A DNA stretch of 64,000 nucleotides from Lachnospiraceae bacterium (GCA_031272985.1 JAISSU010000008.1:38800-102799), one strand, 5' to 3'. Counted from the stretch's first letter, positions 1 through 64,000 are shown. Made by a program: numbers and translations. The notes: generated from the sequence alone by a model not told the origin.

Positions 1-335
1 TCATTATAAAATTCGTGCATCAGGTACATCGCTATGAGCAGCAGTATCCCCACGTAATTAAAGAAATGCAGCCAAGCCGACGTAGTAAATGCCGTAGATA
101 CGGCTAAAAGCACCATTCCCGCAAAATAAATCCATGAGCCCTTTTGCAGGGTAAATCCTATCTTTTTAAGAAAATAGATACCCGCCCAAATTGTGGCGAT
201 TATCAATATCGGAAAAGTAATACCCGAGGTGTTTTTGTAGAGGCAAAAAGTAAACAGTACACCATAGAGAAGGCTTATGCCTCCGTAAAACTTAAAATTC
301 TCCGACATTTTGCTGACTAACGGTTTTTCATTCAT
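1..335 (-). CDS. partial CDS (runs off window start): predicted multi-pass membrane protein
   Basis: Reverse-strand ATG at 333-335 opens a frame that runs to position 1. Translation MNEKPLVSKMSENFKFYGGISLLYGVLF...IATIWAGIYF...MVLLAVSTAFT contains several hydrophobic helices. Not in the ORF track, probably because it is truncated. Confidence 0.4.
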   Translation of the reverse strand, partial: MNEKPLVSKMSENFKFYGGISLLYGVLFTFCLYKNTSGITFPILIIATIWAGIYFLKKIGFTLQKGSWIYFAGMVLLAVSTAFTTSAWLHFFNYVGILLLIAMYLMHEFYN

Positions 336-468
336 AGCTCTTGTTCTCCTTTCGCAGTGAAAGCATTACGTACGTTCCCGTCGTATTTTCAAAAGCCCCC
401 AAACTCTCAAATTATTACTCTCTCTACTACTATAGAACCTGACTTTTTCAAACAATATTACAACGCGT

Positions 469-3054
469 TTAACTTTCTGTCTGTTCTGATGTTTCTGTAT
501 TTGTTGTTGCCTCCTGTGTATTAGATGATCCTTCGACTTGCGATTCGGCAATTTCCGAAGTTTCTTTCGCATCCTCTATGTCGTCATCAGAACCTTTTCT
601 TACTTTCGCGATGCTGGCAACGGTTATTTCATCATCGCTGGATAAATTAATGAGTTTAACCCCAACAGTAATTCTCCCGACTACCGAAATATTTGAGCAG
701 GCCATGCATATTACGGTGCCGGCGGTATTAATTATCATGATCTTATCGTCTTCATCAACGGCTTTTACACCTACGACATCCCCTGTTTTTTCGGTAATCT
801 TGTAACATTTTACGCCTTTACCTCCGCGGTTTTGACTCGTAAATTCGCTTATTAAAGTGCGTTTCCCCATACCTTTTTCGGAAACAATCAGAAGATGTGT
901 GCCCTGAACATCAAGCTGCATTCCTATGACTTCGTCGGAATCATTTAAATTCATGCCCCGCACACCCATTGAAACACGACCGGTTGAGCGTACATCGGTC
1001 TCATGAAATCTGATGCACTGACCGAATTTAGTAACAAGGAATACATCTTTTTCATTGTCTGTAAATTTAACCTCTATCAGCTCGTCCTCTTCTCTTAATA
1101 CAATTGCGGTAAGCCCTGTTTTACGGACGTTTTGATATTCGCGTATCGGGGTCTTCTTTACGAGACCCTTTTTCGTCGCCATAAGGAGATATTCACCCTC
1201 GCGGTATTCATCAATCGGAATTACCGCTGTTATTTTTTCTTTTTCTTCTCCTTCTTCTGAAGGTTGTAATTGCAGGAGATTAACGATATTGGTACCGCGC
1301 GCGGTACGCGAAGCTTCCGGAATTTCATAGCCTTTTAAGCGATATACCCGTCCCTTATTCGTAAAGAACATAATATAGTGATGAGTATTGGTCATAAACA
1401 ATTCTTCGACGTAATCATTGTCAATCGTCTGCATACCAATGACACCTTTTCCGCCGCGATTTTGGACTTTGAAGGTATCATTTTGCATGCGTTTAATGAA
1501 TCCGAGCTTAGTCATTGTAATTACGACGTCACTACGCGGAATTAAATCCTCATCCTTTAAATCCATTTCATCAAAACCAATTACGGTTCGACGTGCGTCG
1601 GCATATTTGGTTTTAATATCAATAATTTCCGTGCGGATCACTCCTAAAAGGAGCTTCCTGTCAGCCAAAATAGCTTTTAATTCAAGAATCTTCTTTTGAA
1701 GCTCGGCATATTCGGCCTCGAGTTTTTCGCGCTCCAGACCGGTAAGAGCTCGAAGCCTCATATCCACTATTGCCTGAGCCTGCGCATCGCTAAGCCCGAA
1801 TCTATCCATTAATGACTGCTTTGCGATAGCCACGGTCTGCGAGGAACGAATTATTTTGATGACTTCGTCAATATTATCAAGGGCAATTATCAAGCCCTCC
1901 AATATGTGAGCCCTCTCCTCGGCTTTATTTAATTCATACTGTGTACGCCTGGTTACGACCTCTTCCTGATGCTTTAAGTAGTATTTAAGCATTTCCAGAA
2001 GATTCATAACCTTAGGCTCATTATTAACGAGAGCCAGCATGATTACGCCAAAGGTATCCTGCAATTGCGTATGCTTATACAATTGATTTAATATGACATT
2101 CGCATTTACATCTTTTCGAAGCTCAATGCAAATCCTCATGCCCTCGCGGTTAGACTGGTCACTTAAATCTGTAATTCCTTCTATCTTTTTTTCTTTAACA
2201 AGGTCAGCTATTTTCTCAATTAATCTGGCTTTATTGACCATGAATGGAAGCTCGGTGACGACTATCCTGCTCTTTCCATTGTCCATGGTCTCAATATCCG
2301 TAATCGCCCGTACGCGAATTTTTCCGCGCCCGGTGCGATAGGCTTCATTAATTCCTAAAGTCCCCAGTATTTTCCCTCCTGTCGGAAAATCGGGACCGGG
2401 GATGATATTTAAAATATCTTCAAGACTGGTTTCGCCCGTTTCTTCGATTTGATCGTCAATAATTTTAACGACTGCGGAAATGACCTCCCCGAGATTATGC
2501 GGCGGAATATTGGTAGCCATACCGACAGCGATTCCGGAAGTTCCATTTACTAAAAGATTCGGAAATCTCGCGGGGAGAACTACAGGCTCTTTTTCTGTCT
2601 CATCGAAATTAGGAGTGAAGTCGACCGTATTTTTATTTAAGTCCGCAGTGAGCTCCATGGAGATCTTTGAAAGTCTCGCCTCGGTATAACGCATGGCGGC
2701 GGCACCATCTCCGTCGACGGAACCGAAATTTCCGTGCCCGTCTACGAGAGGGTGACGCGTTGACCATTCCTGCGCCATATTAACCAGAGCCCCGTAAATA
2801 GACGAATCGCCGTGCGGGTGATATTTACCCATTGTATCACCGACGATACGCGCACATTTACGATGCGGTTTATCAGGTCCGTTATTTAGCTCTATCATGG
2901 AGTAGAGAATACGCCTCTGTACGGGCTTTAAACCGTCGCGGACGTCCGGCAGCGCCCTTGATGCGATAACGCTCATCGCGTAATCTATGTACGAGGTCTC
3001 CATCGTTTTCTTTAAATCTACCTCATGAATCTTATCAAATATGGTATCTTCCAT
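469..3054 (-). CDS. gyrA: DNA gyrase subunit A
   Basis: Track ORF 469..3114. Carries GyrA hallmarks ([19 protein letters not shown], repeated C-terminal beta-pinwheel blades) and an acidic C-terminal tail. Likely true start is MEDTIFDKI at 3054; the first 20 codons of the track ORF are an upstream extension. Confidence 0.93.
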
Positions 3055-3130
3055 GTATATCTCCTTGTTGCATATATTTGTTTGTCGAAGACCTTCAAGG
3101 GCACACTCCGACATTGCATGATATTAATTT

Positions 3131-5218
<2,088 letters not shown>

Positions 5219-5246
5219 CTAATCACGATGTCATATGCTAATTTTG

Positions 5247-6335
5247 TTATATTAATTCATTTTCCACCTGTGCGTTATTTACCTTAAATATTTTATTCGC
5301 GGTAAATTTACTCTGTATGAATTCATCCAGTCCCGTACAGGTTAAAAGCGTTTGCGTATCATGAATACTGTATAATAAATCCTGCTGTCTGTTTCTGTCC
5401 AGTTCGGATAAAACATCATCCAAAAGCAATATCGGAATCTCATTAGCTGTTCTTTTAACCAGCTCTATTTCCGCAAGCTTTAAAGACAGCGCCGCCGTTC
5501 TTTGCTGTCCTTGTGAGCCGTATTTACGAATATCCAAACCATTGACTGAAAAACAAATATCATCCCTATGCGGTCCGACCATTGTATTTTTCTGCCTTAA
5601 GTCTCTTTCTCTTAAGTTAAATACAGCGTCCTTTAATTGCTCCCCCTTGTGTGAACTCTCATAGCTCAAATGCAAAGACTCTTTCCCGGAAGTTAGATTC
5701 ATGTGAATATATGATATTATATCATTAATTTTCTCAATAAAATCTATCCGATAATTTTCAATCTCCACCCCATATTGTACCAATTGTTCATCCCATATGT
5801 CCAATGTTTTTAATAATTTTTCATTTTTGTCAATGTCCTTTAAAAGGGCATTTCTATGATGAACAACACTTAAATAGCGGTACAGCTGGTGCAGATAAAT
5901 TCTGTTTAATGCCGACAATTCAATATCTAAAAATCGTCTCCTCTCAGAAGGTCCGTTTTTAATAATATTGAGATCCTCAGGTGAGAAAAAAACTAAACTC
6001 AATAATCCGAAAAGCTCTGAAGCCTTATAAATCGGTATTCTGTTAATGGCGATCCCTTTTGGGGCATTTCTTTTTAAATGAAAATCAATCCTGCCGGCTA
6101 CTCCTCTCTTTTCGTACTCAAGTCCGATGTGAGCCTCATCTTCATTAAGGCGGATTAGTTCTTTGTCTTTAGCACCCCTGTGAGATTTTGTGGTACCGCA
6201 AAGATATATGGCTTCGAGAATATTAGTTTTTCCCGCGGCATTATCACCATAAAAAATATTTATCTTCGGATCGAGATCAATTTTTAAATATTCGTAGTTT
6301 CTGAAGTTTTTCAGTTTAAGGGAATCAATTCTCAA
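5247..6335 (-). CDS. recF: DNA replication/repair protein RecF
   Basis: 362 aa. N-terminal Walker A (GDNAAGKTNILEAI), SMC-like signature and C-terminal LLLDDV. Canonical position between gyrB and dnaN. Confidence 0.93.
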   Translation of the reverse strand: MRIDSLKLKNFRNYEYLKIDLDPKINIFYGDNAAGKTNILEAIYLCGTTKSHRGAKDKELIRLNEDEAHIGLEYEKRGVAGRIDFHLKRNAPKGIAINRIPIYKASELFGLLSLVFFSPEDLNIIKNGPSERRRFLDIELSALNRIYLHQLYRYLSVVHHRNALLKDIDKNEKLLKTLDIWDEQLVQYGVEIENYRIDFIEKINDIISYIHMNLTSGKESLHLSYESSHKGEQLKDAVFNLRERDLRQKNTMVGPHRDDICFSVNGLDIRKYGSQGQQRTAALSLKLAEIELVKRTANEIPILLLDDVLSELDRNRQQDLLYSIHDTQTLLTCTGLDEFIQSKFTANKIFKVNNAQVENELI

Positions 6336-6534
6336 TTTTTACCTCTTTTCCCTTAAAAACGAAAATATCACCGGCGACTAATTTTCTGCCTCGCCTCTTT
6401 TCCGTTTCACCGTTTACTTTTACTTCACCGCTTTGAATAAAATCTTTTGCCAAAACCCCGTTGTCAGCCATGCCGGAGAGTTTCATAGCCTGCCCCAGTT
6501 TAATAAAATCATCTTTAATTTTTATTACTTGCAT
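6325..6534 (-). CDS. yaaA: S4-domain RNA-binding protein YaaA/RemB-like
   Basis: 69-aa ORF between dnaN and recF, overlapping the recF start by 11 nt. Lys/Gly-rich S4-like fold (KLVAGDIFVFKGKEVKI). Conserved Firmicutes origin synteny. Confidence 0.7.
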   Translation of the reverse strand: MQVIKIKDDFIKLGQAMKLSGMADNGVLAKDFIQSGEVKVNGETEKRRGRKLVAGDIFVFKGKEVKIEN

Positions 6535-6653
6535 ACTCTTCTCCCGAGGGTTTTTCCGGATGTTAATTGCTCAGTCTCCCGGACCCGATTACGAAACTAT
6601 GTATTACTATATATTCTTTATTATTGTTAAACCATTTGTAAATATCTTAATTC

Positions 6654-7772
6654 TTAAATAGTGGCAAAATTAAGCGGTAATATCAAATAAATGTAATTAT
6701 ATTCCTCATCTCTTATAAAGCATGGTGCCTTCGAATTACTCATATACATTGTTACTTCCTCATCATCTATTACCCTTAAAGCATCCAAAACAAATTTCGC
6801 ATTGAAGCCTATTGTTAAATCTCTTCCCTCTTTTGAAACGTATAATTCCTCATACAATTCGCCTATGGCAGACTTTAGTTTAATTTCTACAACTTCGTCC
6901 TTTATATCAAGTACCAATGGCTTTTTATCCGCTTCATTTGTTAGCAAAATAGCTCTTTCCACACTCTTTAAGAGATTCTTTTTATTCAGACTTATCTTTG
7001 TTTCATAATCGGAGGATAACATCGTATCAATGTGGAAAAACTCTCCTTCAATCAATCTGGAAACAACAACTGTCTTATCAAATTCGAAAATAATGTGATT
7101 CTGCGTGTAATAAATATCGAGGGAAGAATTAATATCACTCTGCAGTATTTTTATGATTTCATTCAAGGTTTTTCCGGGAACCACAAGTTTTTTATCCGGA
7201 GTATCGCCTTTAAGAGCTGTTTTCCTGATAGCTACTCTATGTCCGTCAAGAGCAATGACGCGCAATTCATTATTTTTAATATCAAATAATTCGCCCATCA
7301 TTATTTTATTTCCCATCTCTGTTGTTGCAACACAGAATATTGTCTGTCTGATGAGTTCTCTTAAAGTAAACTGCGAAATCAGTATAGGACTGGCTATCTG
7401 CTCTTTATAATCAGGCAAATCAACGAATTCATCACCATCATTTCCACCGATTTGAAATTCTGATTTTTCGCAGGTAATAGTAGTCAAAAGATTATTTTCA
7501 TCAACTTCAATGCTGACTAACGAATCCTCGAGTTTATGAACAATATCTGAGAATACCTTTGCATTTAAGGCTACATTCCCTTCACTTAAAATAGTCCCTT
7601 CTAATTCTGTCTGAATAGCTAATTCCATATCGTTTGCAAGAAGGATAATCTTATCATCCTTTGCTGTTATCAGAATGCAATATAAAACCGGCATTGTCGT
7701 TGTGGAGGGCACAGCCTTTGAAACAATATTGACCCCCTTTTGCAATTCCGATTTTTCACATGTTATTTTCAT
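6654..7772 (-). CDS. dnaN: DNA polymerase III beta sliding clamp
   Basis: 372 aa with the three-domain beta-clamp architecture. Sits immediately downstream of dnaA. Confidence 0.93.
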   Translation of the reverse strand: MKITCEKSELQKGVNIVSKAVPSTTTMPVLYCILITAKDDKIILLANDMELAIQTELEGTILSEGNVALNAKVFSDIVHKLEDSLVSIEVDENNLLTTITCEKSEFQIGGNDGDEFVDLPDYKEQIASPILISQFTLRELIRQTIFCVATTEMGNKIMMGELFDIKNNELRVIALDGHRVAIRKTALKGDTPDKKLVVPGKTLNEIIKILQSDINSSLDIYYTQNHIIFEFDKTVVVSRLIEGEFFHIDTMLSSDYETKISLNKKNLLKSVERAILLTNEADKKPLVLDIKDEVVEIKLKSAIGELYEELYVSKEGRDLTIGFNAKFVLDALRVIDDEEVTMYMSNSKAPCFIRDEEYNYIYLILPLNFATI

Positions 7773-7840
7773 TTTAAACTCCTTTCCCGCGTTATAACGA
7801 ATGAATATATTAATTACATTTTATTCTTCTTATTATAGGC

Positions 7841-7857
7841 TGTGGATATGTGGATAA
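7841..7857. promoter_or_regulatory. DnaA boxes in the dnaA-dnaN intergenic region (second oriC half)
   Basis: TGTGGATAA at 7849-7857, whose reverse complement is the consensus TTATCCACA. An overlapping TGTGGATAT at 7841-7849 has one mismatch. The surrounding spacer 7773-7945 is AT-rich. Confidence 0.7.
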
Positions 7858-7945
7858 CTGCCAAAAATGCTTTAAATCCGATAAATTTAGTCCTTTAGTA
7901 AATGGGATAACACTTTGGGTTAAAGGATAATAAAACCGGTATAAC

Positions 7946-9349
7946 TTAAGCTGGAACGATTTTCTTTTTTATTATATTAATAGTATTTTGTAATTTTTCA
8001 TCTTTGCTTAATTGTTTGGTTATTTTATCAATTCCGTGTTTAACCGTTGAGTGATCCTTTCCGCCTACGGCAATTCCTATTGATTTTAAAGGTACTTCCG
8101 TTAATGTTCTTATTAAATACATTGCTATCTGCCTTGGAACAGCTATTTCAGCAGGTCTTTTTTCACTCTTTATATCCGCCACCGAGATATTATAATGATC
8201 AGCTACCGTATCCACTATTAAATCGGGAGTTATTTCTTTTTTATCTCCTGAGACGATAAAATCTTTTAAAGCTTCTACAGCAAGTGATATATCCATTTCT
8301 TCGTTAGTGTTATTTAATTTGTAAAGAGCTATTATTTTATTAAGTGAACCTTCTAATTCACGGATATTGGTCTTAATATGAGTGGCAATATAATGAAGAA
8401 CATCCTGAGGAATATGATATTTTTCAAGGTGGTCATTATCTATTTTCTTTTGAAGAATGGCCATTCTGGTCTCATAATCCGGAGCGGAAATATCTGCAAT
8501 GCAACCCTGCTCAAAGCGAGTTTTAAGTCTCGCTTCAAGTGTTTCGAGATCTTTGGGCGGTTTATCACTGGAAATTACTATTTGTTTTCCATATAAGTGT
8601 AAATGCTCAAATGTATGGAAAAACTCTTCCTGGGTACTTTCTTTTCCAATTATAAATTGAATATCATCTATTAATAATATGTCATTATCCCTATATTTTT
8701 TTCTGAATGCATTAAGTGAAGATTCTTCACGGTTTACTCTTTGATTTTGGTTTTTTATTGCGTCGATCAATTCGTTGGTAAATGTCTCACTGGTGATATA
8801 AAGGACCTTACTTTCAGGGTGATCCACGAGTATTTTATGGGCAATCGAATGCATCAGATGAGTTTTTCCCAGACCCACACCGCCATATAAAAACAGGGGA
8901 TTATATACCTTTCCGGGTGAATTAACGACGGCATTTGCAACACTGTATGCAAATTTATTATTTCCTCCAACTACAAAAGTTTCAAAAGTATATTTTGAAT
9001 TAAGTCCGATTTTATCAAAAATGCTTTTTGAACGTCTTTTATGGGTGGTTTCATGTAAAAGACTCTCGGGATTTTCCAGTCGTTCGTCGTCTTCGGATAA
9101 AAATAATATCTCGTACTCGACTCCCGTAATTTCACCGATACAGACCTTTAATGGAAGCATGTATTTTTTTTCAATATATTCCGCATTAGCATTTGAATTA
9201 ACAAGAATAATAACAGTTTCATCAATTACATCAAACACTTTCAGCGGAAGAATCCAGGTATTGAAAGAAACATTGGATAATTCATGCTCAGTGCGTAAAT
9301 AATCAATAATCTCCCCCCATCTTTCCTTTACGGTATGCAAACAAACCAC
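7946..9349 (-). CDS. dnaA: chromosomal replication initiator DnaA
   Basis: 467 aa. AAA+ Walker A (LFLYGGVGLGKTHL), a sensor region, and the C-terminal DNA-binding domain IV. Flanked by DnaA boxes on both sides. Confidence 0.95.
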   Translation of the reverse strand: MVCLHTVKERWGEIIDYLRTEHELSNVSFNTWILPLKVFDVIDETVIILVNSNANAEYIEKKYMLPLKVCIGEITGVEYEILFLSEDDERLENPESLLHETTHKRRSKSIFDKIGLNSKYTFETFVVGGNNKFAYSVANAVVNSPGKVYNPLFLYGGVGLGKTHLMHSIAHKILVDHPESKVLYITSETFTNELIDAIKNQNQRVNREESSLNAFRKKYRDNDILLIDDIQFIIGKESTQEEFFHTFEHLHLYGKQIVISSDKPPKDLETLEARLKTRFEQGCIADISAPDYETRMAILQKKIDNDHLEKYHIPQDVLHYIATHIKTNIRELEGSLNKIIALYKLNNTNEEMDISLAVEALKDFIVSGDKKEITPDLIVDTVADHYNISVADIKSEKRPAEIAVPRQIAMYLIRTLTEVPLKSIGIAVGGKDHSTVKHGIDKITKQLSKDEKLQNTINIIKKKIVPA

Positions 9350-9492
9350 CTCAATTTCTCATAGTATTAGCTTAAGTCATATTACTTATTCTACACCAAG
9401 ACGAGCACTTTATCAACGAGTGTTTGCTGTGGAAATACTTATCAAAATCGTGATGATTTGAATTATCCGAGTTTTCTTCGAAAAAAAATTTT

Positions 9493-9545
9493 TTGTCCAC
9501 AGGTTTTACACTAAAAATTGTAAAGTTATCCACAAAGTGTGGAAA
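9493..9545. promoter_or_regulatory. oriC DnaA-box cluster upstream of dnaA
   Basis: TTGTCCACA at 9493-9501 (one mismatch). TTATCCACA at 9526-9534 (perfect). Inverted TGTGGAAAA at 9537-9545. The flanks are AT-rich with A/T runs. Confidence 0.75.
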
Positions 9546-9594
9546 AAGTATACAAAAAAAGTGCAAATTTATTGGGAATTCAAGTATTTTTTTC

Positions 9595-9623
9595 TTGACG
9601 TCCAATTGCTTTTTTAATATAAT
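9595..9623 (+). promoter_or_regulatory. sigma-A-type promoter of the rpmH-rnpA operon
   Basis: TTGACG at 9595-9600, a 17-nt spacer, then TATAAT at 9618-9623. A GGGAGG ribosome-binding site sits 8 nt before the rpmH ATG. Confidence 0.6.
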
Positions 9624-9660
9624 ATCTGAATGACTAAATGTCTAAGGGAGGTGTAAGATA

Positions 9661-9795
9661 ATGAAAATGACATTTCAGCCTAAAAAGCGCCAAAGGGCGA
9701 AGGTTCACGGTTTTCGCTCGAGAATGAGCAGCGCCGGCGGCAGAAAAGTTCTTGCCAGAAGAAGGGCAAAAGGCAGAAAATTATTATCAGCTTAA
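9661..9795 (+). CDS. rpmH: 50S ribosomal protein L34
   Basis: 44-aa [47 protein letters not shown], the near-invariant L34 sequence. Below the length cutoff of the ORF track. Confidence 0.93.
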
Positions 9796-9832
9796 ATTTA
9801 TAACAGTAATTATTAAAGAGAGGATTTTCCTT

Positions 9833-10237
9833 TTGAAACTTAAAGCAGACCCGCAATCGGGGCTCATAAACAAAAAATTAGTTTCGCTTAGGAATAATAA
9901 CGATTTCAGAGAAGTTTACCGTAATGGAAAATCCTTCGCAAACAAGTATTTGGTGCTGTACGTATTAAAAAACGGGTTATCTGTTAACCGAAGCGGAATT
10001 TCAGTCAGTAAAAAAGTTGGGAACAGTGTGGTACGGCACCGTATAAAAAGGCTTATTCGTGAATGTATCCGGCTACACGGAGAAGAATTTTTAACAGGTT
10101 ACGATTTCGTTTGGATCGCAAGAGCCGGAATAATTGGTATCAGTTACTGGGAAATGGAAAGCGCAGTCCTGCATTTGGGACGTCTTCATAAAATTCTGAA
10201 AGTCAAATCAGGTTGTGAGGAAGGAAGCGGATTTTAA
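9833..10237 (+). CDS. rnpA: ribonuclease P protein component
   Basis: The track ORF 9752..10237 overlaps rpmH. A likely TTG start at 9833 is preceded by AAAGAGAGGA. The RNR-like motif KKVGNSVVRHRIKRLIRE is present. Canonical rpmH-rnpA pairing. Confidence 0.85.
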   Translation: MKLKADPQSGLINKKLVSLRNNNDFREVYRNGKSFANKYLVLYVLKNGLSVNRSGISVSKKVGNSVVRHRIKRLIRECIRLHGEEFLTGYDFVWIARAGIIGISYWEMESAVLHLGRLHKILKVKSGCEEGSGF

Positions 10238-10243
10238 AAACAT

Positions 10244-10456
10244 ATGAAAAAATTGCTTCTCGGATGTATCCGTTTTTATCGAAAGCATTTGTCGGGCTTG
10301 AAAGGATTCTCAAGTTGTATTTATTATCCCACTTGCTCGCAGTATGCCTTGGAAGCAATCGAAAAATACGGCGCTTTAAAGGGTATGTTTTTGGCAACTA
10401 AACGTATTTTACGTTGCCACCCGTTTGCTAAAGGCGGGTACGACCCTGTTCCTTAG
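10244..10456 (+). CDS. yidD: membrane protein insertion efficiency factor YidD
   Basis: 70 aa with the conserved CxxxPTCSxYxxEA...RCHPxxxGGYDPVP motif. Confidence 0.9.
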
Positions 10457-10520
10457 AGTTTAATCTGACCCAATAATTATCTATACTGATACGTATAACG
10501 GGGAAATTAGGGAGGACATT

Positions 10521-11738
10521 ATGGCAATATTAGCAAGCGCAGCAAACTGGCCGATAGTCGGACAGATAGCATGGCTTCTCGGCAAAGTAATGAATTTTAT
10601 TTATACGATGCTGGAAAAGATTTTACCAAGCGAACATGGATTAGTTGGCTGGTCGATTATTATATTCACAATTCTCGTATACATGTTGATGCTGCCGCTG
10701 ACAATAAGACAGCAAAAGACGTCGAGACTGACTTCTGTTATGAATCCTGAGATTCAGGCCATCAGAAAGAAATACGGCGGAAAACGCGATCAGGCTTCCA
10801 TGCTTAAGATGCAGGAAGAAACGCAGAAAGTTTACGATAAATACGGTACTTCAATGGCGGGTGGTTGCCTGCCGCTTCTGATACAGATGCCTTTCCTTTT
10901 CGGACTGTATCCGGTTATTTATAATATCACGGGATATGTTCCCGCAATTGAAAATGCGGGGCCGGATGTAAATCGTTTCTTTACGATTCCGGATTTGACA
11001 ATCTCACCCTCGGTCATGATGAAAAACAGCGGAACTTATGGCATTGCTCCTTGGCTTATAATAGCTACTGCGATACTCTTACCTGTTCTTTCAGGCTTAA
11101 CTCAGTTTTTAAGTATTAAATTATCACAATCAATTTCAAAACAGCCTGCCGGCGAGAGCGGACAAATGGAAGGCACAATGAAGGCTATGAATTACACAAT
11201 GCCTCTATTATCTATTTTCATGGTTTATACTCTTGCTTCGGGTCTGGGATTGTACTGGATAATAAGCGCTGTAGTAAGGAGCGCACAGCAATTTATCATT
11301 AATAAAAAGCTTGCCAAAGTGGATGTAGCTGAGCTTATTGAAAAAAATAAAGAAAAAGCAGCCAAAAAAGCCAAGAAGCGCGGCGAACGTGCAGAAAAAG
11401 TTCAAAGTATGGCTCAAATCAGCGCCCGAAGTATGGGAGATAAAGCAAGGCTTGCCGATCCTGACTCAAGATCAGCCAATCAAACGGCTTCACAGAGGAC
11501 TTCCGGCGCAAAGAATTCTTTAAAAGACAGGGCTAAAATAGATAAAACAAATAAAACCGAAAAAGCTGATAAAACTATCGATGAAGTAAAGGCAATTGAC
11601 GAGAATCAAGATAAAATTGTTTTAAATGGTGAAGAAATCAATGCTTCAGGAGAAATAAAGAAAAAGACTAATAAAAAGATCCAAGGCAGCCTTCGGGACA
11701 AGGCTAATTTAGCAAAAAGGTTTAATGAAAACAGTTAA
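10521..11738 (+). CDS. yidC: membrane protein insertase YidC/SpoIIIJ/OxaA family with a long basic C-terminal tail
   Basis: 405 aa with multi-pass TM helices. Conserved position after yidD. The Lys/Arg-rich C-terminal extension is typical of Gram-positive YidC. Confidence 0.85.
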   Translation: MAILASAANWPIVGQIAWLLGKVMNFIYTMLEKILPSEHGLVGWSIIIFTILVYMLMLPLTIRQQKTSRLTSVMNPEIQAIRKKYGGKRDQASMLKMQEETQKVYDKYGTSMAGGCLPLLIQMPFLFGLYPVIYNITGYVPAIENAGPDVNRFFTIPDLTISPSVMMKNSGTYGIAPWLIIATAILLPVLSGLTQFLSIKLSQSISKQPAGESGQMEGTMKAMNYTMPLLSIFMVYTLASGLGLYWIISAVVRSAQQFIINKKLAKVDVAELIEKNKEKAAKKAKKRGERAEKVQSMAQISARSMGDKARLADPDSRSANQTASQRTSGAKNSLKDRAKIDKTNKTEKADKTIDEVKAIDENQDKIVLNGEEINASGEIKKKTNKKIQGSLRDKANLAKRFNENS

Positions 11739-11751
11739 GGGGGCATTATAA

Positions 11752-12639
11752 ATGGATTACATTACAGTATCTGAAAAAACAGTGGAAGACGCTATTACCG
11801 AAGCGTCTGTGCAGCTTGGTATTCCCAGTAATGAATTGGAATACGAAGTAATTGAAAAGGGTAGCGCAGGTTTCTTGGGACTTGGCATGAAACAGGCAGT
11901 TATACGAGCCAGAAGAAAGCACGCTGAAAGATCTACAGGCGAGCGAGAAGCGAAAAAAGCGCCGAGAAAAGAATACCAAAAGGATTATCAAAAAGATCAA
12001 AAGAGATCTAACCAGAAATCACGCGGAAATGACCAGAAACCGCCCTATAAAAAAGAGGGCAATAAAGATTATCAAAAGAATCACAAACCTCGCGAGACGA
12101 AGGAATTTAACGAAGTTAAAAAGAGCGCTCCCATAGAGGCAGTAGTTCTGAAAAAAGAAGAACCTTTGGCTAAAGTAGAAGAAACGACTATTAGTGCTTG
12201 CAAGAAATTTCTCGCTGAGGTGCTTCTTAAAATGGGTATGGAAGGCGTTAAAATCGAAAGCCGTATTGATGATGAGGGCGCTTTGAATTTTGAGCTTGCA
12301 GGTGAGAATATGGGGCTTTTAATCGGAAAACGCGGACAGACCTTGGATGCTCTGCAGTATCTTACGAATCGTGTTGCCAATAAAATGCAGGAAGGCTATG
12401 TAAGAGTAAAAATTGACACCGAAGATTACCGCAAACGTCGTCAGGAGACATTGGAGATACTGGCAAAGCGCATTGCGGGAAAGGTAAAGAGAAGTCGTAG
12501 AACAGTAGTCTTGGAGCCTATGAATCCGTATGAGCGACGCATAATACACTCGACCTTGCAATCTGACACCGCAATAAGCACTCACAGTGAAGGAGAAGAA
12601 CCCTATCGTAAAGTAGTGGTAACATTAAATCGGCGTTAG
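11752..12639 (+). CDS. khpB: Jag/KhpB RNA-binding protein (KH plus R3H domains)
   Basis: 295 aa. N-terminal Jag_N, a KH-like core and a C-terminal R3H motif (YERRIIHSTLQ). Conserved yidC-jag order. Confidence 0.8.
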   Translation: MDYITVSEKTVEDAITEASVQLGIPSNELEYEVIEKGSAGFLGLGMKQAVIRARRKHAERSTGEREAKKAPRKEYQKDYQKDQKRSNQKSRGNDQKPPYKKEGNKDYQKNHKPRETKEFNEVKKSAPIEAVVLKKEEPLAKVEETTISACKKFLAEVLLKMGMEGVKIESRIDDEGALNFELAGENMGLLIGKRGQTLDALQYLTNRVANKMQEGYVRVKIDTEDYRKRRQETLEILAKRIAGKVKRSRRTVVLEPMNPYERRIIHSTLQSDTAISTHSEGEEPYRKVVVTLNRR

Positions 12640-12662
12640 AATTTAGGGATTGGTGTTCTTAA

Positions 12663-14084
12663 ATGGAAACTAAATATAAAACGATAGCTGCAATATCCAC
12701 CGGTACTGGCACTTCGGGTATTGGAATCGTAAGGTTAAGCGGACCTGAGGCAATTACTATTGCCGATAGAATTTTTAAAGGTAAAAAACCGCTTAGCCTG
12801 CAGGATTCCCATACCCTGCAGTATGGGCGGATATTTGACAATTCAGAGCTAATTGATGAGGTACTTGCCACGGTCTTAAGAGCACCAAAAAGCTACACCG
12901 GCGAGGATACTGTTGAGATTAATTGCCATGGCGGACGATATTGCCTTAGAAAGACGTTGCAGCTATTAATTGATAATGGCGCCGCCCCCGCAATGCCGGG
13001 AGAGTTTACTAAGCGGGCCTTTCTAAACGGAAAACTGGATTTAAGTCAGGCAGAAGCCGTAGCGGATTTAATTGCGGCTAAGAGTCGTATGGCCGGTGAG
13101 AGCGCTGTTTTGGCGCTTCGCGGCATCATAAAGCAAAAGGTAAGAGAGCTTCGAGGAAAAATAATCTATAACATCGCTTACATTGAAGCAGCTCTTGACG
13201 ACCCCGAACACATTGATTTAGACGGTTATAGTTCAGAATTGGAAGTTGCTTTGTTGCAATATATTGACGAACTAGACATGCTCATTCAAAGTTTTGATAA
13301 AGGACGTTTCATAAGAGAAGGTATAAGAACGGTTATTCTCGGAAAACCTAACGCGGGAAAGTCATCGCTTCTAAATGCCTTTTTAGGCGAGGAGAGGGCT
13401 ATTGTGACAGAAATACCCGGCACCACCAGAGACGTTTTGGAAGAAATCCTGCAATTTGAGGGATATGATTTAAGATTAATTGATACGGCAGGATTAAGGA
13501 AAACCGAGGATCCGATCGAAAAAATAGGCGTTGATCGAGCGAAAAATCAAGCTTTTAATGCGGATCTCTTGCTTTATATTATTGATAGGAGCGATGAAAA
13601 AACAAACGATCTTTTATTGGAAATGCAGGAAAACATGCATGGGCTGGAAAAGAAAATATATTTGTTTCTTTTAAATAAAACTGACTTAAATACTGGAATT
13701 AAGTCATCTGATTTAGACGAAATTATTAAACAGGTTTTCCGGTCTGCCGGGGTAGCTTCGCCGACTTTTAAAATAATTGAGATCTCCGCGTTGACCGGAG
13801 AAGGAATCGCCGATGTTGAAGAAGCGATAAGCGATCTGTTTTTCAAAGAGAAAATAAATTATAATGATGAAGTCATTATTTCAAATATCCGACATAAAAA
13901 TGCTTTATATTCAGCAAAAACCTCGCTGAATAAAGTTTTAGAGAGTATTGCTGCGGGATTACCTGAGGATTTTTATAGCATCGATCTAACCGACGCGAGT
14001 AATTATCTGGGGGAAATTACGGGAGAAACGACAGGAGAAGAGATTATCAATGAAATCTTTGCCAAATTCTGTTTGGGAAAATAA
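12663..14084 (+). CDS. mnmE: tRNA modification GTPase MnmE
   Basis: 473 aa. G-domain motifs ([24 protein letters not shown]) and the C-terminal CxGK motif (FCLGK). Confidence 0.93.
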
Positions 14085-16020
14085 AGATAAATACGATTGT
14101 GTAGTAATCGGAGCGGGACATGCCGGCTGTGAGGCCGCTTTGGCTGTTTCCAGGCTTGGTTTTGATACGATTTTATTTACAGTAAGTATAGAGAGCATTG
14201 CTTTAATGCCCTGCAATCCGAATGTCGGCGGAACCTCTAAGGGACATCTCGTAAGAGAAGTGGATGCTCTTGGCGGGGAAATGGCTAAAAATATCGATAA
14301 GACATTTATTCAGTCTAGGATGCTGAATTCTTCAAAAGGTCCTGCGGTACACTCATTAAGAGCTCAGGCAGACAAGGCGAAATACTCAAGGACAATGCGT
14401 CAAGTACTGGAAAATCAGGAACATCTCTGGATTAGACAGGCGGAAGTAGTAGAAATATTGACTGATGAAATTAATGAAATCCCGAAGACTATCGATGATA
14501 GTGAAAATAGAGATTTAATAGAATCAAAAAAAAGAAAAGTTACGGGAGTTAAAACGCTTTCAGGAGCTCTCTATTCTTGTAATACAGTGATAATATGCAC
14601 CGGTACTTACCTTAAAGCTCGTTGTGTGTACGGCGAGGTTAGCGAAAATACCGGTCCGAACGGTTTAAAAGCAGCAAATTACCTTTCAGATTCCCTAAAA
14701 CGGCTTGGGATTACACTATATAGGTTTAAAACGGGAACGCCTGCCAGAATGGACGGGCGAACCATTGATTATTCTAAAATGGAAGAGCAAAAAGGTGATG
14801 AACCGATTATTCCTTTTTCATTTTCAACCGCGCCTGCGAGTATTCAAAAACCTCAAGTTTCGTGTTATTTGACCTATACTAATGAGAAAACGCATGAAAT
14901 TATCCGCAAAAATCTGGACAGGTCACCACTTTTTTCCGGTTTTATTGAAGGAACGGGACCCAGGTATTGCCCTTCTATTGAGGATAAAGTGGTTAAATTT
15001 GCCGAAAAAAAGAGGCATCAGCTCTTTTTGGAGCCTGAAGGGCTCGAAACTCACGAAATGTATGTCTCGGGAGCATCAAGCTCTTTACCTGAGGACGTAC
15101 AGGCCGCACTTTATCGAAGTGTTCCGGGTTTAGAAAATGCACGCATCGTGCGCAATGCCTATGCTATTGAATATGACTGTATTGATGCGCGGCAATTAAA
15201 GCCTTCGCTTGAGTTTAAGGAAATATCAGGGTTATTTGCCGCAGGGCAGTTTAATGGCTCTTCCGGCTATGAGGAGGCTGCTGCCCAGGGTTTGATAGCC
15301 GGGATAAATGCCGTACAAAAAATGAAAAATAATGAGCCTTTGATTCTGGATAGATCACAAGGTTATATCGGAGTATTAATTGATGATCTCGTGACAAAAG
15401 AAAGCACAGAGCCATATAGAATGATGACTTCCAGAGCTGAATACAGGCTTCTGTTAAGGCAGGATAACGCAGATTTGCGACTAACAAAAACTGGATATGA
15501 AGTAGGTTTGATTGATGAAAACCGTTACCAAAGCTTACTAATAAAAGAAAATGCAATAAAAGATGAAATAAAGAGATTAATAACAGTCAACACCGGCTAT
15601 TCCGGCGCACTAAGGGAAATAATGGAGGCTTGCAATAGCACGCCTTTACAAAGTGGAGCAACCCTCTATGAGCTAATAAAAAGACCTGAACTGACATATT
15701 CTATGCTTGCCTTGGCAGACCCGGACAGACCCGATTTTCCTGTCGAATTAAGGGATGCGATAGCTGAGCAGGTTAATATTCAGATAAAATATGAAGGTTA
15801 TCTTGAACGCCAAAACCGTCAGGTTGAAATGTTTAAAAAGAATGAAAAACGACTGATACCTGAAAATATTGACTATTCGGATATTAAAAATCTAAGGACT
15901 GAAGCAAGACAGAAGCTCATTAAAATCAGACCGCGCTCTGTCGGGCAGGCGAGTCGTATATCGGGAGTTTCGCCTGCTGATATATCGGTATTATTAGTAT
16001 ATTTAACGGCCGGAAAATAG
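14050..16020 (+). CDS. mnmG: tRNA uridine 5-carboxymethylaminomethyl modification enzyme MnmG (GidA)
   Basis: 656 aa. FAD-binding [16 protein letters not shown]. Overlaps the mnmE 3' end by 35 nt; the true start may be slightly later. Confidence 0.93.
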
Positions 16021-16072
16021 AGAAACGCCACAACATATTGCGGTAAAATAATTAGCAGATAATGGTAAAACG

Positions 16073-16822
16073 ATGCAAAGTATTATGATAAATAATTGTG
16101 ATCAACGAATTTCATTGTTACAAAAAAGATTCTCACAAGCTAAAATAAAATATACCGAAGATCAAATTCATAAGTTCTTGCGATATTATGACTTATTGAT
16201 CGAAACAAATAAAGTTGTTAACTTAACGTCAATTACAGATTTTGATGATGTGATTAGTTTACACTTTGTTGACAGCATTTCAATTCTGAATTTCATTGAT
16301 GTTGACAGATTTAATAGTATTATTGATATCGGAACGGGCGCCGGTTTCCCTGGAATACCTTTAAAAATTATGTGTCCTGATTTAAATATCACTTTACTGG
16401 ATTCTCTGAAAAAGCGTTGTACATTTCTCGAATTCGTAATAAAAGAATTAGAACTTGAAAAAGCCTGTGTGCTACACTCTAGGGCTGAAGATATTGGTCA
16501 TGATGATGCTCACAGAAACCATTATGATTTATGTGTATCGCGTGCCGTTGCTTCTATTTCTATCTTATCAGAATACTGCTTGCCTTTATTAAGAATCGGA
16601 GGGACTATGGTTTTATATAAAAGCAAGAGGGCTTCAGAAGAAATAATTGAAGCCGAAAATGCTTTGAATATACTCGGTGCACGGTTGTTAAATAAAGTCG
16701 ACCTGAATCTAAAAACTTCCAACGATGAATATGATAGATCTTTAGTGGTTGTGAGTAAAATTAAAGAGACTCCTGTTAAGTACCCGCGTAAAGCAGGCAA
16801 ACCCGAGAAGTCCCCTCTCTGA
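16073..16822 (+). CDS. rsmG: 16S rRNA (guanine527-N7)-methyltransferase RsmG
   Basis: 249 aa with the SAM motif IGTGAGFPGIPLKI. Canonical mnmG-rsmG order. Confidence 0.88.
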   Translation: MQSIMINNCDQRISLLQKRFSQAKIKYTEDQIHKFLRYYDLLIETNKVVNLTSITDFDDVISLHFVDSISILNFIDVDRFNSIIDIGTGAGFPGIPLKIMCPDLNITLLDSLKKRCTFLEFVIKELELEKACVLHSRAEDIGHDDAHRNHYDLCVSRAVASISILSEYCLPLLRIGGTMVLYKSKRASEEIIEAENALNILGARLLNKVDLNLKTSNDEYDRSLVVVSKIKETPVKYPRKAGKPEKSPL

Positions 16823-16907
16823 TAAATCACGCTATTTAATTCTTGACTAAGGCCATAGATATTAAGCGGGTGTTGCCTTTTTGCTTGTAGATGTTATTAT
16901 TCTGTGT

Positions 16908-17873
16908 CTAAAGATTTACCCTCAGGAAGAACCTCTGTATTTGCATAATAAACGTGCTCGGCACTTCAATCTGCGGATAACGTTTTGTCTTTGTGAAAGC
17001 AGTTACAAATAGCTTTGGATTAATTTTCTTGTATTGTTCCGATGAGTATACAAAATAGGGGTCATCCTTTCCTATGAAGATATGCGCGGAATTGTCCAAG
17101 CCTTCAATAAACTTTTCAACCGGCACATTAAACGCTCCAGCTAATATACTTGAAAGGAGATATCTGGAGGGCTTATTATATTGCTCTGCCTCTTCAAATG
17201 TTCTATAAAATTTGTTTTCTTCGCCGCCTTCAAGAGTGGCAGAAAAGTTCTTTTCATAGAAGGTTTCATCGTCTCTGAGCGGAGAAATGAGATTAAAGAG
17301 TGCGGTTCCTATTACCGGCATCTTTAGTTTTATAGACAACAGCTTATTGATTAAACTCGGTTTTTTTCGAAAATCATCAGGCGAAGGTGGGTTAACAATT
17401 GCGATTTTTCCAATCAAATCAGGCTTATTTTTCTTAGCTGCGAGAACCAAAGGAACGCTATTTCCCAGCACCACTACGTCAGTTTTCTTATCAATGACTG
17501 TCAGAATAAAGTCAGTTATAAGTTGCACATAAAGATAATTTGTGTAGAGATAATCCGGTCTCGCAGAGCGCCCACACCCCAGAAGATCTATGGAATATAC
17601 AGTATGGTGGTTGGAGAGGCTTCCTTCTACTGAAAGGAAATTGTTTGAACTGCAGTAAGGCGCGAGATCATGAATCAAGAGGAGAGGACTCCCGCTCCCT
17701 GATTTTTTATAATAAATCCTGCCGAAACGCCAGTCAAAATAGTCGCCTTCGGAGTCGTCCAAAAGCTTTTGCGATGTCGAAATCTTTTGAAATACTCGAT
17801 TTAATACATGAATAGCAGCGATCGATGCCCCCAAAACCGCGAGTGTTGATAGTACAGTTTTCTTAGTTTTCAT
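16908..17873 (-). CDS. alpha/beta-hydrolase fold protein with N-terminal signal/TM anchor
   Basis: 321 aa. N-terminal hydrophobic segment; HDLAPY... and GNSVPL (nucleophile-elbow-like) motifs. Confidence 0.55.
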   Translation of the reverse strand: MKTKKTVLSTLAVLGASIAAIHVLNRVFQKISTSQKLLDDSEGDYFDWRFGRIYYKKSGSGSPLLLIHDLAPYCSSNNFLSVEGSLSNHHTVYSIDLLGCGRSARPDYLYTNYLYVQLITDFILTVIDKKTDVVVLGNSVPLVLAAKKNKPDLIGKIAIVNPPSPDDFRKKPSLINKLLSIKLKMPVIGTALFNLISPLRDDETFYEKNFSATLEGGEENKFYRTFEEAEQYNKPSRYLLSSILAGAFNVPVEKFIEGLDNSAHIFIGKDDPYFVYSSEQYKKINPKLFVTAFTKTKRYPQIEVPSTFIMQIQRFFLRVNL

Positions 17874-17958
17874 CTCGTTCCCCTTATGTGAATAAGGCCA
17901 ATATGCTCAACTTCATTATACTATAACCAAAAAACACTGTAAACAAAAACCTAAACAA

Positions 17959-17974
17959 TGTTTCACGTGAAACA
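17959..17974. other. parS centromere-like site (copy 1)
   Basis: Exact 16-bp palindrome TGTTTCACGTGAAACA, the universal ParB-binding consensus. Confidence 0.85.
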
Positions 17975-18072
17975 TTAACCACAGAATTAATAAAATATAA
18001 TTGAAGTAATTAAAAATATAAGTATCAGCGAATATGTAACAAAAATTTCAGACAAAACAGCCTCATCATAAA

Positions 18073-18088
18073 TGTTTCACGTGAAACA
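18073..18088. other. parS centromere-like site (copy 2)
   Basis: Exact TGTTTCACGTGAAACA, with the palindrome extended by flanking AA/TT. Confidence 0.85.
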
Positions 18089-18201
18089 TAAGCGCAAAAA
18101 ATAAAAGTAAACCACTTTACTTTAAACGAAGCAAGAAGAGAAACCAGAGTTAGATATAGAAACACCCAACGTTGGAACAGTAGATACAGCTGTAGATTAG
18201 A

Positions 18202-18217
18202 TGTTTCACGTGAAACA
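18202..18217. other. parS centromere-like site (copy 3)
   Basis: Exact TGTTTCACGTGAAACA, about 110 nt upstream of parA. Confidence 0.85.
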
Positions 18218-18328
18218 TTTTGCGAATTGGTGGTATAAGATAAAATTGATATAGAAATCATAATAAAAAGATGATATACTGTTTCAGTATTCGGAAAGTC
18301 AGAAGATTTTTCGATCCGGGAGAATGAT

Positions 18329-19090
18329 ATGGGTAAAGTGATAGCGGTTACAAATCAAAAAGGCGGAGTAGGCAAAACGACAACAGCGTTGAATCTATCT
18401 GCCAGCCTCACTGAAAAAGGAAAGAGAGTTCTTGCTGTCGATGTAGACCCGCAAGGCAATATGACCAGTGGATTTGGAGTCAATAAAAATGAACTAGAAA
18501 AAACGATTTATGATTTGATAATCGGGAACGCAGCGATAGAAGATGTAATTTTGAAAAATGTCTATAAACGAATGAATTTGATTCCTTCCAATGTTGATTT
18601 GTCCGCGGCGGAAATTGAATTAATAGATGCAAAGAATAAAGAATATATATTGCGAGAATCTCTAAAAGAGATTAAGTATGGCTATGACTATGTGATTATT
18701 GACTGCCCACCGGCTTTGAGTATGCTTACAATCAATGCTTTAACCACAGCTGATTCAGTATTAGTGCCGATTCAATGCGAATACTACGCTTTGGAAGGAT
18801 TGAGTCAGTTGATACATACCGTGGAATTAGTAAAGGAAAGATTGAATCCTGATTTAGGCATTGAAGGTGTAGTTTTCACAATGTTTGATGGTAGGACTAA
18901 TCTATCAGCGCAAGTCGTTGAAAATGTGAAAGAAAACCTGAATCAAAAAGCATTTAATACAGTAATACCGCGTAACATCAGATTGGCTGAATCTCCGAGT
19001 TATGGAATGCCAATAACTCAATATGATTCAAAGTCACCCGGCGCTGAAGCTTACAGAAAACTCGCAAAAGAAATTATCAGAGGGGCGTAA
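18329..19090 (+). CDS. soj: chromosome partitioning ATPase ParA/Soj
   Basis: 253 aa with the deviant Walker A KGGVGKTT. Confidence 0.92.
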   Translation: MGKVIAVTNQKGGVGKTTTALNLSASLTEKGKRVLAVDVDPQGNMTSGFGVNKNELEKTIYDLIIGNAAIEDVILKNVYKRMNLIPSNVDLSAAEIELIDAKNKEYILRESLKEIKYGYDYVIIDCPPALSMLTINALTTADSVLVPIQCEYYALEGLSQLIHTVELVKERLNPDLGIEGVVFTMFDGRTNLSAQVVENVKENLNQKAFNTVIPRNIRLAESPSYGMPITQYDSKSPGAEAYRKLAKEIIRGA

Positions 19091-19107
19091 ATTAGAAAGG
19101 AAGTATT

Positions 19108-20028
19108 ATGGCAGCAGTTAAGAAAGGACTCGGAAAAGGACTTGACAGTCTGATTCCGGACAGAGCATCTTCGATCAAGAAGGAAACACAAGCTGAATCG
19201 ACAAAGTCGGTAGCAGAAGGTATAGTCAACGAGCTTGATATTCACAGCGTAGAACCAAACCGAGATCAACCAAGAAAGCACTTTGATGAAGATCCTTTAC
19301 ATGAATTGGCAGATTCGATTAAGCAGCATGGTGTTCTTGAGCCATTATTAGTTCGTAAAAAGAAGGACTATTATGAAATTATCGCAGGAGAGCGCAGATG
19401 GAGAGCCGCAAAAATAGCTGGCTTAAAAAAAGTGCCTGTAATAGTTAAGGATTTTACAGACGAAGAGGCTTCCATAGTCGGATTGCTTGAGAATATTCAA
19501 CGAGAGGACTTAAATCCAATTGAAGAAGCTACCGCGTTTAAGACACTTCTCGAGGTTTATTCTCTGAAACAGGATGAAGTCGCAGAACGAGTGTCAAAAA
19601 GTCGTGTGGCTGTTACTAATTCTATGCGTCTTTTGAAGTTAAATCCGGCTGTACAGCAGATGGTAATCGATGAAATGATAAGCACAGGACATGCCAGAGC
19701 CCTTCTGGCATTAGACGATCACGAACAACAGCTTGCATTGGCAAACAGAATTTTTGATGAAAAGCTTAGTGTCAGAGAAACAGAGAGTTTAGTAAAGCAT
19801 TATAAAACCCCGAAAGATAGTAAAGAAAAGAAACAAAAGATTGAAATAGAACATATGTTTGTGTATTCGGATATGTCGGAAAAACTAAAAGAAGCACTCG
19901 GAACGAAAACTGCCGTCATACCTAAAAGCGAAGGTAAGGGAAAAATCGAAATTAATTATTACTCAGAGCAGGAATTGGAGAGAATATTCGATATCCTAAT
20001 GGGAAGTGCTAAAGGAGAGCAGGCATAA
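19108..20028 (+). CDS. spo0J: chromosome partitioning protein ParB/Spo0J
   Basis: 306 aa. ParB box GERRWRAA and an HTH. Lies directly downstream of soj. Confidence 0.92.
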   Translation: MAAVKKGLGKGLDSLIPDRASSIKKETQAESTKSVAEGIVNELDIHSVEPNRDQPRKHFDEDPLHELADSIKQHGVLEPLLVRKKKDYYEIIAGERRWRAAKIAGLKKVPVIVKDFTDEEASIVGLLENIQREDLNPIEEATAFKTLLEVYSLKQDEVAERVSKSRVAVTNSMRLLKLNPAVQQMVIDEMISTGHARALLALDDHEQQLALANRIFDEKLSVRETESLVKHYKTPKDSKEKKQKIEIEHMFVYSDMSEKLKEALGTKTAVIPKSEGKGKIEINYYSEQELERIFDILMGSAKGEQA

Positions 20029-20032
20029 TCTT

Positions 20033-20920
20033 ATGGAAAGTAATGCATTAGAGTTACTCGGCGTTGATCCTGCCATACTACTTTTGTTCATGTTTATTCT
20101 GATTGTGGTGTTGGGGATTGCGTGTTTGAGTTTAAATACAAAGATAAAGCGTATGAAGGTGCATTATGCGACTTTTATGCGGGGAAAAGACGGACGTTCA
20201 TTAGAAAAGGCGATGCTGGAGCGGTTTTCGGATATTGAGAAACTAATACGCTCTACAAGACAAAATAGAGCAGACATTAATGAAATCAGAAGAAAAATGG
20301 ACGAGGACTACCAAAAGGTAGGTATAGTAAAATATGACGCCTTCAATGAAATGGGCGGAAAACTTAGCTTTGCTCTGGCTATGTTGGACGGAAATAACAA
20401 CGGTTGGATAATTAACGCTATGCATAGCCGAGAAGGGTGCTACACCTACATTAAAGAGATTGTAAAGGGACAAAGTTATGTGGAGCTCTCTGAAGAGGAG
20501 ACGCAGGCACTCGATAAAGCGGTATTTAAGGAAGTTTATGAGCTAAGTGATCAGTTACAGCAAAGCAAGGCCGGTAAAAAAGGAAATACTAAAAGTGCAG
20601 ACCAAAGATCATCATATGAAGAAGCCGAAGACGAAGAACCTGTAGTTTATAAAGAAAAATATCAGACATTAGCGAAATCGGACACGGCTAAAATTGAGAT
20701 TGATGAAGATGCCTTAAGAGCTATCGAACGCGGAAAACGAATGGCCGCGGCTCAAAAGAGACTAAAACCCGGTCAAAGCCCCATATTATCATCAAAGAAT
20801 GAGATTGATGAAGATGAAGAAGCAGGTGATTATGACAATGGTTTTAACGAGTATAACGAAGCGGATTATGACGCAGACGAATATGAGGAAGATGGTGTTG
20901 TGCTCGTAGATATAGATTGA
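20033..20920 (+). CDS. DUF4446-family protein with an extended acidic C-terminal tail
   Basis: The track ORF starts at 20006. The start MESNALELLG at 20033 avoids the parB overlap. An N-terminal TM helix and a conserved DUF4446-like core. The last ~110 residues are D/E/N/Y-rich low complexity. Typical position after parB in Firmicutes. Confidence 0.6.
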   Translation: MESNALELLGVDPAILLLFMFILIVVLGIACLSLNTKIKRMKVHYATFMRGKDGRSLEKAMLERFSDIEKLIRSTRQNRADINEIRRKMDEDYQKVGIVKYDAFNEMGGKLSFALAMLDGNNNGWIINAMHSREGCYTYIKEIVKGQSYVELSEEETQALDKAVFKEVYELSDQLQQSKAGKKGNTKSADQRSSYEEAEDEEPVVYKEKYQTLAKSDTAKIEIDEDALRAIERGKRMAAAQKRLKPGQSPILSSKNEIDEDEEAGDYDNGFNEYNEADYDADEYEEDGVVLVDID

Positions 20921-20940
20921 AATGATTTCAACAGAACAAT

Positions 20941-21030
20941 GGGTGTCGGGGTTGTCCCCTGACGTATCTTCAGTAGTGTAGACGGGATTCACTCCCGTCG
21001 GAGCGAGGGGTGTCGGGGGTGTCCCCTGAC
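20941..21030. repeat. palindromic interspersed repeat (family copy A): two GTCGGGG..CCCCTGAC hairpins flanking a GACGGG..CCCGTC hairpin
   Basis: GTCGGGGTTGTCCCCTGAC at 20945-20963 and GTCGGGGGTGTCCCCTGAC at 21012-21030 flank AGTAGTGTAGACGGGATTCACTCCCGTCGGAGCGAGGGG. The same modules recur at 27262-27406, 44594-44690 and 31409-31431. Confidence 0.85.
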
Positions 21031-21050
21031 TTGTATAGAAAGGACTAAAA

Positions 21051-22340
21051 ATGTTAGATATTAAATTTGTGAGAAATAATCCCGATGCGGTGAAAGCAAA
21101 TATCGAAAAAAAATTTCAACATGAGAAGTTAGGTCTCGTTGATGAAGTATTGGCATTGGATATATTAAACCGTGAGATAAAGCAGGAGGTTGAAGCCCTG
21201 CGTGCCGATAAAAACCGCTATTCGAAAGAAATAGGCGGATTAATGGCAAAAGGTGATAAAGAGGGCGCCGAGAAAATAAAAGCCAAAGTAGAGGCCGACG
21301 CGGCGCGAATGTCAGTCTTGAATGCGCAGGAAAGGGAAGTTGAAGCAAAAATCAAAAAAATCATGATGACCATCCCTAATATCATTGATGACAGCGTGCC
21401 TATCGGGAGAGATGACAGCGAAAATGTCGAGGTTGAAAGATTCCTTGAGCCAAAAGTTCCCGACTTTGAGATTCCATATCATACGGATATTATGGAGAGC
21501 TTTGGTGGTATAGATTTAGACAGCGCGAGAAAGGTAGCCGGGAACGGATTCTATTATTTGATGGGCGATATCGCGAGGCTTCATTCCGCAGTTTTATCTT
21601 ATGCCAGAGATTTTATGATTGATCGTGGATTTACATACTGCGTGCCGCCTTTTATGATTAGAAGCGAAGTGGTAACAGGTGTTATGAGTTTTGCCGAAAT
21701 GGATGCGATGATGTATAAAATTGAAGGTGAGGATTTGTATCTCATTGGTACCAGCGAGCATTCCATGATTGGAAAGTTCATTGACACACTATTGAATGAG
21801 GATGACCTGCCCTATACAATGACCAGCTATTCGCCGTGTTTCCGTAAGGAAAAAGGCGCTCATGGTGTAGAAGAGCGAGGTGTTTACAGGATACATCAAT
21901 TTGAAAAGCAGGAGATGATCGTGGTTTGTAAACCGCAGGATAGCATGTACTGGTACGATCAGCTGTGGAAAAATACTGTAGATCTCTTTTGTTCAATGGA
22001 AATACCTGTGCGCACACTGGAGTGCTGCTCGGGAGATTTGGCGGATTTAAAGGTAAAATCAGTAGATGTCGAAGCATGGTCTCCGAGGCAGCAGAAATAT
22101 TTCGAAATCGGGAGCTGTTCGAACTTGGGAGATGCTCAGGCCAGAAGACTCGGCATAAGAGTAAGGGGAGAAGAGGGAAAGTACTTTGCGCATACTCTGA
22201 ATAATACTGTGGCTGCACCGCCCAGAATGCTGATTGCATTTTTGGAAAATCATTTGCAAGAGGATGGCACCGTCACCATTCCTGAGGTTTTGCAGCCTTA
22301 TATGGGGAAAACGCAAATTTTGACACCAAAGAAAGGCTAA
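21051..22340 (+). CDS. serS: seryl-tRNA synthetase
   Basis: 429 aa. N-terminal coiled-coil arm and class II aaRS motifs. No room for a T-box leader; the upstream gap is occupied by the repeat. Confidence 0.93.
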   Translation: MLDIKFVRNNPDAVKANIEKKFQHEKLGLVDEVLALDILNREIKQEVEALRADKNRYSKEIGGLMAKGDKEGAEKIKAKVEADAARMSVLNAQEREVEAKIKKIMMTIPNIIDDSVPIGRDDSENVEVERFLEPKVPDFEIPYHTDIMESFGGIDLDSARKVAGNGFYYLMGDIARLHSAVLSYARDFMIDRGFTYCVPPFMIRSEVVTGVMSFAEMDAMMYKIEGEDLYLIGTSEHSMIGKFIDTLLNEDDLPYTMTSYSPCFRKEKGAHGVEERGVYRIHQFEKQEMIVVCKPQDSMYWYDQLWKNTVDLFCSMEIPVRTLECCSGDLADLKVKSVDVEAWSPRQQKYFEIGSCSNLGDAQARRLGIRVRGEEGKYFAHTLNNTVAAPPRMLIAFLENHLQEDGTVTIPEVLQPYMGKTQILTPKKG

Positions 22341-22405
22341 GTTAGGTTACGAAAAGTTAATTTGCAGCTACGATATTATGACACCGGGGGGCATTTGACA
22401 GACTT

Positions 22406-23284
22406 ATGCATCGTTATTTAAAAGCCATAGGTTTCGGCAATATAATAAGCTACAATCAAATAAACGAATTGCTTCGGGAAGTGACAAGTACATTTTCGCA
22501 TCATGAGCGAATAGCTCTGGAGCCTGAGGCGGATTACCTCGAATACTGGAAGGACTTCGGTCCTGATATCGGTATAGCCCTTTGCGGAATAATGGATAAT
22601 TATGAGAATTTTGACAAACAATACTACTTCCCGTATTTTCGCGGAAAAGGCGAGAGTACGCGTACTGATATGATTGTCGATAAAAGACCCGATAGAGAAG
22701 CATATGTGGGTATATGTGAAGATTTAAAAATCGGAATAAACCTCATTTTCCACCTGCAAAACGCTACGGACTATCTGAAGGAAGATCCTAAAAAGAATTG
22801 TTTTATCTCTGCGGCATCGGTTTCTTTGGCGGGGTTGTGCGAGCAGGGAACCATTTTACTTCCGGTAAAGAAAAACACGGAGCAAAAAAAGCAGCAGCGA
22901 GAAGAGATTCATCAGCGCATAAGGCTTATGAACGCCGCCCGTGAAGGTGACCAATCGGCAATGGAGAGTCTTACTCTTGATGAAATCGATACCTATTCAA
23001 AGGTGTCTATGCGGCTTTATGACGAGGATGTATTCAGCATTGTCGACACTTATATAATGCCTTACGGAGTGGAATGCGACCAATATTCGGTAATGGGCGA
23101 AATATTGGAGCTCTCGGAAGGAATAAATATACTAACGCGTGAGCTCCTTTACTTTATGACCATCGAGGTCAATGATTTACTAATAGATGTATGTGTCCCC
23201 GCGGGAAATCTTATGGGTGAACCTAAAATCGGAAGACGCTTTAAGGGAAATCTGTGGCTGCAGGGGTATTTGAATCTGATTTAG
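22406..23284 (+). CDS. hypothetical protein
   Basis: 292-aa ORF with clean codon usage and no family recognised by eye. Confidence 0.45.
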   Translation: MHRYLKAIGFGNIISYNQINELLREVTSTFSHHERIALEPEADYLEYWKDFGPDIGIALCGIMDNYENFDKQYYFPYFRGKGESTRTDMIVDKRPDREAYVGICEDLKIGINLIFHLQNATDYLKEDPKKNCFISAASVSLAGLCEQGTILLPVKKNTEQKKQQREEIHQRIRLMNAAREGDQSAMESLTLDEIDTYSKVSMRLYDEDVFSIVDTYIMPYGVECDQYSVMGEILELSEGINILTRELLYFMTIEVNDLLIDVCVPAGNLMGEPKIGRRFKGNLWLQGYLNLI

Positions 23285-23329
23285 CAATATAGATTTAAGA
23301 ATATAAGAAAAAAATAAAATTAGAAGAAA

Positions 23330-23356
23330 AGAGCGCCACCTGAGGCGCCCTTTTTG
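23330..23356. terminator. bidirectional rho-independent terminator
   Basis: GAGCGCC-ACCTGAG-GCGCCC hairpin with an A-run before and TTTTT after. Sits between the convergent genes ending at 23284 (+) and 23404 (-). Confidence 0.7.
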
Positions 23357-23403
23357 TATCTACACACAAGATTTATCTATGTGCAAAATATATAAATCTG
23401 AAA

Positions 23404-24525
23404 TTATGCCTGAGCAGGGCTGTCCCACAGGAGGAGTTTTGTCCCGATTCCTTCTTTAAGAGCGTTTTGGTAGATGTCATAGGTCCAGGCAACATCATAA
23501 ACAGCCATACCGCATGTAATGAAAAGAACTCTCTCATCATGGGAGGTGCGCCCCGGGCGTACGCCTCTGATGATGTCGCCGATAGCTGTGAAATCATTAA
23601 GCGCAGGAAGTGCTCCTTTATCGATCAGGCTGAAAATCGGACCTCCGATAACTCCGGCATAATAAGCTTCTTTATTGCCTGAGGCAATGGCATCCTCAAC
23701 ATAAGCTTCCTGTAATTTAACATGGTCAAGAATAATCTTTGAATTCGTAAATACTCCGTCCTCGCCCTTAGCAGGTCCTGTGAGCATCAGCAAAGACCCT
23801 TTTTTAAGCCAGCTTTCCTCCAAATAAAGGGGTTTAAGTCTTGAAGCTGCAACAGATACTACATCGCCTTCAGAAACTGCTTTTGCTAAATCAGAAGATG
23901 CGACAGCGTCCACGCCGAGGTCATTTTTAACCCAATCGGCGAAAGCTTCTGCCTTTTCGATAAAGAGGTCAAAGCATACGAACTTCTTTACATTTTTCAT
24001 TTGAGTACGAATCGCGGCGATACATGCTTTATTTATAGGTCCGCACCCGATTACGGAACAAATTTCGGCGTCGGGATTTGCGAGGTGGCGGGTAGCAACG
24101 CCGGGTACCGCCCCTGTTCTCGCGGCACTTATAAGATTCGCAGACATCATGCAAAGCGGTTCACCCGTGTCCTTATCATTTAAGAGCATCACCAATACTG
24201 AGCGCGGCAGGCCTTTAGTGGCATTAGCGGCATTTGAGCCGTACCATTTACAGCCGCAAACGTCGAAGCGTCCTCCCACATAAGCCGGCATAGCTGCGAA
24301 ACGTCTGTCAGGGCCATCGAGCGGCATATTCGGAAACGGTGATTCCTTTGGGAATACCATCGTAATGCCATGATTATTATGATTGGGTCCCCCCATCAAA
24401 TAGTCGCCCTCGCTTAATAGTCTGAATGATTCCTCGATAGTATCGACGCAGGCAGCCGCGTCCAAAACGCCGGCTTTAATAGTTTCCGGCTCCGAAAGAT
24501 AAATAAAATCCGTATGTTTTCCCAT
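23404..24525 (-). CDS. ornithine cyclodeaminase/mu-crystallin family protein (often annotated tyramine oxidase subunit B)
   Basis: 373 aa. Rossmann region SAARTGAVPGVATRHLANPDAEICSVIGCGPINKACI and an overall OCD-family pattern. Confidence 0.5.
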   Translation of the reverse strand: MGKHTDFIYLSEPETIKAGVLDAAACVDTIEESFRLLSEGDYLMGGPNHNNHGITMVFPKESPFPNMPLDGPDRRFAAMPAYVGGRFDVCGCKWYGSNAANATKGLPRSVLVMLLNDKDTGEPLCMMSANLISAARTGAVPGVATRHLANPDAEICSVIGCGPINKACIAAIRTQMKNVKKFVCFDLFIEKAEAFADWVKNDLGVDAVASSDLAKAVSEGDVVSVAASRLKPLYLEESWLKKGSLLMLTGPAKGEDGVFTNSKIILDHVKLQEAYVEDAIASGNKEAYYAGVIGGPIFSLIDKGALPALNDFTAIGDIIRGVRPGRTSHDERVLFITCGMAVYDVAWTYDIYQNALKEGIGTKLLLWDSPAQA

Positions 24526-24551
24526 AGTGTTACCTCCTGTTTTATGAAAAA

Positions 24552-26051
24552 TTACTGTTTTTTTGGAACATACATTACATTAAAGTCACATAGATTTGTG
24601 CCTGTATTCCCTGTAAATACTGTGTCCCCGATTGCTTTTAGCACCTCATAGGAGGCGTGCCCGCGAAGATTTGCTCTGATGTCGAGCCCTTCTGAAACCG
24701 CTGCGGCATAGCTCGTCGAGTCAGTGATACCTCCCGCCACGTCCGTCGTCCCGTCTGTGCCTTCGGAGTCTATTGAAAGAAGGCAGGCACCGGGTGCTTT
24801 CGAGTCTGCGGCGCACATTGCAAAGCCCAAGGTCTCTTCCTGAGAGGGTCCGCCATGTCCGGTAATCACATCGCCGGGGGCGATTTTAGTGCTCGCTTCT
24901 CCTGAGGCAATAATCACGCATGGCGCGGGGAAAGGATTTGCGTAAGTTTGAATTTCCCTCGCTACGGATGCCAGCACGGCACCTACGTCCCCTCCTTCGC
25001 CTTGTAAAAACGAAGTCAATATGTGAGCCTTAATACCCATGCCTTCGGCGATTTCTTTTGCATAACGGCAGGCATCAGGCAATGTATTAATCAGATAATA
25101 AGTATTTTGCGGAAAGGCCTTAGGAGTCTCGGCCTCGGGGCCCGCATTCATCAGGTAATCGACAACGCGTCTCGGTAAAATATCTTCTACTCCATACTCA
25201 CGGATGACGCGTCTGGCATCGTCCAAAGTAGTCTGATCCGGTCCGAAGGGTGTGGCACGATATTTCTCATAAGGAATGCTGATGTCTCCGGTCGCAGGAG
25301 AAGCCACGGCATCGCTGATTCCGAAATGTATCAACTGTGCTCCCCTTTCGGCAATTCTTTTTGCGAGCATCCCTCCGTTAAACTTTGAAATATGGCGGCG
25401 TATTGCATTTATCTCGAAAATATCCGCACCTGATTTAAGCATAATATCTGTAACGGCGATTTCATCTTCTAAAGTAATTCCATCGACAGGGCAGCTCATA
25501 AGAGCAGAACTCCCGCCGCTGACAACACCTATGAACAGGTCATCGGGACCTGAAGAATCCACCAGTTCAAGGATTTTTTCACATGCCCTAAGACCGTCCT
25601 CATTCGGGAGAGGGTGTCCGCCGACATACTGCTTCGTGCGATTATAAACATCAGTCGCTTCCGCAATCTTAACAATGACGATTCCGCGGGTCAGATGATC
25701 ACCTAAAACCTCATCCACCGCCCGTGCCATGTGATTTGCGGCCTTACCGGAGCCTATTAAATAAACATGTCTTTTTTTGCTTAAGTCCCAGCTATTATTT
25801 CCGATTTTTAAGATATCTCCATCGAGTTTAAGAATGCTCTTAATCCGCTCGTACGCGTCGAGACGTTGCAATGTCGCTTCGGTAATATCCAGAACAATTT
25901 TTCTGGAATTCACGTCGCCATGCGATAAAATCTCGTCCCTGTTTCGGATTTTCAGGGATTTAATTAATGTACTGTCACTGCGTGATTTGTCATTCAATGT
26001 ACAATCCTCCGAATTATTAAATATTGATACAAGTGATAAATATTTTTTCAC
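24552..26051 (-). CDS. MOFRL-family glycerate 2-kinase (hydroxypyruvate reductase-associated type)
   Basis: 499 aa. N-terminal YLIGSGKAANHMARAV and the MOFRL C-terminal half. The true start is possibly internal. Confidence 0.5.
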   Translation of the reverse strand: MKKYLSLVSIFNNSEDCTLNDKSRSDSTLIKSLKIRNRDEILSHGDVNSRKIVLDITEATLQRLDAYERIKSILKLDGDILKIGNNSWDLSKKRHVYLIGSGKAANHMARAVDEVLGDHLTRGIVIVKIAEATDVYNRTKQYVGGHPLPNEDGLRACEKILELVDSSGPDDLFIGVVSGGSSALMSCPVDGITLEDEIAVTDIMLKSGADIFEINAIRRHISKFNGGMLAKRIAERGAQLIHFGISDAVASPATGDISIPYEKYRATPFGPDQTTLDDARRVIREYGVEDILPRRVVDYLMNAGPEAETPKAFPQNTYYLINTLPDACRYAKEIAEGMGIKAHILTSFLQGEGGDVGAVLASVAREIQTYANPFPAPCVIIASGEASTKIAPGDVITGHGGPSQEETLGFAMCAADSKAPGACLLSIDSEGTDGTTDVAGGITDSTSYAAAVSEGLDIRANLRGHASYEVLKAIGDTVFTGNTGTNLCDFNVMYVPKKQ

Positions 26052-26159
26052 TATAAATAATTATAGCGCCATTTTTTGCGCATTATACTAATATATTACC
26101 GCTAACAATCATTATATTGACCATCTTCATTGCTATATTTTCCGCCCTTTTCGGTTAGC

Positions 26160-26187
26160 TTGACAAACCAATTATGGCCGTTATAAT
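26160..26187 (+). promoter_or_regulatory. sigma-A-type promoter upstream of the 2-hydroxyacid dehydrogenase gene
   Basis: TTGACA at 26160-26165, a 16-nt spacer, then TATAAT at 26182-26187. Followed immediately by the CCGTTA-GGT-TAACGG hairpin plus a T-run (26196-26221) and a 14-codon upstream ORF. Confidence 0.55.
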
Positions 26188-26302
26188 CGAAAATAGCCGT
26201 TAGGTTAACGGTTTTATCATTGATAAATTTGATATTAGATTGAGGTTTATTATTATGATTGTTTATGCGCTCATTATAGGAGCGGGATTATGGAGGTAAT
26301 TT

Positions 26303-27256
26303 ATGAATAAGGTACTTATCACTTTACCGTATTTTGATATTAAAAATCCGGATGCTTACAATTATTTAACAGAACATGATTGCGAGGTCAGTGTCATCCA
26401 AAAAGAAACGCCATACACCCCTGAAGAATTCATGGAAATTATCGGAGATTTTGACGCTGCAATAACTGATTTGGAAATCTGGGACGAGGCCGCATTTAAG
26501 GCGGCTAAAAATCTTAAAATAGTTGCGCGATTCGGTGTTGGGATGGACAATTTTGATTTGGAAGCTGCGAAAAAATTTAGGATTACGGTGACTAATTGCC
26601 CCGGCGCCAATGCGACCGCAGTGGGAGAGCATACTTTAGCACTCCTTCTTTCATTGATGCGCGAGATTCCCAAATATGACAGACAGGTAAGAGATGCCGA
26701 TTGGTCTCGCCCCGATTTTCAGGAATTAAAAGGAAAAACAGTCTCAATTCTTGGTTTCGGAGCGGTAGGCCGCCAGAGCGCAAAGAAGCTGTCGGGATTT
26801 GAAGTAAATATGCTGGCTTATGACAAATATCCTAATGAAGACGCAGCGAAGGAACTGGGAGTAAAGCTCTGTTCTCTTGATGAAGCGCTTCAAAATGGGG
26901 ATATTTTGCTTCTGCATCTGCCGAGTCTCCCCGAGACTTATCATTTGATTAATTCTGAAACAATATCAAAAATGAAAGATGGAGTAATAATTGTTAATGT
27001 CGCCAGAGGAGTAATCGTTGATGAAAAAGCTGCAGCCGAAGGACTTAGGAGTGGGAAAATAGCGGGCTTTGCGTCTGATGTATTTGAAAAAGAGCCCGTA
27101 GAAGCAGACAATCCGCTCTTTGCTTTCCCGAATTTTATCGGCTCTGCCCATGTCGCTACCGATACGGCGCAGAATTTTATCAGATTGGGCGACGTAGTCG
27201 TAAAAGATGTTGTGGAGGCACTGGAGGGCAAAAAACCCAAGAACGCACTGGTTTAG
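26303..27256 (+). CDS. D-isomer-specific 2-hydroxyacid dehydrogenase (hydroxypyruvate/glycerate or phosphoglycerate dehydrogenase-like)
   Basis: 317 aa. NAD-binding GFGAVGRQSAKKL and a catalytic region (ARGVIVDEKAAAEGLRSGKIAGFASDVFEKEP...SAHVA). Confidence 0.8.
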   Translation: MNKVLITLPYFDIKNPDAYNYLTEHDCEVSVIQKETPYTPEEFMEIIGDFDAAITDLEIWDEAAFKAAKNLKIVARFGVGMDNFDLEAAKKFRITVTNCPGANATAVGEHTLALLLSLMREIPKYDRQVRDADWSRPDFQELKGKTVSILGFGAVGRQSAKKLSGFEVNMLAYDKYPNEDAAKELGVKLCSLDEALQNGDILLLHLPSLPETYHLINSETISKMKDGVIIVNVARGVIVDEKAAAEGLRSGKIAGFASDVFEKEPVEADNPLFAFPNFIGSAHVATDTAQNFIRLGDVVVKDVVEALEGKKPKNALV

Positions 27257-27261
27257 ATAGC

Positions 27262-27406
27262 GTCTGGGGTATCCCCTGACCTTTAGTAGCGTAGACCGGA
27301 TTCACTTCGGTCGGAGCGAGGGGTGTCGGGGGTATCCCCTGACCTTTAGTAGCGTAGACCGGATTCACTTCGGTCGGAGCGAGGGGTGTCGGGGGTATCC
27401 CCTGAC
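27262..27406. repeat. palindromic interspersed repeat (family copy B): tandem array of 2.3 units of about 63 bp
   Basis: Three GTC(G/T)GGGGTATCCCCTGAC hairpins at 27262, 27325 and 27388. They are separated by two identical 43-nt spacers (CTTTAGTAGCGTAGACCGGATTCACTTCGGTCGGAGCGAGGGG), each with its own GACCG..CGGTC hairpin. Confidence 0.9.
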
Positions 27407-27434
27407 TAATAATAAAAAGGAAAGAGAGAATAGT

Positions 27435-28712
27435 ATGTCAAAAATTAAAGCAATACGTGCAAGGCAATTATTGGATTGTAAATGCAGACCCATGGTGGAG
27501 GCCGAGGTGGAGACCGAAAGCGGCGCAATAGGCACAGGCAGCGCCCCTACGGGGAGTTCCGTGGGCTCTCATGAGTCTTTTGTTCTGCGGGACAATGATA
27601 AAGGAGAGTATGGCGGATTAAGCGTTCATTTGGCTGTTAATAATGTTATTGAAAAGATTGCGCCTGCGCTAATAGGCATGGACGTAGAGGATCTGCGAAA
27701 AATAGATGAGAGAATGATAGAGCTTGATGGGAGTTTCGATAAGCACAATCTCGGAGGGAATGCGATTTACAGCGTTTCTATTGCCGCGCTTCGTGCGGCG
27801 GCAGCTGATAATAATATGCCCGTTTACCGTTATATTCTGGGCAGGGATCCACATACGGTTCCGGTACCGACGTTTAATGTAATTAACGGAGGAAAATATG
27901 GTGATCTCATTCAGCCTTTCAATGAATTTCTGATTGTCCCATGGAAGGCAAATAGTATTTATGAGGCTGTTGAAATGGGAGTTAAGGTATTTTCTGCGCT
28001 GGAGCAGGAGATACCTAAAGTTACTGGGATTTCACCGATGGTAGGGCGTTCTTATGGCTGGGTGGCACCTTCTGAAAATCCCGATGACATTTTGAATTTG
28101 CTTTCGCATACGGTAAAGGTCTGTGGATACGAGGGCAGGATAGCTTTCGCAATGGACTGCGCTTCGGGAGAGATGTACAATAAAGAGGATCATACCTATT
28201 ATTTGTTTGGTAATAGGGTATCGAGTGCGGAATTGGTGGATTTTACGGCGGGGCTTTCCCGGAAATATCCTTTATTTTTCATAGAGGATTTGCTTGATGA
28301 AGATGATTTTGACGGCTTTAAACTGGCGCATGAGAAGATCACAAATAGCCTTATTATAGGAGATGATTTAATCGCTTCCGACAGGGCACGACTTGAAAAG
28401 GCTCACGCGATGAACGCTGTGGATGGATTCATACTGAAACCGAACCAGATTGGAACCATCACCGAGGCAAAGGATACGCACGATTATGCCGTAAATGAAG
28501 GATTGCTTTCAATTACTTCAGGGCGCTCGGGCGGGGTTGTTGATGATATAGTTATGGATTTGGCCGTCGGATATGAGATTGGATTTATAAAGAATGGGGC
28601 CCCGCGTTCGGGGGAGAGAATATCAAAGCTTAATTTCCTCATGAGAGCCTGTGATTTGGCGCAAGGTTGCACGCTTGCCGATTTAAGTAAAGTAGCACGC
28701 ACAAACTCTTAA
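27435..28712 (+). CDS. enolase-superfamily paralog with a substituted catalytic acid/base pair
   Basis: 425 aa. Clear enolase fold: N-terminal ...AEVETESGA.G..APTG.S.G..E, the EF motif (NEFLIVP), metal ligands (AMDCASGE, FFIEDLLDED, IGDDL) and both Lys (LKPNQIGT, IKNGAP). The general-acid motif VGDEGGFAP is replaced by VGRSYGWVAP, and SHRSGETED is replaced by SGRSGGVVD. Confidence 0.7.
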   Translation: MSKIKAIRARQLLDCKCRPMVEAEVETESGAIGTGSAPTGSSVGSHESFVLRDNDKGEYGGLSVHLAVNNVIEKIAPALIGMDVEDLRKIDERMIELDGSFDKHNLGGNAIYSVSIAALRAAAADNNMPVYRYILGRDPHTVPVPTFNVINGGKYGDLIQPFNEFLIVPWKANSIYEAVEMGVKVFSALEQEIPKVTGISPMVGRSYGWVAPSENPDDILNLLSHTVKVCGYEGRIAFAMDCASGEMYNKEDHTYYLFGNRVSSAELVDFTAGLSRKYPLFFIEDLLDEDDFDGFKLAHEKITNSLIIGDDLIASDRARLEKAHAMNAVDGFILKPNQIGTITEAKDTHDYAVNEGLLSITSGRSGGVVDDIVMDLAVGYEIGFIKNGAPRSGERISKLNFLMRACDLAQGCTLADLSKVARTNS

Positions 28713-28818
28713 TCACAAAAACCGGAATCGCCGTGTCTTAGCAAAAATAATAGAAGAGAATTTATTATTAATTTAGAATCATTATACCGGAATGTTCATG
28801 AGTACAGGGCATTCCGGT

Positions 28819-29049
28819 TTAGTCTAGATTGACTATTTCCTCAATTAAGCTCTCGCACTCTTCAAGAGAGCATATTGCCCCCTCAAGTGATTCCACCTTT
28901 TCGCTTAATTGCTCCAGAAAATCCGTGTCTTCCAAGTCGTCTTCCACTTTTTCGAGATAATCTTCCTCTGAGTCTTTGATTTCTTCTAATTCTGCCTTGA
29001 TTTCAGATAGGCGCTCAAAAATAGCCTCAAGCCTGATGTGATTGTTCAT
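28819..29049 (-). CDS. small highly acidic coiled-coil protein, hypothetical
   Basis: ORF 28819..29079 with a probable start at MNNHIRLEAI. E/D-rich heptad pattern. Confidence 0.35.
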   Translation of the reverse strand: MNNHIRLEAIFERLSEIKAELEEIKDSEEDYLEKVEDDLEDTDFLEQLSEKVESLEGAICSLEECESLIEEIVNLD

Positions 29050-29214
29050 ATCCCCCTCCGATATTCCCAAAAATAACAATATTCAAAAAATAATTTGCAA
29101 CAGCTAAATTATAACCTGTTTCGGTGAGAGATTCAATTAATATTCTAATAATTATACAAAATTCAGTAAAGCTGTGATTTACGATAATAAAATACAATAA
29201 AGCTTTTAGTTTAG

Positions 29215-29517
29215 CTAAGCCTCAAAATCTACACAGCGTCGATTTTTCGTAAACGGTCGCACGGTTTCGGTCGCGACCTTTACGTGAGCCGGGTGTACCT
29301 GATACCCATTGAGCGCTTCTTGGCTTTCAAAGACACTGTATAAAACTAATTCCGCATTACTATTCGGAAGAAAACTATCATAGACCTTAATCTCCAAAAG
29401 ACCCGGAACCACACCATAAAGTGCCTCAAGCTGCGATTTAATATCAGAAGCTCTTTGCGCTTTCTCATCGTTTGAAAGACCATCAGCCATATCCCATAAA
29501 ATAATATGTTTTACCAT
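29215..29517 (-). CDS. Dabb (stress-responsive A/B-barrel) domain protein
   Basis: Track ORF 29215..29550; the start is likely MVKHIILWD. Dabb-like pattern ...LEIKVYDSF...HPAHVKV. Confidence 0.6.
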   Translation of the reverse strand: MVKHIILWDMADGLSNDEKAQRASDIKSQLEALYGVVPGLLEIKVYDSFLPNSNAELVLYSVFESQEALNGYQVHPAHVKVATETVRPFTKNRRCVDFEA

Positions 29518-29584
29518 TTTAGTATCCTCCGTTTGAGTTGATAATAGCATGTTTGCCGATTTACAGTCAATCAGGTTCCAAGGT

Positions 29585-30097
29585 CTAACTCTTCGCTATT
29601 TTTCTGAGTAGTATATATGGATACTCTATACCACCCAAATTAAGAAGTCGCTCATCAACCTTCTTAAACCCGTGTGTTTCGTAAAAGCTAATAGCGTGGT
29701 CATTATCCTTAAATACATCAAGTATAAAATCACAATATCCGAGTTCTGTAAGCACCTGCTGGGCTCTTTCAATTAGCATATGACCAAAGCCTCGACCGAT
29801 AAAATCAGACCGCAGGTAAAGTGCCGTGATTTCGCCATCATCCGGATAACCTTCTGTCAGCGATTTACCGAGAATTGCCGCGCCAATAAGATCGCCGTTA
29901 ATATGAAGCATAAGAAAATAAGAATTCCCGCTATCATAAAGCTTATAAAGTGCTGCGCTTCTTTTCTCAGTGGAGAGAGAGTCTAAATATTCGGGCGAAA
30001 GTAAATCGGCATAGGTTGCTCTCCATGCCTGATTAATAAATGCGGCGATACATTCTATGTCTGATTTTACGGCAAATGTGATGCTAATATTCATGTT
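29585..30097 (-). CDS. GNAT family N-acetyltransferase
   Basis: Track ORF to 30142; the likely start is MNISITFAVKSDIE. Acetyl-CoA motif RSDFIGRGFGHMLIERA. Confidence 0.7.
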   Translation of the reverse strand, partial: NMNISITFAVKSDIECIAAFINQAWRATYADLLSPEYLDSLSTEKRSAALYKLYDSGNSYFLMLHINGDLIGAAILGKSLTEGYPDDGEITALYLRSDFIGRGFGHMLIERAQQVLTELGYCDFILDVFKDNDHAISFYETHGFKKVDERLLNLGGIEYPYILLRKIAKS

Positions 30098-30168
30098 GCG
30101 CCTCGTCCTAAGAATTGATATTAGCATAGAAAATAATTTCACGTCAACGAATCAACGAATCAATAACC

Positions 30169-31389
30169 TCACCTGCGTCTTCCTTTTTGTTCTGCCGCTT
30201 TAAAATTATACAGTGGTTTAATTCTGGTCACAATTTCGGCAGTCGGTGCTATTTGTTCGATGATTTCTTCCATGGGCTTATAAGCCATAGGCGATTCGTC
30301 CAGCGTTTCCGGCAGTACGCAAGTGGAGTATATTCCGCTCATTTCGGCTTTGAATTCTTCCATTGTAAGCTCATTTCGGGCTTTATTGCGGCTCATGAGT
30401 CTTCCTGCGCCGTGCGGTGCGGAAAAATTCCAGTCGGGATTTCCTTTTCCCATGCAGATTAGGCTTCCGTCACGCATATTTATCGGAATCAGTAATTTTT
30501 CGCCTTCTTTTGCAGAGACGGAGCCTTTGCGCAGGATCATAGCCTGCGTGTCAATATAATTATGAATCGTCGTAAATTCGCCTGTTGATGCCAGTCGCAT
30601 CCCTATGAGAATAGTGTCAGCCATTGCCTTTCGGTTAAGCACCGCAAAGCGTTGTACAATCTTCATATCATGAATATAATCATCGAATAATGCGCCTTCG
30701 ACATAAGCTAAATCTTTCGGTACGGAAATTTCGGTTTCGGCTTTAAGACTTTTTATCGCCGTTTGGATTTCTTTATCGCGTCCTTCTTCTTTAAGCTGTG
30801 CAATAAAATCGTAAATTTGCACTTTTGAGCAGCCGCGCAGCGAGTTGTACCCTTCATTTTGATAGTAATCCGCCACCTCACAGCCCAAATGACGGCTCCC
30901 GGAGTGGACGACAATATAAATCTCCCCATTATCTCCGATATCAGCCTCGATAAAGTGATTTCCTCCGCCGAGAGTCCCGATGCTTTTATAGGCTCTATCT
31001 GCACTGATATGCTTTGCGCAACGTAATTGCGAGAGATCAATTTCCGATGCATATTTATGCGGTGTTTTGCGAATCTCAAAACCTGCCGGAATGTACTTAT
31101 GTATTACCTCATCTAATCGTTTAAAGTCAATGGATTTTACGTCCAATTGTATGGTTTCCATTCCGCATCCGATGTCCACCCCGACCATTCCAGGCACAAT
31201 TTTATCTGTAATGGTCATGGTCGTACCTATTGTGCAGCCTTTACCTGCGTGGACATCAGGCATTATTCGTATTTTACAATCTGAAAACTCCTCCTGATTG
31301 CAAACTTCCTTTATTTGCTGCGCCGCCGCGTCTTCTAATTGCGAAGTATAGCAAATGGCGCTGTTGAATTTTCCTTCTATCTTTACCAT
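30169..31389 (-). CDS. rtcB: RtcB-family RNA 3'-phosphate ligase
   Basis: 406 aa. Signature metal-binding motifs MPDVHAGKG and GVDIGCGM, with His-rich downstream segments (VHSGSRHLG, NHFIEA). Confidence 0.85.
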   Translation of the reverse strand: MVKIEGKFNSAICYTSQLEDAAAQQIKEVCNQEEFSDCKIRIMPDVHAGKGCTIGTTMTITDKIVPGMVGVDIGCGMETIQLDVKSIDFKRLDEVIHKYIPAGFEIRKTPHKYASEIDLSQLRCAKHISADRAYKSIGTLGGGNHFIEADIGDNGEIYIVVHSGSRHLGCEVADYYQNEGYNSLRGCSKVQIYDFIAQLKEEGRDKEIQTAIKSLKAETEISVPKDLAYVEGALFDDYIHDMKIVQRFAVLNRKAMADTILIGMRLASTGEFTTIHNYIDTQAMILRKGSVSAKEGEKLLIPINMRDGSLICMGKGNPDWNFSAPHGAGRLMSRNKARNELTMEEFKAEMSGIYSTCVLPETLDESPMAYKPMEEIIEQIAPTAEIVTRIKPLYNFKAAEQKGRRR

Positions 31390-31408
31390 CTTAAGTCACC
31401 TTTATTTT

Positions 31409-31431
31409 GGGTCAGGGGATAACCCTGACCC
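31409..31431. repeat. isolated hairpin of the palindromic repeat family (copy D), in the SPFH-rtcB intercistronic spacer
   Basis: GGGTCAGGG-GATAA-CCCTGACCC: a perfect 9-bp stem, the reverse-orientation relative of GTCGGGGGTATCCCCTGAC. Lies between the SPFH stop (31440) and the rtcB start (31389). Confidence 0.75.
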
Positions 31432-31439
31432 CTTTGCTA

Positions 31440-32561
31440 TTAAGTCAATTGTTTCTCTTGTTTCTGTGTTCCGTTTAAAATTCCGGCAAGCCCCGTAAGT
31501 AAATCAGTGCCTCCATTTACAGTAATATTACCTACATTGTCACAGATTTTCTCAATATACTCAAGTTCTTTAAGCTTATAAAGAGTTTTATTCTCATCCA
31601 TAAGCTTTGCCGTATTCAAAAGGCTTCTGGTGGAAGCGACCTCCTCGCGTCTGGTAATAACATTGGCTAAAGCTTTCTTCTCGGCAATAAGGACCGTATT
31701 CATAATGCTGCGAATCTCGCCCGGAAGTATAATATCTTTAACTCCCGCATCGGTGAATGTCACATGATATTCGGCTTCCCTTGCTTTAAGATAAGTAAGC
31801 ATTGCCTTTGACAATTGCTCCTTATTTTCCAAAATCTCATCAAGGCGATATTTACCGACATACTCACGCAAGGCAAGCTGTAAAAGGATGTGAATCTGCC
31901 CCTCATAGTCGTCAATTTCGGTGTGAATCTTCACATAATCGGTGATTTTATAAGTGCACACGAAATTAATGCGAAGAGCCACCTTGTCAAGCGTTATCAT
32001 TTCCTGCCCGGTAATATCCATCTGCAATTGACGTGTATCGACGATACCAGCGGTTATTCTGGTTCCGTTGTTCCAGAAATAATACGTCCCCGGTTCAAGC
32101 AAACGCATAAACTTTTGGTCAAACATAAGGCGGGCCTTTTGGAAATCCGCTACCTCTATCTTTGTGTACAGCCTAATCGGGATGTAAGCAAAAATATATT
32201 TCGGGACATCTTCGCCTACTTCCGGTATTTTAGTGTCGACGATTCTAAACTCATGCTTGTCATGAATTTTGAAAAACGCATATTTCCCGCTGGGCAATAC
32301 CTCTTTGAATTTATCGTTTACAAAATGCAAAGCAAGAGTCTCATCGGCGACCTCCAAAGTTTCCACCTCGTTTGCAATATCAGTATTTTCAAGAAATACT
32401 TCAATTGCATAGTCCTTTACTCTGAAATTGCCGCTTGCCGGTACAATTTCCACGCTAAAGCCGGAACCGAATCTTTTGTGTTTACCCGGCTTAAGGTAGT
32501 CTATAAATTTTCCATTTTTAAAAAGAAATCCTCTTTGATTCTCGTTAATAATTGTTCTCAT
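31440..32561 (-). CDS. SPFH/band-7 (stomatin/prohibitin/flotillin-like) domain protein lacking an obvious TM anchor
   Basis: The track ORF extends to 32621. The start at 32561 (MRTIINENQRGFLFKNGK) has an AAGGGAGGA ribosome-binding site 8 nt upstream. SPFH core (...VDTRQLQMDITGQEMITLDKVALRINFVCTYKI...) and a C-terminal coiled coil. Confidence 0.65.
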   Translation of the reverse strand: MRTIINENQRGFLFKNGKFIDYLKPGKHKRFGSGFSVEIVPASGNFRVKDYAIEVFLENTDIANEVETLEVADETLALHFVNDKFKEVLPSGKYAFFKIHDKHEFRIVDTKIPEVGEDVPKYIFAYIPIRLYTKIEVADFQKARLMFDQKFMRLLEPGTYYFWNNGTRITAGIVDTRQLQMDITGQEMITLDKVALRINFVCTYKITDYVKIHTEIDDYEGQIHILLQLALREYVGKYRLDEILENKEQLSKAMLTYLKAREAEYHVTFTDAGVKDIILPGEIRSIMNTVLIAEKKALANVITRREEVASTRSLLNTAKLMDENKTLYKLKELEYIEKICDNVGNITVNGGTDLLTGLAGILNGTQKQEKQLT

Positions 32562-32844
32562 TAGTACATTCCTCCCTTTTGTTGGTGTTTTTGCGGATTG
32601 CCCATACTGCGATTGCGGCAAAATGATTAAAGCATCTCATCGGCGATTGCGGAAGCGACAATGCTCTGGCAAAGGCGAATCATAAGCGGTATCCTCACTT
32701 CGGCAAGGCAAAAGCGGTACTGCATTTCCATTTCCCTTTAAAAGCGGCTATGTAATGCGAGACAATCCGCCACACCATTGTTAATTATTTTTGAGCTTCG
32801 AGATCTAATTGCTTTTGAGGCAATTTCCAAACCATTGGCTGACC

Positions 32845-32965
32845 TTTTATAAGATCAGGCGGGATTTGAACCCGCGATACACGCAAGTTACGCTTGGCAT
32901 ACCGTGAAAGCATGGCTTTTGGCACCGCCGGATAATCCGGATATCCGCGCAAAAGCGACCTTGCA
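32845..32965 (-). ncRNA. candidate structured ncRNA/leader containing a perfect tRNA T-arm mimic (tRNA-like element, not a functional tRNA)
   Basis: On the minus strand GCGGG-TTCAAAT-CCCGC (plus coordinates 32859-32875) is a 5-bp stem with a G53:C61-type closing pair and a 7-nt TTCAAAT loop that matches the T-loop consensus. A 6-bp hairpin (CTGATC..GGTCAG) follows it. No pairing partner for an acceptor stem and no anticodon arm were found. A TATAAT lies about 95 nt upstream on the same strand. Confidence 0.3.
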
Positions 32966-33026
32966 AAATTGATTATATGAATTGAAACGCAGAAAATCGT
33001 GGAAAAAAAGTTGCGAACTTAAAAAA

Positions 33027-33962
33027 TTAAATTTTGATTGTGCCAGAAAGAGCAAGTTGCATCCTGATTCGTTCTCTTATCAACCCAATAAAATGCTCAG
33101 GTCCGGTTACCTTAAGCATAGGACCAAAAGACAGAATCCTGATAAGAATTTCCGTCTCATCCAAAGCTTCGTAAGTCAGCTTTACATCGTATGTATCGTC
33201 ATCTAAGCGTCTGGTTTCCTTGCGGCAGTCCGAAAAATGAAGCATAACCCGTTCAAGCGCGTTGCGTTCATTTTTTAGCGTGAATTGAACCAAGGCCTCT
33301 TGGCGTTTCGGAATAATCAGACGTTCGCCTTCATAGTTTTCGGCTAAGGTGCAGCTTTTGATGCGACTTAGGTTAATATACGCAGCATATCTGCCACCTG
33401 CTGTTTCAAGCCTGAATTTATCATCCTTTGAAGAATATTCCAAACGATAAGGGATAAAGCGCCCATTTACACTTTTGTTGTGGCGGTTGCGATATTCGAT
33501 ATTTAGTCGCCGCTGTTCGTAAAAGGCTTTCAGTATCGTCCTAAAGTGTAAGATGTAAGACTCGTCAGTAAAGGGATCCCCATCTAAATAGCGATCAAAG
33601 TAAACAAAGTCATCCGGGGTAAATAACGGCTCTACATGTTCAAGCCCCGAAACGCAGATATCAAAAAGCCTGATGCGGGGGTCGAGTAATAGTGCTTTTA
33701 GCCAACGTTTTTGCAAAATCGTTAAAGGCATGGAAGGTTTATTTTTAATCGGTGTATTAAAATTCTTATCCATAATCAACCAGTCACCGTTTTTAAGCGA
33801 TGGGATAATGCTCAAAACGCTTTCGGAAAACGCCCGATCTCGGATAATCCGGACAATGCGTTTTTCATTGATTTCGCCTTCCAGTGTATCTGTAATGATG
33901 GCGGCAATCGCGTTAAAATATGCGCTGTAGACCTCGCTAAAGAGCATTCTCGTTACCTCCAT
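33027..33962 (-). CDS. WYL-domain transcriptional regulator (second of a tandem pair)
   Basis: 311 aa. WYL-like core ...GRFIPYRLEYSSKDDKFRLETAGGRYAAYINLSRIKSCTL plus a C-terminal extension. Overlaps the upstream WYL gene's 3' end. Confidence 0.55.
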   Translation of the reverse strand: MEVTRMLFSEVYSAYFNAIAAIITDTLEGEINEKRIVRIIRDRAFSESVLSIIPSLKNGDWLIMDKNFNTPIKNKPSMPLTILQKRWLKALLLDPRIRLFDICVSGLEHVEPLFTPDDFVYFDRYLDGDPFTDESYILHFRTILKAFYEQRRLNIEYRNRHNKSVNGRFIPYRLEYSSKDDKFRLETAGGRYAAYINLSRIKSCTLAENYEGERLIIPKRQEALVQFTLKNERNALERVMLHFSDCRKETRRLDDDTYDVKLTYEALDETEILIRILSFGPMLKVTGPEHFIGLIRERIRMQLALSGTIKI

Positions 33963-35178
33963 ACATTTTATTCAAAGTATCAAAATCCTCCCAAAACAGC
34001 TGTTGTGTCCTTCGGTCAGTGCACTTTAGCGAACATATACGCCCTATAAAGGTCCGAAGCCACGGAATCATCTCCCCGGGATCATATACATCAGCGGAAA
34101 ACTTCCATTCAGTTTCTGAAATCTGTGATATATTGCCACTTCGTTTTTCCCTCTTAAGCCTGTTAATTATATGAGCATCTTTTGGATCAATATTAAGTGT
34201 CATTTCGATATGAGAAGGTTCATGAAAAGCAGGGGAAACGCCCCATACATGCGGCATATCATCCTTTAGCATATCCTGATAAAAAGCGAACTCACAGCAT
34301 GTATCCAAAGGTTTTACTTTGTTGATTGCATCTATGCGTATGAATTGAATCCTCTTTTTTGAGCTGACATAAGCCGCGACATATTGTCTGCCGCCCTGGG
34401 TGCTTATATAGATTTTAAGAGGTACGGCGATAATCTTTCTGTGACGCCTTCGGTGGTCGGTCGCCGTTTCGAGTTCTACCTGCTTTTTATCATGTATTGA
34501 AGATAATAAATCAAGTAATATTCCATCATCCAAAGCAAACAAGAAGTATTGATGTTTAAATGAAAAAATTGGAAGCGGCGGTTCTTTGTACTTGTCCAGA
34601 ATAAAGCTTCCGATTACTCCGAGAGGATTTCCTTCTGAAAAGAAGGTGACAGCGTCTTTCCACAAATCCAATGGGATTTCGTTATCGGGCAGGAGATACA
34701 GATGTTGTTTTCCTTCTTGAATTCTATTAATCAAGCCGATTTCAGTATATTCTTTCAGCTTTTTTCGCAAGGTAGACACATCTATCTCATCGGGGCAGTC
34801 GAAAAAAGCCATGTAATCATTGTCGATAGACTCAATCAATTCTGTAAGGCTTCTCGGATTTTTGTCAGCTAAGATATCGAGAAGAATAAAGTGCAGATTA
34901 ATATCATTTTTCGTAAAACTCGCGGCTTTCCACGCCGTGTAGAAAGGGTTATGCGCAATATGCCTGCTGTCAAGGATAAGAAAAACCGTTTTCTGATTAG
35001 CGTCCTGTCGAAATGACATATAATCCGAAAGCCAGCTCTCGATACGCCGCTTTTCGTTATCGTAACTGCGAGTGCTCTTTGTGCCGACTTGCTCCCTGCT
35101 CTTAAAACCGTACACAAAAAACTCTCGTAAATAATCACGAATACGCGAAACATCTTTAATTAGCTCGTTGTAAGCCAT
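33937..35178 (-). CDS. HTH-WYL-WCX-type transcriptional regulator (first of a tandem pair; PafB/PafC- or BrxR-like architecture)
   Basis: 413 aa. N-terminal winged-HTH-like region and a central WYL domain (KIIAVPLKIYISTQGGRQYVAAYVSSKKRIQFIRIDAINKV), which fits the ...P.xL....WYL.a....R.FRldRI pattern. Confidence 0.65.
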   Translation of the reverse strand: MAYNELIKDVSRIRDYLREFFVYGFKSREQVGTKSTRSYDNEKRRIESWLSDYMSFRQDANQKTVFLILDSRHIAHNPFYTAWKAASFTKNDINLHFILLDILADKNPRSLTELIESIDNDYMAFFDCPDEIDVSTLRKKLKEYTEIGLINRIQEGKQHLYLLPDNEIPLDLWKDAVTFFSEGNPLGVIGSFILDKYKEPPLPIFSFKHQYFLFALDDGILLDLLSSIHDKKQVELETATDHRRRHRKIIAVPLKIYISTQGGRQYVAAYVSSKKRIQFIRIDAINKVKPLDTCCEFAFYQDMLKDDMPHVWGVSPAFHEPSHIEMTLNIDPKDAHIINRLKREKRSGNISQISETEWKFSADVYDPGEMIPWLRTFIGRICSLKCTDRRTQQLFWEDFDTLNKMYGGNENAL

Positions 35179-35205
35179 TTTTTACATCCTTGTTATTATT
35201 GTAAA

Positions 35206-35370
35206 GTTATTCAAATTCTTCTGTGATTATTTCAGATTTCAATATATTTGCTACAACAGCATTTCCTAAAACAACGATGTCATCTTTCTCATCTGCGTCT
35301 TGTTTATAAAATCTCCAACATTCCTCACCATTTGTAACTGTTAAATATACTGTCAAGGAAATGTTTTCAT
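35206..35370 (-). CDS. micro-ORF, hypothetical (54 aa)
   Basis: MKTFPLTVYLTVTNGEECWRFYKQDADEKDDIVVLGNAVVANILKSEIITEEFE. Its ATG overlaps the stop of the upstream ORF as ATGA. Sits 27 nt upstream of the WYL gene on the same strand. Confidence 0.3.
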
Positions 35371-35657
35371 TCGATTTCCTCTGCTCTCATTTCTGCAAGC
35401 ATTCGGTCAACATCTTCTTTCGAAAGTAGCCCAACTTTTTCGGCTTCGCCAGCCATACCCCCTTGCAAAACTTTCATGGCGTAAACCATTGAATTCATCA
35501 TAATCACGCGATCGCCCTCACAGATAAATTTCATACGTATTTCAACACATAATATATCACATAAACCCATCCCAAGAAGCCATGAAAGAGCATCCACAGC
35601 ACGGAATGCCATGTGGTAAATGATATTATCATTGCGACTATGCTGCCTATTCCCCAA
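35367..35657 (-). CDS. small hypothetical protein (55-96 aa, start uncertain)
   Basis: Track ORF. The C-terminal part MKFICEGDRVIMMNSMVYAMKVLQGGMAGEAEKVGLLSKEDVDRMLAEMRAEEIE has a clean composition. Translationally coupled to the next micro-ORF. Confidence 0.3.
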   Translation of the reverse strand: MGNRQHSRNDNIIYHMAFRAVDALSWLLGMGLCDILCVEIRMKFICEGDRVIMMNSMVYAMKVLQGGMAGEAEKVGLLSKEDVDRMLAEMRAEEIE

Positions 35658-35689
35658 GAACCGATTCCGCAGCCGCAGCCGCGTTTACG

Positions 35690-36230
35690 CTTTTTTCCAT
35701 TATCTTCCATAATGATCCTCTCCCTGAACTACCTGCCATTTTATTGTATCTTGTACCGCTTTGCCAGTAAATCCCTGAATACAGGCATGTTAAACTCGAC
35801 TTTCCCTCTCCCCGTTTCAGATATGATGCCGCGCTCAATCAGTCTTCGTTTATAGTGACTGGCATATGACGAACTGACTTTTTGTAATTATCTTTTCGTC
35901 TGTTTGAGCGAAAGAAAAATATCCGATTAACTGTATCATGAAGGGGTATCCTTGAGTATATTTTGCCGCCTTCTCCAAAGCTTCCTGTTCGATACTCCGT
36001 CCTGTCAGTTCACCGGCTCGCTCGGCTGCGATTCAAATGTTATTCCTGTTCCATAAACCTGTACACCGGTGACTTTTGAATTCTTTTTCTTAGGAAGATA
36101 TTCTTTAGCACGCTCCTCGGTCTGCAACAATATGTCTTCAAGCATTCCCGCCCAGCAAAGATCGGCGGAACATTTCCGAATGTTGGTGTAAAAGGATTTA
36201 AGTACATGTCTGCCTCCGTATAATTATTAG
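35690..36230 (-). pseudogene. decayed archaeal-type AAA+ ATPase (PF01637/DUF234-like) gene remnant
   Basis: The minus-strand frames give ...RSIEQEALEKAAKYTQGYPFMIQLIGYFSFAQTDEKIITK... (the G.P.y.Q..G motif of this ATPase family) and a C-terminal wHTH-like ...HYKRRLIERGIISETGRGKVEFNMPVFRDLLAKRYKIQ. The frames are broken by stops and frameshifts. Confidence 0.4.
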
Positions 36231-36287
36231 ATTTCTACTTACAGCATACAATACCTTTCAACAGTTTTCAACTTCCCATTATACGAT

Positions 36288-36668
36288 TTACTTTACCGTT
36301 ATGTTGTAGGTGAGGATTTTATCCGTGGGATTTTCTTCCCAGCTTCTCGTATATTTCAGGGTTATTGTGGCATTGCCGCTCTTTAATCCTTTAAAGGAGA
36401 GCGTGCGCGTTCCTCCCCCTCCGACCACATTTCCTTTGTCGGCGTCCTTATATTCATCTGCGTCCGGGGATATTACCCCCTCGTCGCTGATTTCATAAGC
36501 CCATTGGTAACCGGTCGTCGGGTTCTCATCCAGCGATATCGTGAATGTTTCCCCTGCTTTCACGCTGATATCGAGGTCGTTTTCTCCATAGACTTTTTTA
36601 GTACCCTTGCAACCGGTCGCAATAACGATTAATGTCATTGCTAAAATAAGGCTAACTAATTTCTTCAT
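36288..36668 (-). CDS. protease inhibitor I42 (chagasin-like) family lipoprotein
   Basis: 126 aa. Lipobox LIVIATGC and the chagasin signature NPTTGYQW. Confidence 0.75.
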   Translation of the reverse strand: MKKLVSLILAMTLIVIATGCKGTKKVYGENDLDISVKAGETFTISLDENPTTGYQWAYEISDEGVISPDADEYKDADKGNVVGGGGTRTLSFKGLKSGNATITLKYTRSWEENPTDKILTYNITVK

Positions 36669-36748
36669 AATAATTCCTTTCGATGGTAATATTTTTACAG
36701 CAAAAACAATATACTGCTATCTGAATTAATTTTCAAGTTAATTTATTT

Positions 36749-39010
36749 TTATTCCATTGCCTTGAGCGCCTCAACCATATTCAGTCGGCGAATTTTGCTC
36801 GAAAACATTAGATTTACGATAATTGAAAGTCCGAAAGTAAATACAAACGATATGAGTAAGGTCCTCGGGTGCGATGAAATCGGAAAATCAAAGGACTCCC
36901 CTGAATATGAACAAATAATTTCCGTAAGTTTTAAGCCGCCGGGGATCCCAAAAGCAAAACCAATCACCGAAAACCAGAGGTTTTGCGTCAGAAGTAGATT
37001 TCTTAAATTGCCGGATTTAAGCCCCATCACCTTAAGTGTTGCCAAGGAGCGCTCCATTTCTGTAAAAGACAAAAGTCCGAGATTATAAAGCACTACGACA
37101 GAAAGAATGGCTGCTGCCACAATCAGAAGATACACCATGATAAACACTGCTTCGGTAAGCTCATCCCACCCTTTTATGCTCTCGGATGTGAGCGTTATAG
37201 ATTCCACACCGTCATATTTTCCGCTTACAGTGCGCGCAGATAATATTGCCGTAGGCTTCCACTTAAAACCATACTTCTCAAATTGCTCCCTGTTCATCGT
37301 AATGCCCTGATTCACAGGCTCACGATAAATAGCCGACACTACGCTTTCATGCCAATCGGAATCGCCATAAATATGCCATTCCAAGACTTCCCCCTTTTTT
37401 ACACCCAAAGCCTCTGATACCTTTCCCGTAATTGACACACCCTTAGTCGGAAGTATAATCGGATTCATTCTATAATCAGTAGGAACAATGAGCGTCGTGC
37501 CATCAGTCACGCGCAACGTACCCGTTTTTTTGTTGCTCTTATAGCGAATTTCTATGCTTTCTTCAATAATTGCCTCGCCGCTAACATCCGTCATAATATT
37601 CTGAATCTGCTCATCCGTAATAGTGCTGTCCAACTGAAGCTTTGATTCATAAATATTTACGGTTTCATACTGCCATTTTTTCAAATCATTCATGGCGTCA
37701 TTCATGCTCAATGCGCAGACGATTAGAGTCGTGCAACCGAATACACCTACTATTGCCATAAACGACCGTATTTTATTGCGCGTGGCATCGCGGATATTCC
37801 ATTGGGCATTAAAGCCAATTTTCACCCATAATCGCGTTCGTTCAAATAAACCATGCCTGATTGCTTTAGGAGCTTTCGGGCGCAATGTATCGGCAGGAGT
37901 TTCAGAAAGGTGCCTGCGGCAAGCAAGGAAGCTAACGGCGGTGCAAAGTAAAACTAATGCTATGGAAACCGCATAATAAACAGGCTCATTTGAGGCAATT
38001 TGCCATTTTGGAATGGTATAAAAACTCGACATTGACGGCAGAAATAATCTCGGAATAATAAGAGGACCTAAAATAAGACCAAGAACCGCGCCGAAAAGCG
38101 ACAATGCAAATCCATAAGCCACATAATGCCAAGTAATAGCACCCTTTTTAAAGCCAAGCGCTTTTAATGTGCCGATCTGGATGCGCTGGTTGCTCACGAG
38201 CCGCGTCATTGTCGTCATCATGGTTAATAACGCAATCAAAAGGAACACAACAGGAAAAATATCACCCATCATTTTGTGTTGCGAAACCTCGTTTTGAAAC
38301 ATTGATACGCTTGCGTGGTCCTTTTTCTCCAGATAAACACTGTATTGATTATCAAGTGCTTCGGCCACGGCACCTTCTTGCACGTCACCCTTAATCAATA
38401 GCGTGCTGTAAGTGAGATAATCAGGCACCGGAAAGGCTTTATAAGAAAGATAGGCGTAGCCAAATTTGCTAAAATCAGGTTGCATGCTATCGCTACCGGA
38501 TTCGTAGACCTGCTCGGGAAAATAAATAAGACCACGTACTGTTTTACTGAATTTTAGGCCACTTACGGTAGCATTAATCGTATCCCCGACCTTAATACCA
38601 TTGGAATCGGCAAAGCGTTTATCAAGCCAGAGCCCTTCGGTGTCATTTAAGTCAAACGTACTCCCTGCTGCTATATACGGTTTTGAAATATTGTCGTCTT
38701 CTACAAAATACAAATATAGTGTTTTCTCATTTAAGATCGTCGCCGATAACTCCATCCGCCGCGCAACGTCCGTAACGCCTTCCAGATTTAGCACTGCCAT
38801 TTCTTGTTCTTTTGTAATATTATTCCCATATACAAAAATATCAGCGAGGTTGGAAGTTTCGTAATATTCGTCGACACTCTTTTGTAAACCCCTCCACTCA
38901 CCGCCGACACCCGTATAAATAAAAATCGCGAGAAACGCCATCAGAAAAATGGAAATGAATTGAGATTTGTGGCACCCCATGTCGCGGAACATTTTCCTCG
39001 TAAGCATCAC
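36749..39010 (-). CDS. ABC transporter permease, FtsX/MacB family (duplicated 4-TM FtsX domains with large extracytoplasmic loops)
   Basis: 753 aa with two FtsX-like TM bundles. Overlaps the upstream ATPase gene by 4 nt. Confidence 0.85.
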   Translation of the reverse strand: MMLTRKMFRDMGCHKSQFISIFLMAFLAIFIYTGVGGEWRGLQKSVDEYYETSNLADIFVYGNNITKEQEMAVLNLEGVTDVARRMELSATILNEKTLYLYFVEDDNISKPYIAAGSTFDLNDTEGLWLDKRFADSNGIKVGDTINATVSGLKFSKTVRGLIYFPEQVYESGSDSMQPDFSKFGYAYLSYKAFPVPDYLTYSTLLIKGDVQEGAVAEALDNQYSVYLEKKDHASVSMFQNEVSQHKMMGDIFPVVFLLIALLTMMTTMTRLVSNQRIQIGTLKALGFKKGAITWHYVAYGFALSLFGAVLGLILGPLIIPRLFLPSMSSFYTIPKWQIASNEPVYYAVSIALVLLCTAVSFLACRRHLSETPADTLRPKAPKAIRHGLFERTRLWVKIGFNAQWNIRDATRNKIRSFMAIVGVFGCTTLIVCALSMNDAMNDLKKWQYETVNIYESKLQLDSTITDEQIQNIMTDVSGEAIIEESIEIRYKSNKKTGTLRVTDGTTLIVPTDYRMNPIILPTKGVSITGKVSEALGVKKGEVLEWHIYGDSDWHESVVSAIYREPVNQGITMNREQFEKYGFKWKPTAILSARTVSGKYDGVESITLTSESIKGWDELTEAVFIMVYLLIVAAAILSVVVLYNLGLLSFTEMERSLATLKVMGLKSGNLRNLLLTQNLWFSVIGFAFGIPGGLKLTEIICSYSGESFDFPISSHPRTLLISFVFTFGLSIIVNLMFSSKIRRLNMVEALKAME

Positions 39011-39714
39011 CAGCTCACCTCCCGAATCGCTTTGGGCGCGGGATTTTTGCTGACCTCCCTGATTTTACCATTTTTAATGCGGATTACTCTGTCAGCCGCC
39101 TCGGAAAGCACTGAATTGTGTGTGACAATAATTACCGTTTTCCCGCGCACCCTGCACAGCTTTTGCAACATCTCCAGCACAATTACGCCTGTTTCGCTGT
39201 CAAGAGCACCCGTTGGCTCGTCACACAGAAGCATCGTCGGGTTTTTTGCGACAGCCCTCGCAATGGATACTCTCTGCTGCTCTCCGCCCGAAAGCTGGGC
39301 GGGAAATTGATTCGCGTGATCGGACAAATCCACCAGTTCCAGGACTTCTTTTGCGTCAATCGGATTCTTGACGATTTTCTTTGTCAATGCAATATTTTCA
39401 AGTGCCGTCAAGGTCGGAATCAGATTATAAAATTGGAAAACAAAGCCGACATGCTCTGCCCTGTATTCCGTTAGCTTATCATCTGAAAGCCCGACAATAT
39501 TCTTATCATTGACAATGATTTCCCCCGATGTGGCATAATCCATACCGCCGAGCAGATTAAGAAGCGTAGATTTCCCGGCTCCCGAGGGACCTAAGATAAC
39601 GACGAATTCGCCCTCTCCTATTGCAAAACTAACATTATCTAAGGCCTTAAGAACGTGATTACCTGCATCGTATTCGCGAGTAACGTTTTGGAAACGAATG
39701 ATTTCTCTTTTCAT
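39007..39714 (-). CDS. ABC transporter ATP-binding protein (MacB/LolD-type)
   Basis: 235 aa. Walker A GPSGAGKST, ABC signature LSGGEQQRVSIARA, Walker B LLCDEPTGALD. Confidence 0.92.
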   Translation of the reverse strand: MKREIIRFQNVTREYDAGNHVLKALDNVSFAIGEGEFVVILGPSGAGKSTLLNLLGGMDYATSGEIIVNDKNIVGLSDDKLTEYRAEHVGFVFQFYNLIPTLTALENIALTKKIVKNPIDAKEVLELVDLSDHANQFPAQLSGGEQQRVSIARAVAKNPTMLLCDEPTGALDSETGVIVLEMLQKLCRVRGKTVIIVTHNSVLSEAADRVIRIKNGKIREVSKNPAPKAIREVSW

Positions 39715-39761
39715 AATGCTGATCCCCTCCGAACTACCAATAACGACTATCGTTAATGCGA

Positions 39762-39777
39762 GTTAGTCATGACTAAC
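39762..39777. promoter_or_regulatory. 16-bp perfect palindrome GTTAGTCATGACTAAC (candidate operator) about 45 nt upstream of the ABC operon start
   Basis: Exact inverted repeat. A near-identical GTTAGCGATGACTAAC occurs at 44312-44327 upstream of feoA. Confidence 0.45.
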
Positions 39778-39862
39778 CACCAAGAGAATAGCACATCGTT
39801 TCAGGAAAGTAAAGCTGATTTGTTTACAAAAAATGTATGCTCTTAATTATTTATTCATGAAT

Positions 39863-39891
39863 CTTTCGTAGAATAAATTATTCTACGAAAG
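39863..39891. promoter_or_regulatory. 29-nt perfect palindrome CTTTCGTAGAATAAATTATTCTACGAAAG
   Basis: 14-bp arms around a single central base, no T-run. Lies about 150 nt upstream of the ABC operon, so it is a candidate operator. Confidence 0.4.
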
Positions 39892-39924
39892 GATTCGCGA
39901 CATCGAGGGGGAAGACTGGGATTT

Positions 39925-39952
39925 AAAAGAAGAGCTTCGGCTCTTCTTTTTT
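39925..39952. terminator. rho-independent terminator-like hairpin (bidirectional)
   Basis: AAAAGAAGAGC-TTCG-GCTCTTCTTTTTT: a 9-bp GC-containing stem flanked by an A-run and a T-run. Confidence 0.6.
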
Positions 39953-40487
39953 GTCATATCCACCGTGTTAGTGAGTCTTTGATACCCATAAGTAAAAGAG
40001 AGAATAATTGCGAACTTTGGCAACTATCTCATTATACGCTAATAAAATAAATCTCATGCCGGGGCTTATTAAGTAAACTAAGACTTGGCGTTCCGGAAGA
40101 ATCTCTAAAAGACTATATGCACGATATTTTAAACGACCAAGGAATTGATTTTAACGAAGCTCTTCGGGCAGCTAAAGGCTTTTTGGAACTGGTGATTTGG
40201 CTTATGCATTGCATCTGCAATGTAGTTTTAGATTTCGGGATAAGGACGATATACTGGTTACCAAGGTTGTCGATGCAAAAGTAAGTCGTTGGGGAGATCT
40301 TACTATTAATTTTGATCGTGGTTTAGTGATAGAGATATTTGTGAATACGACATTTGAAGAATGTCGGAGATTTATTTATACGGATTAGTGATATAACTGA
40401 ATGATTTTCGCTCTTTAATGTACCAAGGAAATCTTTTGTGTGCTATTATTGTTAACGAAAGACCATATTAATTGCGTGAGGTGTTGT

Positions 40488-41343
40488 ATGGCAAGAAAAA
40501 TTAACCTTAACATCACTGATTTCCGAGATTTTAGAAATGGTAATTATCTTTATGTAGATAAGACTCCTTTTATTGAACACTTGGAGAATGACGGAAACAC
40601 TGTCTTTCTTTTTTGTCGTCCCCGGCGCATGGGCAAGACTATGAATTTGACCATGCTTAGATATTTCTATGATATGAAAGAAGATGCAAAGGGGATGTTT
40701 GAGGGACTTCACATCGAAAATGACCTAATATTTCAAAAAATCAATAAATACCCTGTGATTTATCTTAGCTTCAGAGATTTTGGAAAAGATAATTATCTCG
40801 CTACTTTTGTTAAAATCGTTAACAGTGAATTGAGACGTTATCTTTCAATTGAACAATTTTCCGAAGACGTAAAACTGACTCTGTCGGATCCCAAGACATT
40901 TGGTACCGGATTTCTAAAGGATGTTACAAAGAATCTCTTTGACGTTTACAATGAGAAGGCAATAATACTGATTGACGAATATGACAAACCTATGATGGAT
41001 AATGTCGGGAAACCGGAATTTGAAGATCTAAGAAATTTTATTAAAAGAGTCATGTCATCTGCCCTAAAGGATAATCCTTACCTTTTTAGAACTAAAGTAT
41101 GTTTGGAGTGATTTTCTGCTGCAAAACGTATATCTGGGGAGAAGAAACGAGATTGAAAAAGATATAATTGAATTCAAAACTGCGAAAACTGAAGAAGAGC
41201 TGCCAGAAGCGCCGAATGAGGCCATAAAGCAGATTCATGAAAAGCATTATGACTATGGGCTTCCAAAAGAAAAGGCCACTTACAATATTGGGATAGGGTT
41301 CTATAAGAAAATATGTAAGGTGGAAGTGGAACAAGTAATATGA
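40488..41343 (+). pseudogene. AAA-ATPase-like (PF09820) plus PD-(D/E)XK_9 nuclease-family gene with an internal deletion or frameshift
   Basis: The N-terminus MARKINLNITDFRDFRNGNYLYVDKTPFIEHL...FLFCRPRRMGKTMNLTMLRYFYD matches the family N-domain. The frame stops at 41111. A second frame (41158-41343) encodes the family C-terminal tail ...IEFKTAKTEEE...QIHEKHYDYGL...IGIGFYKK. The central roughly 250 codons are missing. Confidence 0.55.
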
Positions 41344-42059
41344 CCACTATTTCTTTTCCGGAACTTAATACCCTGCTTACCTCCCGTGGGCGCGTCGTTG
41401 CTACTATGCCCCTTGATTTATCTAACCATCTTTTCAAAGATTTGGATTTATCAGGAATGGACTTATCCGACATTGATTTTTCTCAGTGTAATTTCGTAAA
41501 TGTCCGCTTTGATAATGCAAATTTAAGCAGATCGAATCTGTCTCATGTGATGTGCTCTGCGGATTGTTCTTTTAAGGGGGCAATTCTTAAAGATGCCGAT
41601 ATTTCCGCCTCTATTTTCAGGCACTGTGATTTTTCGAATTCGAATATGGAAGGAGCTAATCTTTTCCGCTCGGTTTTTGAGTTCGCAAATATGGACAATA
41701 TTAAGATTGACGATAATACAAAGTATTTTAAAATGCGATGTCCCGAAAAGGGCGCGTTCGTGGGTTATAAGAGGTGCTTTAATGACGCGGTGGTCATGCT
41801 CCTTATTCCTGCGGATGCGAAACGCTCCAGCGCCACTCATAATTCCTGCCGGTGCGATAAAGCAAAGGTATTACAGATTCAGAGTTTCGACGGAAAGGTA
41901 AACTTAAAAGAAGCATGGTCGGTGGTGGATGAAAATTTCGTTTACAGGGTAGGTGAATATGTAAGTGTCCCTGATTTTAATGAGGATCGCTGGAGGGACT
42001 CAACCACTGGGATTCATTTCTGGATGACAAGGGAAGAAGCTTATTCATATTTGAAGTAG
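41340..42059 (+). CDS. pentapeptide-repeat protein with a Cys/His-containing C-terminal domain of unknown function
   Basis: 239 aa. The N-terminal half consists of A(D/N)LxX-type pentapeptide repeats (LSGMDLSDIDFSQCNFVNVRFDNANLSRSNLSHV...). The C-terminal roughly 100 aa (CPEKG...KRC...HNSCRCDKAK...) are unrelated. Confidence 0.7.
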   Translation: MTTISFPELNTLLTSRGRVVATMPLDLSNHLFKDLDLSGMDLSDIDFSQCNFVNVRFDNANLSRSNLSHVMCSADCSFKGAILKDADISASIFRHCDFSNSNMEGANLFRSVFEFANMDNIKIDDNTKYFKMRCPEKGAFVGYKRCFNDAVVMLLIPADAKRSSATHNSCRCDKAKVLQIQSFDGKVNLKEAWSVVDENFVYRVGEYVSVPDFNEDRWRDSTTGIHFWMTREEAYSYLK

Positions 42060-42138
42060 ATATATTGTTTAAATCGGGGAGAGAGGATATAATTAAATAA
42101 AGTTTAACAAACATCAAAAACAACGAGGGGAGAGGGTT

Positions 42139-42630
42139 ATGAGCATTTTATCCGATTTGATTAATTGCATGATTGAATATGAGGGCAAAAACCCGCACAG
42201 GGTCGGGCATTTCCTAAAGGTCTACGGGTACGCAAAGACCATCGGGGAATTAGAAGGTCTGCCGCCCGAGACTCAGTTTATTCTTGAGACGGCGTCAATT
42301 GTGCATGATATAGGCATTAAGCAAAGCCTCTTAAAATACGGCTGCTCTATCGGATCGTATCAGGAAAAAGAAGGGGTAGTTCCGGCAAAAGAAATGTTAA
42401 AATCCTTAAAATTTGCTGATGATGTGATTGAGAGGGTCTGCTTTTTGATAGCTCACCATCATACTTATTCAAAGGTGGACGGGCTTGATTATCAAATCCT
42501 TCTCGAGGCGGATTTTCTCGTAAATATGCTGGAGGAGGAGATGTCGCAGGAAGCGATTTTATCGGCATTTATTAAGATTTTCAAGACTGAGGCAGGAAAG
42601 AGATTCTGTAAACAATTATACCTTTCGTAA
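42139..42630 (+). CDS. HD-domain phosphohydrolase
   Basis: 163 aa with an H...HD...H...HHH...D motif set (VGHFLKV, VHDIGI, LIAHHHTY, EADFL). Confidence 0.7.
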   Translation: MSILSDLINCMIEYEGKNPHRVGHFLKVYGYAKTIGELEGLPPETQFILETASIVHDIGIKQSLLKYGCSIGSYQEKEGVVPAKEMLKSLKFADDVIERVCFLIAHHHTYSKVDGLDYQILLEADFLVNMLEEEMSQEAILSAFIKIFKTEAGKRFCKQLYLS

Positions 42631-42650
42631 AGTGCTGTTTAATTAATTAG

Positions 42651-42687
42651 AAAAAACAAACCGCGGTCTGTATTAGCACCGCGGTTT
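42651..42687. terminator. bidirectional rho-independent terminator
   Basis: AAACCGCGGT-CTGTATTAGC-ACCGCGGTTT: a 10-bp stem with an A-run on one side and a T-run on the other. Sits between the convergent HD gene (+) and anti-sigma gene (-). Confidence 0.75.
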
Positions 42688-42707
42688 CCATATGAATCAA
42701 GCAAGTA

Positions 42708-43646
42708 TTAGAGTGCCGAAAAGTCAAATGAATCAGCCATTATCTCTAAGTCCGCAGAAGTTATCGGCATTTCTCCTTCTAAAAATGTAATTTCAGTACC
42801 GGATAGTACATTTACCGACATGAAAGAATCGTCGAGGTTAGCCAATATGAGACCTTTGTCAGGTCCTAAGGCGAGACTTACCGTGACGCCGCTTTTTGTG
42901 GTGTATTCCCATTCCGAATAATTATCAAAATCGCCCACATTTAAGAATACGTCCGAAAAACTGCCCTTTTTATAGTTGGAGAACTGGAAGTCAACGATAT
43001 TACCTTCCGGCAGTACGCAGTATCCGTCTATATGAATTGAGCCGTCCTCATAGACGTAATTGCTCTGCATATAATTGGTATCCCCAAGGAAATCTCCCGT
43101 GCCTGCCTGCGCATATAAAGACTCCCTGTCCTGAAAATCGCCATACATTGCAGAATGGAGCTGCAAACCATATTTGGCGACGATTTCATCTAATTTATCA
43201 GCCATTTCCTGTGAATAAACCAAATAGCAACCGTATTTCTCCTCAAAACCCGTGGGATCGTTTCCCACCACCGAGAGTATGGCGCCATCGGTGTCATAAT
43301 TTTCCGTGAAGTTAAGCCACTCGGCAGCCGCCATATATTCGGCGCTGTCAGGGAAGCCCTGCAGTGAAATGATAGTCATTGGCGCGGTTTCATATGTTTC
43401 GCCTGTGCTTTCGTCTGTAATTGCTTCCGACTCTGTCTTAAGTAAGAACAAATCCCTAAGTCCAAATAGATTTGTAGCATACGCGGTCACCGTACTTCCG
43501 GCGAAAAGTATAGCTGCTACCGCAATAATAGCGGCGCTTTTGCTTAATTTATGTTTATGCTTCATCGTCTTAAAATCCTCCTCGTTAATGGCTACAGTGC
43601 TGTGCAGCCTGGAAAATGTCTGTTTGTATTTGTCAAAATCATTCAT
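42708..43646 (-). CDS. membrane-anchored anti-sigma factor (DUF4179-like)
   Basis: 312 aa. N-terminal cytoplasmic segment, a single TM helix (AAIIAVAAILFAGSTV) and an extracytoplasmic domain. Overlaps the upstream ECF sigma gene by 4 nt. Confidence 0.55.
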   Translation of the reverse strand: MNDFDKYKQTFSRLHSTVAINEEDFKTMKHKHKLSKSAAIIAVAAILFAGSTVTAYATNLFGLRDLFLLKTESEAITDESTGETYETAPMTIISLQGFPDSAEYMAAAEWLNFTENYDTDGAILSVVGNDPTGFEEKYGCYLVYSQEMADKLDEIVAKYGLQLHSAMYGDFQDRESLYAQAGTGDFLGDTNYMQSNYVYEDGSIHIDGYCVLPEGNIVDFQFSNYKKGSFSDVFLNVGDFDNYSEWEYTTKSGVTVSLALGPDKGLILANLDDSFMSVNVLSGTEITFLEGEMPITSADLEIMADSFDFSAL

Positions 43647-44185
43647 ATTGATTTGCGCACCACCGGTGAAATATCGTGCGCTCCTCCTTCCTTATAGCAA
43701 ACCCGGTTATCGCCCGTTATAGCTTCCTTTAATAGCTTTCTTGCTCGCAAAAGCCTCGTTGTTATTGCCGAAGGCTTTACTTTAAGGAATGTGGCGATTT
43801 CTTTGACACTGAATTCCTCATAATAGTACAGGTAAAGCACCGTTCGATATTTTTCCGGCAATCTCATAACATCTGACAATAAGGATTCTTCTTCGGGGTT
43901 GTTAAAAACCGCTGTTTCCGGCAATTCTTCCATATCAAATCGCTTTTTATGCCATGGAAGCCGCAAGGTGTTTTTACAGACATTGATGCTTATTCGTATC
44001 AGCCAGTTTCTTAGGTGCTCTTCGGACAGAAATTCTTTTTTGCAGGTATAAAGCTTTAAAAGCACATCCTGTAAAGCGTCTTCGGCATCATAAGTATTTC
44101 CGAAATAATTGAACGCAATTCTGAAAATCGTATCCTTATATTTGACTGCTGATTTTAGAAACAACCCTTGCTCCAATGCCGTCAT
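43643..44185 (-). CDS. ECF-type RNA polymerase sigma-70 family factor
   Basis: 180 aa. Region 2 (DALQDVLLKLY...NWLIRISIN) and region 4 HTH (EFSVKEIATFLKVKPSAITTRLLRARKLL). Confidence 0.85.
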   Translation of the reverse strand: MTALEQGLFLKSAVKYKDTIFRIAFNYFGNTYDAEDALQDVLLKLYTCKKEFLSEEHLRNWLIRISINVCKNTLRLPWHKKRFDMEELPETAVFNNPEEESLLSDVMRLPEKYRTVLYLYYYEEFSVKEIATFLKVKPSAITTRLLRARKLLKEAITGDNRVCYKEGGAHDISPVVRKSI

Positions 44186-44311
44186 TCCTCCTGCTCATTT
44201 TGAAAGCTTTCACTCATAATACACATTAGGAAGCCAAAATGTCACATAATCCCATAAAAATTTTTATTATTGTTATTGACAAGCGAAATATAAGCTGTTA
44301 TTCTTTGTATG

Positions 44312-44327
44312 GTTAGCGATGACTAAC
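44312..44327. promoter_or_regulatory. 16-bp palindrome GTTAGCGATGACTAAC between a predicted promoter (TTGACA 44276-44281, TATTCT 44299-44304) and the feoA start
   Basis: Inverted repeat GTTAG..CTAAC. Nearly identical to the palindrome at 39762-39777. Confidence 0.45.
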
Positions 44328-44345
44328 TTGTTGACGGAGGAGTAT

Positions 44346-44558
44346 ATGATGCCTTTGACTTTTGCGAATGTCGGTGAGAAAAATTCCATAAAGAAAATCG
44401 GAGGCAAAGAGGACTCCAGGCAATTCCTCGAGAACTTGGGTTTTGTACCCGGTACGCCGGTTACAGTCATTACACAAATCGCAGGAAATGTTATCGTTAA
44501 TATTAAGGAATCACGCGTGGCGATCAGCCGCGAAATGGCCAGCAAGATAATGATTTAA
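44346..44558 (+). CDS. feoA: ferrous iron transport protein A (copy 1)
   Basis: Track ORF 44319..44558. The preferred start MMPLTF at 44346 follows GGAGG. SH3-like FeoA fold (...GFVPGTPVTVI...). Confidence 0.8.
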   Translation: MMPLTFANVGEKNSIKKIGGKEDSRQFLENLGFVPGTPVTVITQIAGNVIVNIKESRVAISREMASKIMI

Positions 44559-44593
44559 GGTTAATGAAAGCCAGTTAATACGAACATTGTAGC

Positions 44594-44690
44594 TTTAGTA
44601 GTGTAGGGCGTCGGGGTGTCCCCTGACCTTTAGTAGCGGAGACCGGATTCATTTCGGTCGGAGCGTGGGGTGTCGGGGGTGTCCCCTGAC
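44594..44690. repeat. palindromic interspersed repeat (family copy C)
   Basis: CTTTAGTAGTGTAGGGCGTCGGGGTGTCCCCTGAC, then the CTTTAGTAGCGGAGACCGGATTCATTTCGGTCGGAGCGTGGGG spacer module, then GTCGGGGGTGTCCCCTGAC. Same modules as 27262-27406, with a few substitutions. Confidence 0.88.
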
Positions 44691-44713
44691 CTTAAAAGAA
44701 TGAAGGGGTTATT

Positions 44714-44935
44714 ATGCGTACTTTAAAAGAGGCAAAGCCCGGCGAAAGCGTTTCGGTTTTGAAGATCGATGGTGTTGGTCCTGTAAAACGCCGGATTATG
44801 GAAATGGGAATCACAAAAGGCGTCGAGGTATTCGTGCGCAAGGTCGCACCTTTAGGCGATCCTGTGGAGGTGACTGTGCGCGGTTACGAGCTTTCACTTC
44901 GTAAAGCGGACGCCGAGTTAATCGAAGTGAATTAG
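44714..44935 (+). CDS. feoA: ferrous iron transport protein A (copy 2)
   Basis: 73 aa FeoA-domain (...MEMGITKGVEVFVRKVAPLGDPVEV...). Confidence 0.85.
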   Translation: MRTLKEAKPGESVSVLKIDGVGPVKRRIMEMGITKGVEVFVRKVAPLGDPVEVTVRGYELSLRKADAELIEVN

Positions 44936-45058
44936 AATTATCAGTTAATAAGACAAATTATGACGGAGGAATTGTTCTCCGCATTTTATTCCAAAGGTGT
45001 TAGCCATGGCTAACTTTATAAGGAATCGCCATATTACGTTTGGTAAGAGGAGGGAAAT

Positions 45059-47335
45059 ATGTCTATCACAATTGCACTTGCCGGAAATCCGAACAGCGGC
45101 AAAACTACACTTTTTAACGCTTTGACAGGGTCCAATCAATTCGTTGGGAACTGGCCTGGCGTGACCGTTGAAAAAAAAGAAGGCAAACTTAAAAATCATA
45201 AGGATGTTACAATTACGGATTTGCCCGGTATTTATTCGCTTTCACCTTACACTTTAGAGGAAGTGGTGGCGAGAAATTATCTGATTGATGAAAGGCCTGA
45301 TGCCATTCTTAATATTATTGACGGAACGAACCTTGAGAGAAATCTCTTTCTTTCAACCCAGTTAACGGAGCTTGGAATCCCTGTGGTCGTAGCTGTTAAT
45401 ATGATGGATGTCGTAAAGAAAAACGGTGATAAGATAGACTCAAGCCGCCTCTCAAAAGAGCTCGGATGTAAGGTCGTTGAGATCTCAGCCCTAAAAGGAA
45501 CGGGCGTTATGGAAGCTGCTATCGCAGCTGTAGAGAGCGCTTCCGGTGAGAAAACCATTCCACAGCATAGCTTTTCGGGTGGCGTGGAGCACGCGCTGGC
45601 GCACATAGAGGAGGCTGTTTTGCATGATTTGCCTGAAGAACAGCAGAGATTTTTTGCGATTAAGCTTTTTGAGCGTGATGAAAAAATCATTGAAAAATTG
45701 GGCTTAAGTAAGGAAAAGCTGGACCATATTGAGGGTGATATTAAAGCTTGTGAAAAGGAGCTTGATGACGACAGCGAGAGCATTATCACCGCTGAGCGAT
45801 ATACATACATTGATTCAATCATTAAATTCTGCGTAAAAATAAAGAATAAAGGAAAGCTTTCGACCTCAGATAAAATCGATAAGGTCGTTACAAACAGGTG
45901 GCTTGCTCTGCCGATTTTCGCGATTGTTATGTTTATCGTTTATTATGTGTCGGTCAGTACGGTGGGGTCTGTCGCTACCGACTGGGCGAATGATGGCGTA
46001 TTCGGTGACGGCTGGCATCTCTTTGGGATAGGAACGGCGGCTTATGAGGGCGCAGTTGAAGAATATGAAAAGATTGCCGAAAGCGCAGATGAGGCGGCAT
46101 TAGCCGAAATCAGCGAGCCTGATCCTGCCGATTACGGGGTCTGGGTGCCCGGTGTGCCTGTAGTTTTGGAAAATCTTCTTGATAAGGCAAATTGTGCGGA
46201 CTGGCTTAAAGGCCTAATTCTTGACGGAATCGTTGCCGGAGTCGGAGCGGTTTTGGGCTTTGTGCCCCAAATGCTGATATTATTTATATTCCTTGCATTC
46301 TTGGAGGCCTGCGGATATATGGCGAGGATTGCCTTTATTATGGATAGAATTTTCAGAAGGTTCGGGCTTTCTGGGAAATCATTTATCCCGATTTTAATAG
46401 GAACAGGATGCGGAGTCCCGGGAATTATGGCTTCCAGAACCATCGAAAGTGATAGAGACAGGAAAATGACAATTATGACGACCACGTTTATCCCTTGCGG
46501 GGCAAAACTCCCGATTATTGCGCTTATTGCGGGAGCAATGTTCGGCGGCGCATGGTGGGTAGCGCCTTCCGCGTATTTTGTAGGGATGGCTGCCATAGTT
46601 TGCTCAGGTATTATTCTAAAGAAAACGAAGCTGTTTTCGGGCGATGTGGCGCCTTTTGTAATGGAACTTCCGGCATATCATATGCCCACGCTCGTCAATA
46701 TATTGCGCAGCATGTGGGAACGCGGTTGGTCATTCATTAAGAAAGCCGGGACGATTATCCTGCTTGCTACAATATTCGTCTGGTTTGCTTCGAGCTTTGG
46801 CTGGGCGGATGGACATTTCGGCATGGTAGATATGCAGGAAAGCGTGCTCGCAAAGCTGGGATCGGCCATTGCATGGATATTCGCGCCTTTGGGCTGGGGT
46901 GACTGGAAGGCTGCGGTCGCCGCGATTACGGGACTAATCGCAAAGGAAAACGTGGTAGGGACCTTTGGTATATTATACAATTTCGCCGAAGTATCGGAAG
47001 ACGGTGTGGAAATATGGAGCAGTTTAGCCGCTGCGTTTACGGGACTTGCAGCGTATTCATTCCTCGTATTTAATCTTCTTTGTGCCCCGTGCTTTGCGGC
47101 CATGGGAGCAATAAAGCGCGAAATGAACAATGCGAAATGGTTTTGGATTGCCATTGGGTACCAGTGCGGATTTGCTTATATAGTAGCACTTTGCATATAT
47201 CAGTTTGGAGTGCTTTTTACAGGCGGAAGTTTCGGTATCGGAGCGATTGTAGCGATATTGATAACAGTGGGATTCTTTTACCTGCTGTTTAGGCCGGACA
47301 GGCAGAAAGCCGCACTTAAATTAAAGAAAGCTTAA
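45059..47335 (+). CDS. feoB: ferrous iron transport protein B
   Basis: 758 aa. N-terminal G domain (GNPNSGKTTLFNALTG) and a polytopic membrane domain with conserved Gate motifs. Confidence 0.95.
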   Translation: MSITIALAGNPNSGKTTLFNALTGSNQFVGNWPGVTVEKKEGKLKNHKDVTITDLPGIYSLSPYTLEEVVARNYLIDERPDAILNIIDGTNLERNLFLSTQLTELGIPVVVAVNMMDVVKKNGDKIDSSRLSKELGCKVVEISALKGTGVMEAAIAAVESASGEKTIPQHSFSGGVEHALAHIEEAVLHDLPEEQQRFFAIKLFERDEKIIEKLGLSKEKLDHIEGDIKACEKELDDDSESIITAERYTYIDSIIKFCVKIKNKGKLSTSDKIDKVVTNRWLALPIFAIVMFIVYYVSVSTVGSVATDWANDGVFGDGWHLFGIGTAAYEGAVEEYEKIAESADEAALAEISEPDPADYGVWVPGVPVVLENLLDKANCADWLKGLILDGIVAGVGAVLGFVPQMLILFIFLAFLEACGYMARIAFIMDRIFRRFGLSGKSFIPILIGTGCGVPGIMASRTIESDRDRKMTIMTTTFIPCGAKLPIIALIAGAMFGGAWWVAPSAYFVGMAAIVCSGIILKKTKLFSGDVAPFVMELPAYHMPTLVNILRSMWERGWSFIKKAGTIILLATIFVWFASSFGWADGHFGMVDMQESVLAKLGSAIAWIFAPLGWGDWKAAVAAITGLIAKENVVGTFGILYNFAEVSEDGVEIWSSLAAAFTGLAAYSFLVFNLLCAPCFAAMGAIKREMNNAKWFWIAIGYQCGFAYIVALCIYQFGVLFTGGSFGIGAIVAILITVGFFYLLFRPDRQKAALKLKKA

Positions 47336-47418
47336 GCCTTTGAACTACTTCAAATGCAGAATGATATTAGAAGCGTAGTTAGGGGAGCTCCCTGAATTAT
47401 AAAAGGCAGGTGTTAAGA

Positions 47419-47589
47419 ATGATATCCGGAATAATTGCAAATATAGGAACAATAATAATCGGACTAATCTTGCTCACAGTGGTAGCTCTAATCATAGCAA
47501 AAATAGTTCGAGATAAGAAAAAAGGAAAAAGTGTCGGCTGCGGATGCGGGTGCGCGGATTGCCCGAGTGCCACTGACTGCGGGAAATGA
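47419..47589 (+). CDS. FeoB-associated Cys-rich membrane micro-protein
   Basis: 56-aa ORF MISGIIANIGTIIIGLILLTVVALIIAKIVRDKKKGKSVGCGCGCADCPSATDCGK: one TM helix followed by a CGCGCxDC cluster. Missed by the ORF track (below 60 aa); the track instead lists a spurious antisense ORF 47397..47612. Confidence 0.7.
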   Translation: MISGIIANIGTIIIGLILLTVVALIIAKIVRDKKKGKSVGCGCGCADCPSATDCGK

Positions 47590-47726
47590 CACATTAGAAA
47601 TGACATTATCAACGAGTTCTTGCCAAGCTCGGTTTAGATATTTTAGCATTACTCTCTTCTTCTCTTGGGCGCGAAGGAGCGCAAAGAAAACAGTTGCGTA
47701 AATACGTTCCTCGCGCTACGAAAATG

Positions 47727-47757
47727 GACACACAAAGATGTGTCTGTTTTCGATTTT
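47727..47757. terminator. rho-independent terminator of the feo operon
   Basis: GACACA-CAAAGA-TGTGTC hairpin followed by TGTTTTCGATTTT. Confidence 0.6.
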
Positions 47758-47798
47758 ATGGATGTTTATAGCTTCGGCATAAATGAAAAGATTTCCTT

Positions 47799-49151
47799 CT
47801 ACACTAGGGGTGTCATATACAGCGGAAGATATGTGATCCCGTCTTCTTCTTTATAATCTCCGCTATGCAGTACATAGGGGATATTCGTCTGTGACCTGTA
47901 CTTTTTCATGAATTTCTTAAGTGAGGTTAGCGTGTAATTTTTCCCGGATTTTACCTCTATCGGAGAGATGTTATGGCGGGTGCTGATCTTGCTTTTTGCT
48001 ATAAGAAAGTCTATTTCCATACGGGAGTCGCTGTCGTTTGATGATGGGTTTGAATAAAAATAAAGCTTATGACCGCTTGCGGTGAGCATTTGTGCGACGA
48101 TGTTTTCAACAAGCATTCCCTTATTGACTTCGAGCTTATCAAATAAGAGTTTTTTATAGAGTTCTTCACTCACAATGCCATTCTCATCAAAAGCGTGACT
48201 TATCAGCAGTCCCGTATCTCCCATATAACATTTAAGAGTGTGGCGGGTAGCATTTAGCTTTAGACCAATGTCGGGGGAGGTGGAATTATAGCAAATATTA
48301 GTAATCATTGCATCATTCAGCCAGAATAATGAGTCTTCATAATCGCGGAAGCGGGCGTCCTTTTTCAATGAATTTAGCTTGAATTTTTTTTCGTGTTTAT
48401 TTAATTGAGAGGGAATTTCATCAAAGATGCTCTCTACTTTCAGCTCGTAACCGGAGGCATGTTTAGTGATATCCGCCCTATATAAGGTCAGAATATCACG
48501 TTTGATTTTGTCGACTTTATTAAAGTCGCGGGTCTCTACATATTCATAAACTGCCTGAGGCATACCGCCTACGATTAAGTATTGCCTGAAATAATCCATA
48601 GCCTTGCGGTGCAGAGCCTGCCCTGCCGGTGTTTTTAACTCGAAGAGTTTCTTAAGAACATCCATCAGGGTTTCATTTCCTATTGCCCACAGAAATTCTT
48701 CAAAATCGAGGGGATACATTTTCAGATGCCGCTCTTCAGAAGGGATTACAATATCCTGAACATTGCGTTTTATGGACATAAGCGACCCTGTTTCAATATA
48801 GTCGTACCTGCCGTCTGCGACGAGGTATTTAATGGCCGCCCTCGCTTTAGGGAATAATTGAACTTCGTCAAATATTATCAAAGACTCCCGCACATGTAGT
48901 TCAACATTATAGTAGCCTGATAAAAAAACGAACAGGGTATCCAGATCATCCAAAGACCTGTTGAATAAATCTTTTATATCATCGCTGATGCGATTGAAAT
49001 CAATCAGGATATAAGACTTATAATGTGTACGGGCAAATTCTTCTACGATATAGCTCTTTCCGACTCGGCGCGCACCGTCAATCAACAGGGCTGTTTTCCC
49101 CGCTCCGTCTTTTTTCCATTCAGCTAATTCCGCAAGGATTTTTCTCTTCAT
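47799..49151 (-). CDS. AAA+ ATPase, DUF4143 family (COG1373)
   Basis: 450 aa. Walker A GARRVGKSY; an AAA_14 domain plus a C-terminal DUF4143. Confidence 0.8.
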   Translation of the reverse strand: MKRKILAELAEWKKDGAGKTALLIDGARRVGKSYIVEEFARTHYKSYILIDFNRISDDIKDLFNRSLDDLDTLFVFLSGYYNVELHVRESLIIFDEVQLFPKARAAIKYLVADGRYDYIETGSLMSIKRNVQDIVIPSEERHLKMYPLDFEEFLWAIGNETLMDVLKKLFELKTPAGQALHRKAMDYFRQYLIVGGMPQAVYEYVETRDFNKVDKIKRDILTLYRADITKHASGYELKVESIFDEIPSQLNKHEKKFKLNSLKKDARFRDYEDSLFWLNDAMITNICYNSTSPDIGLKLNATRHTLKCYMGDTGLLISHAFDENGIVSEELYKKLLFDKLEVNKGMLVENIVAQMLTASGHKLYFYSNPSSNDSDSRMEIDFLIAKSKISTRHNISPIEVKSGKNYTLTSLKKFMKKYRSQTNIPYVLHSGDYKEEDGITYLPLYMTPLV

Positions 49152-49316
49152 TTTGGTCCCTCTAAAAATGCATAAATAAACATAATCACGAAATCAAGGT
49201 TTTCCTAAGTAGATTATTGCACGTTATTAAGATTTTTGCAATCTAAATTTTACACGAAATTGAGATTTTTATAAGTTGAATATCACACGTTATCGAGATT
49301 TTTGTATTGCTGATAT

Positions 49317-50018
49317 TTAATCAATCCAAACCAGCTCGTAGTTTTCATTTATCTCAGATACGGACCCGAGTATCGTTTTTAGCTGTGTTTTGGCGTTTTC
49401 GCGGGCGGTCGTAGCCATTTCGTCTTTTAGGATGTCGGTGTTATACTGTTCCTGGCGCCTGGCAGCCTCCTCGAAGTAGACGCTGTAGTCCACTGACTTT
49501 TTGGTAAACACACCCGTATCTACGAGTACCTCAAATGAATCCATTGGAGTTTCGGAGGAGATTATTATTGCCTGAGGTAGCTTTATTTCGACTTTCGTTT
49601 TTCCGCCTTCAATTTCCGGAGGATACTCCGTGAATTCAATGTCGCCGCAGTCTATGCCAAGTTTTATTATGCCGTCATATTGAATGACTAAGATATACTT
49701 CCCTGGGTCTATATCCCAGAGTCCAAAGAGTTTGAATTCTTCTTCCTGAGTTATTGAAATCAAATCCTTATAACGGTATTCCAACGTGGCGAGCTGTGAA
49801 ATCTCCTTAATGCTTTGCGGCGTCATGCCACCGCCGATTTCTGTGGTGGTCTTGGAGTGCGTAAAGAAAATGCCCGCGAAAACAATAGCGACTACGAGAA
49901 TCAAAAGCACCAAAACAAGTGTGATTTGAAACTTCCCTATAGCAGACTTTACACCCTTGGTCTTTTCTTTCGGCGTCTGTTTTTTCTCAGTTGCAGAGTC
50001 GTCTTTTGTACCTTCCAT
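49317..50018 (-). CDS. DUF4230-like membrane-anchored protein
   Basis: Track ORF to 50066. The preferred start MEGTKDD at 50018 follows AGAGGGGGA. One N-terminal TM helix and a beta-rich extracytoplasmic domain. Confidence 0.5.
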   Translation of the reverse strand: MEGTKDDSATEKKQTPKEKTKGVKSAIGKFQITLVLVLLILVVAIVFAGIFFTHSKTTTEIGGGMTPQSIKEISQLATLEYRYKDLISITQEEEFKLFGLWDIDPGKYILVIQYDGIIKLGIDCGDIEFTEYPPEIEGGKTKVEIKLPQAIIISSETPMDSFEVLVDTGVFTKKSVDYSVYFEEAARRQEQYNTDILKDEMATTARENAKTQLKTILGSVSEINENYELVWID

Positions 50019-50051
50019 TTCGAGTCCCCCTCTTAAAGTCGTAATGTTCTG

Positions 50052-50150
50052 ATTATGAGAATACAACCGTAACCAAAATCACGATAACGACGATAGCTAT
50101 AACTGTCAGAATACCGAAAATGATGCGCCTTTTCTTGTGATGTTTCTTCA
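50052..50150 (-). CDS. small membrane peptide (32 aa)
   Basis: MKKHHKKRRIIFGILTVIAIVVIVILVTVVFS: a basic N-terminus followed by one TM helix. Sits immediately upstream of the DUF4230 gene. Confidence 0.3.
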
Positions 50151-50219
50151 TTGTGTGGTCCCCCTCGGAAATACACTAAAAACCTGATTGAAAGTGCTAT
50201 ATTTAATTGTCAGCAGAAA

Positions 50220-50293
50220 CGTCCATAAGAGGATTCGAACCTCCGGCCTGTCGCTTAGGAGGCGACCGCTCTATCCTGCTGAGCTATATGGAC
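50220..50293 (-). tRNA. tRNA-Arg (anticodon CCT)
   Basis: 74-nt cloverleaf on the minus strand. 7-bp acceptor stem (GTCCATA/TATGGAC), D-arm GCTC..GAGC, anticodon stem GTCGC/GCGAC with loop CTCCTAA, T-arm GGAGG-TTCGAAT-CCTCT. CCA is not encoded. Confidence 0.9.
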
Positions 50294-50327
50294 GTACAAA
50301 ATGTACTTCTTTGGTACGTCCGTTACT

Positions 50328-51200
50328 TTACCATATGTTAAGGGAATTTGCAAATACGTTGTTAGTTGGCGCAGCGGTCGCCATCTGTTGCTTTAAGCCG
50401 GCGATAAAAGCCGACAATTCATCGGGATTTCTCTTATACATATTCTTATAATCGCGCACGTAAAACCCGGCGAGTGCTTGCGGACAAGAAGTGTTTATCG
50501 CGTTTATTACCATATATTTTTCATCATGTGAATCTGAAAATTTCGCGACCGCCTTGCTTTTTTTATCCTTAAACAGAAATACCATGGCGTCGTTTGAATA
50601 TGCGGTAAATCCGACTTTCAGCTCACTAACATAAGCCCAGATTAGGTTTTCTTTTCTTTCTATACAGCTTCTCTTGCCCCTTGAAATTACTATGTATTCA
50701 TCGGTTATCACGCCGAGCTTTCCTAAAGAGACATATCTTCCGGTAGAGACAGCCATATTGATGTGGGACTCTGCGACCTCGGCATTCTCACGCATTGCAA
50801 GTCTTTTGTAGGCTCTGGTTTTGCGGTAATTACCGGGAATAAAGTACATCAATGCCCAGATTAGCGTCGTTGCGGCAAAGATTACCAAAAATACCTGAAA
50901 CACTCTTCCATAACTCACACCGCCATGGACGATTTTGTATTTGTCCGAAAAATATGAAACTAATTCAGGGGCTCCGGCTTCTTCGGTAATCAAAGTGGGA
51001 AGCGCCTCTTCAAAGTCTTCGAATTTCTCCACCACGCCCGTAACGTGCCCGATAGATGTGGCATTGGTGGCGATTTCATCATCTATAGGTATAAGTGTGA
51101 CCACATAACCGTCGTCCAATTCGATTATCCCGTAATACTTATCCTCTTTTCCGTCGGTCTCCCGCACATAATTACTCCAGTAAACCTCAATTTCGCCCAT
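50328..51200 (-). CDS. hypothetical membrane protein
   Basis: 290 aa with a central TM helix (VFQVFLVIFAATTLIWALMYFI). No family recognised. Confidence 0.4.
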   Translation of the reverse strand: MGEIEVYWSNYVRETDGKEDKYYGIIELDDGYVVTLIPIDDEIATNATSIGHVTGVVEKFEDFEEALPTLITEEAGAPELVSYFSDKYKIVHGGVSYGRVFQVFLVIFAATTLIWALMYFIPGNYRKTRAYKRLAMRENAEVAESHINMAVSTGRYVSLGKLGVITDEYIVISRGKRSCIERKENLIWAYVSELKVGFTAYSNDAMVFLFKDKKSKAVAKFSDSHDEKYMVINAINTSCPQALAGFYVRDYKNMYKRNPDELSAFIAGLKQQMATAAPTNNVFANSLNIW

Positions 51201-51340
51201 GTCTACTCTAAGACCTGTTTCAAGCTGTGATAGTGAGGTCAGCTTAACAGGTTCACTTTGAAATTTATTGCAGCAGGCAATACTAATGCCTGCATATTAC
51301 AGTCGGTATCTAATAAGCATATTAAACAAATATCTGCTGA

Positions 51341-53065
51341 CTACATTTGTACATTAAATAGATTTCGCAAATTATTAACAATATCCTCCGAGCCGCTTTT
51401 TATCAGTGTCGCCTCATTAATATCGCTTAAGGTTTTTAATTCCTGCTCTCCGCGGCTGTCGCTCTCGACATTATAGCCAATCGTATAGACGGGGATTTGT
51501 AAGCCGCCGACAATGCCTGTGACCCTGTCAAGCGTATAGCCCTCGTTCTGATCGCCATCGCTTAATACAAAAAGTATTAATTTTGCGTTTGGAATCTCTT
51601 TTTGCTTTTCAATGAGCATATTAAGACCAACTAAAACCGCGTCATAAGTAGCGGTGCCGCCCCCTGCCTGCAGTGCTTTTACCGCGCCGCTGAAATAAGC
51701 CCGCTGCATATCATCAAAAGCCGCAATGGGTAAATCAATGTATACATTATTCGAATAGCTGACAAGCCCTATATAATTTTCTTCTCCGATATAGCCCGCT
51801 GTAGCAATCAAGGATTCCTTCAGTGAATTAAGTGGGAGCCCGTCCATGCTGCCGCTGATATCAGCCACAAAAACCCCGATTACGGGGACACCGCCGTTTT
51901 TGTTTTGCTTCCAGAGCTTTTGTGCCGCAAGATATCCCGCTCCGTCCAATCCCGATTCCACGGAAACGTAATCCTCATGCAGGTTAAAGCCTTTTTCACT
52001 TGCGAGCTTTTGATTCTCAGAATTAAGGCAATATTCGGCGAACATTTTCGCCGCTTCCTGTGAGTCCTTATCCACGTAGCCAAAGGTGTAGACCGGATGA
52101 TCGTGGCGGATTCCCTGAGGTACGTAAACATAATCTTTCAGCGCAGGTGTATTGTGATAGGCCTGCTCTTCCATAACCATGGCCTTAATAATGCCTTTTG
52201 CGGCTTTATTGCGAAGCTCAGCCGTAGTGTAGGCTGCAGTCGGAGCCGTCTTCTGGTATTCAATGAGCTTTTCCGATGCCGTAGAGCTTAAGGGATTTTG
52301 GGTATCAAAAGCTGCCAGCATAGCCGTAAAAATATTAAGTCCCGTGCTAGATGTGTAGGGATTAGTGTAGGCAAAGAGCAAATCGCCCGCATTCGCGGCC
52401 GTGAGGACATTGGCGACGGTCACTTCCTTATATTTTTCAATAAATTCGTCATAGGTCGCTTTCTCCATTAGGATACCTGCGGTATTGCCCGCGATTCTCT
52501 TTTTTACCGTGACCACCTCAAAACCGCTCGCTTTTAGCATTTCGCCCCATGCCTCATTGCTCGGAATATAGACATCGGGGCGGTAATCGCCGTCATTCAT
52601 GTATGTTACAACCTCGCCTGAGGTGATTTTCCTTACTGATGCCGTGACGGTTTTACCGTCAATCGTATAGCCCTCGCGGTTGAATTTCTCCGCCACGAGA
52701 TTAAGCCAATTATCATCACCGTCTGCAGAAATCTCGGTGGCAGCGGCGATTTCGATGTCGATTTGACCATTGCCCTTTACCATAATCGGGAATGTATCAA
52801 TGCTCGCAAGAGAATCCGAAGGAGCGGCTTCTGCTGCCGAGAGATCAAGGACCGCCTGGATTTCCCGAGTTCTGATTTTACTGGAAAGAGCCGACAGCTC
52901 TTTTAAGGCGTCATCGTAGCTCAGGGCATCCGTGCGACTCTGATTTTCGCTTCTGACATTGCACCCGTAGCTTAAAGCAGACAAAAAAAGCACCAAAGCA
53001 AGTATTGATGTTATTGATTTGGAAAAGCGTGATTTGGAATAATAAAATTTCTTAAATATTTTCAT
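51341..53065 (-). CDS. von Willebrand factor A (vWA)-domain lipoprotein
   Basis: Track ORF to 53140. Likely start MKIFKK with a signal/lipobox (LSALSYGC). C-terminal vWA with MIDAS DISGSM...T...D. The N-terminal domain resembles a solute-binding protein. Confidence 0.65.
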   Translation of the reverse strand: MKIFKKFYYSKSRFSKSITSILALVLFLSALSYGCNVRSENQSRTDALSYDDALKELSALSSKIRTREIQAVLDLSAAEAAPSDSLASIDTFPIMVKGNGQIDIEIAAATEISADGDDNWLNLVAEKFNREGYTIDGKTVTASVRKITSGEVVTYMNDGDYRPDVYIPSNEAWGEMLKASGFEVVTVKKRIAGNTAGILMEKATYDEFIEKYKEVTVANVLTAANAGDLLFAYTNPYTSSTGLNIFTAMLAAFDTQNPLSSTASEKLIEYQKTAPTAAYTTAELRNKAAKGIIKAMVMEEQAYHNTPALKDYVYVPQGIRHDHPVYTFGYVDKDSQEAAKMFAEYCLNSENQKLASEKGFNLHEDYVSVESGLDGAGYLAAQKLWKQNKNGGVPVIGVFVADISGSMDGLPLNSLKESLIATAGYIGEENYIGLVSYSNNVYIDLPIAAFDDMQRAYFSGAVKALQAGGGTATYDAVLVGLNMLIEKQKEIPNAKLILFVLSDGDQNEGYTLDRVTGIVGGLQIPVYTIGYNVESDSRGEQELKTLSDINEATLIKSGSEDIVNNLRNLFNVQM

Positions 53066-53097
53066 GGTATAAACATCCCTTTCATTCTTTGCGGCCT

Positions 53098-53835
53098 TTA
53101 GTCCGACTTTTTCATTGAGCTTCGTATAACGCTGATCCATGCATCCACAGTAGTTTCGGGCATTTCACGCTTTTCGCTGACATATTGCGCGAGATCGGCG
53201 AGCAGCTTTTGAGTCTGGTCAAGCTGAGATTTATTTTTGGCGAGCACCTCGTAAATCACTTCTTCATCAGTTTTATAATTATCGCGATTGTAAACGTCGT
53301 CGGCACTTTTATCTGAGACGATGCCGCGATTTATGATATGGCGCATATTGCCGCAGATATACTGTTCCACGTCATCAAGCAGAGAAACAGTCGATGCCAA
53401 TAAAAGTCTCGCGTCATTTAGCTTTATGAGTTCTTCAAGCTTTGCCTGACGCCTGTCCATGGTATCCATCTGAACGAGACACTGCTCAATCTGAGCGCTT
53501 AAATCGCTGCGTCGAAGTGCCAGATCCTCCAGCATCTTCCTGATGTCCTCGGGCTCAAAGCGGTCAGCAGTATAGGAAATTCGAGCCTTCTCGTTTTCGA
53601 GCTTTTCGGCGTGCGCCAATTGTCTTTGCTTTCGCGCACTTAAAGATCTCCGGATGTTCTTTATTATGGTCTGTCCGCCTGCGGTGGCGCCGCCTACGAA
53701 AAGTATGGCCGGAATAATAAAAAGCAGCCTGTAAGCTCTTATTCCTATATTGATAATAATCGGATTATAGGATAATAAAAGCACTCCGAAAGAGGCAGCA
53801 GCCAATATTAATAGTGCGGCACAGAGCTTTTTCAT
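53098..53835 (-). CDS. xpaC: XpaC-like (5-bromo-4-chloroindolyl phosphate hydrolysis) membrane protein
   Basis: About 245 aa. N-terminal TM helices and a C-terminal coiled-coil region. Directly downstream of telA, as in the Bacillus subtilis yaaN-xpaC pair. Confidence 0.45.
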   Translation of the reverse strand: MKKLCAALLILAAASFGVLLLSYNPIIINIGIRAYRLLFIIPAILFVGGATAGGQTIIKNIRRSLSARKQRQLAHAEKLENEKARISYTADRFEPEDIRKMLEDLALRRSDLSAQIEQCLVQMDTMDRRQAKLEELIKLNDARLLLASTVSLLDDVEQYICGNMRHIINRGIVSDKSADDVYNRDNYKTDEEVIYEVLAKNKSQLDQTQKLLADLAQYVSEKREMPETTVDAWISVIRSSMKKSD

Positions 53836-53876
53836 AATTAAAGCGACCAATCCTTTCTTAAAATAATCGTAGCTAT

Positions 53877-55037
53877 TTATTGATTAGAGCTATTGTTTCG
53901 TACCTCAATAAGCTTTACCTTTAGTTCATTTTCGAGGCGCTGCAACTCAGCCTCGGCGGCTAAACGATTGGCTCTGCCTTCCTGTGAAATCGCATAGACT
54001 TCGTCAATCGTTGTAATCAGCTGTTCGTTCGCGTGAGCGAGAGTTTCAATATCGACAATACCGCGCTCGGCCTCTTTAGCTGTCTCAATAGTGGTGACTT
54101 TAAGCTTATCCGCATTACTCTTTAAAAGCTCATTAGTTACCTCTGTGACCTGGCGCTGCGCCTCCATGGCGCGTTTGCTGTCCTCCAGACCCAGAGCAAG
54201 GAGCATCTGATTCTTCCAAAGAGGAATGGTATTGACAATACTGGTCTGGATCTTTTCGGCCAATATGCTGTCATTATTTTGGACGAGTCTGATTTGCGGT
54301 GCCATCTGAATGCAAATCGTCCGCGTAAGCTCCAAATCATAGATTCGTTTCTCAAAGCGTCCGAGCTGCGCCTCTAAATCATTGACTCTTTGGGCATCTT
54401 CAGGGAGAGTGCTTTTTCGGGCTTTATCTCGAAGTTCGACTAACTCTGTTTCGCGTACTTCGTTTAATTTTCGCTTTCCCGCAAGGATATACATATTGAG
54501 CTCTTTGTAATAGTTAAGATTCTCGGCAAAGAGCCTGTCTAAAGTCGTAATGTCCACATTGAGAGTATGTCGGTGTCCCTCTAAGGCGTCGCTCACTTTC
54601 TGGATATTAGCGGCTACGCTGTCATATTGGGACTTAAGCTCGGCGATTCGGTTCTGACCTTTTTTAATCAGCCCCATAAGACCTTTTTTCTCTTCGTCCG
54701 GTTTAAACCCTTTAATCTGAGTCACCAAAGACGTGAGCTGAGAGCCGATTTCGCCTAAATCCTTGGTGCGCACGCTCTTAAGCGCGGATTCTGAAAACAC
54801 CCCGGCTTTTCTTTGCGCATCCTCGCCATAACGCGAAATACCTTCGGTATCATGAATATCAATCTTTGAGATAAAAGCGTCAATCTTTTTTTGATCCTCA
54901 GCGGAAAGATTCGCAGCCTGCTGCTGCAGAACTGCCAAATCAGGAGATGCAGCCCCCCCGTTTGAAGCCGCCTCGTCACCCTGATTCATTGTTGCTTCAT
55001 TCGATTTTGTATTAAAAGTAAGTTCAATATCCGACAT
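53877..55037 (-). CDS. telA: toxic anion resistance protein TelA/YaaN family
   Basis: 386 aa. Long alpha-helical TelA-family pattern throughout. Confidence 0.75.
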   Translation of the reverse strand: MSDIELTFNTKSNEATMNQGDEAASNGGAASPDLAVLQQQAANLSAEDQKKIDAFISKIDIHDTEGISRYGEDAQRKAGVFSESALKSVRTKDLGEIGSQLTSLVTQIKGFKPDEEKKGLMGLIKKGQNRIAELKSQYDSVAANIQKVSDALEGHRHTLNVDITTLDRLFAENLNYYKELNMYILAGKRKLNEVRETELVELRDKARKSTLPEDAQRVNDLEAQLGRFEKRIYDLELTRTICIQMAPQIRLVQNNDSILAEKIQTSIVNTIPLWKNQMLLALGLEDSKRAMEAQRQVTEVTNELLKSNADKLKVTTIETAKEAERGIVDIETLAHANEQLITTIDEVYAISQEGRANRLAAEAELQRLENELKVKLIEVRNNSSNQ

Positions 55038-55509
55038 ATCATTTCCCCTTCGCTATTTTGAAATAAACAGTGCCATTTAGAAAACTGACAGGGCACGTCG
55101 CCCTAAAAGAATTACAAAATTATTATACTATCTTCCGAGAGAAGCTGCAATGATTCAGAATTTGAAATCCATAAAATCATCACTGCATTTGCGAACGTCA
55201 AAAAGTCCAAGTTCCGCAAGCACTTTCTGAACCATTTTCTTTAATTCGCTGTCAGTTCGAATATTTATAAATGAGCATCAGCTACGACACGACCGAACCG
55301 ACCTGCCGGCTGGTGGAAGACGGCAATGGTGTTTTGGCTGCGGTTGGGGCAAAATTGCAATAGTCTTTTGATTATTTACACGCATATTTCCTCAAAATCG
55401 TGTTTGAAATAGTTACAATTACACCTTTAGCTTGTTATAATATAATCACGCAAATTCAAAGAAGTGCGTGCAGAAAGTTGGTGACGTATTGAACAAACAA
55501 GAAATTGTA

Positions 55510-55942
55510 ATGGATATTTTTCATAAAGTCGGAGAAATCGCAAGGACGACGGATTTCGCAGCCGCCGGGCTGAAGAATTATGAGGTCGCGGCACTTTGCA
55601 CCCCGTGAGTGGACGGTGGCCATCCCTCGTTCTTTTTCACGCTCTGTGAAAGTGATGCCGGAAGTTCCTGTAAAAGCCTATTATGTCCAAAGTAAGTTTC
55701 ACCGCTACGGTGTAACAATCGGTGATTTTAACGGTGTTACGCTCCCTATTTATGACCGAGAACGCACACTGTGCGATTGCTTTAAATACCGCACGAAGCT
55801 CGACAATGAGATATTTAATAAAGCAATCAACGCCTATGTAGCCGACCCGAAAAAGAATCTTGTCAAACTTTCAAAATATGCAAAAGAACTTGGCGTCTAC
55901 AAAAAACTGATGAATGTTATGGAGGTGCTACTCAATGGCTGA
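55510..55942 (+). pseudogene. AbiEi-family antitoxin gene, frameshifted
   Basis: The N-terminal wHTH segment MDIFHKVGEIARTTDFAAAGLKNYEVAALCTP* ends at 55608. The C-terminal part continues in the +1 frame (55580..55942: ...VPVKAYYVQSKFHRYGVTIGDFNGVTLPIYDRERTLCDCF...). Its stop overlaps the next ATG as ATGGCTGA, the usual AbiE coupling. Confidence 0.5.
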
Positions 55943-56154
55943 TATTGTTGCATCCGTGCTCGCACGACTCAAAAACAAGGCAGTGGAAAGCCTTCTGCCG
56001 TAAAATTGATACAAAAACGGACGATTACAGTGTGGTTTTGGTGACCATAAAACAATTCCTTGGCGAACCATTTGTAGCGACAGTTAAGAACAAAGACTTT
56101 GAAAAACATTGGGACGCTTTAAATGCAAATTGGAAAAGTATAGTTTGCAAATAG
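55935..56154 (+). pseudogene. AbiEii/AbiGii nucleotidyltransferase toxin remnant (internal deletion)
   Basis: The family N-terminus MADIVASVLARLKNKAVESLLP ends in a stop after 22 codons. A second frame (to 56154) carries a family-like C-terminus ...DYSVVLVTIKQFLGEPFVATVKNKDFEKHWDALNANW. Roughly 200 central codons are absent. Confidence 0.45.
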
Positions 56155-56237
56155 AAGAGGTTGGCAAGGTTTTCTCAGGCCGAAACAGTAGTTGCAACAC
56201 TTAAACTGCGTTATTATATCAAGCGGTATGTCTATCT

Positions 56238-56420
56238 ATGGCTGTCCATACCGCCGTATGACTGATGCTCTGGCCTGTCATCTCGCTTATTGCTTGCGAT
56301 GCGTGACGGTAGGTGTTTCGGTCACGGGTTTGCGCCATTTCCTTATCGTATTTTTCCAGCTTATCCCGAAGTTTCCCACGACCGGCTTCCAAACATTTTT
56401 CATAAATTGTATTTGTTAAT
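56238..56420 (-). pseudogene. gene fragment encoding a C-terminal HTH-like segment (origin unclear)
   Basis: The minus-strand frame gives ...LEKYDKEMAQTRDRNTYRHASQAISEMTGQSISHTAVWTAIDRHTA*. It has no plausible N-terminus and abuts the intron 5' region. Confidence 0.25.
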
Positions 56421-57031
56421 CTAAAAATGGCCCACTCATGTTGCGCACTCTTCAGCAGTATTACTTTCGCAAAATTAATTCTACTGATTCTGTGGGCATT
56501 AGGGAAGGGGGTAACCTCTTTCCTTTTTTAGTATGACGGGCATGCCGTCAGTCTGTGGTGAAAGTCCACAAGGGGCGTAGTTGCCGACGAACCCCAAAGC
56601 GACTCCCAAGGCTTACACTGTGAAGTGTGGGCGAGAAGAAGGGATAGCGAAATCGTAGCCTGACGAACAGAAACCTGATATAAGGCGTACATGGCGGATA
56701 AGCTGGCTAAAGACAGCGAAGTCCAAAAGGCAACCGTAACCCATGTGCGTAAATCAGGCAGGTAGACGAGGAAAGACTGGGAGGCTTATCCCGTGAGGTC
56801 TCACAGGCGGTATCATTAGCCGTAGTAACAATGAACTGTGAGAAGTCAGCAGAAGCCGTAGTAGGCAGCGCTTTGAAATGGGCACTGCCAAAGGGCTGAA
56901 CAACGTAACTGTGTAATCAAATGTATGCTCCATGGAATACCTGACGGCAGGAAGGGCAAAACGTAAATGAGCAGACCCTGTGCCACATAGGGCGAATCCA
57001 TGAAACCGGAAAGGAGAAAGCACACAATGCA

Positions 57032-58255
57032 ATGTCAGAACTGTTGGAAAAGATACTGTACAAAGAGAACATGAATGCTGCCTACAAAAGAGTCTGCGCC
57101 AACAAAGGGGCGGGCGGAGTAGACGATGTGACGATTGAAGAACTGGGAGATTATATCAAAGAGAACTGGGCGAGTATCAGGGAGCAAATTAGGCACAGGG
57201 AATACAAACTCCAGCCAGTCAGGAGGGTAGAAATACCCAAGCCGGACGGAGGAGTGAGGGAATTGGGAATTCCTACGGTAATGGATAGAGTAATTCAGCA
57301 AGGCATCGTACAGGCAATAGGTCCTATGTGTGAGCCAATGTTTTCGGAATGGAGCTACGGCTTCAGACCGAACAGAAGCGGAGAAATGGCTATCAGGCAA
57401 TTACTTAAGTACCTGAACGAGGGATACGAGTGGATAGTGGATATAGACCTGGAGAAATTTTTCGATAACGTGCCGCAGGACAGGCTTATGAGCCTTGTCC
57501 ATGACATAATCAAAGACGGTGATACGGAATCGCTTATCCGCAGATACCTGAAAGCAGGAGCCATGACGCCACAGGGATACAGAGAAACAAGACTCGGCAC
57601 ACCGCAGGGAGGAAACCTGTCGCCGCTTTTGTCAAACATTATGTTAAATGAACTGGACAAAGAACTGGAAGCAAGAGGACTTCGGTTCACAATATATGCC
57701 GATGACTGTGTGATAGCAGTAAAAAGCGAAACAAGTGCTAAGAGGGTCATGCGGACGGTGACGGAATGGATACAGAGGAAACTGGGATTAAAGGTCAACG
57801 TGACGAAAACCCAAATCGCAAGACCGCTGAAGCTGAAATACCTCGGATTCGGGTTCTACAAAGACAATAAAACAAAAGAGTGGAAGTGCAGACCCCATCA
57901 GGAATCTGTGAAGAAACTCAAAGTCAGACTGAAAGAACTGACGTGTAGAAAAATGCCTGGAACAGTCACAAGCAAGATTGGGAAAATCAATCAGGTGACA
58001 AGAGGGTGGATAAACTATTACGCTCTCGGCGCTATGAGAACAGCAATGACAGAGATTGACGCACATCTAAGAACAAGACTTAGAATCATTATCTGGAAAC
58101 AGTGGAAAGTACCAGGAAAACGGCAATGGGGATTGCAGAAGTTAGGGGTCAGCAAAGACCTTGCCCGGCTCACAGCGTACTGTGGCGATCGTTATTACTG
58201 GGTTGTCACAAAAACATGTGTGGTCAGGGCAATCTCCAAAGCTGTATTTGCTTGA
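57032..58255 (+). CDS. group II intron reverse transcriptase/maturase (intron-encoded protein)
   Basis: 407 aa. RT domains 0-7 with the YADD active site (FTIYADDCVIAV) and an X/maturase domain (RGWINYY). No D/En domain. Confidence 0.92.
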   Translation: MSELLEKILYKENMNAAYKRVCANKGAGGVDDVTIEELGDYIKENWASIREQIRHREYKLQPVRRVEIPKPDGGVRELGIPTVMDRVIQQGIVQAIGPMCEPMFSEWSYGFRPNRSGEMAIRQLLKYLNEGYEWIVDIDLEKFFDNVPQDRLMSLVHDIIKDGDTESLIRRYLKAGAMTPQGYRETRLGTPQGGNLSPLLSNIMLNELDKELEARGLRFTIYADDCVIAVKSETSAKRVMRTVTEWIQRKLGLKVNVTKTQIARPLKLKYLGFGFYKDNKTKEWKCRPHQESVKKLKVRLKELTCRKMPGTVTSKIGKINQVTRGWINYYALGAMRTAMTEIDAHLRTRLRIIIWKQWKVPGKRQWGLQKLGVSKDLARLTAYCGDRYYWVVTKTCVVRAISKAVFA

Positions 58256-58449
58256 GTATTCCGGGTGTTTTTGAACCGCCAATCCGGTTGCATGATACCG
58301 TTGTTCCGGAATAACCGATACCAATATTCCGGAGGCAGAATACCAACATTCCGGCTAACGATACCGCTGTCCATGTAAAATAATAAGTTCTCCTTTATAC
58401 TGTATCTATACGCTTTATAGCGTAAATACAGTTGAAGGAGGTCGTCATT

Positions 58450-60003
58450 ATGACCAAATATCGTGAGATTATCCGGCTTGCCGGATTAAATCTCAGCCAG
58501 ACTAACATTGCGCTCAGTTGTAATGCATCCAAGACCACGGTCAACAAGGTTCTCAAAGCAGCAAGAGAAAAGAACATTGCGTGGCCCTTGAATCAGAAGC
58601 TGACAGATGATGTCTTGGCTAAAATGCTGTTTCCGGAGGCGGAACAAGCTGCCGTTGCCTCCAATAAGCGGATGCCGGATTATGACCACATCCGCAAGGA
58701 ACTTCTCCGTAACGGAGTTAACAAAAAGCTCCTGTGGACGGAATACCTGGAGGAATGCCGTCTCGCTGGCGATGAGCCGCTCATGTATTCCCAGTTCTGC
58801 TATTACATTCAGCAGGATGAGCAGAAGCGGCGTGCTACGATGCATATCAACCGCAAACCCGGAGAACAGGTCGAGGTCGACTGGGCAGGAGATCCGGCCC
58901 ATCTCACCGATCCGGATACCGGTGAAATCATCAACGCATATTTTTTCGTCGGGGTCATGACATACAGCCAGTATCCGTATGTCGAAGCGTTTGTTGATGA
59001 AAAACAGCCATCATGGATCGCCGCACATGTCCATATGTATGAATACTTTGGCGGCGTTGCAAAAATCCTCGTCCCAGATAACTGCCGTACTGCAGTTGAC
59101 CACAACAAAGGCTGGAAAGACCAGCGGATCAATGCAGTCTATCAGGGGATGGCAGAACATTATGGCACTGCCGTTATCCCCGCCCGCGTCCGGGCTCCGA
59201 AGGATAAGCCAAATGCTGAGGGCTACGTGGGTAACATCTCCACTTGGATTACAGCAGCTCTGCGCGATGAACCGTTCTTTTCCATCGGTGAACTTAACCG
59301 GGCCATCCACCAAAAACTGGAGGCCTTCAGCCGACGCCCTTTCCAGAAAAAAGAGGGCAGCCGGTATGAGATCTTCTGCAACGAAGAACTGCCACTGCTG
59401 ATGCCTTTACCCACTGCCCCGTATGAACTGGCGGAATGGAAACAAGCCACCGTCCAGTTCAATTATCACATATCTTGCGCTGGAATGCTATACTCAGTTC
59501 CGCATGAATACATAAAACGCAAGGTTGATGTACGGGTCACAGGTACGACGATTGAAATATTTTATAGTAATAACCGTATTGCCTCCCACCGCCGTCTCTA
59601 CGGTCGCAAGGGGCAGTACAGCACCATTACCGAGCATATGCCGGCCTCCCATCAGCAGTATCTGGAGTGGAACGGCGACCGTTTCCGCAAATGGGCGAAA
59701 CGGATTGGCACCGGCACATACCAGGTAGTGGATGGCATCCTTAACTCCAAACGTGTGGAACAACAGTCCTACAGGAGCTGTATGGGCCTTCTGAAGCTTG
59801 CCGACAAGTATTCTGTCGACCGTCTGGAGGCAGCCTGTACCAAGGCCCTCTCCTTCACCGCCACGCCCAGTTACAAGAGCATCAAGAACATCCTTGATAC
59901 CGGCAACGACAGGGCAGCACCATCGGACAAAGGGCTGGCACCTGATGCACACACACAGAACAGCCATGCGCTCACCAGAGGCGCTGATTACTATAGGAGG
60001 TAA
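58450..60003 (+). CDS. istA: IS21-family transposase IstA (N-terminal HTH plus DDE integrase core)
   Basis: Track ORF 58432..60003. The likely start is MTKYREIIRL. DDE core with ...VEVDWAGDP... and a C-terminal multimerisation region. Confidence 0.9.
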   Translation: MTKYREIIRLAGLNLSQTNIALSCNASKTTVNKVLKAAREKNIAWPLNQKLTDDVLAKMLFPEAEQAAVASNKRMPDYDHIRKELLRNGVNKKLLWTEYLEECRLAGDEPLMYSQFCYYIQQDEQKRRATMHINRKPGEQVEVDWAGDPAHLTDPDTGEIINAYFFVGVMTYSQYPYVEAFVDEKQPSWIAAHVHMYEYFGGVAKILVPDNCRTAVDHNKGWKDQRINAVYQGMAEHYGTAVIPARVRAPKDKPNAEGYVGNISTWITAALRDEPFFSIGELNRAIHQKLEAFSRRPFQKKEGSRYEIFCNEELPLLMPLPTAPYELAEWKQATVQFNYHISCAGMLYSVPHEYIKRKVDVRVTGTTIEIFYSNNRIASHRRLYGRKGQYSTITEHMPASHQQYLEWNGDRFRKWAKRIGTGTYQVVDGILNSKRVEQQSYRSCMGLLKLADKYSVDRLEAACTKALSFTATPSYKSIKNILDTGNDRAAPSDKGLAPDAHTQNSHALTRGADYYRR

Positions 60004-60008
60004 GGACG

Positions 60009-60785
60009 ATGACAATTCAAAGTACAATGGATAAACTGATCGAAATGCGCCAGACAGCCATGTCAGATGCGTTCCGTATACAGATTGATGACCCTAAAAT
60101 GAAAGAGGTTGCCTTCGAAGACCGCTTCGGGATGTTGGTCGATGTTGAGTACAGCAACCGGAAGCACAACAGCTTAAAGCGCCTGATCTGCAATGCCGGG
60201 TTTGACCAGCCGGAGGCTCATATTTCCGATATTAACTATACATCCGGCCGCAGGCTCAACCGGGTATTAATCGAAAGGCTCGCAACCTGTGAGTACATCA
60301 CAGAGCACAGGAACCTCTTTATCACAGGTGCCACGGACAGCGGCAAGACCTATCTGGCCTGCGCATTCGGCATGGAGGCGTGCAAGCAGCGTTTCAAGAC
60401 CAAATACATCCGTCTTCCTGACCTTCTCCTTGAACTGGAGATGGCACGAAGCGACGGCACTTACAAAAAAGTACAGGCCAAGTATGCGAATCCCGTTCTT
60501 CTCATCATAGATGAATGGCTCCTGCTGAAGCCGACAGAATCAGAACAGCATGACATTCTGGAACTGCTGCACAGGAGACGCCGGAATTCTTCCACGATCT
60601 TCTGCTCACAGTATGACTCAAACGGATGGTATGACCAGCTTGGCGGAGATGACAGTCCTCTTTCTGAGGCCATTCTCGATCGCATCAAGTATGATGCCTA
60701 TAAGATTAATATCATTCCAACAGACCCGGCAAACTGCCGGTCTATGCGGGAGGTATACGGATTAGATCCGGCATTAAGCGAGTAA
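60009..60785 (+). CDS. istB: IS21-family helper ATPase IstB
   Basis: 258 aa. Walker A TGATDSGKTYLACAFG, Walker B LLIIDEW. DnaC-like. Confidence 0.9.
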   Translation: MTIQSTMDKLIEMRQTAMSDAFRIQIDDPKMKEVAFEDRFGMLVDVEYSNRKHNSLKRLICNAGFDQPEAHISDINYTSGRRLNRVLIERLATCEYITEHRNLFITGATDSGKTYLACAFGMEACKQRFKTKYIRLPDLLLELEMARSDGTYKKVQAKYANPVLLIIDEWLLLKPTESEQHDILELLHRRRRNSSTIFCSQYDSNGWYDQLGGDDSPLSEAILDRIKYDAYKINIIPTDPANCRSMREVYGLDPALSE

Positions 60786-61086
60786 ACTCGCACAAAGCAG
60801 TTTATTAATGGTATCCCTGTTCCGGTCTAGCGGTATTGTCTGAACGGAACAGCGGTATCCGTTCCTTCAGAACACCGGTACAATTTCATAAGAATATACA
60901 TTGCTAAGGCTGGACTTGTAAGCTGTCTTGACTACTATAATGAGCGTCATGCTTTGAAGTTATGTTGAAGCGCCGTATGCCGAACGGCACGTACTGGTGG
61001 TGTGAGAGGGGAGAGAAAATCTCCCCTACTCGATTTTCTTCTTTCGCCTTCACTTGCCAATTAAAATTTTACACTTAGATGGAAAA

Positions 61087-62604
61087 TCACCAAAACCAAT
61101 GCTTTTTCTTTCGCATTAAATAGACAGTGAGCAGACCTATAAAAAGAGCACTTGGAAATACTATCATTTTCCATGTGAATTCAAAACTTGTTAGCTTAGA
61201 AGACGTAATAAGCCATTGTCCGCCATGATCAATAGAAAGTATGTCCCCCTTAACAGCATTAACATTTTCGTATCGCCCTTTTGTTTTATTATACAGATAA
61301 AGATAAGGATATTCCTCACTAAAATGTATCTCAATCTCCACTTTGCCGGGCAAGTTTTTTTCGTTATTCACAACAAAAGACAGCCCCCCATTTTCTATAT
61401 TAAATTCGATAAACGTATTTAATGAATTTTCAACGTTTTTGATGTCTTTACCATTAATAGAGACAATGTAATCCTGATAATCAACACAAAGCGTTATGTC
61501 TTTTTCGTATAATAGTTTTAGAAGACTCTCAGTGATAACCGGTAGTTCTTCCCCAGAAAAATTGATTCTATCTCCTGATTTGGCATTCTTAATTTCTTCA
61601 GAATAGATATTTGGGGGTTCTACTACTAGTTTTTCGCTTTCTACGTTGTTTGTTTGAGATTCATCGCTATCGCTTGTATCATTAACAATAATTGTTACCA
61701 CTTTGCTTGAATCCCAAGAAGAAATAATTACTGAACCAGAACCTTTGCTTTTTGCTGTTACGACTCCTTTGCTTGACACCTGTAAGATTTCGGGCTGAGT
61801 TGTTTCATAAGTTAATGCCTGATCAGCATCTTTTGGTAAAACGCTAGCACCAAGCTGATAGGTTTCTGCAACCTTCATAATTATGTACTCTTTTTTTACG
61901 TTAATAGATTGAGTTTGTTTTTTTACGGTAATTGTCCAACTTTTGCAGAATTCACCTACAGAAGCAGTTATCACCGCTTGCCCTTGTGCTATTCCTTTTA
62001 TTTGTCCGTTGGAGCTTACTGTTGCAATAGTATTATTAGAGGAAGAAAAAACAATGTCTTTGTTTGTTGCGTTTTGCGGTAGCACTGTCGCAGATAACTC
62101 TATAGTTTCATCTACTTTTAGAGTGTCTTTTAGACCAACCACTTCTATATTGGTAACAGGAACGAAAGGCGTCGTTTCAGGACTTTTGACTGCAATCTGA
62201 ATTTCCTTTTCAACTTCACCAGCTTGTACCACTATTATTGCTGTCCCAACTGACAACGCCGATATTCTTCCCAACATATTGATTGAGGCGACAGCTTCAT
62301 TTGATGATGAAAAACTCACTGCTTTATCTATTACAGTCTCGGGTAATATGGTTACAGACAGCAATTGTGATTCGCCAACTATCATTTCTTTACGATAATC
62401 ACCTAAGTCAATGTCTACCGGGACAGTGGTATATTGGGCTCCATTCGTATCACCAGCATTTTGCAAATTTGAGGCAGAACTTGACGCATAAACATGTTGC
62501 GCAAAAGCTATAGAAACTGCAAGGCATACTATGCCTGCAAAACAAATCAATCTATTAATTTTAGAGCTATTTAGCAAATCACTTATATAATCTTTTATTA
62601 ACAT
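61087..62604 (-). CDS. cell-surface protein with bacterial Ig-like (Big_2) repeats, signal peptide and C-terminal TM anchor
   Basis: 505 aa. Signal peptide; at least three Big_2-like repeats (...SVTILPETV...KAVSFSSSNEAVASI...GRISALSVGTAII...); C-terminal hydrophobic helix plus RKKKHWFW. Confidence 0.6.
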   Translation of the reverse strand: MLIKDYISDLLNSSKINRLICFAGIVCLAVSIAFAQHVYASSSASNLQNAGDTNGAQYTTVPVDIDLGDYRKEMIVGESQLLSVTILPETVIDKAVSFSSSNEAVASINMLGRISALSVGTAIIVVQAGEVEKEIQIAVKSPETTPFVPVTNIEVVGLKDTLKVDETIELSATVLPQNATNKDIVFSSSNNTIATVSSNGQIKGIAQGQAVITASVGEFCKSWTITVKKQTQSINVKKEYIIMKVAETYQLGASVLPKDADQALTYETTQPEILQVSSKGVVTAKSKGSGSVIISSWDSSKVVTIIVNDTSDSDESQTNNVESEKLVVEPPNIYSEEIKNAKSGDRINFSGEELPVITESLLKLLYEKDITLCVDYQDYIVSINGKDIKNVENSLNTFIEFNIENGGLSFVVNNEKNLPGKVEIEIHFSEEYPYLYLYNKTKGRYENVNAVKGDILSIDHGGQWLITSSKLTSFEFTWKMIVFPSALFIGLLTVYLMRKKKHWFW

Positions 62605-62638
62605 TTCTCCTCTAAATACCTGTTGTGTTCTCTGTTAG

Positions 62639-63787
62639 TTATCTTGATAATAATCCTAATGCTTCCATCAGATATTCGAAATATGAAATCTCCTCATACT
62701 TTATTCGAATCTCGACGGTTGTTCCATTTGTAAGATTAAACTTTCTTCCTGATTTACTCACCAAGTAATCATTGTCTATTTGAATTGTCACCCTAAAATA
62801 GCTATTAGTGCTTGTAGTGCCTTGTTCATTTGTGCTTTGACCTGAAGTAATATCACTATCTATTTGAATCAATTCACCATTTATCGTACCATACACCGAC
62901 TCCAATAGACCATTTACCACCACATCAACAGAATCTCCAACGTTAACACGTGGGGCATCGTTTGCGTTGATATATGCAATTATCTGATATCTTCCGTTTT
63001 CTTGGGCAACACTCCCAAGCGTATTTCCGGCTTGAATAACCATTCCCTCTTTTAACTCTTCTGTAAAAAAAATGGTACCGTTTTCATTGGCTTGAAGGTT
63101 GTAATCAGACTGCCCATCATTAATTGCATCTTTTTGCAATGTTAAATTTTCTAATTCTGCTTTATCGTTTGAAATATTCTCACTTATTGACTTTAGTGTA
63201 GAATAGTAAATCTCGCTTATCTTCCCCTCGCTTTTTTCTACCTCTGCTTGTATTTGAGAGTCTGTATAACCATAAGACTCATATACCGAGACATCAATCT
63301 CATTTTGTTTTATTTGGCTCTTATAAGCTTCAAACTGATTATAATACTCGCTGTCTTCAATATTAGTTCCTGAAAAGTAATTAACATCATCTATTATTGA
63401 TTTTTCCAGAAGCTTGAGATTCTCGATTTGTTTTTCGAAAATAGCAATTTTGCCATTCACTTGTATTAGTTGCAAATCCAAATCTGTGCTCTCAATAGAC
63501 AGGATAGTGTCACCTTTCTCTATATAATCACCATTCTTAAAAAAAATATCTTTTATTTTCCCCGAATACGCTGACATAATTAAATTTTTATTATCGCTCT
63601 CAACTTTTCCGCTCCCCTTTACGATAAAAACTTTAATTGAAAAAAAGCTCCAAATAAATGTTGCCAATAATAGCAATAACACCACGAAAATCAAATAATA
63701 TCCAAATGGCGGCACTTTTTTATCATATAGTAAACGGCTGTCTGTGAGTTCAGAGAGTTTTTTTACGTCCATATTCAAGCTATTCAC
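62639..63787 (-). CDS. HlyD-family secretion accessory protein (bacteriocin/peptide-exporter adaptor type)
   Basis: 382 aa. N-terminal TM helix, long coiled coil, C-terminal beta-barrel-like domain. A GTG or internal ATG start is possible. Confidence 0.6.
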   Translation of the reverse strand: MNSLNMDVKKLSELTDSRLLYDKKVPPFGYYLIFVVLLLLLATFIWSFFSIKVFIVKGSGKVESDNKNLIMSAYSGKIKDIFFKNGDYIEKGDTILSIESTDLDLQLIQVNGKIAIFEKQIENLKLLEKSIIDDVNYFSGTNIEDSEYYNQFEAYKSQIKQNEIDVSVYESYGYTDSQIQAEVEKSEGKISEIYYSTLKSISENISNDKAELENLTLQKDAINDGQSDYNLQANENGTIFFTEELKEGMVIQAGNTLGSVAQENGRYQIIAYINANDAPRVNVGDSVDVVVNGLLESVYGTINGELIQIDSDITSGQSTNEQGTTSTNSYFRVTIQIDNDYLVSKSGRKFNLTNGTTVEIRIKYEEISYFEYLMEALGLLSR

Positions 63788-64000
63788 TTACTTTATACTC
63801 CATAAAAATATCGGCTATTAGCTCATCTTCAGTTTGGTTCACAAATACTGTGTAGCTATCCCCCTTTAGCTTTAGGTCATTTTCATATGCATAAACACCT
63901 AACTTGTCAAATGCATATTTAAGATCTTGTCCTTCACCTCTAAAATGCAGAAGAAGGCAATTATTTACCTTAACAAGTGGCTTGAAGGAAAATGGTTCAT
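63780..64000 (-). CDS. partial CDS (N-terminus off window): C-terminal fragment, possibly GyrI-like/effector-binding domain
   Basis: The open frame runs in from the window end and stops at 63780-63782 (...GDSYTVFVNQTEDELIADIFMEYKVSE*). The stop overlaps the HlyD start region. Confidence 0.25.
   Translation of the reverse strand, partial: EPFSFKPLVKVNNCLLLHFRGEGQDLKYAFDKLGVYAYENDLKLKGDSYTVFVNQTEDELIADIFMEYKVSE

What the first reader, a model, noticed from the sequence alone, without database searches (positions are those of the whole stretch)
56492..61034. Nested mobile elements: an IS21 element inserted into domain IV of an endonuclease-less group II intron
The RT/maturase ORF (57032-58255) is preceded by about 540 nt of intron domain I-III-like RNA. 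The expected domains V and VI are not found directly after the ORF. Instead an IS21-family element (istA/istB, with GATACC..TTCCGG subterminal repeats) begins about 36 nt after the stop codon.

A convincing domain V (AGC-GCCGTATGCC-GAAC-GGCACGTACTGG, with the conserved CGUAUG/CACGUAC pairing) and a domain VI hairpin with a bulged A 7 nt from the putative 3' end AT appear only after the IS, at 60967-61034. The IS has therefore split the intron's domain IV.

The intron-encoded protein lacks an En domain. The intron is not inside a protein-coding exon and sits next to a decayed toxin-antitoxin gene and other gene fragments, as expected for class C-like retrohoming into non-coding DNA.
Basis: partly seen in the sequence, partly recalled or inferred. 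Interest (0 to 1): 0.6.

Follow-up and report, generated by a model that had tools for sequence, protein, structure and literature searches.

The report
IS21 element inside a class-C intron
A bacterial class C (IIC) group II intron, sitting behind a transcription terminator, has been split by an IS21-family insertion sequence that landed inside the intron's own reverse-transcriptase gene; this is an ordinary case of one mobile element disabling another.

Summary
The finding is real and its main reading holds, with corrections. The intron runs 56531-61034, not from 56492. It is a bacterial class C (IIC) intron. Evidence: a terminator hairpin directly upstream, a 4-nt EBS1 that covaries with the 5' exon, a CGC triad, a short domain V, and an En-less 427-aa protein colinear with the E. 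rectale IIC maturase.

The IS21-family element is 58253-60900 (2648 bp, TG...CA ends) with a 5-bp duplication, TTGCT. Independent copies elsewhere fix these ends. It does not start 36 nt after the stop codon. It sits inside the reverse-transcriptase gene, 20 codons before the native stop, and the apparent stop TGA is the first three bases of the IS. The missing tail (KAGLVSCLDYYNERHALKLC*) is at 60906-60968, followed by domain V (60969-61001) and domain VI (61004-31, branch A 61028).

Removing the IS gives an 1851-nt intron 83-86.5% identical end to end to intact relatives. Domains V/VI are backed by covariation. It arises from a window-specific C-to-G change that breaks a conserved pair.

The copy is probably crippled. 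No near-identical intact copy is known. Nothing here is new in kind.

The parts
56501..56530 (+). 5' exon target motif. It comprises a terminator-type hairpin (stem-loop 56501-56525, GNRA-like loop GTAA), a T-run, and IBS1 TTTA (56527-56530) immediately before the intron.
   Evidence: The terminator scan finds the hairpin. All 16 aligned relatives have their own, unrelated hairpin + T-run at the same place. IBS1/EBS1 complementarity is shown.
56531..57031 (+). Intron ribozyme domains I-III and the 5' part of domain IV. The 5' end is GUAUG, and EBS1 is TAAA at 56708-56711.
   Evidence: Rfam RF02001 at 56614-56778 (126.7 bits) and RF01998 at 56821-56896 (47.7 bits). Homology with relatives starts exactly at 56531. 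Only position 56708-11 covaries with the last 3-4 nt of the 5' exon: 12-13 of 17 sequences, 9-10 different sequences. A conserved GAGGAAAG motif lies at 56768-75.
57032..58252 (+). First 407 codons of the intron-encoded reverse transcriptase/maturase (native length 427). The YADD motif is present.
   Evidence: Pfam RVT_1 + GIIM. TIGR04416 at 402.6 bits. Relatives encode 427 aa. The protein is colinear with PDB 7UIM chain D, a 427-aa IIC maturase, E = 3.9e-149.
58248..58252 (.). Left copy of the 5-bp target-site duplication TTGCT.
   Evidence: The same 5 bp occur at 60901-60905. Intact relatives have a single copy here (GTATTTGCTAAGGC).
58253..60900 (+). IS21-family insertion sequence, 2648 bp, with ends 5'-TGAGTATTCCGG...AATATACA-3'. 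Its first three bases, TGA, create the premature stop of the RT ORF.
   Evidence: Homology to independent copies (L083 at 96.5% nt, plus L092, L091, L095, L100, L118) starts at 58253 and ends at 60900. Those copies share the termini, and several have their own 5-7 bp duplications: TCCTT, TCAACCC, TCTTTG, AATGG, CTATC, AACGG.
58253..58375 (+). Left terminal region of the IS with repeated (G/A)ATACC-N4-5-TTCCGG motifs, the presumed IstA-binding repeats.
   Evidence: Direct repeat families D1/D2 at 58292-58309, 58315-58332, 58340-58354 and 58358-58375, and inverted repeats I1/I7 with the right end. This matches the multi-repeat TIR layout described for IS21 (PMC10122671).
58450..60003 (+). istA, the IS21-family DDE transposase (517 aa from the ATG at 58450; an RBS GGAGG lies upstream).
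   Evidence: NCBIfam NF033546 'IS21 family transposase' at 213.3 bits (cutoff 160). Pfam Mu-transpos_C_2. Called as 517 aa in L001.
60009..60785 (+). istB, the AAA+ helper ATPase (258 aa).
   Evidence: Pfam IstB_IS21 at 150.1 bits (cutoff 24.1). NCBIfam NF038214 at 178.4 bits, below its cutoff of 200.
60808..60900 (+). Right terminal region of the IS, with the repeat motif in inverted orientation and a terminal CA.
   Evidence: Inverted repeats I1, I7 and I9. Termini are conserved in other copies.
60901..60905 (.). Right copy of the target-site duplication TTGCT.
60906..60968 (+). Displaced 3' end of the RT ORF: 20 codons (KAGLVSCLDYYNERHALKLC) plus the native stop TGA (60966-60968).
   Evidence: Translation of the right flank. 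It aligns with the C-termini of all 427-aa relatives and with residues 410-423 of the E. rectale IIC maturase.
60969..61001 (+). Domain V, of IIC type: CGC triad at 60971-73, 3-bp distal stem, GAAC loop, AC bulge. It has two deviations: G60970 (C in relatives, breaking a C-G pair) and an extra U at 60995.
   Evidence: Alignment A1 of 68 sequences. All 13 DV pairs are supported, 6 of them by compensatory changes. Pair 4-34 is C-G in 56 of 58 distinct rows, and the window is one of the 2 exceptions. The extra U is shared with 10 relatives. IIC criteria come from PMC1702495.
61004..61034 (+). Domain VI hairpin (61004-61031) with bulged branch-point A at 61028, and the intron 3' end ...CUCGAU at 61034.
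   Evidence: 7 of 11 DVI pairs have compensatory changes. Homology among relatives ends after CTCGAT. The MFE fold gives the same hairpin with z = -5.0.

Best explanation
A bacterial class C (IIC) group II intron retrohomed into the DNA just downstream of an intrinsic-terminator hairpin in a Lachnospiraceae genome. Its EBS1 (TAAA) pairs with the exon's TTTA. Later, an IS21-family element (istA/istB) transposed into the intron by ordinary DDE cut-and-paste/strand transfer and made a 5-bp duplication (TTGCT).

The insertion point is inside the intron-encoded reverse transcriptase/maturase gene, 60 nt before its native stop. That places it in the part of domain IV just 5' of domain V. The IS terminus supplies a TGA, so the protein now ends 20 residues early and loses a conserved C-terminal segment of the thumb/DNA-binding region. 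The catalytic domains V and VI now lie 2.65 kb from the rest of the ribozyme.

Shown: element identities, exact boundaries, the duplication, colinearity with intact relatives, and the class.

Inferred: the copy is now crippled or dead as a mobile intron. The reasons are the truncated maturase, the large insert, and a window-specific C-to-G change that breaks the conserved base pair under the catalytic CGC triad. The IS itself looks intact and potentially active.
For: Boundaries and colinearity:
- Removing 58253-60905 gives an 1851-nt intron that is 83-86.5% identical over its full length to intact introns in other genomes.
- It also restores a 427-codon ORF ending ...FAKAGLVSCLDYYNERHALKLC*, like the relatives.
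- The 5' end at 56531 and the 3' end at 61034 are the points where 16 relatives stop being alike.

IS ends:
- Independent copies match exactly 58253-60900, share the TGAGTATTCCGG...ATATACA termini, and have their own 5-7 bp duplications.
- IstA matches NF033546 at 213 bits. IstB matches Pfam at 150 bits.

Class IIC:
- Terminator hairpin 5-6 nt upstream.
- A 4-nt EBS1 covarying with the exon.
- CGC triad and 3-bp distal DV stem, matching the criteria in PMC1702495.
- En-less IEP colinear with the 427-aa E. rectale IIC maturase.

DV/DVI structure: 98% of cells paired, 13 pairs with compensatory changes, 0 of 500 shuffles as good, slid controls at most 46%.

Decay:
- G60970 is one of only 2 exceptions (the other being L025, which appears misaligned) among 58 distinct sequences at a C-G pair.
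- The predicted DV/DVI fold is weaker than in relatives: -31.4 versus -35.5 and -39.3 kcal/mol.

Single site: the truncated RT, the IstA and the neighbouring gene were found only in this same arrangement.
Against: - Loss of function is inferred, not shown. The ribozyme 5' part is otherwise well conserved, with only 3 window-unique changes at invariant columns.
- The RT keeps YADD and the X domain.
- Domain IV can in principle tolerate inserts, and a maturase from another intron copy could act in trans.
- The extra U in DV is shared by 10 relatives at different sites, so it is probably tolerated.
- No IS-free allele of this exact site was found, so the order of events rests on the duplication and on comparison with relatives at 88% identity or less.
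- The two contigs showing the arrangement may derive from the same sample, so they are not necessarily independent assemblies.
Confidence: 0.92

Rival explanations
1. The RT ORF (57032-58255) is complete, and the IS inserted about 36 nt downstream of its stop codon in non-coding domain IV RNA.
For: An ORF with a stop at 58253-58255 exists and carries RVT_1 + GIIM. The obvious repeat motifs of the IS start near 58292.
Against: Nearly all close relatives encode 427 aa. The missing 20 codons are found in frame right after the IS. Independent IS copies share sequence from 58253 onward, so TGAGTATTCCGG... belongs to the IS.
Confidence: 0.01
2. The 5' and 3' intron pieces come from two different intron copies, joined by recombination between two IS copies or another IS-mediated rearrangement. 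On this view there was no single simple insertion.
For: The region is rich in mobile-element debris: AbiE remnants and an ISLre2 fragment. IS-mediated rearrangements are common (general knowledge).
Against: A perfect 5-bp duplication flanks the IS. The two pieces abut precisely, without loss or gain of a single base relative to intact relatives, and the ORF frame is restored. Both pieces have the same closest relatives, L002 and L023. No second intron or IS copy is in the window.
Confidence: 0.03
3. The composite is still a working intron. The 4.5-kb RNA folds and splices, using its truncated maturase or one supplied in trans, and carries the IS as cargo in domain IV.
For: Domains I-III, V and VI are all present and mostly conserved. 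IBS1/EBS1 match. IS and intron are on the same strand. The extra U in DV occurs in relatives that have spread to different sites.
Against: - The maturase lacks a C-terminal segment conserved from these relatives to the E. rectale protein.
- A conserved DV pair is broken only here.
- The composite is seen at one site only.
- None of 80 related IS copies is in an intron.
Confidence: 0.04

Closest known systems
Group IIC (bacterial class C) introns with solved RNPs or proteins: the Eubacterium rectale IIC intron maturase (PDB 7UIM/7UIN, 427 aa) and GsI-IIC RT (6AR1)
   Same: - The reconstructed IEP has the same 427-aa length and is colinear over residues 2-421 (E = 3.9e-149, 500 bits).
- It has RT + X/thumb domains and no En domain.
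- The C-terminal motif GL(V/I)S.LDYY is shared.
   Different: The window copy is interrupted by an IS. Its protein is cut after residue 407, and its DV carries an extra U and a broken basal pair. Its nearest relative anywhere is 88% identical.
B.h.I1 of Bacillus halodurans, the reference IIC intron (PMC1702495)
   Same: It sits a few nt downstream of a terminator stem-loop. It has a 3-4 bp IBS1-EBS1, a CGC triad, a DV distal stem 2 bp shorter than in IIA/IIB, an AGGAA-containing motif, and a bulged A in DVI.
   Different: It belongs to a different lineage. No direct sequence comparison with B.h.I1 was made here, and absence of EBS2 was not tested.
IS21 family insertion sequences such as IS21 and IS5376 (PMC10122671)
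   Same: It has the two genes istA (DDE transposase) and istB (AAA+ helper), terminal inverted repeats built from several repeated motifs, a terminal CA dinucleotide, and a short target duplication.
   Different: It is an unnamed gut-Clostridia lineage. No match was found among 72,556 plasmid records by megablast. The closest copy is 96.5% identical, in a fermentation metagenome. IstB scores below NCBIfam's equivalog cutoff (178 against 200).
Nested bacterial mobile elements (introns in IS elements, introns in introns; e.g. PMC3522654)
   Same: One mobile element lies inside another. Such intron/IS combinations are well documented.
   Different: The direction here is IS into intron, rather than intron homing into IS. 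It looks accidental, since 0 of 80 related IS copies lie in introns.

Membership tests
Group II intron, bacterial class C (IIC) | Encodes a reverse transcriptase/maturase (RT + X/maturase domains) within domain IV | tested here: met
   Pfam RVT_1 (151 bits) + GIIM (59 bits). TIGR04416 at 402.6 bits against a cutoff of 300.
Group II intron, bacterial class C (IIC) | IEP lacks the endonuclease (En/HNH) domain | tested here: met
   There is no HNH hit. The reconstructed protein has 427 aa and is colinear with the 427-aa E. rectale IIC maturase. The class property is stated in PMC4424553.
Group II intron, bacterial class C (IIC) | Inserted shortly downstream of an intrinsic-terminator stem-loop (or attC), not in an ORF | tested here: met
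   The hairpin at 56501-56525 plus T-run ends 5-6 nt before the intron. Each of 16 relatives has a different hairpin + T-run at the same place. Criterion from PMC1702495.
Group II intron, bacterial class C (IIC) | Domain V with CGC instead of the AGC catalytic triad | tested here: met
   Triad columns 5-7 of A1 are C-G, G-U, C-G in 56-58 of 58 distinct sequences. In the window they are CGC at 60971-73. Criterion.
Group II intron, bacterial class C (IIC) | Domain V distal stem 2 bp shorter than in IIA/IIB (3 bp) | tested here: met
   The distal stem is 3 bp (GCC/GGC) plus a 4-nt loop. It is supported by compensatory changes at 2 of its 3 pairs.
Group II intron, bacterial class C (IIC) | Short (3-4 bp) IBS1-EBS1 pairing with the end of the 5' exon | tested here: met
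   Only intron position 56708-11 (TAAA) is complementary to the last 3-4 exon nt in 12-13 of 17 introns, with 9-10 different sequences.
Group II intron, bacterial class C (IIC) | No EBS2/IBS2 pairing | not tested
   This needs a full domain I secondary-structure model, which was not built here.
Group II intron, bacterial class C (IIC) | Conserved AGGAA in the 11-nt epsilon-prime bulge | tested here: inconclusive
   AGGAA is present at 56769-73 and is conserved in 16 of 17 aligned introns. Its structural position was not verified.
Group II intron, bacterial class C (IIC) | Domain VI with a bulged branch-point A near the 3' end, and Rfam group II models | tested here: met
   DVI is supported by 7 compensatory pairs, with a bulged A at 61028. 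RF02001 and RF01998 are above gathering. RF00029 does NOT hit the window, but it hits relatives that lack the extra U.
Group II intron, bacterial class C (IIC) | Self-splicing / retromobility activity | not testable with these tools
   This requires RT-PCR or in vitro splicing.
IS21 family insertion sequence | IstA DDE transposase | tested here: met
   NF033546 at 213.3 bits against a cutoff of 160. Pfam Mu-transpos_C_2 at 74.9 bits.
IS21 family insertion sequence | IstB AAA+ helper ATPase encoded directly downstream of istA | tested here: met
   Pfam IstB_IS21 at 150.1 bits against a cutoff of 24.1. NF038214 at 178.4 bits is below its cutoff of 200. The gene starts 5 nt after the istA stop.
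IS21 family insertion sequence | Terminal inverted repeats made of multiple repeated motifs, ending in CA (5'-TG...CA-3') | tested here: met
   The ends are TGAGTATTCCGG... and ...AATATACA, conserved in at least 11 independent copies. There are 3-4 motif copies on the left and inverted copies on the right. Criterion from PMC10122671.
IS21 family insertion sequence | Short direct target-site duplication | tested here: met
   TTGCT flanks the window copy. Other copies have 5-7 bp duplications. The family's usual range of 4-8 bp is from my own knowledge and was not checked here.

The most novel reading that the evidence does not exclude
The interrupted intron may still be spliced, with a maturase supplied in trans by another IIC copy in the genome. 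The IS21 element would then ride inside domain IV as cargo. It could be copied to new terminator sites by retrohoming, or its expression could depend on intron RNA processing. A weaker variant: this IS21 subgroup has some preference for IIC intron DNA, given a second independent case in L078.
Probability: 0.03. Interest if true: 0.5.

Novelty: new member of a known kind. Interest (0 to 1): 0.15.

Why it matters
Biologically it matters little. It is a clean, fully resolved example of one selfish element knocking out another in a gut Lachnospiraceae genome.

Its practical value is for annotation:
1. The public record calls the 407-aa product a group II intron RT/maturase. It is in fact a C-terminally truncated protein whose stop codon belongs to an IS.
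2. Rfam's DV/DVI model (RF00029) misses a whole sub-lineage of IIC introns that carry an extra U in domain V. Such introns would be scored as lacking a catalytic core.
3. The exact boundaries, the EBS1/IBS1 pair and the duplication give a ready-made test case for mobile-element annotation pipelines.

Tried and rejected
1. Rfam at the permissive threshold found no RF00029 hit in 56000-61400. At first this argued against a real DV/DVI. I rejected that reading after relatives with the same extra U also failed (L002, L008), while relatives without it scored about 46 bits, and after covariation supported the fold.
2. Relatives share nothing upstream of 56531.
3. It is offset by 2 nt from the conserved CGC and is created by the unique G60970.
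4. Exact-sequence look-ups of the RT, the IstA and the neighbouring Big_2 protein aimed to find an IS-free or intron-free allele. Only the same arrangement was returned, in one Logan contig.
5. A megablast of the IS against plasmids found no match. A distant search of the intron against plasmids gave only 64-71% identical introns in Tetragenococcus, Streptococcus, Bacillus and others.
6. A search for further intron or IS copies in the window found none.
7. A test for an IS target preference for introns found 0 of 80 IS loci containing an RT.
8. A search of 5.8 billion protein clusters for a near-identical intact copy gave a best intact hit at 88%.
9. A literature search for IS21 nested in group II introns found nothing specific.

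Full report
WHAT IS THERE

ORF listing and family scans confirm three genes on the + strand:
- An RT/maturase ORF at 57032-58255 (Pfam RVT_1 + GIIM; TIGR04416 at 402.6 bits).
- An IS21-family transposase gene, istA (58450-60003; NF033546 at 213 bits, above its cutoff of 160).
- The helper ATPase gene, istB (60009-60785; Pfam IstB_IS21 at 150 bits).

Rfam finds group II domain I-IV RNA just upstream of the RT ORF: RF02001 at 56614-56778 (126.7 bits) and RF01998 at 56821-56896. The Rfam DV/DVI model RF00029 gives no hit anywhere in 56000-61400, even at E<=10.

COMPARISON WITH INTACT RELATIVES

A scan of species-representative genomes with the RT protein returned 80 loci, mostly gut Clostridia/Lachnospiraceae. 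Fifteen of them are 84-89% identical at the protein level.

In nearly all of the close relatives the ORF is 427 codons and ends ...ISK(D/E)V(F/L)AKAGL(V/I)SCLDYYNERHALKLC*. The window's ORF ends ...ISKAVFA* after 407 codons. The sequence just right of the IS reads, in frame...AKAGLVSCLDYYNERHALKLC*.

A multiple alignment of a reconstruction (window up to 58252 joined to 60906 onward) with 16 relatives is colinear through the junction, with no base gained or lost. The reconstructed 1851-nt intron is 83-86.5% identical over its full length to L023, L002, L014, L007 and others.

However, it lies inside the IEP gene, 60 nt before the native stop (60966-60968). It is not 36 nt after an intact ORF. 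The apparent stop TGA at 58253-58255 is the first three bases of the IS.

IS BOUNDARIES

A metagenome scan with IstA gave 80 independent copies. Their homology to the window begins at 58253 and ends at 60900, within one base.

All of these copies start TGAGTATTCCGG and end ...ATA(T/A)ACA. Several are flanked by their own 5-7 bp direct duplications: TCCTT, TCAACCC, TCTTTG, AATGG, CTATC and AACGG.

The window copy is 2648 bp and is flanked by TTGCT (58248-52 and 60901-05), which is present once in intact relatives.

There are 3-4 direct copies on the left and inverted copies on the right. This fits the multi-repeat TIR layout and terminal CA described for IS21 (PMC10122671).

INTRON BOUNDARIES AND CLASS

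- 5' end: all relatives become alike exactly at GTATGACGGGCATG, which is window 56531. Upstream, each has a different hairpin followed by a T-run. In the window this is the hairpin at 56501-56525, found by the terminator scan.
- EBS1: a scan of all intron columns for complementarity to the last 3-4 exon nucleotides found one place only, 56708-11 (TAAA, against exon TTTA). It is complementary in 12-13 of 17 introns, with 9-10 different sequences. This is a short EBS1-IBS1 pairing.

DOMAINS V AND VI

In a 68-sequence alignment of DV/DVI, the structure I specified is paired in 98% of cells. It has 13 pairs with compensatory changes. It beats all 500 shuffles, and slid controls reach at most 46%.

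DV has a CGC triad (60971-73), a 3-bp distal stem, a GAAC loop and an AC bulge. The IIC hallmarks listed by Toor et al. (PMC1702495) are CGC in place of AGC, a distal stem 2 bp shorter, a 3-4 bp IBS1-EBS1 pairing and a terminator stem-loop upstream. The window matches them.

The IEP lacks an En domain. It is colinear with the 427-aa E. rectale IIC maturase of PDB 7UIM/7UIN (E = 3.9e-149). The intron is therefore a class C (IIC) intron. Absence of EBS2 was not tested.

WHY RFAM MISSED DV/DVI, AND THE 'AGC'

RF00029 scores about 46 bits on relatives with ...GUAC-GG..., but it fails on L002 and L008, which have ...GUACUGG... like the window. This extra U (60995) is shared by 10 relatives at different genomic sites, so it is probably tolerated.

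In addition, the window alone has G instead of C at 60970. This turns the C-G pair below the triad into G-G. That pair is C-G in 56 of 58 distinct sequences; the window is one of the two exceptions, and the other (L025) appears misaligned.

The predicted fold is still the same but weaker: -31.4 kcal/mol, against -35.5 for L002 and -39.3 for L004.

STATE OF THE COPY

- The 5' ribozyme part is well preserved, with only 3 window-unique changes at columns invariant in 16 relatives: 56612, 56946 and 60970.
- The RT retains YADD.
- The protein has lost 20 residues that are conserved across the family and align to GLISMLDYY in the E. rectale protein.
- The catalytic domains are 2.65 kb away from the rest of the ribozyme, and a conserved DV pair is broken.

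I infer that the copy is crippled. This is not shown.

The exact RT, the IstA and the neighbouring gene are found only in this arrangement. The best intact relative among 5.8 billion protein clusters is 88% identical. No recent sister copy is therefore known. That search also shows the truncated protein is recorded at NCBI from a Lachnospiraceae MAG.

CONTEXT

Upstream lie three remnants:
- The C-terminal half of an AbiEi antitoxin (55580-55942; profile positions 88-196 of 198).
- A C-terminal scrap of AbiEii (55945-56154).
- A fragment of an ISLre2-type transposase on the minus strand (56219-56392).

IS THE NESTING MORE THAN CHANCE?

None of the 80 other IS loci contains an intron RT. One of the 80 intron loci, L078, carries a related IS21 element (IstA 71% identical, opposite orientation). 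It splits domain I after intron nt 50 and has a GTAGCT duplication.

That makes two independent events in co-resident abundant elements. This is compatible with chance, and I see no evidence of targeting.

VERDICT

Three corrections apply: the 5' boundary, the IS left end with ORF truncation, and the triad identity.

Nothing departs from known kinds. Intron/IS nesting is well documented (e.g. PMC3522654). Interest is low.

Noticed in passing
L078:410-3040 (CAKQVG010000004.1, uncultured Clostridia MAG): This is a second, independent IS21-in-IIC-intron event. A related IS21-family element (IstA 71% aa identity, opposite orientation, about 461-3034) splits domain I of a related intron after nt 50. 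It has a GTAGCT duplication on both sides.
   Followed up: partly
window 60995; also L002, L003, L008, L011, L014, L015, L020, L069, L074, L079 (DV 3' strand): A sub-lineage of these IIC introns carries an extra U in the basal helix of domain V (GUACUGG instead of GUACGG). Rfam RF00029 fails to reach its gathering score on them, so the catalytic core goes unannotated.
   Followed up: partly
window 55580-56154 (+): These are remnants of an AbiE type IV toxin-antitoxin / abortive-infection pair. One is the C-terminal half of AbiEi (PADLOC E = 7e-36, profile 88-196 of 198). It is followed by only the last ~50 residues of AbiEii.
   Followed up: partly
window 56219-56392 (-): A 57-aa ORF matches residues 37-77 of the ISLre2-family transposase model (E = 6e-5). 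It is probably another decayed mobile-element fragment between the AbiE remnants and the intron's target hairpin.
   Followed up: no
L010:4780-4820: In this relative the native stop codon TGA is mutated to TTA (GTTATGTTTAACC). The RT ORF therefore reads on through domain V, giving 439 aa.
   Followed up: no
L040-L043, L046, L054 (Bacteroidales/Muribaculaceae relatives): These relatives have a conserved DV, but the sequence after it (GAGAGGAAAGGAAACGAAAGTAGG...) does not align with the DVI of the Clostridia introns. They may have a different or longer domain VI, or a 3' extension.
   Followed up: no
window 61087-63787 (-) and beyond (gene calls in L163): Downstream, on the opposite strand, lies a cluster resembling a bacteriocin-type export system. 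It includes a Big_2-repeat surface protein, an AprE/HlyD-like barrel protein and a Peptidase_C39 ABC transporter. The intron sits at the 3' end of this convergent cluster.
   Followed up: no
window 50220-50293 (-): A tRNA gene (Rfam 68.7 bits) lies about 6 kb upstream of the intron. In two relatives (L012, L017) a tRNA also lies upstream of the intron; in L017 it is within ~100 nt of the intron's target hairpin.
   Followed up: no
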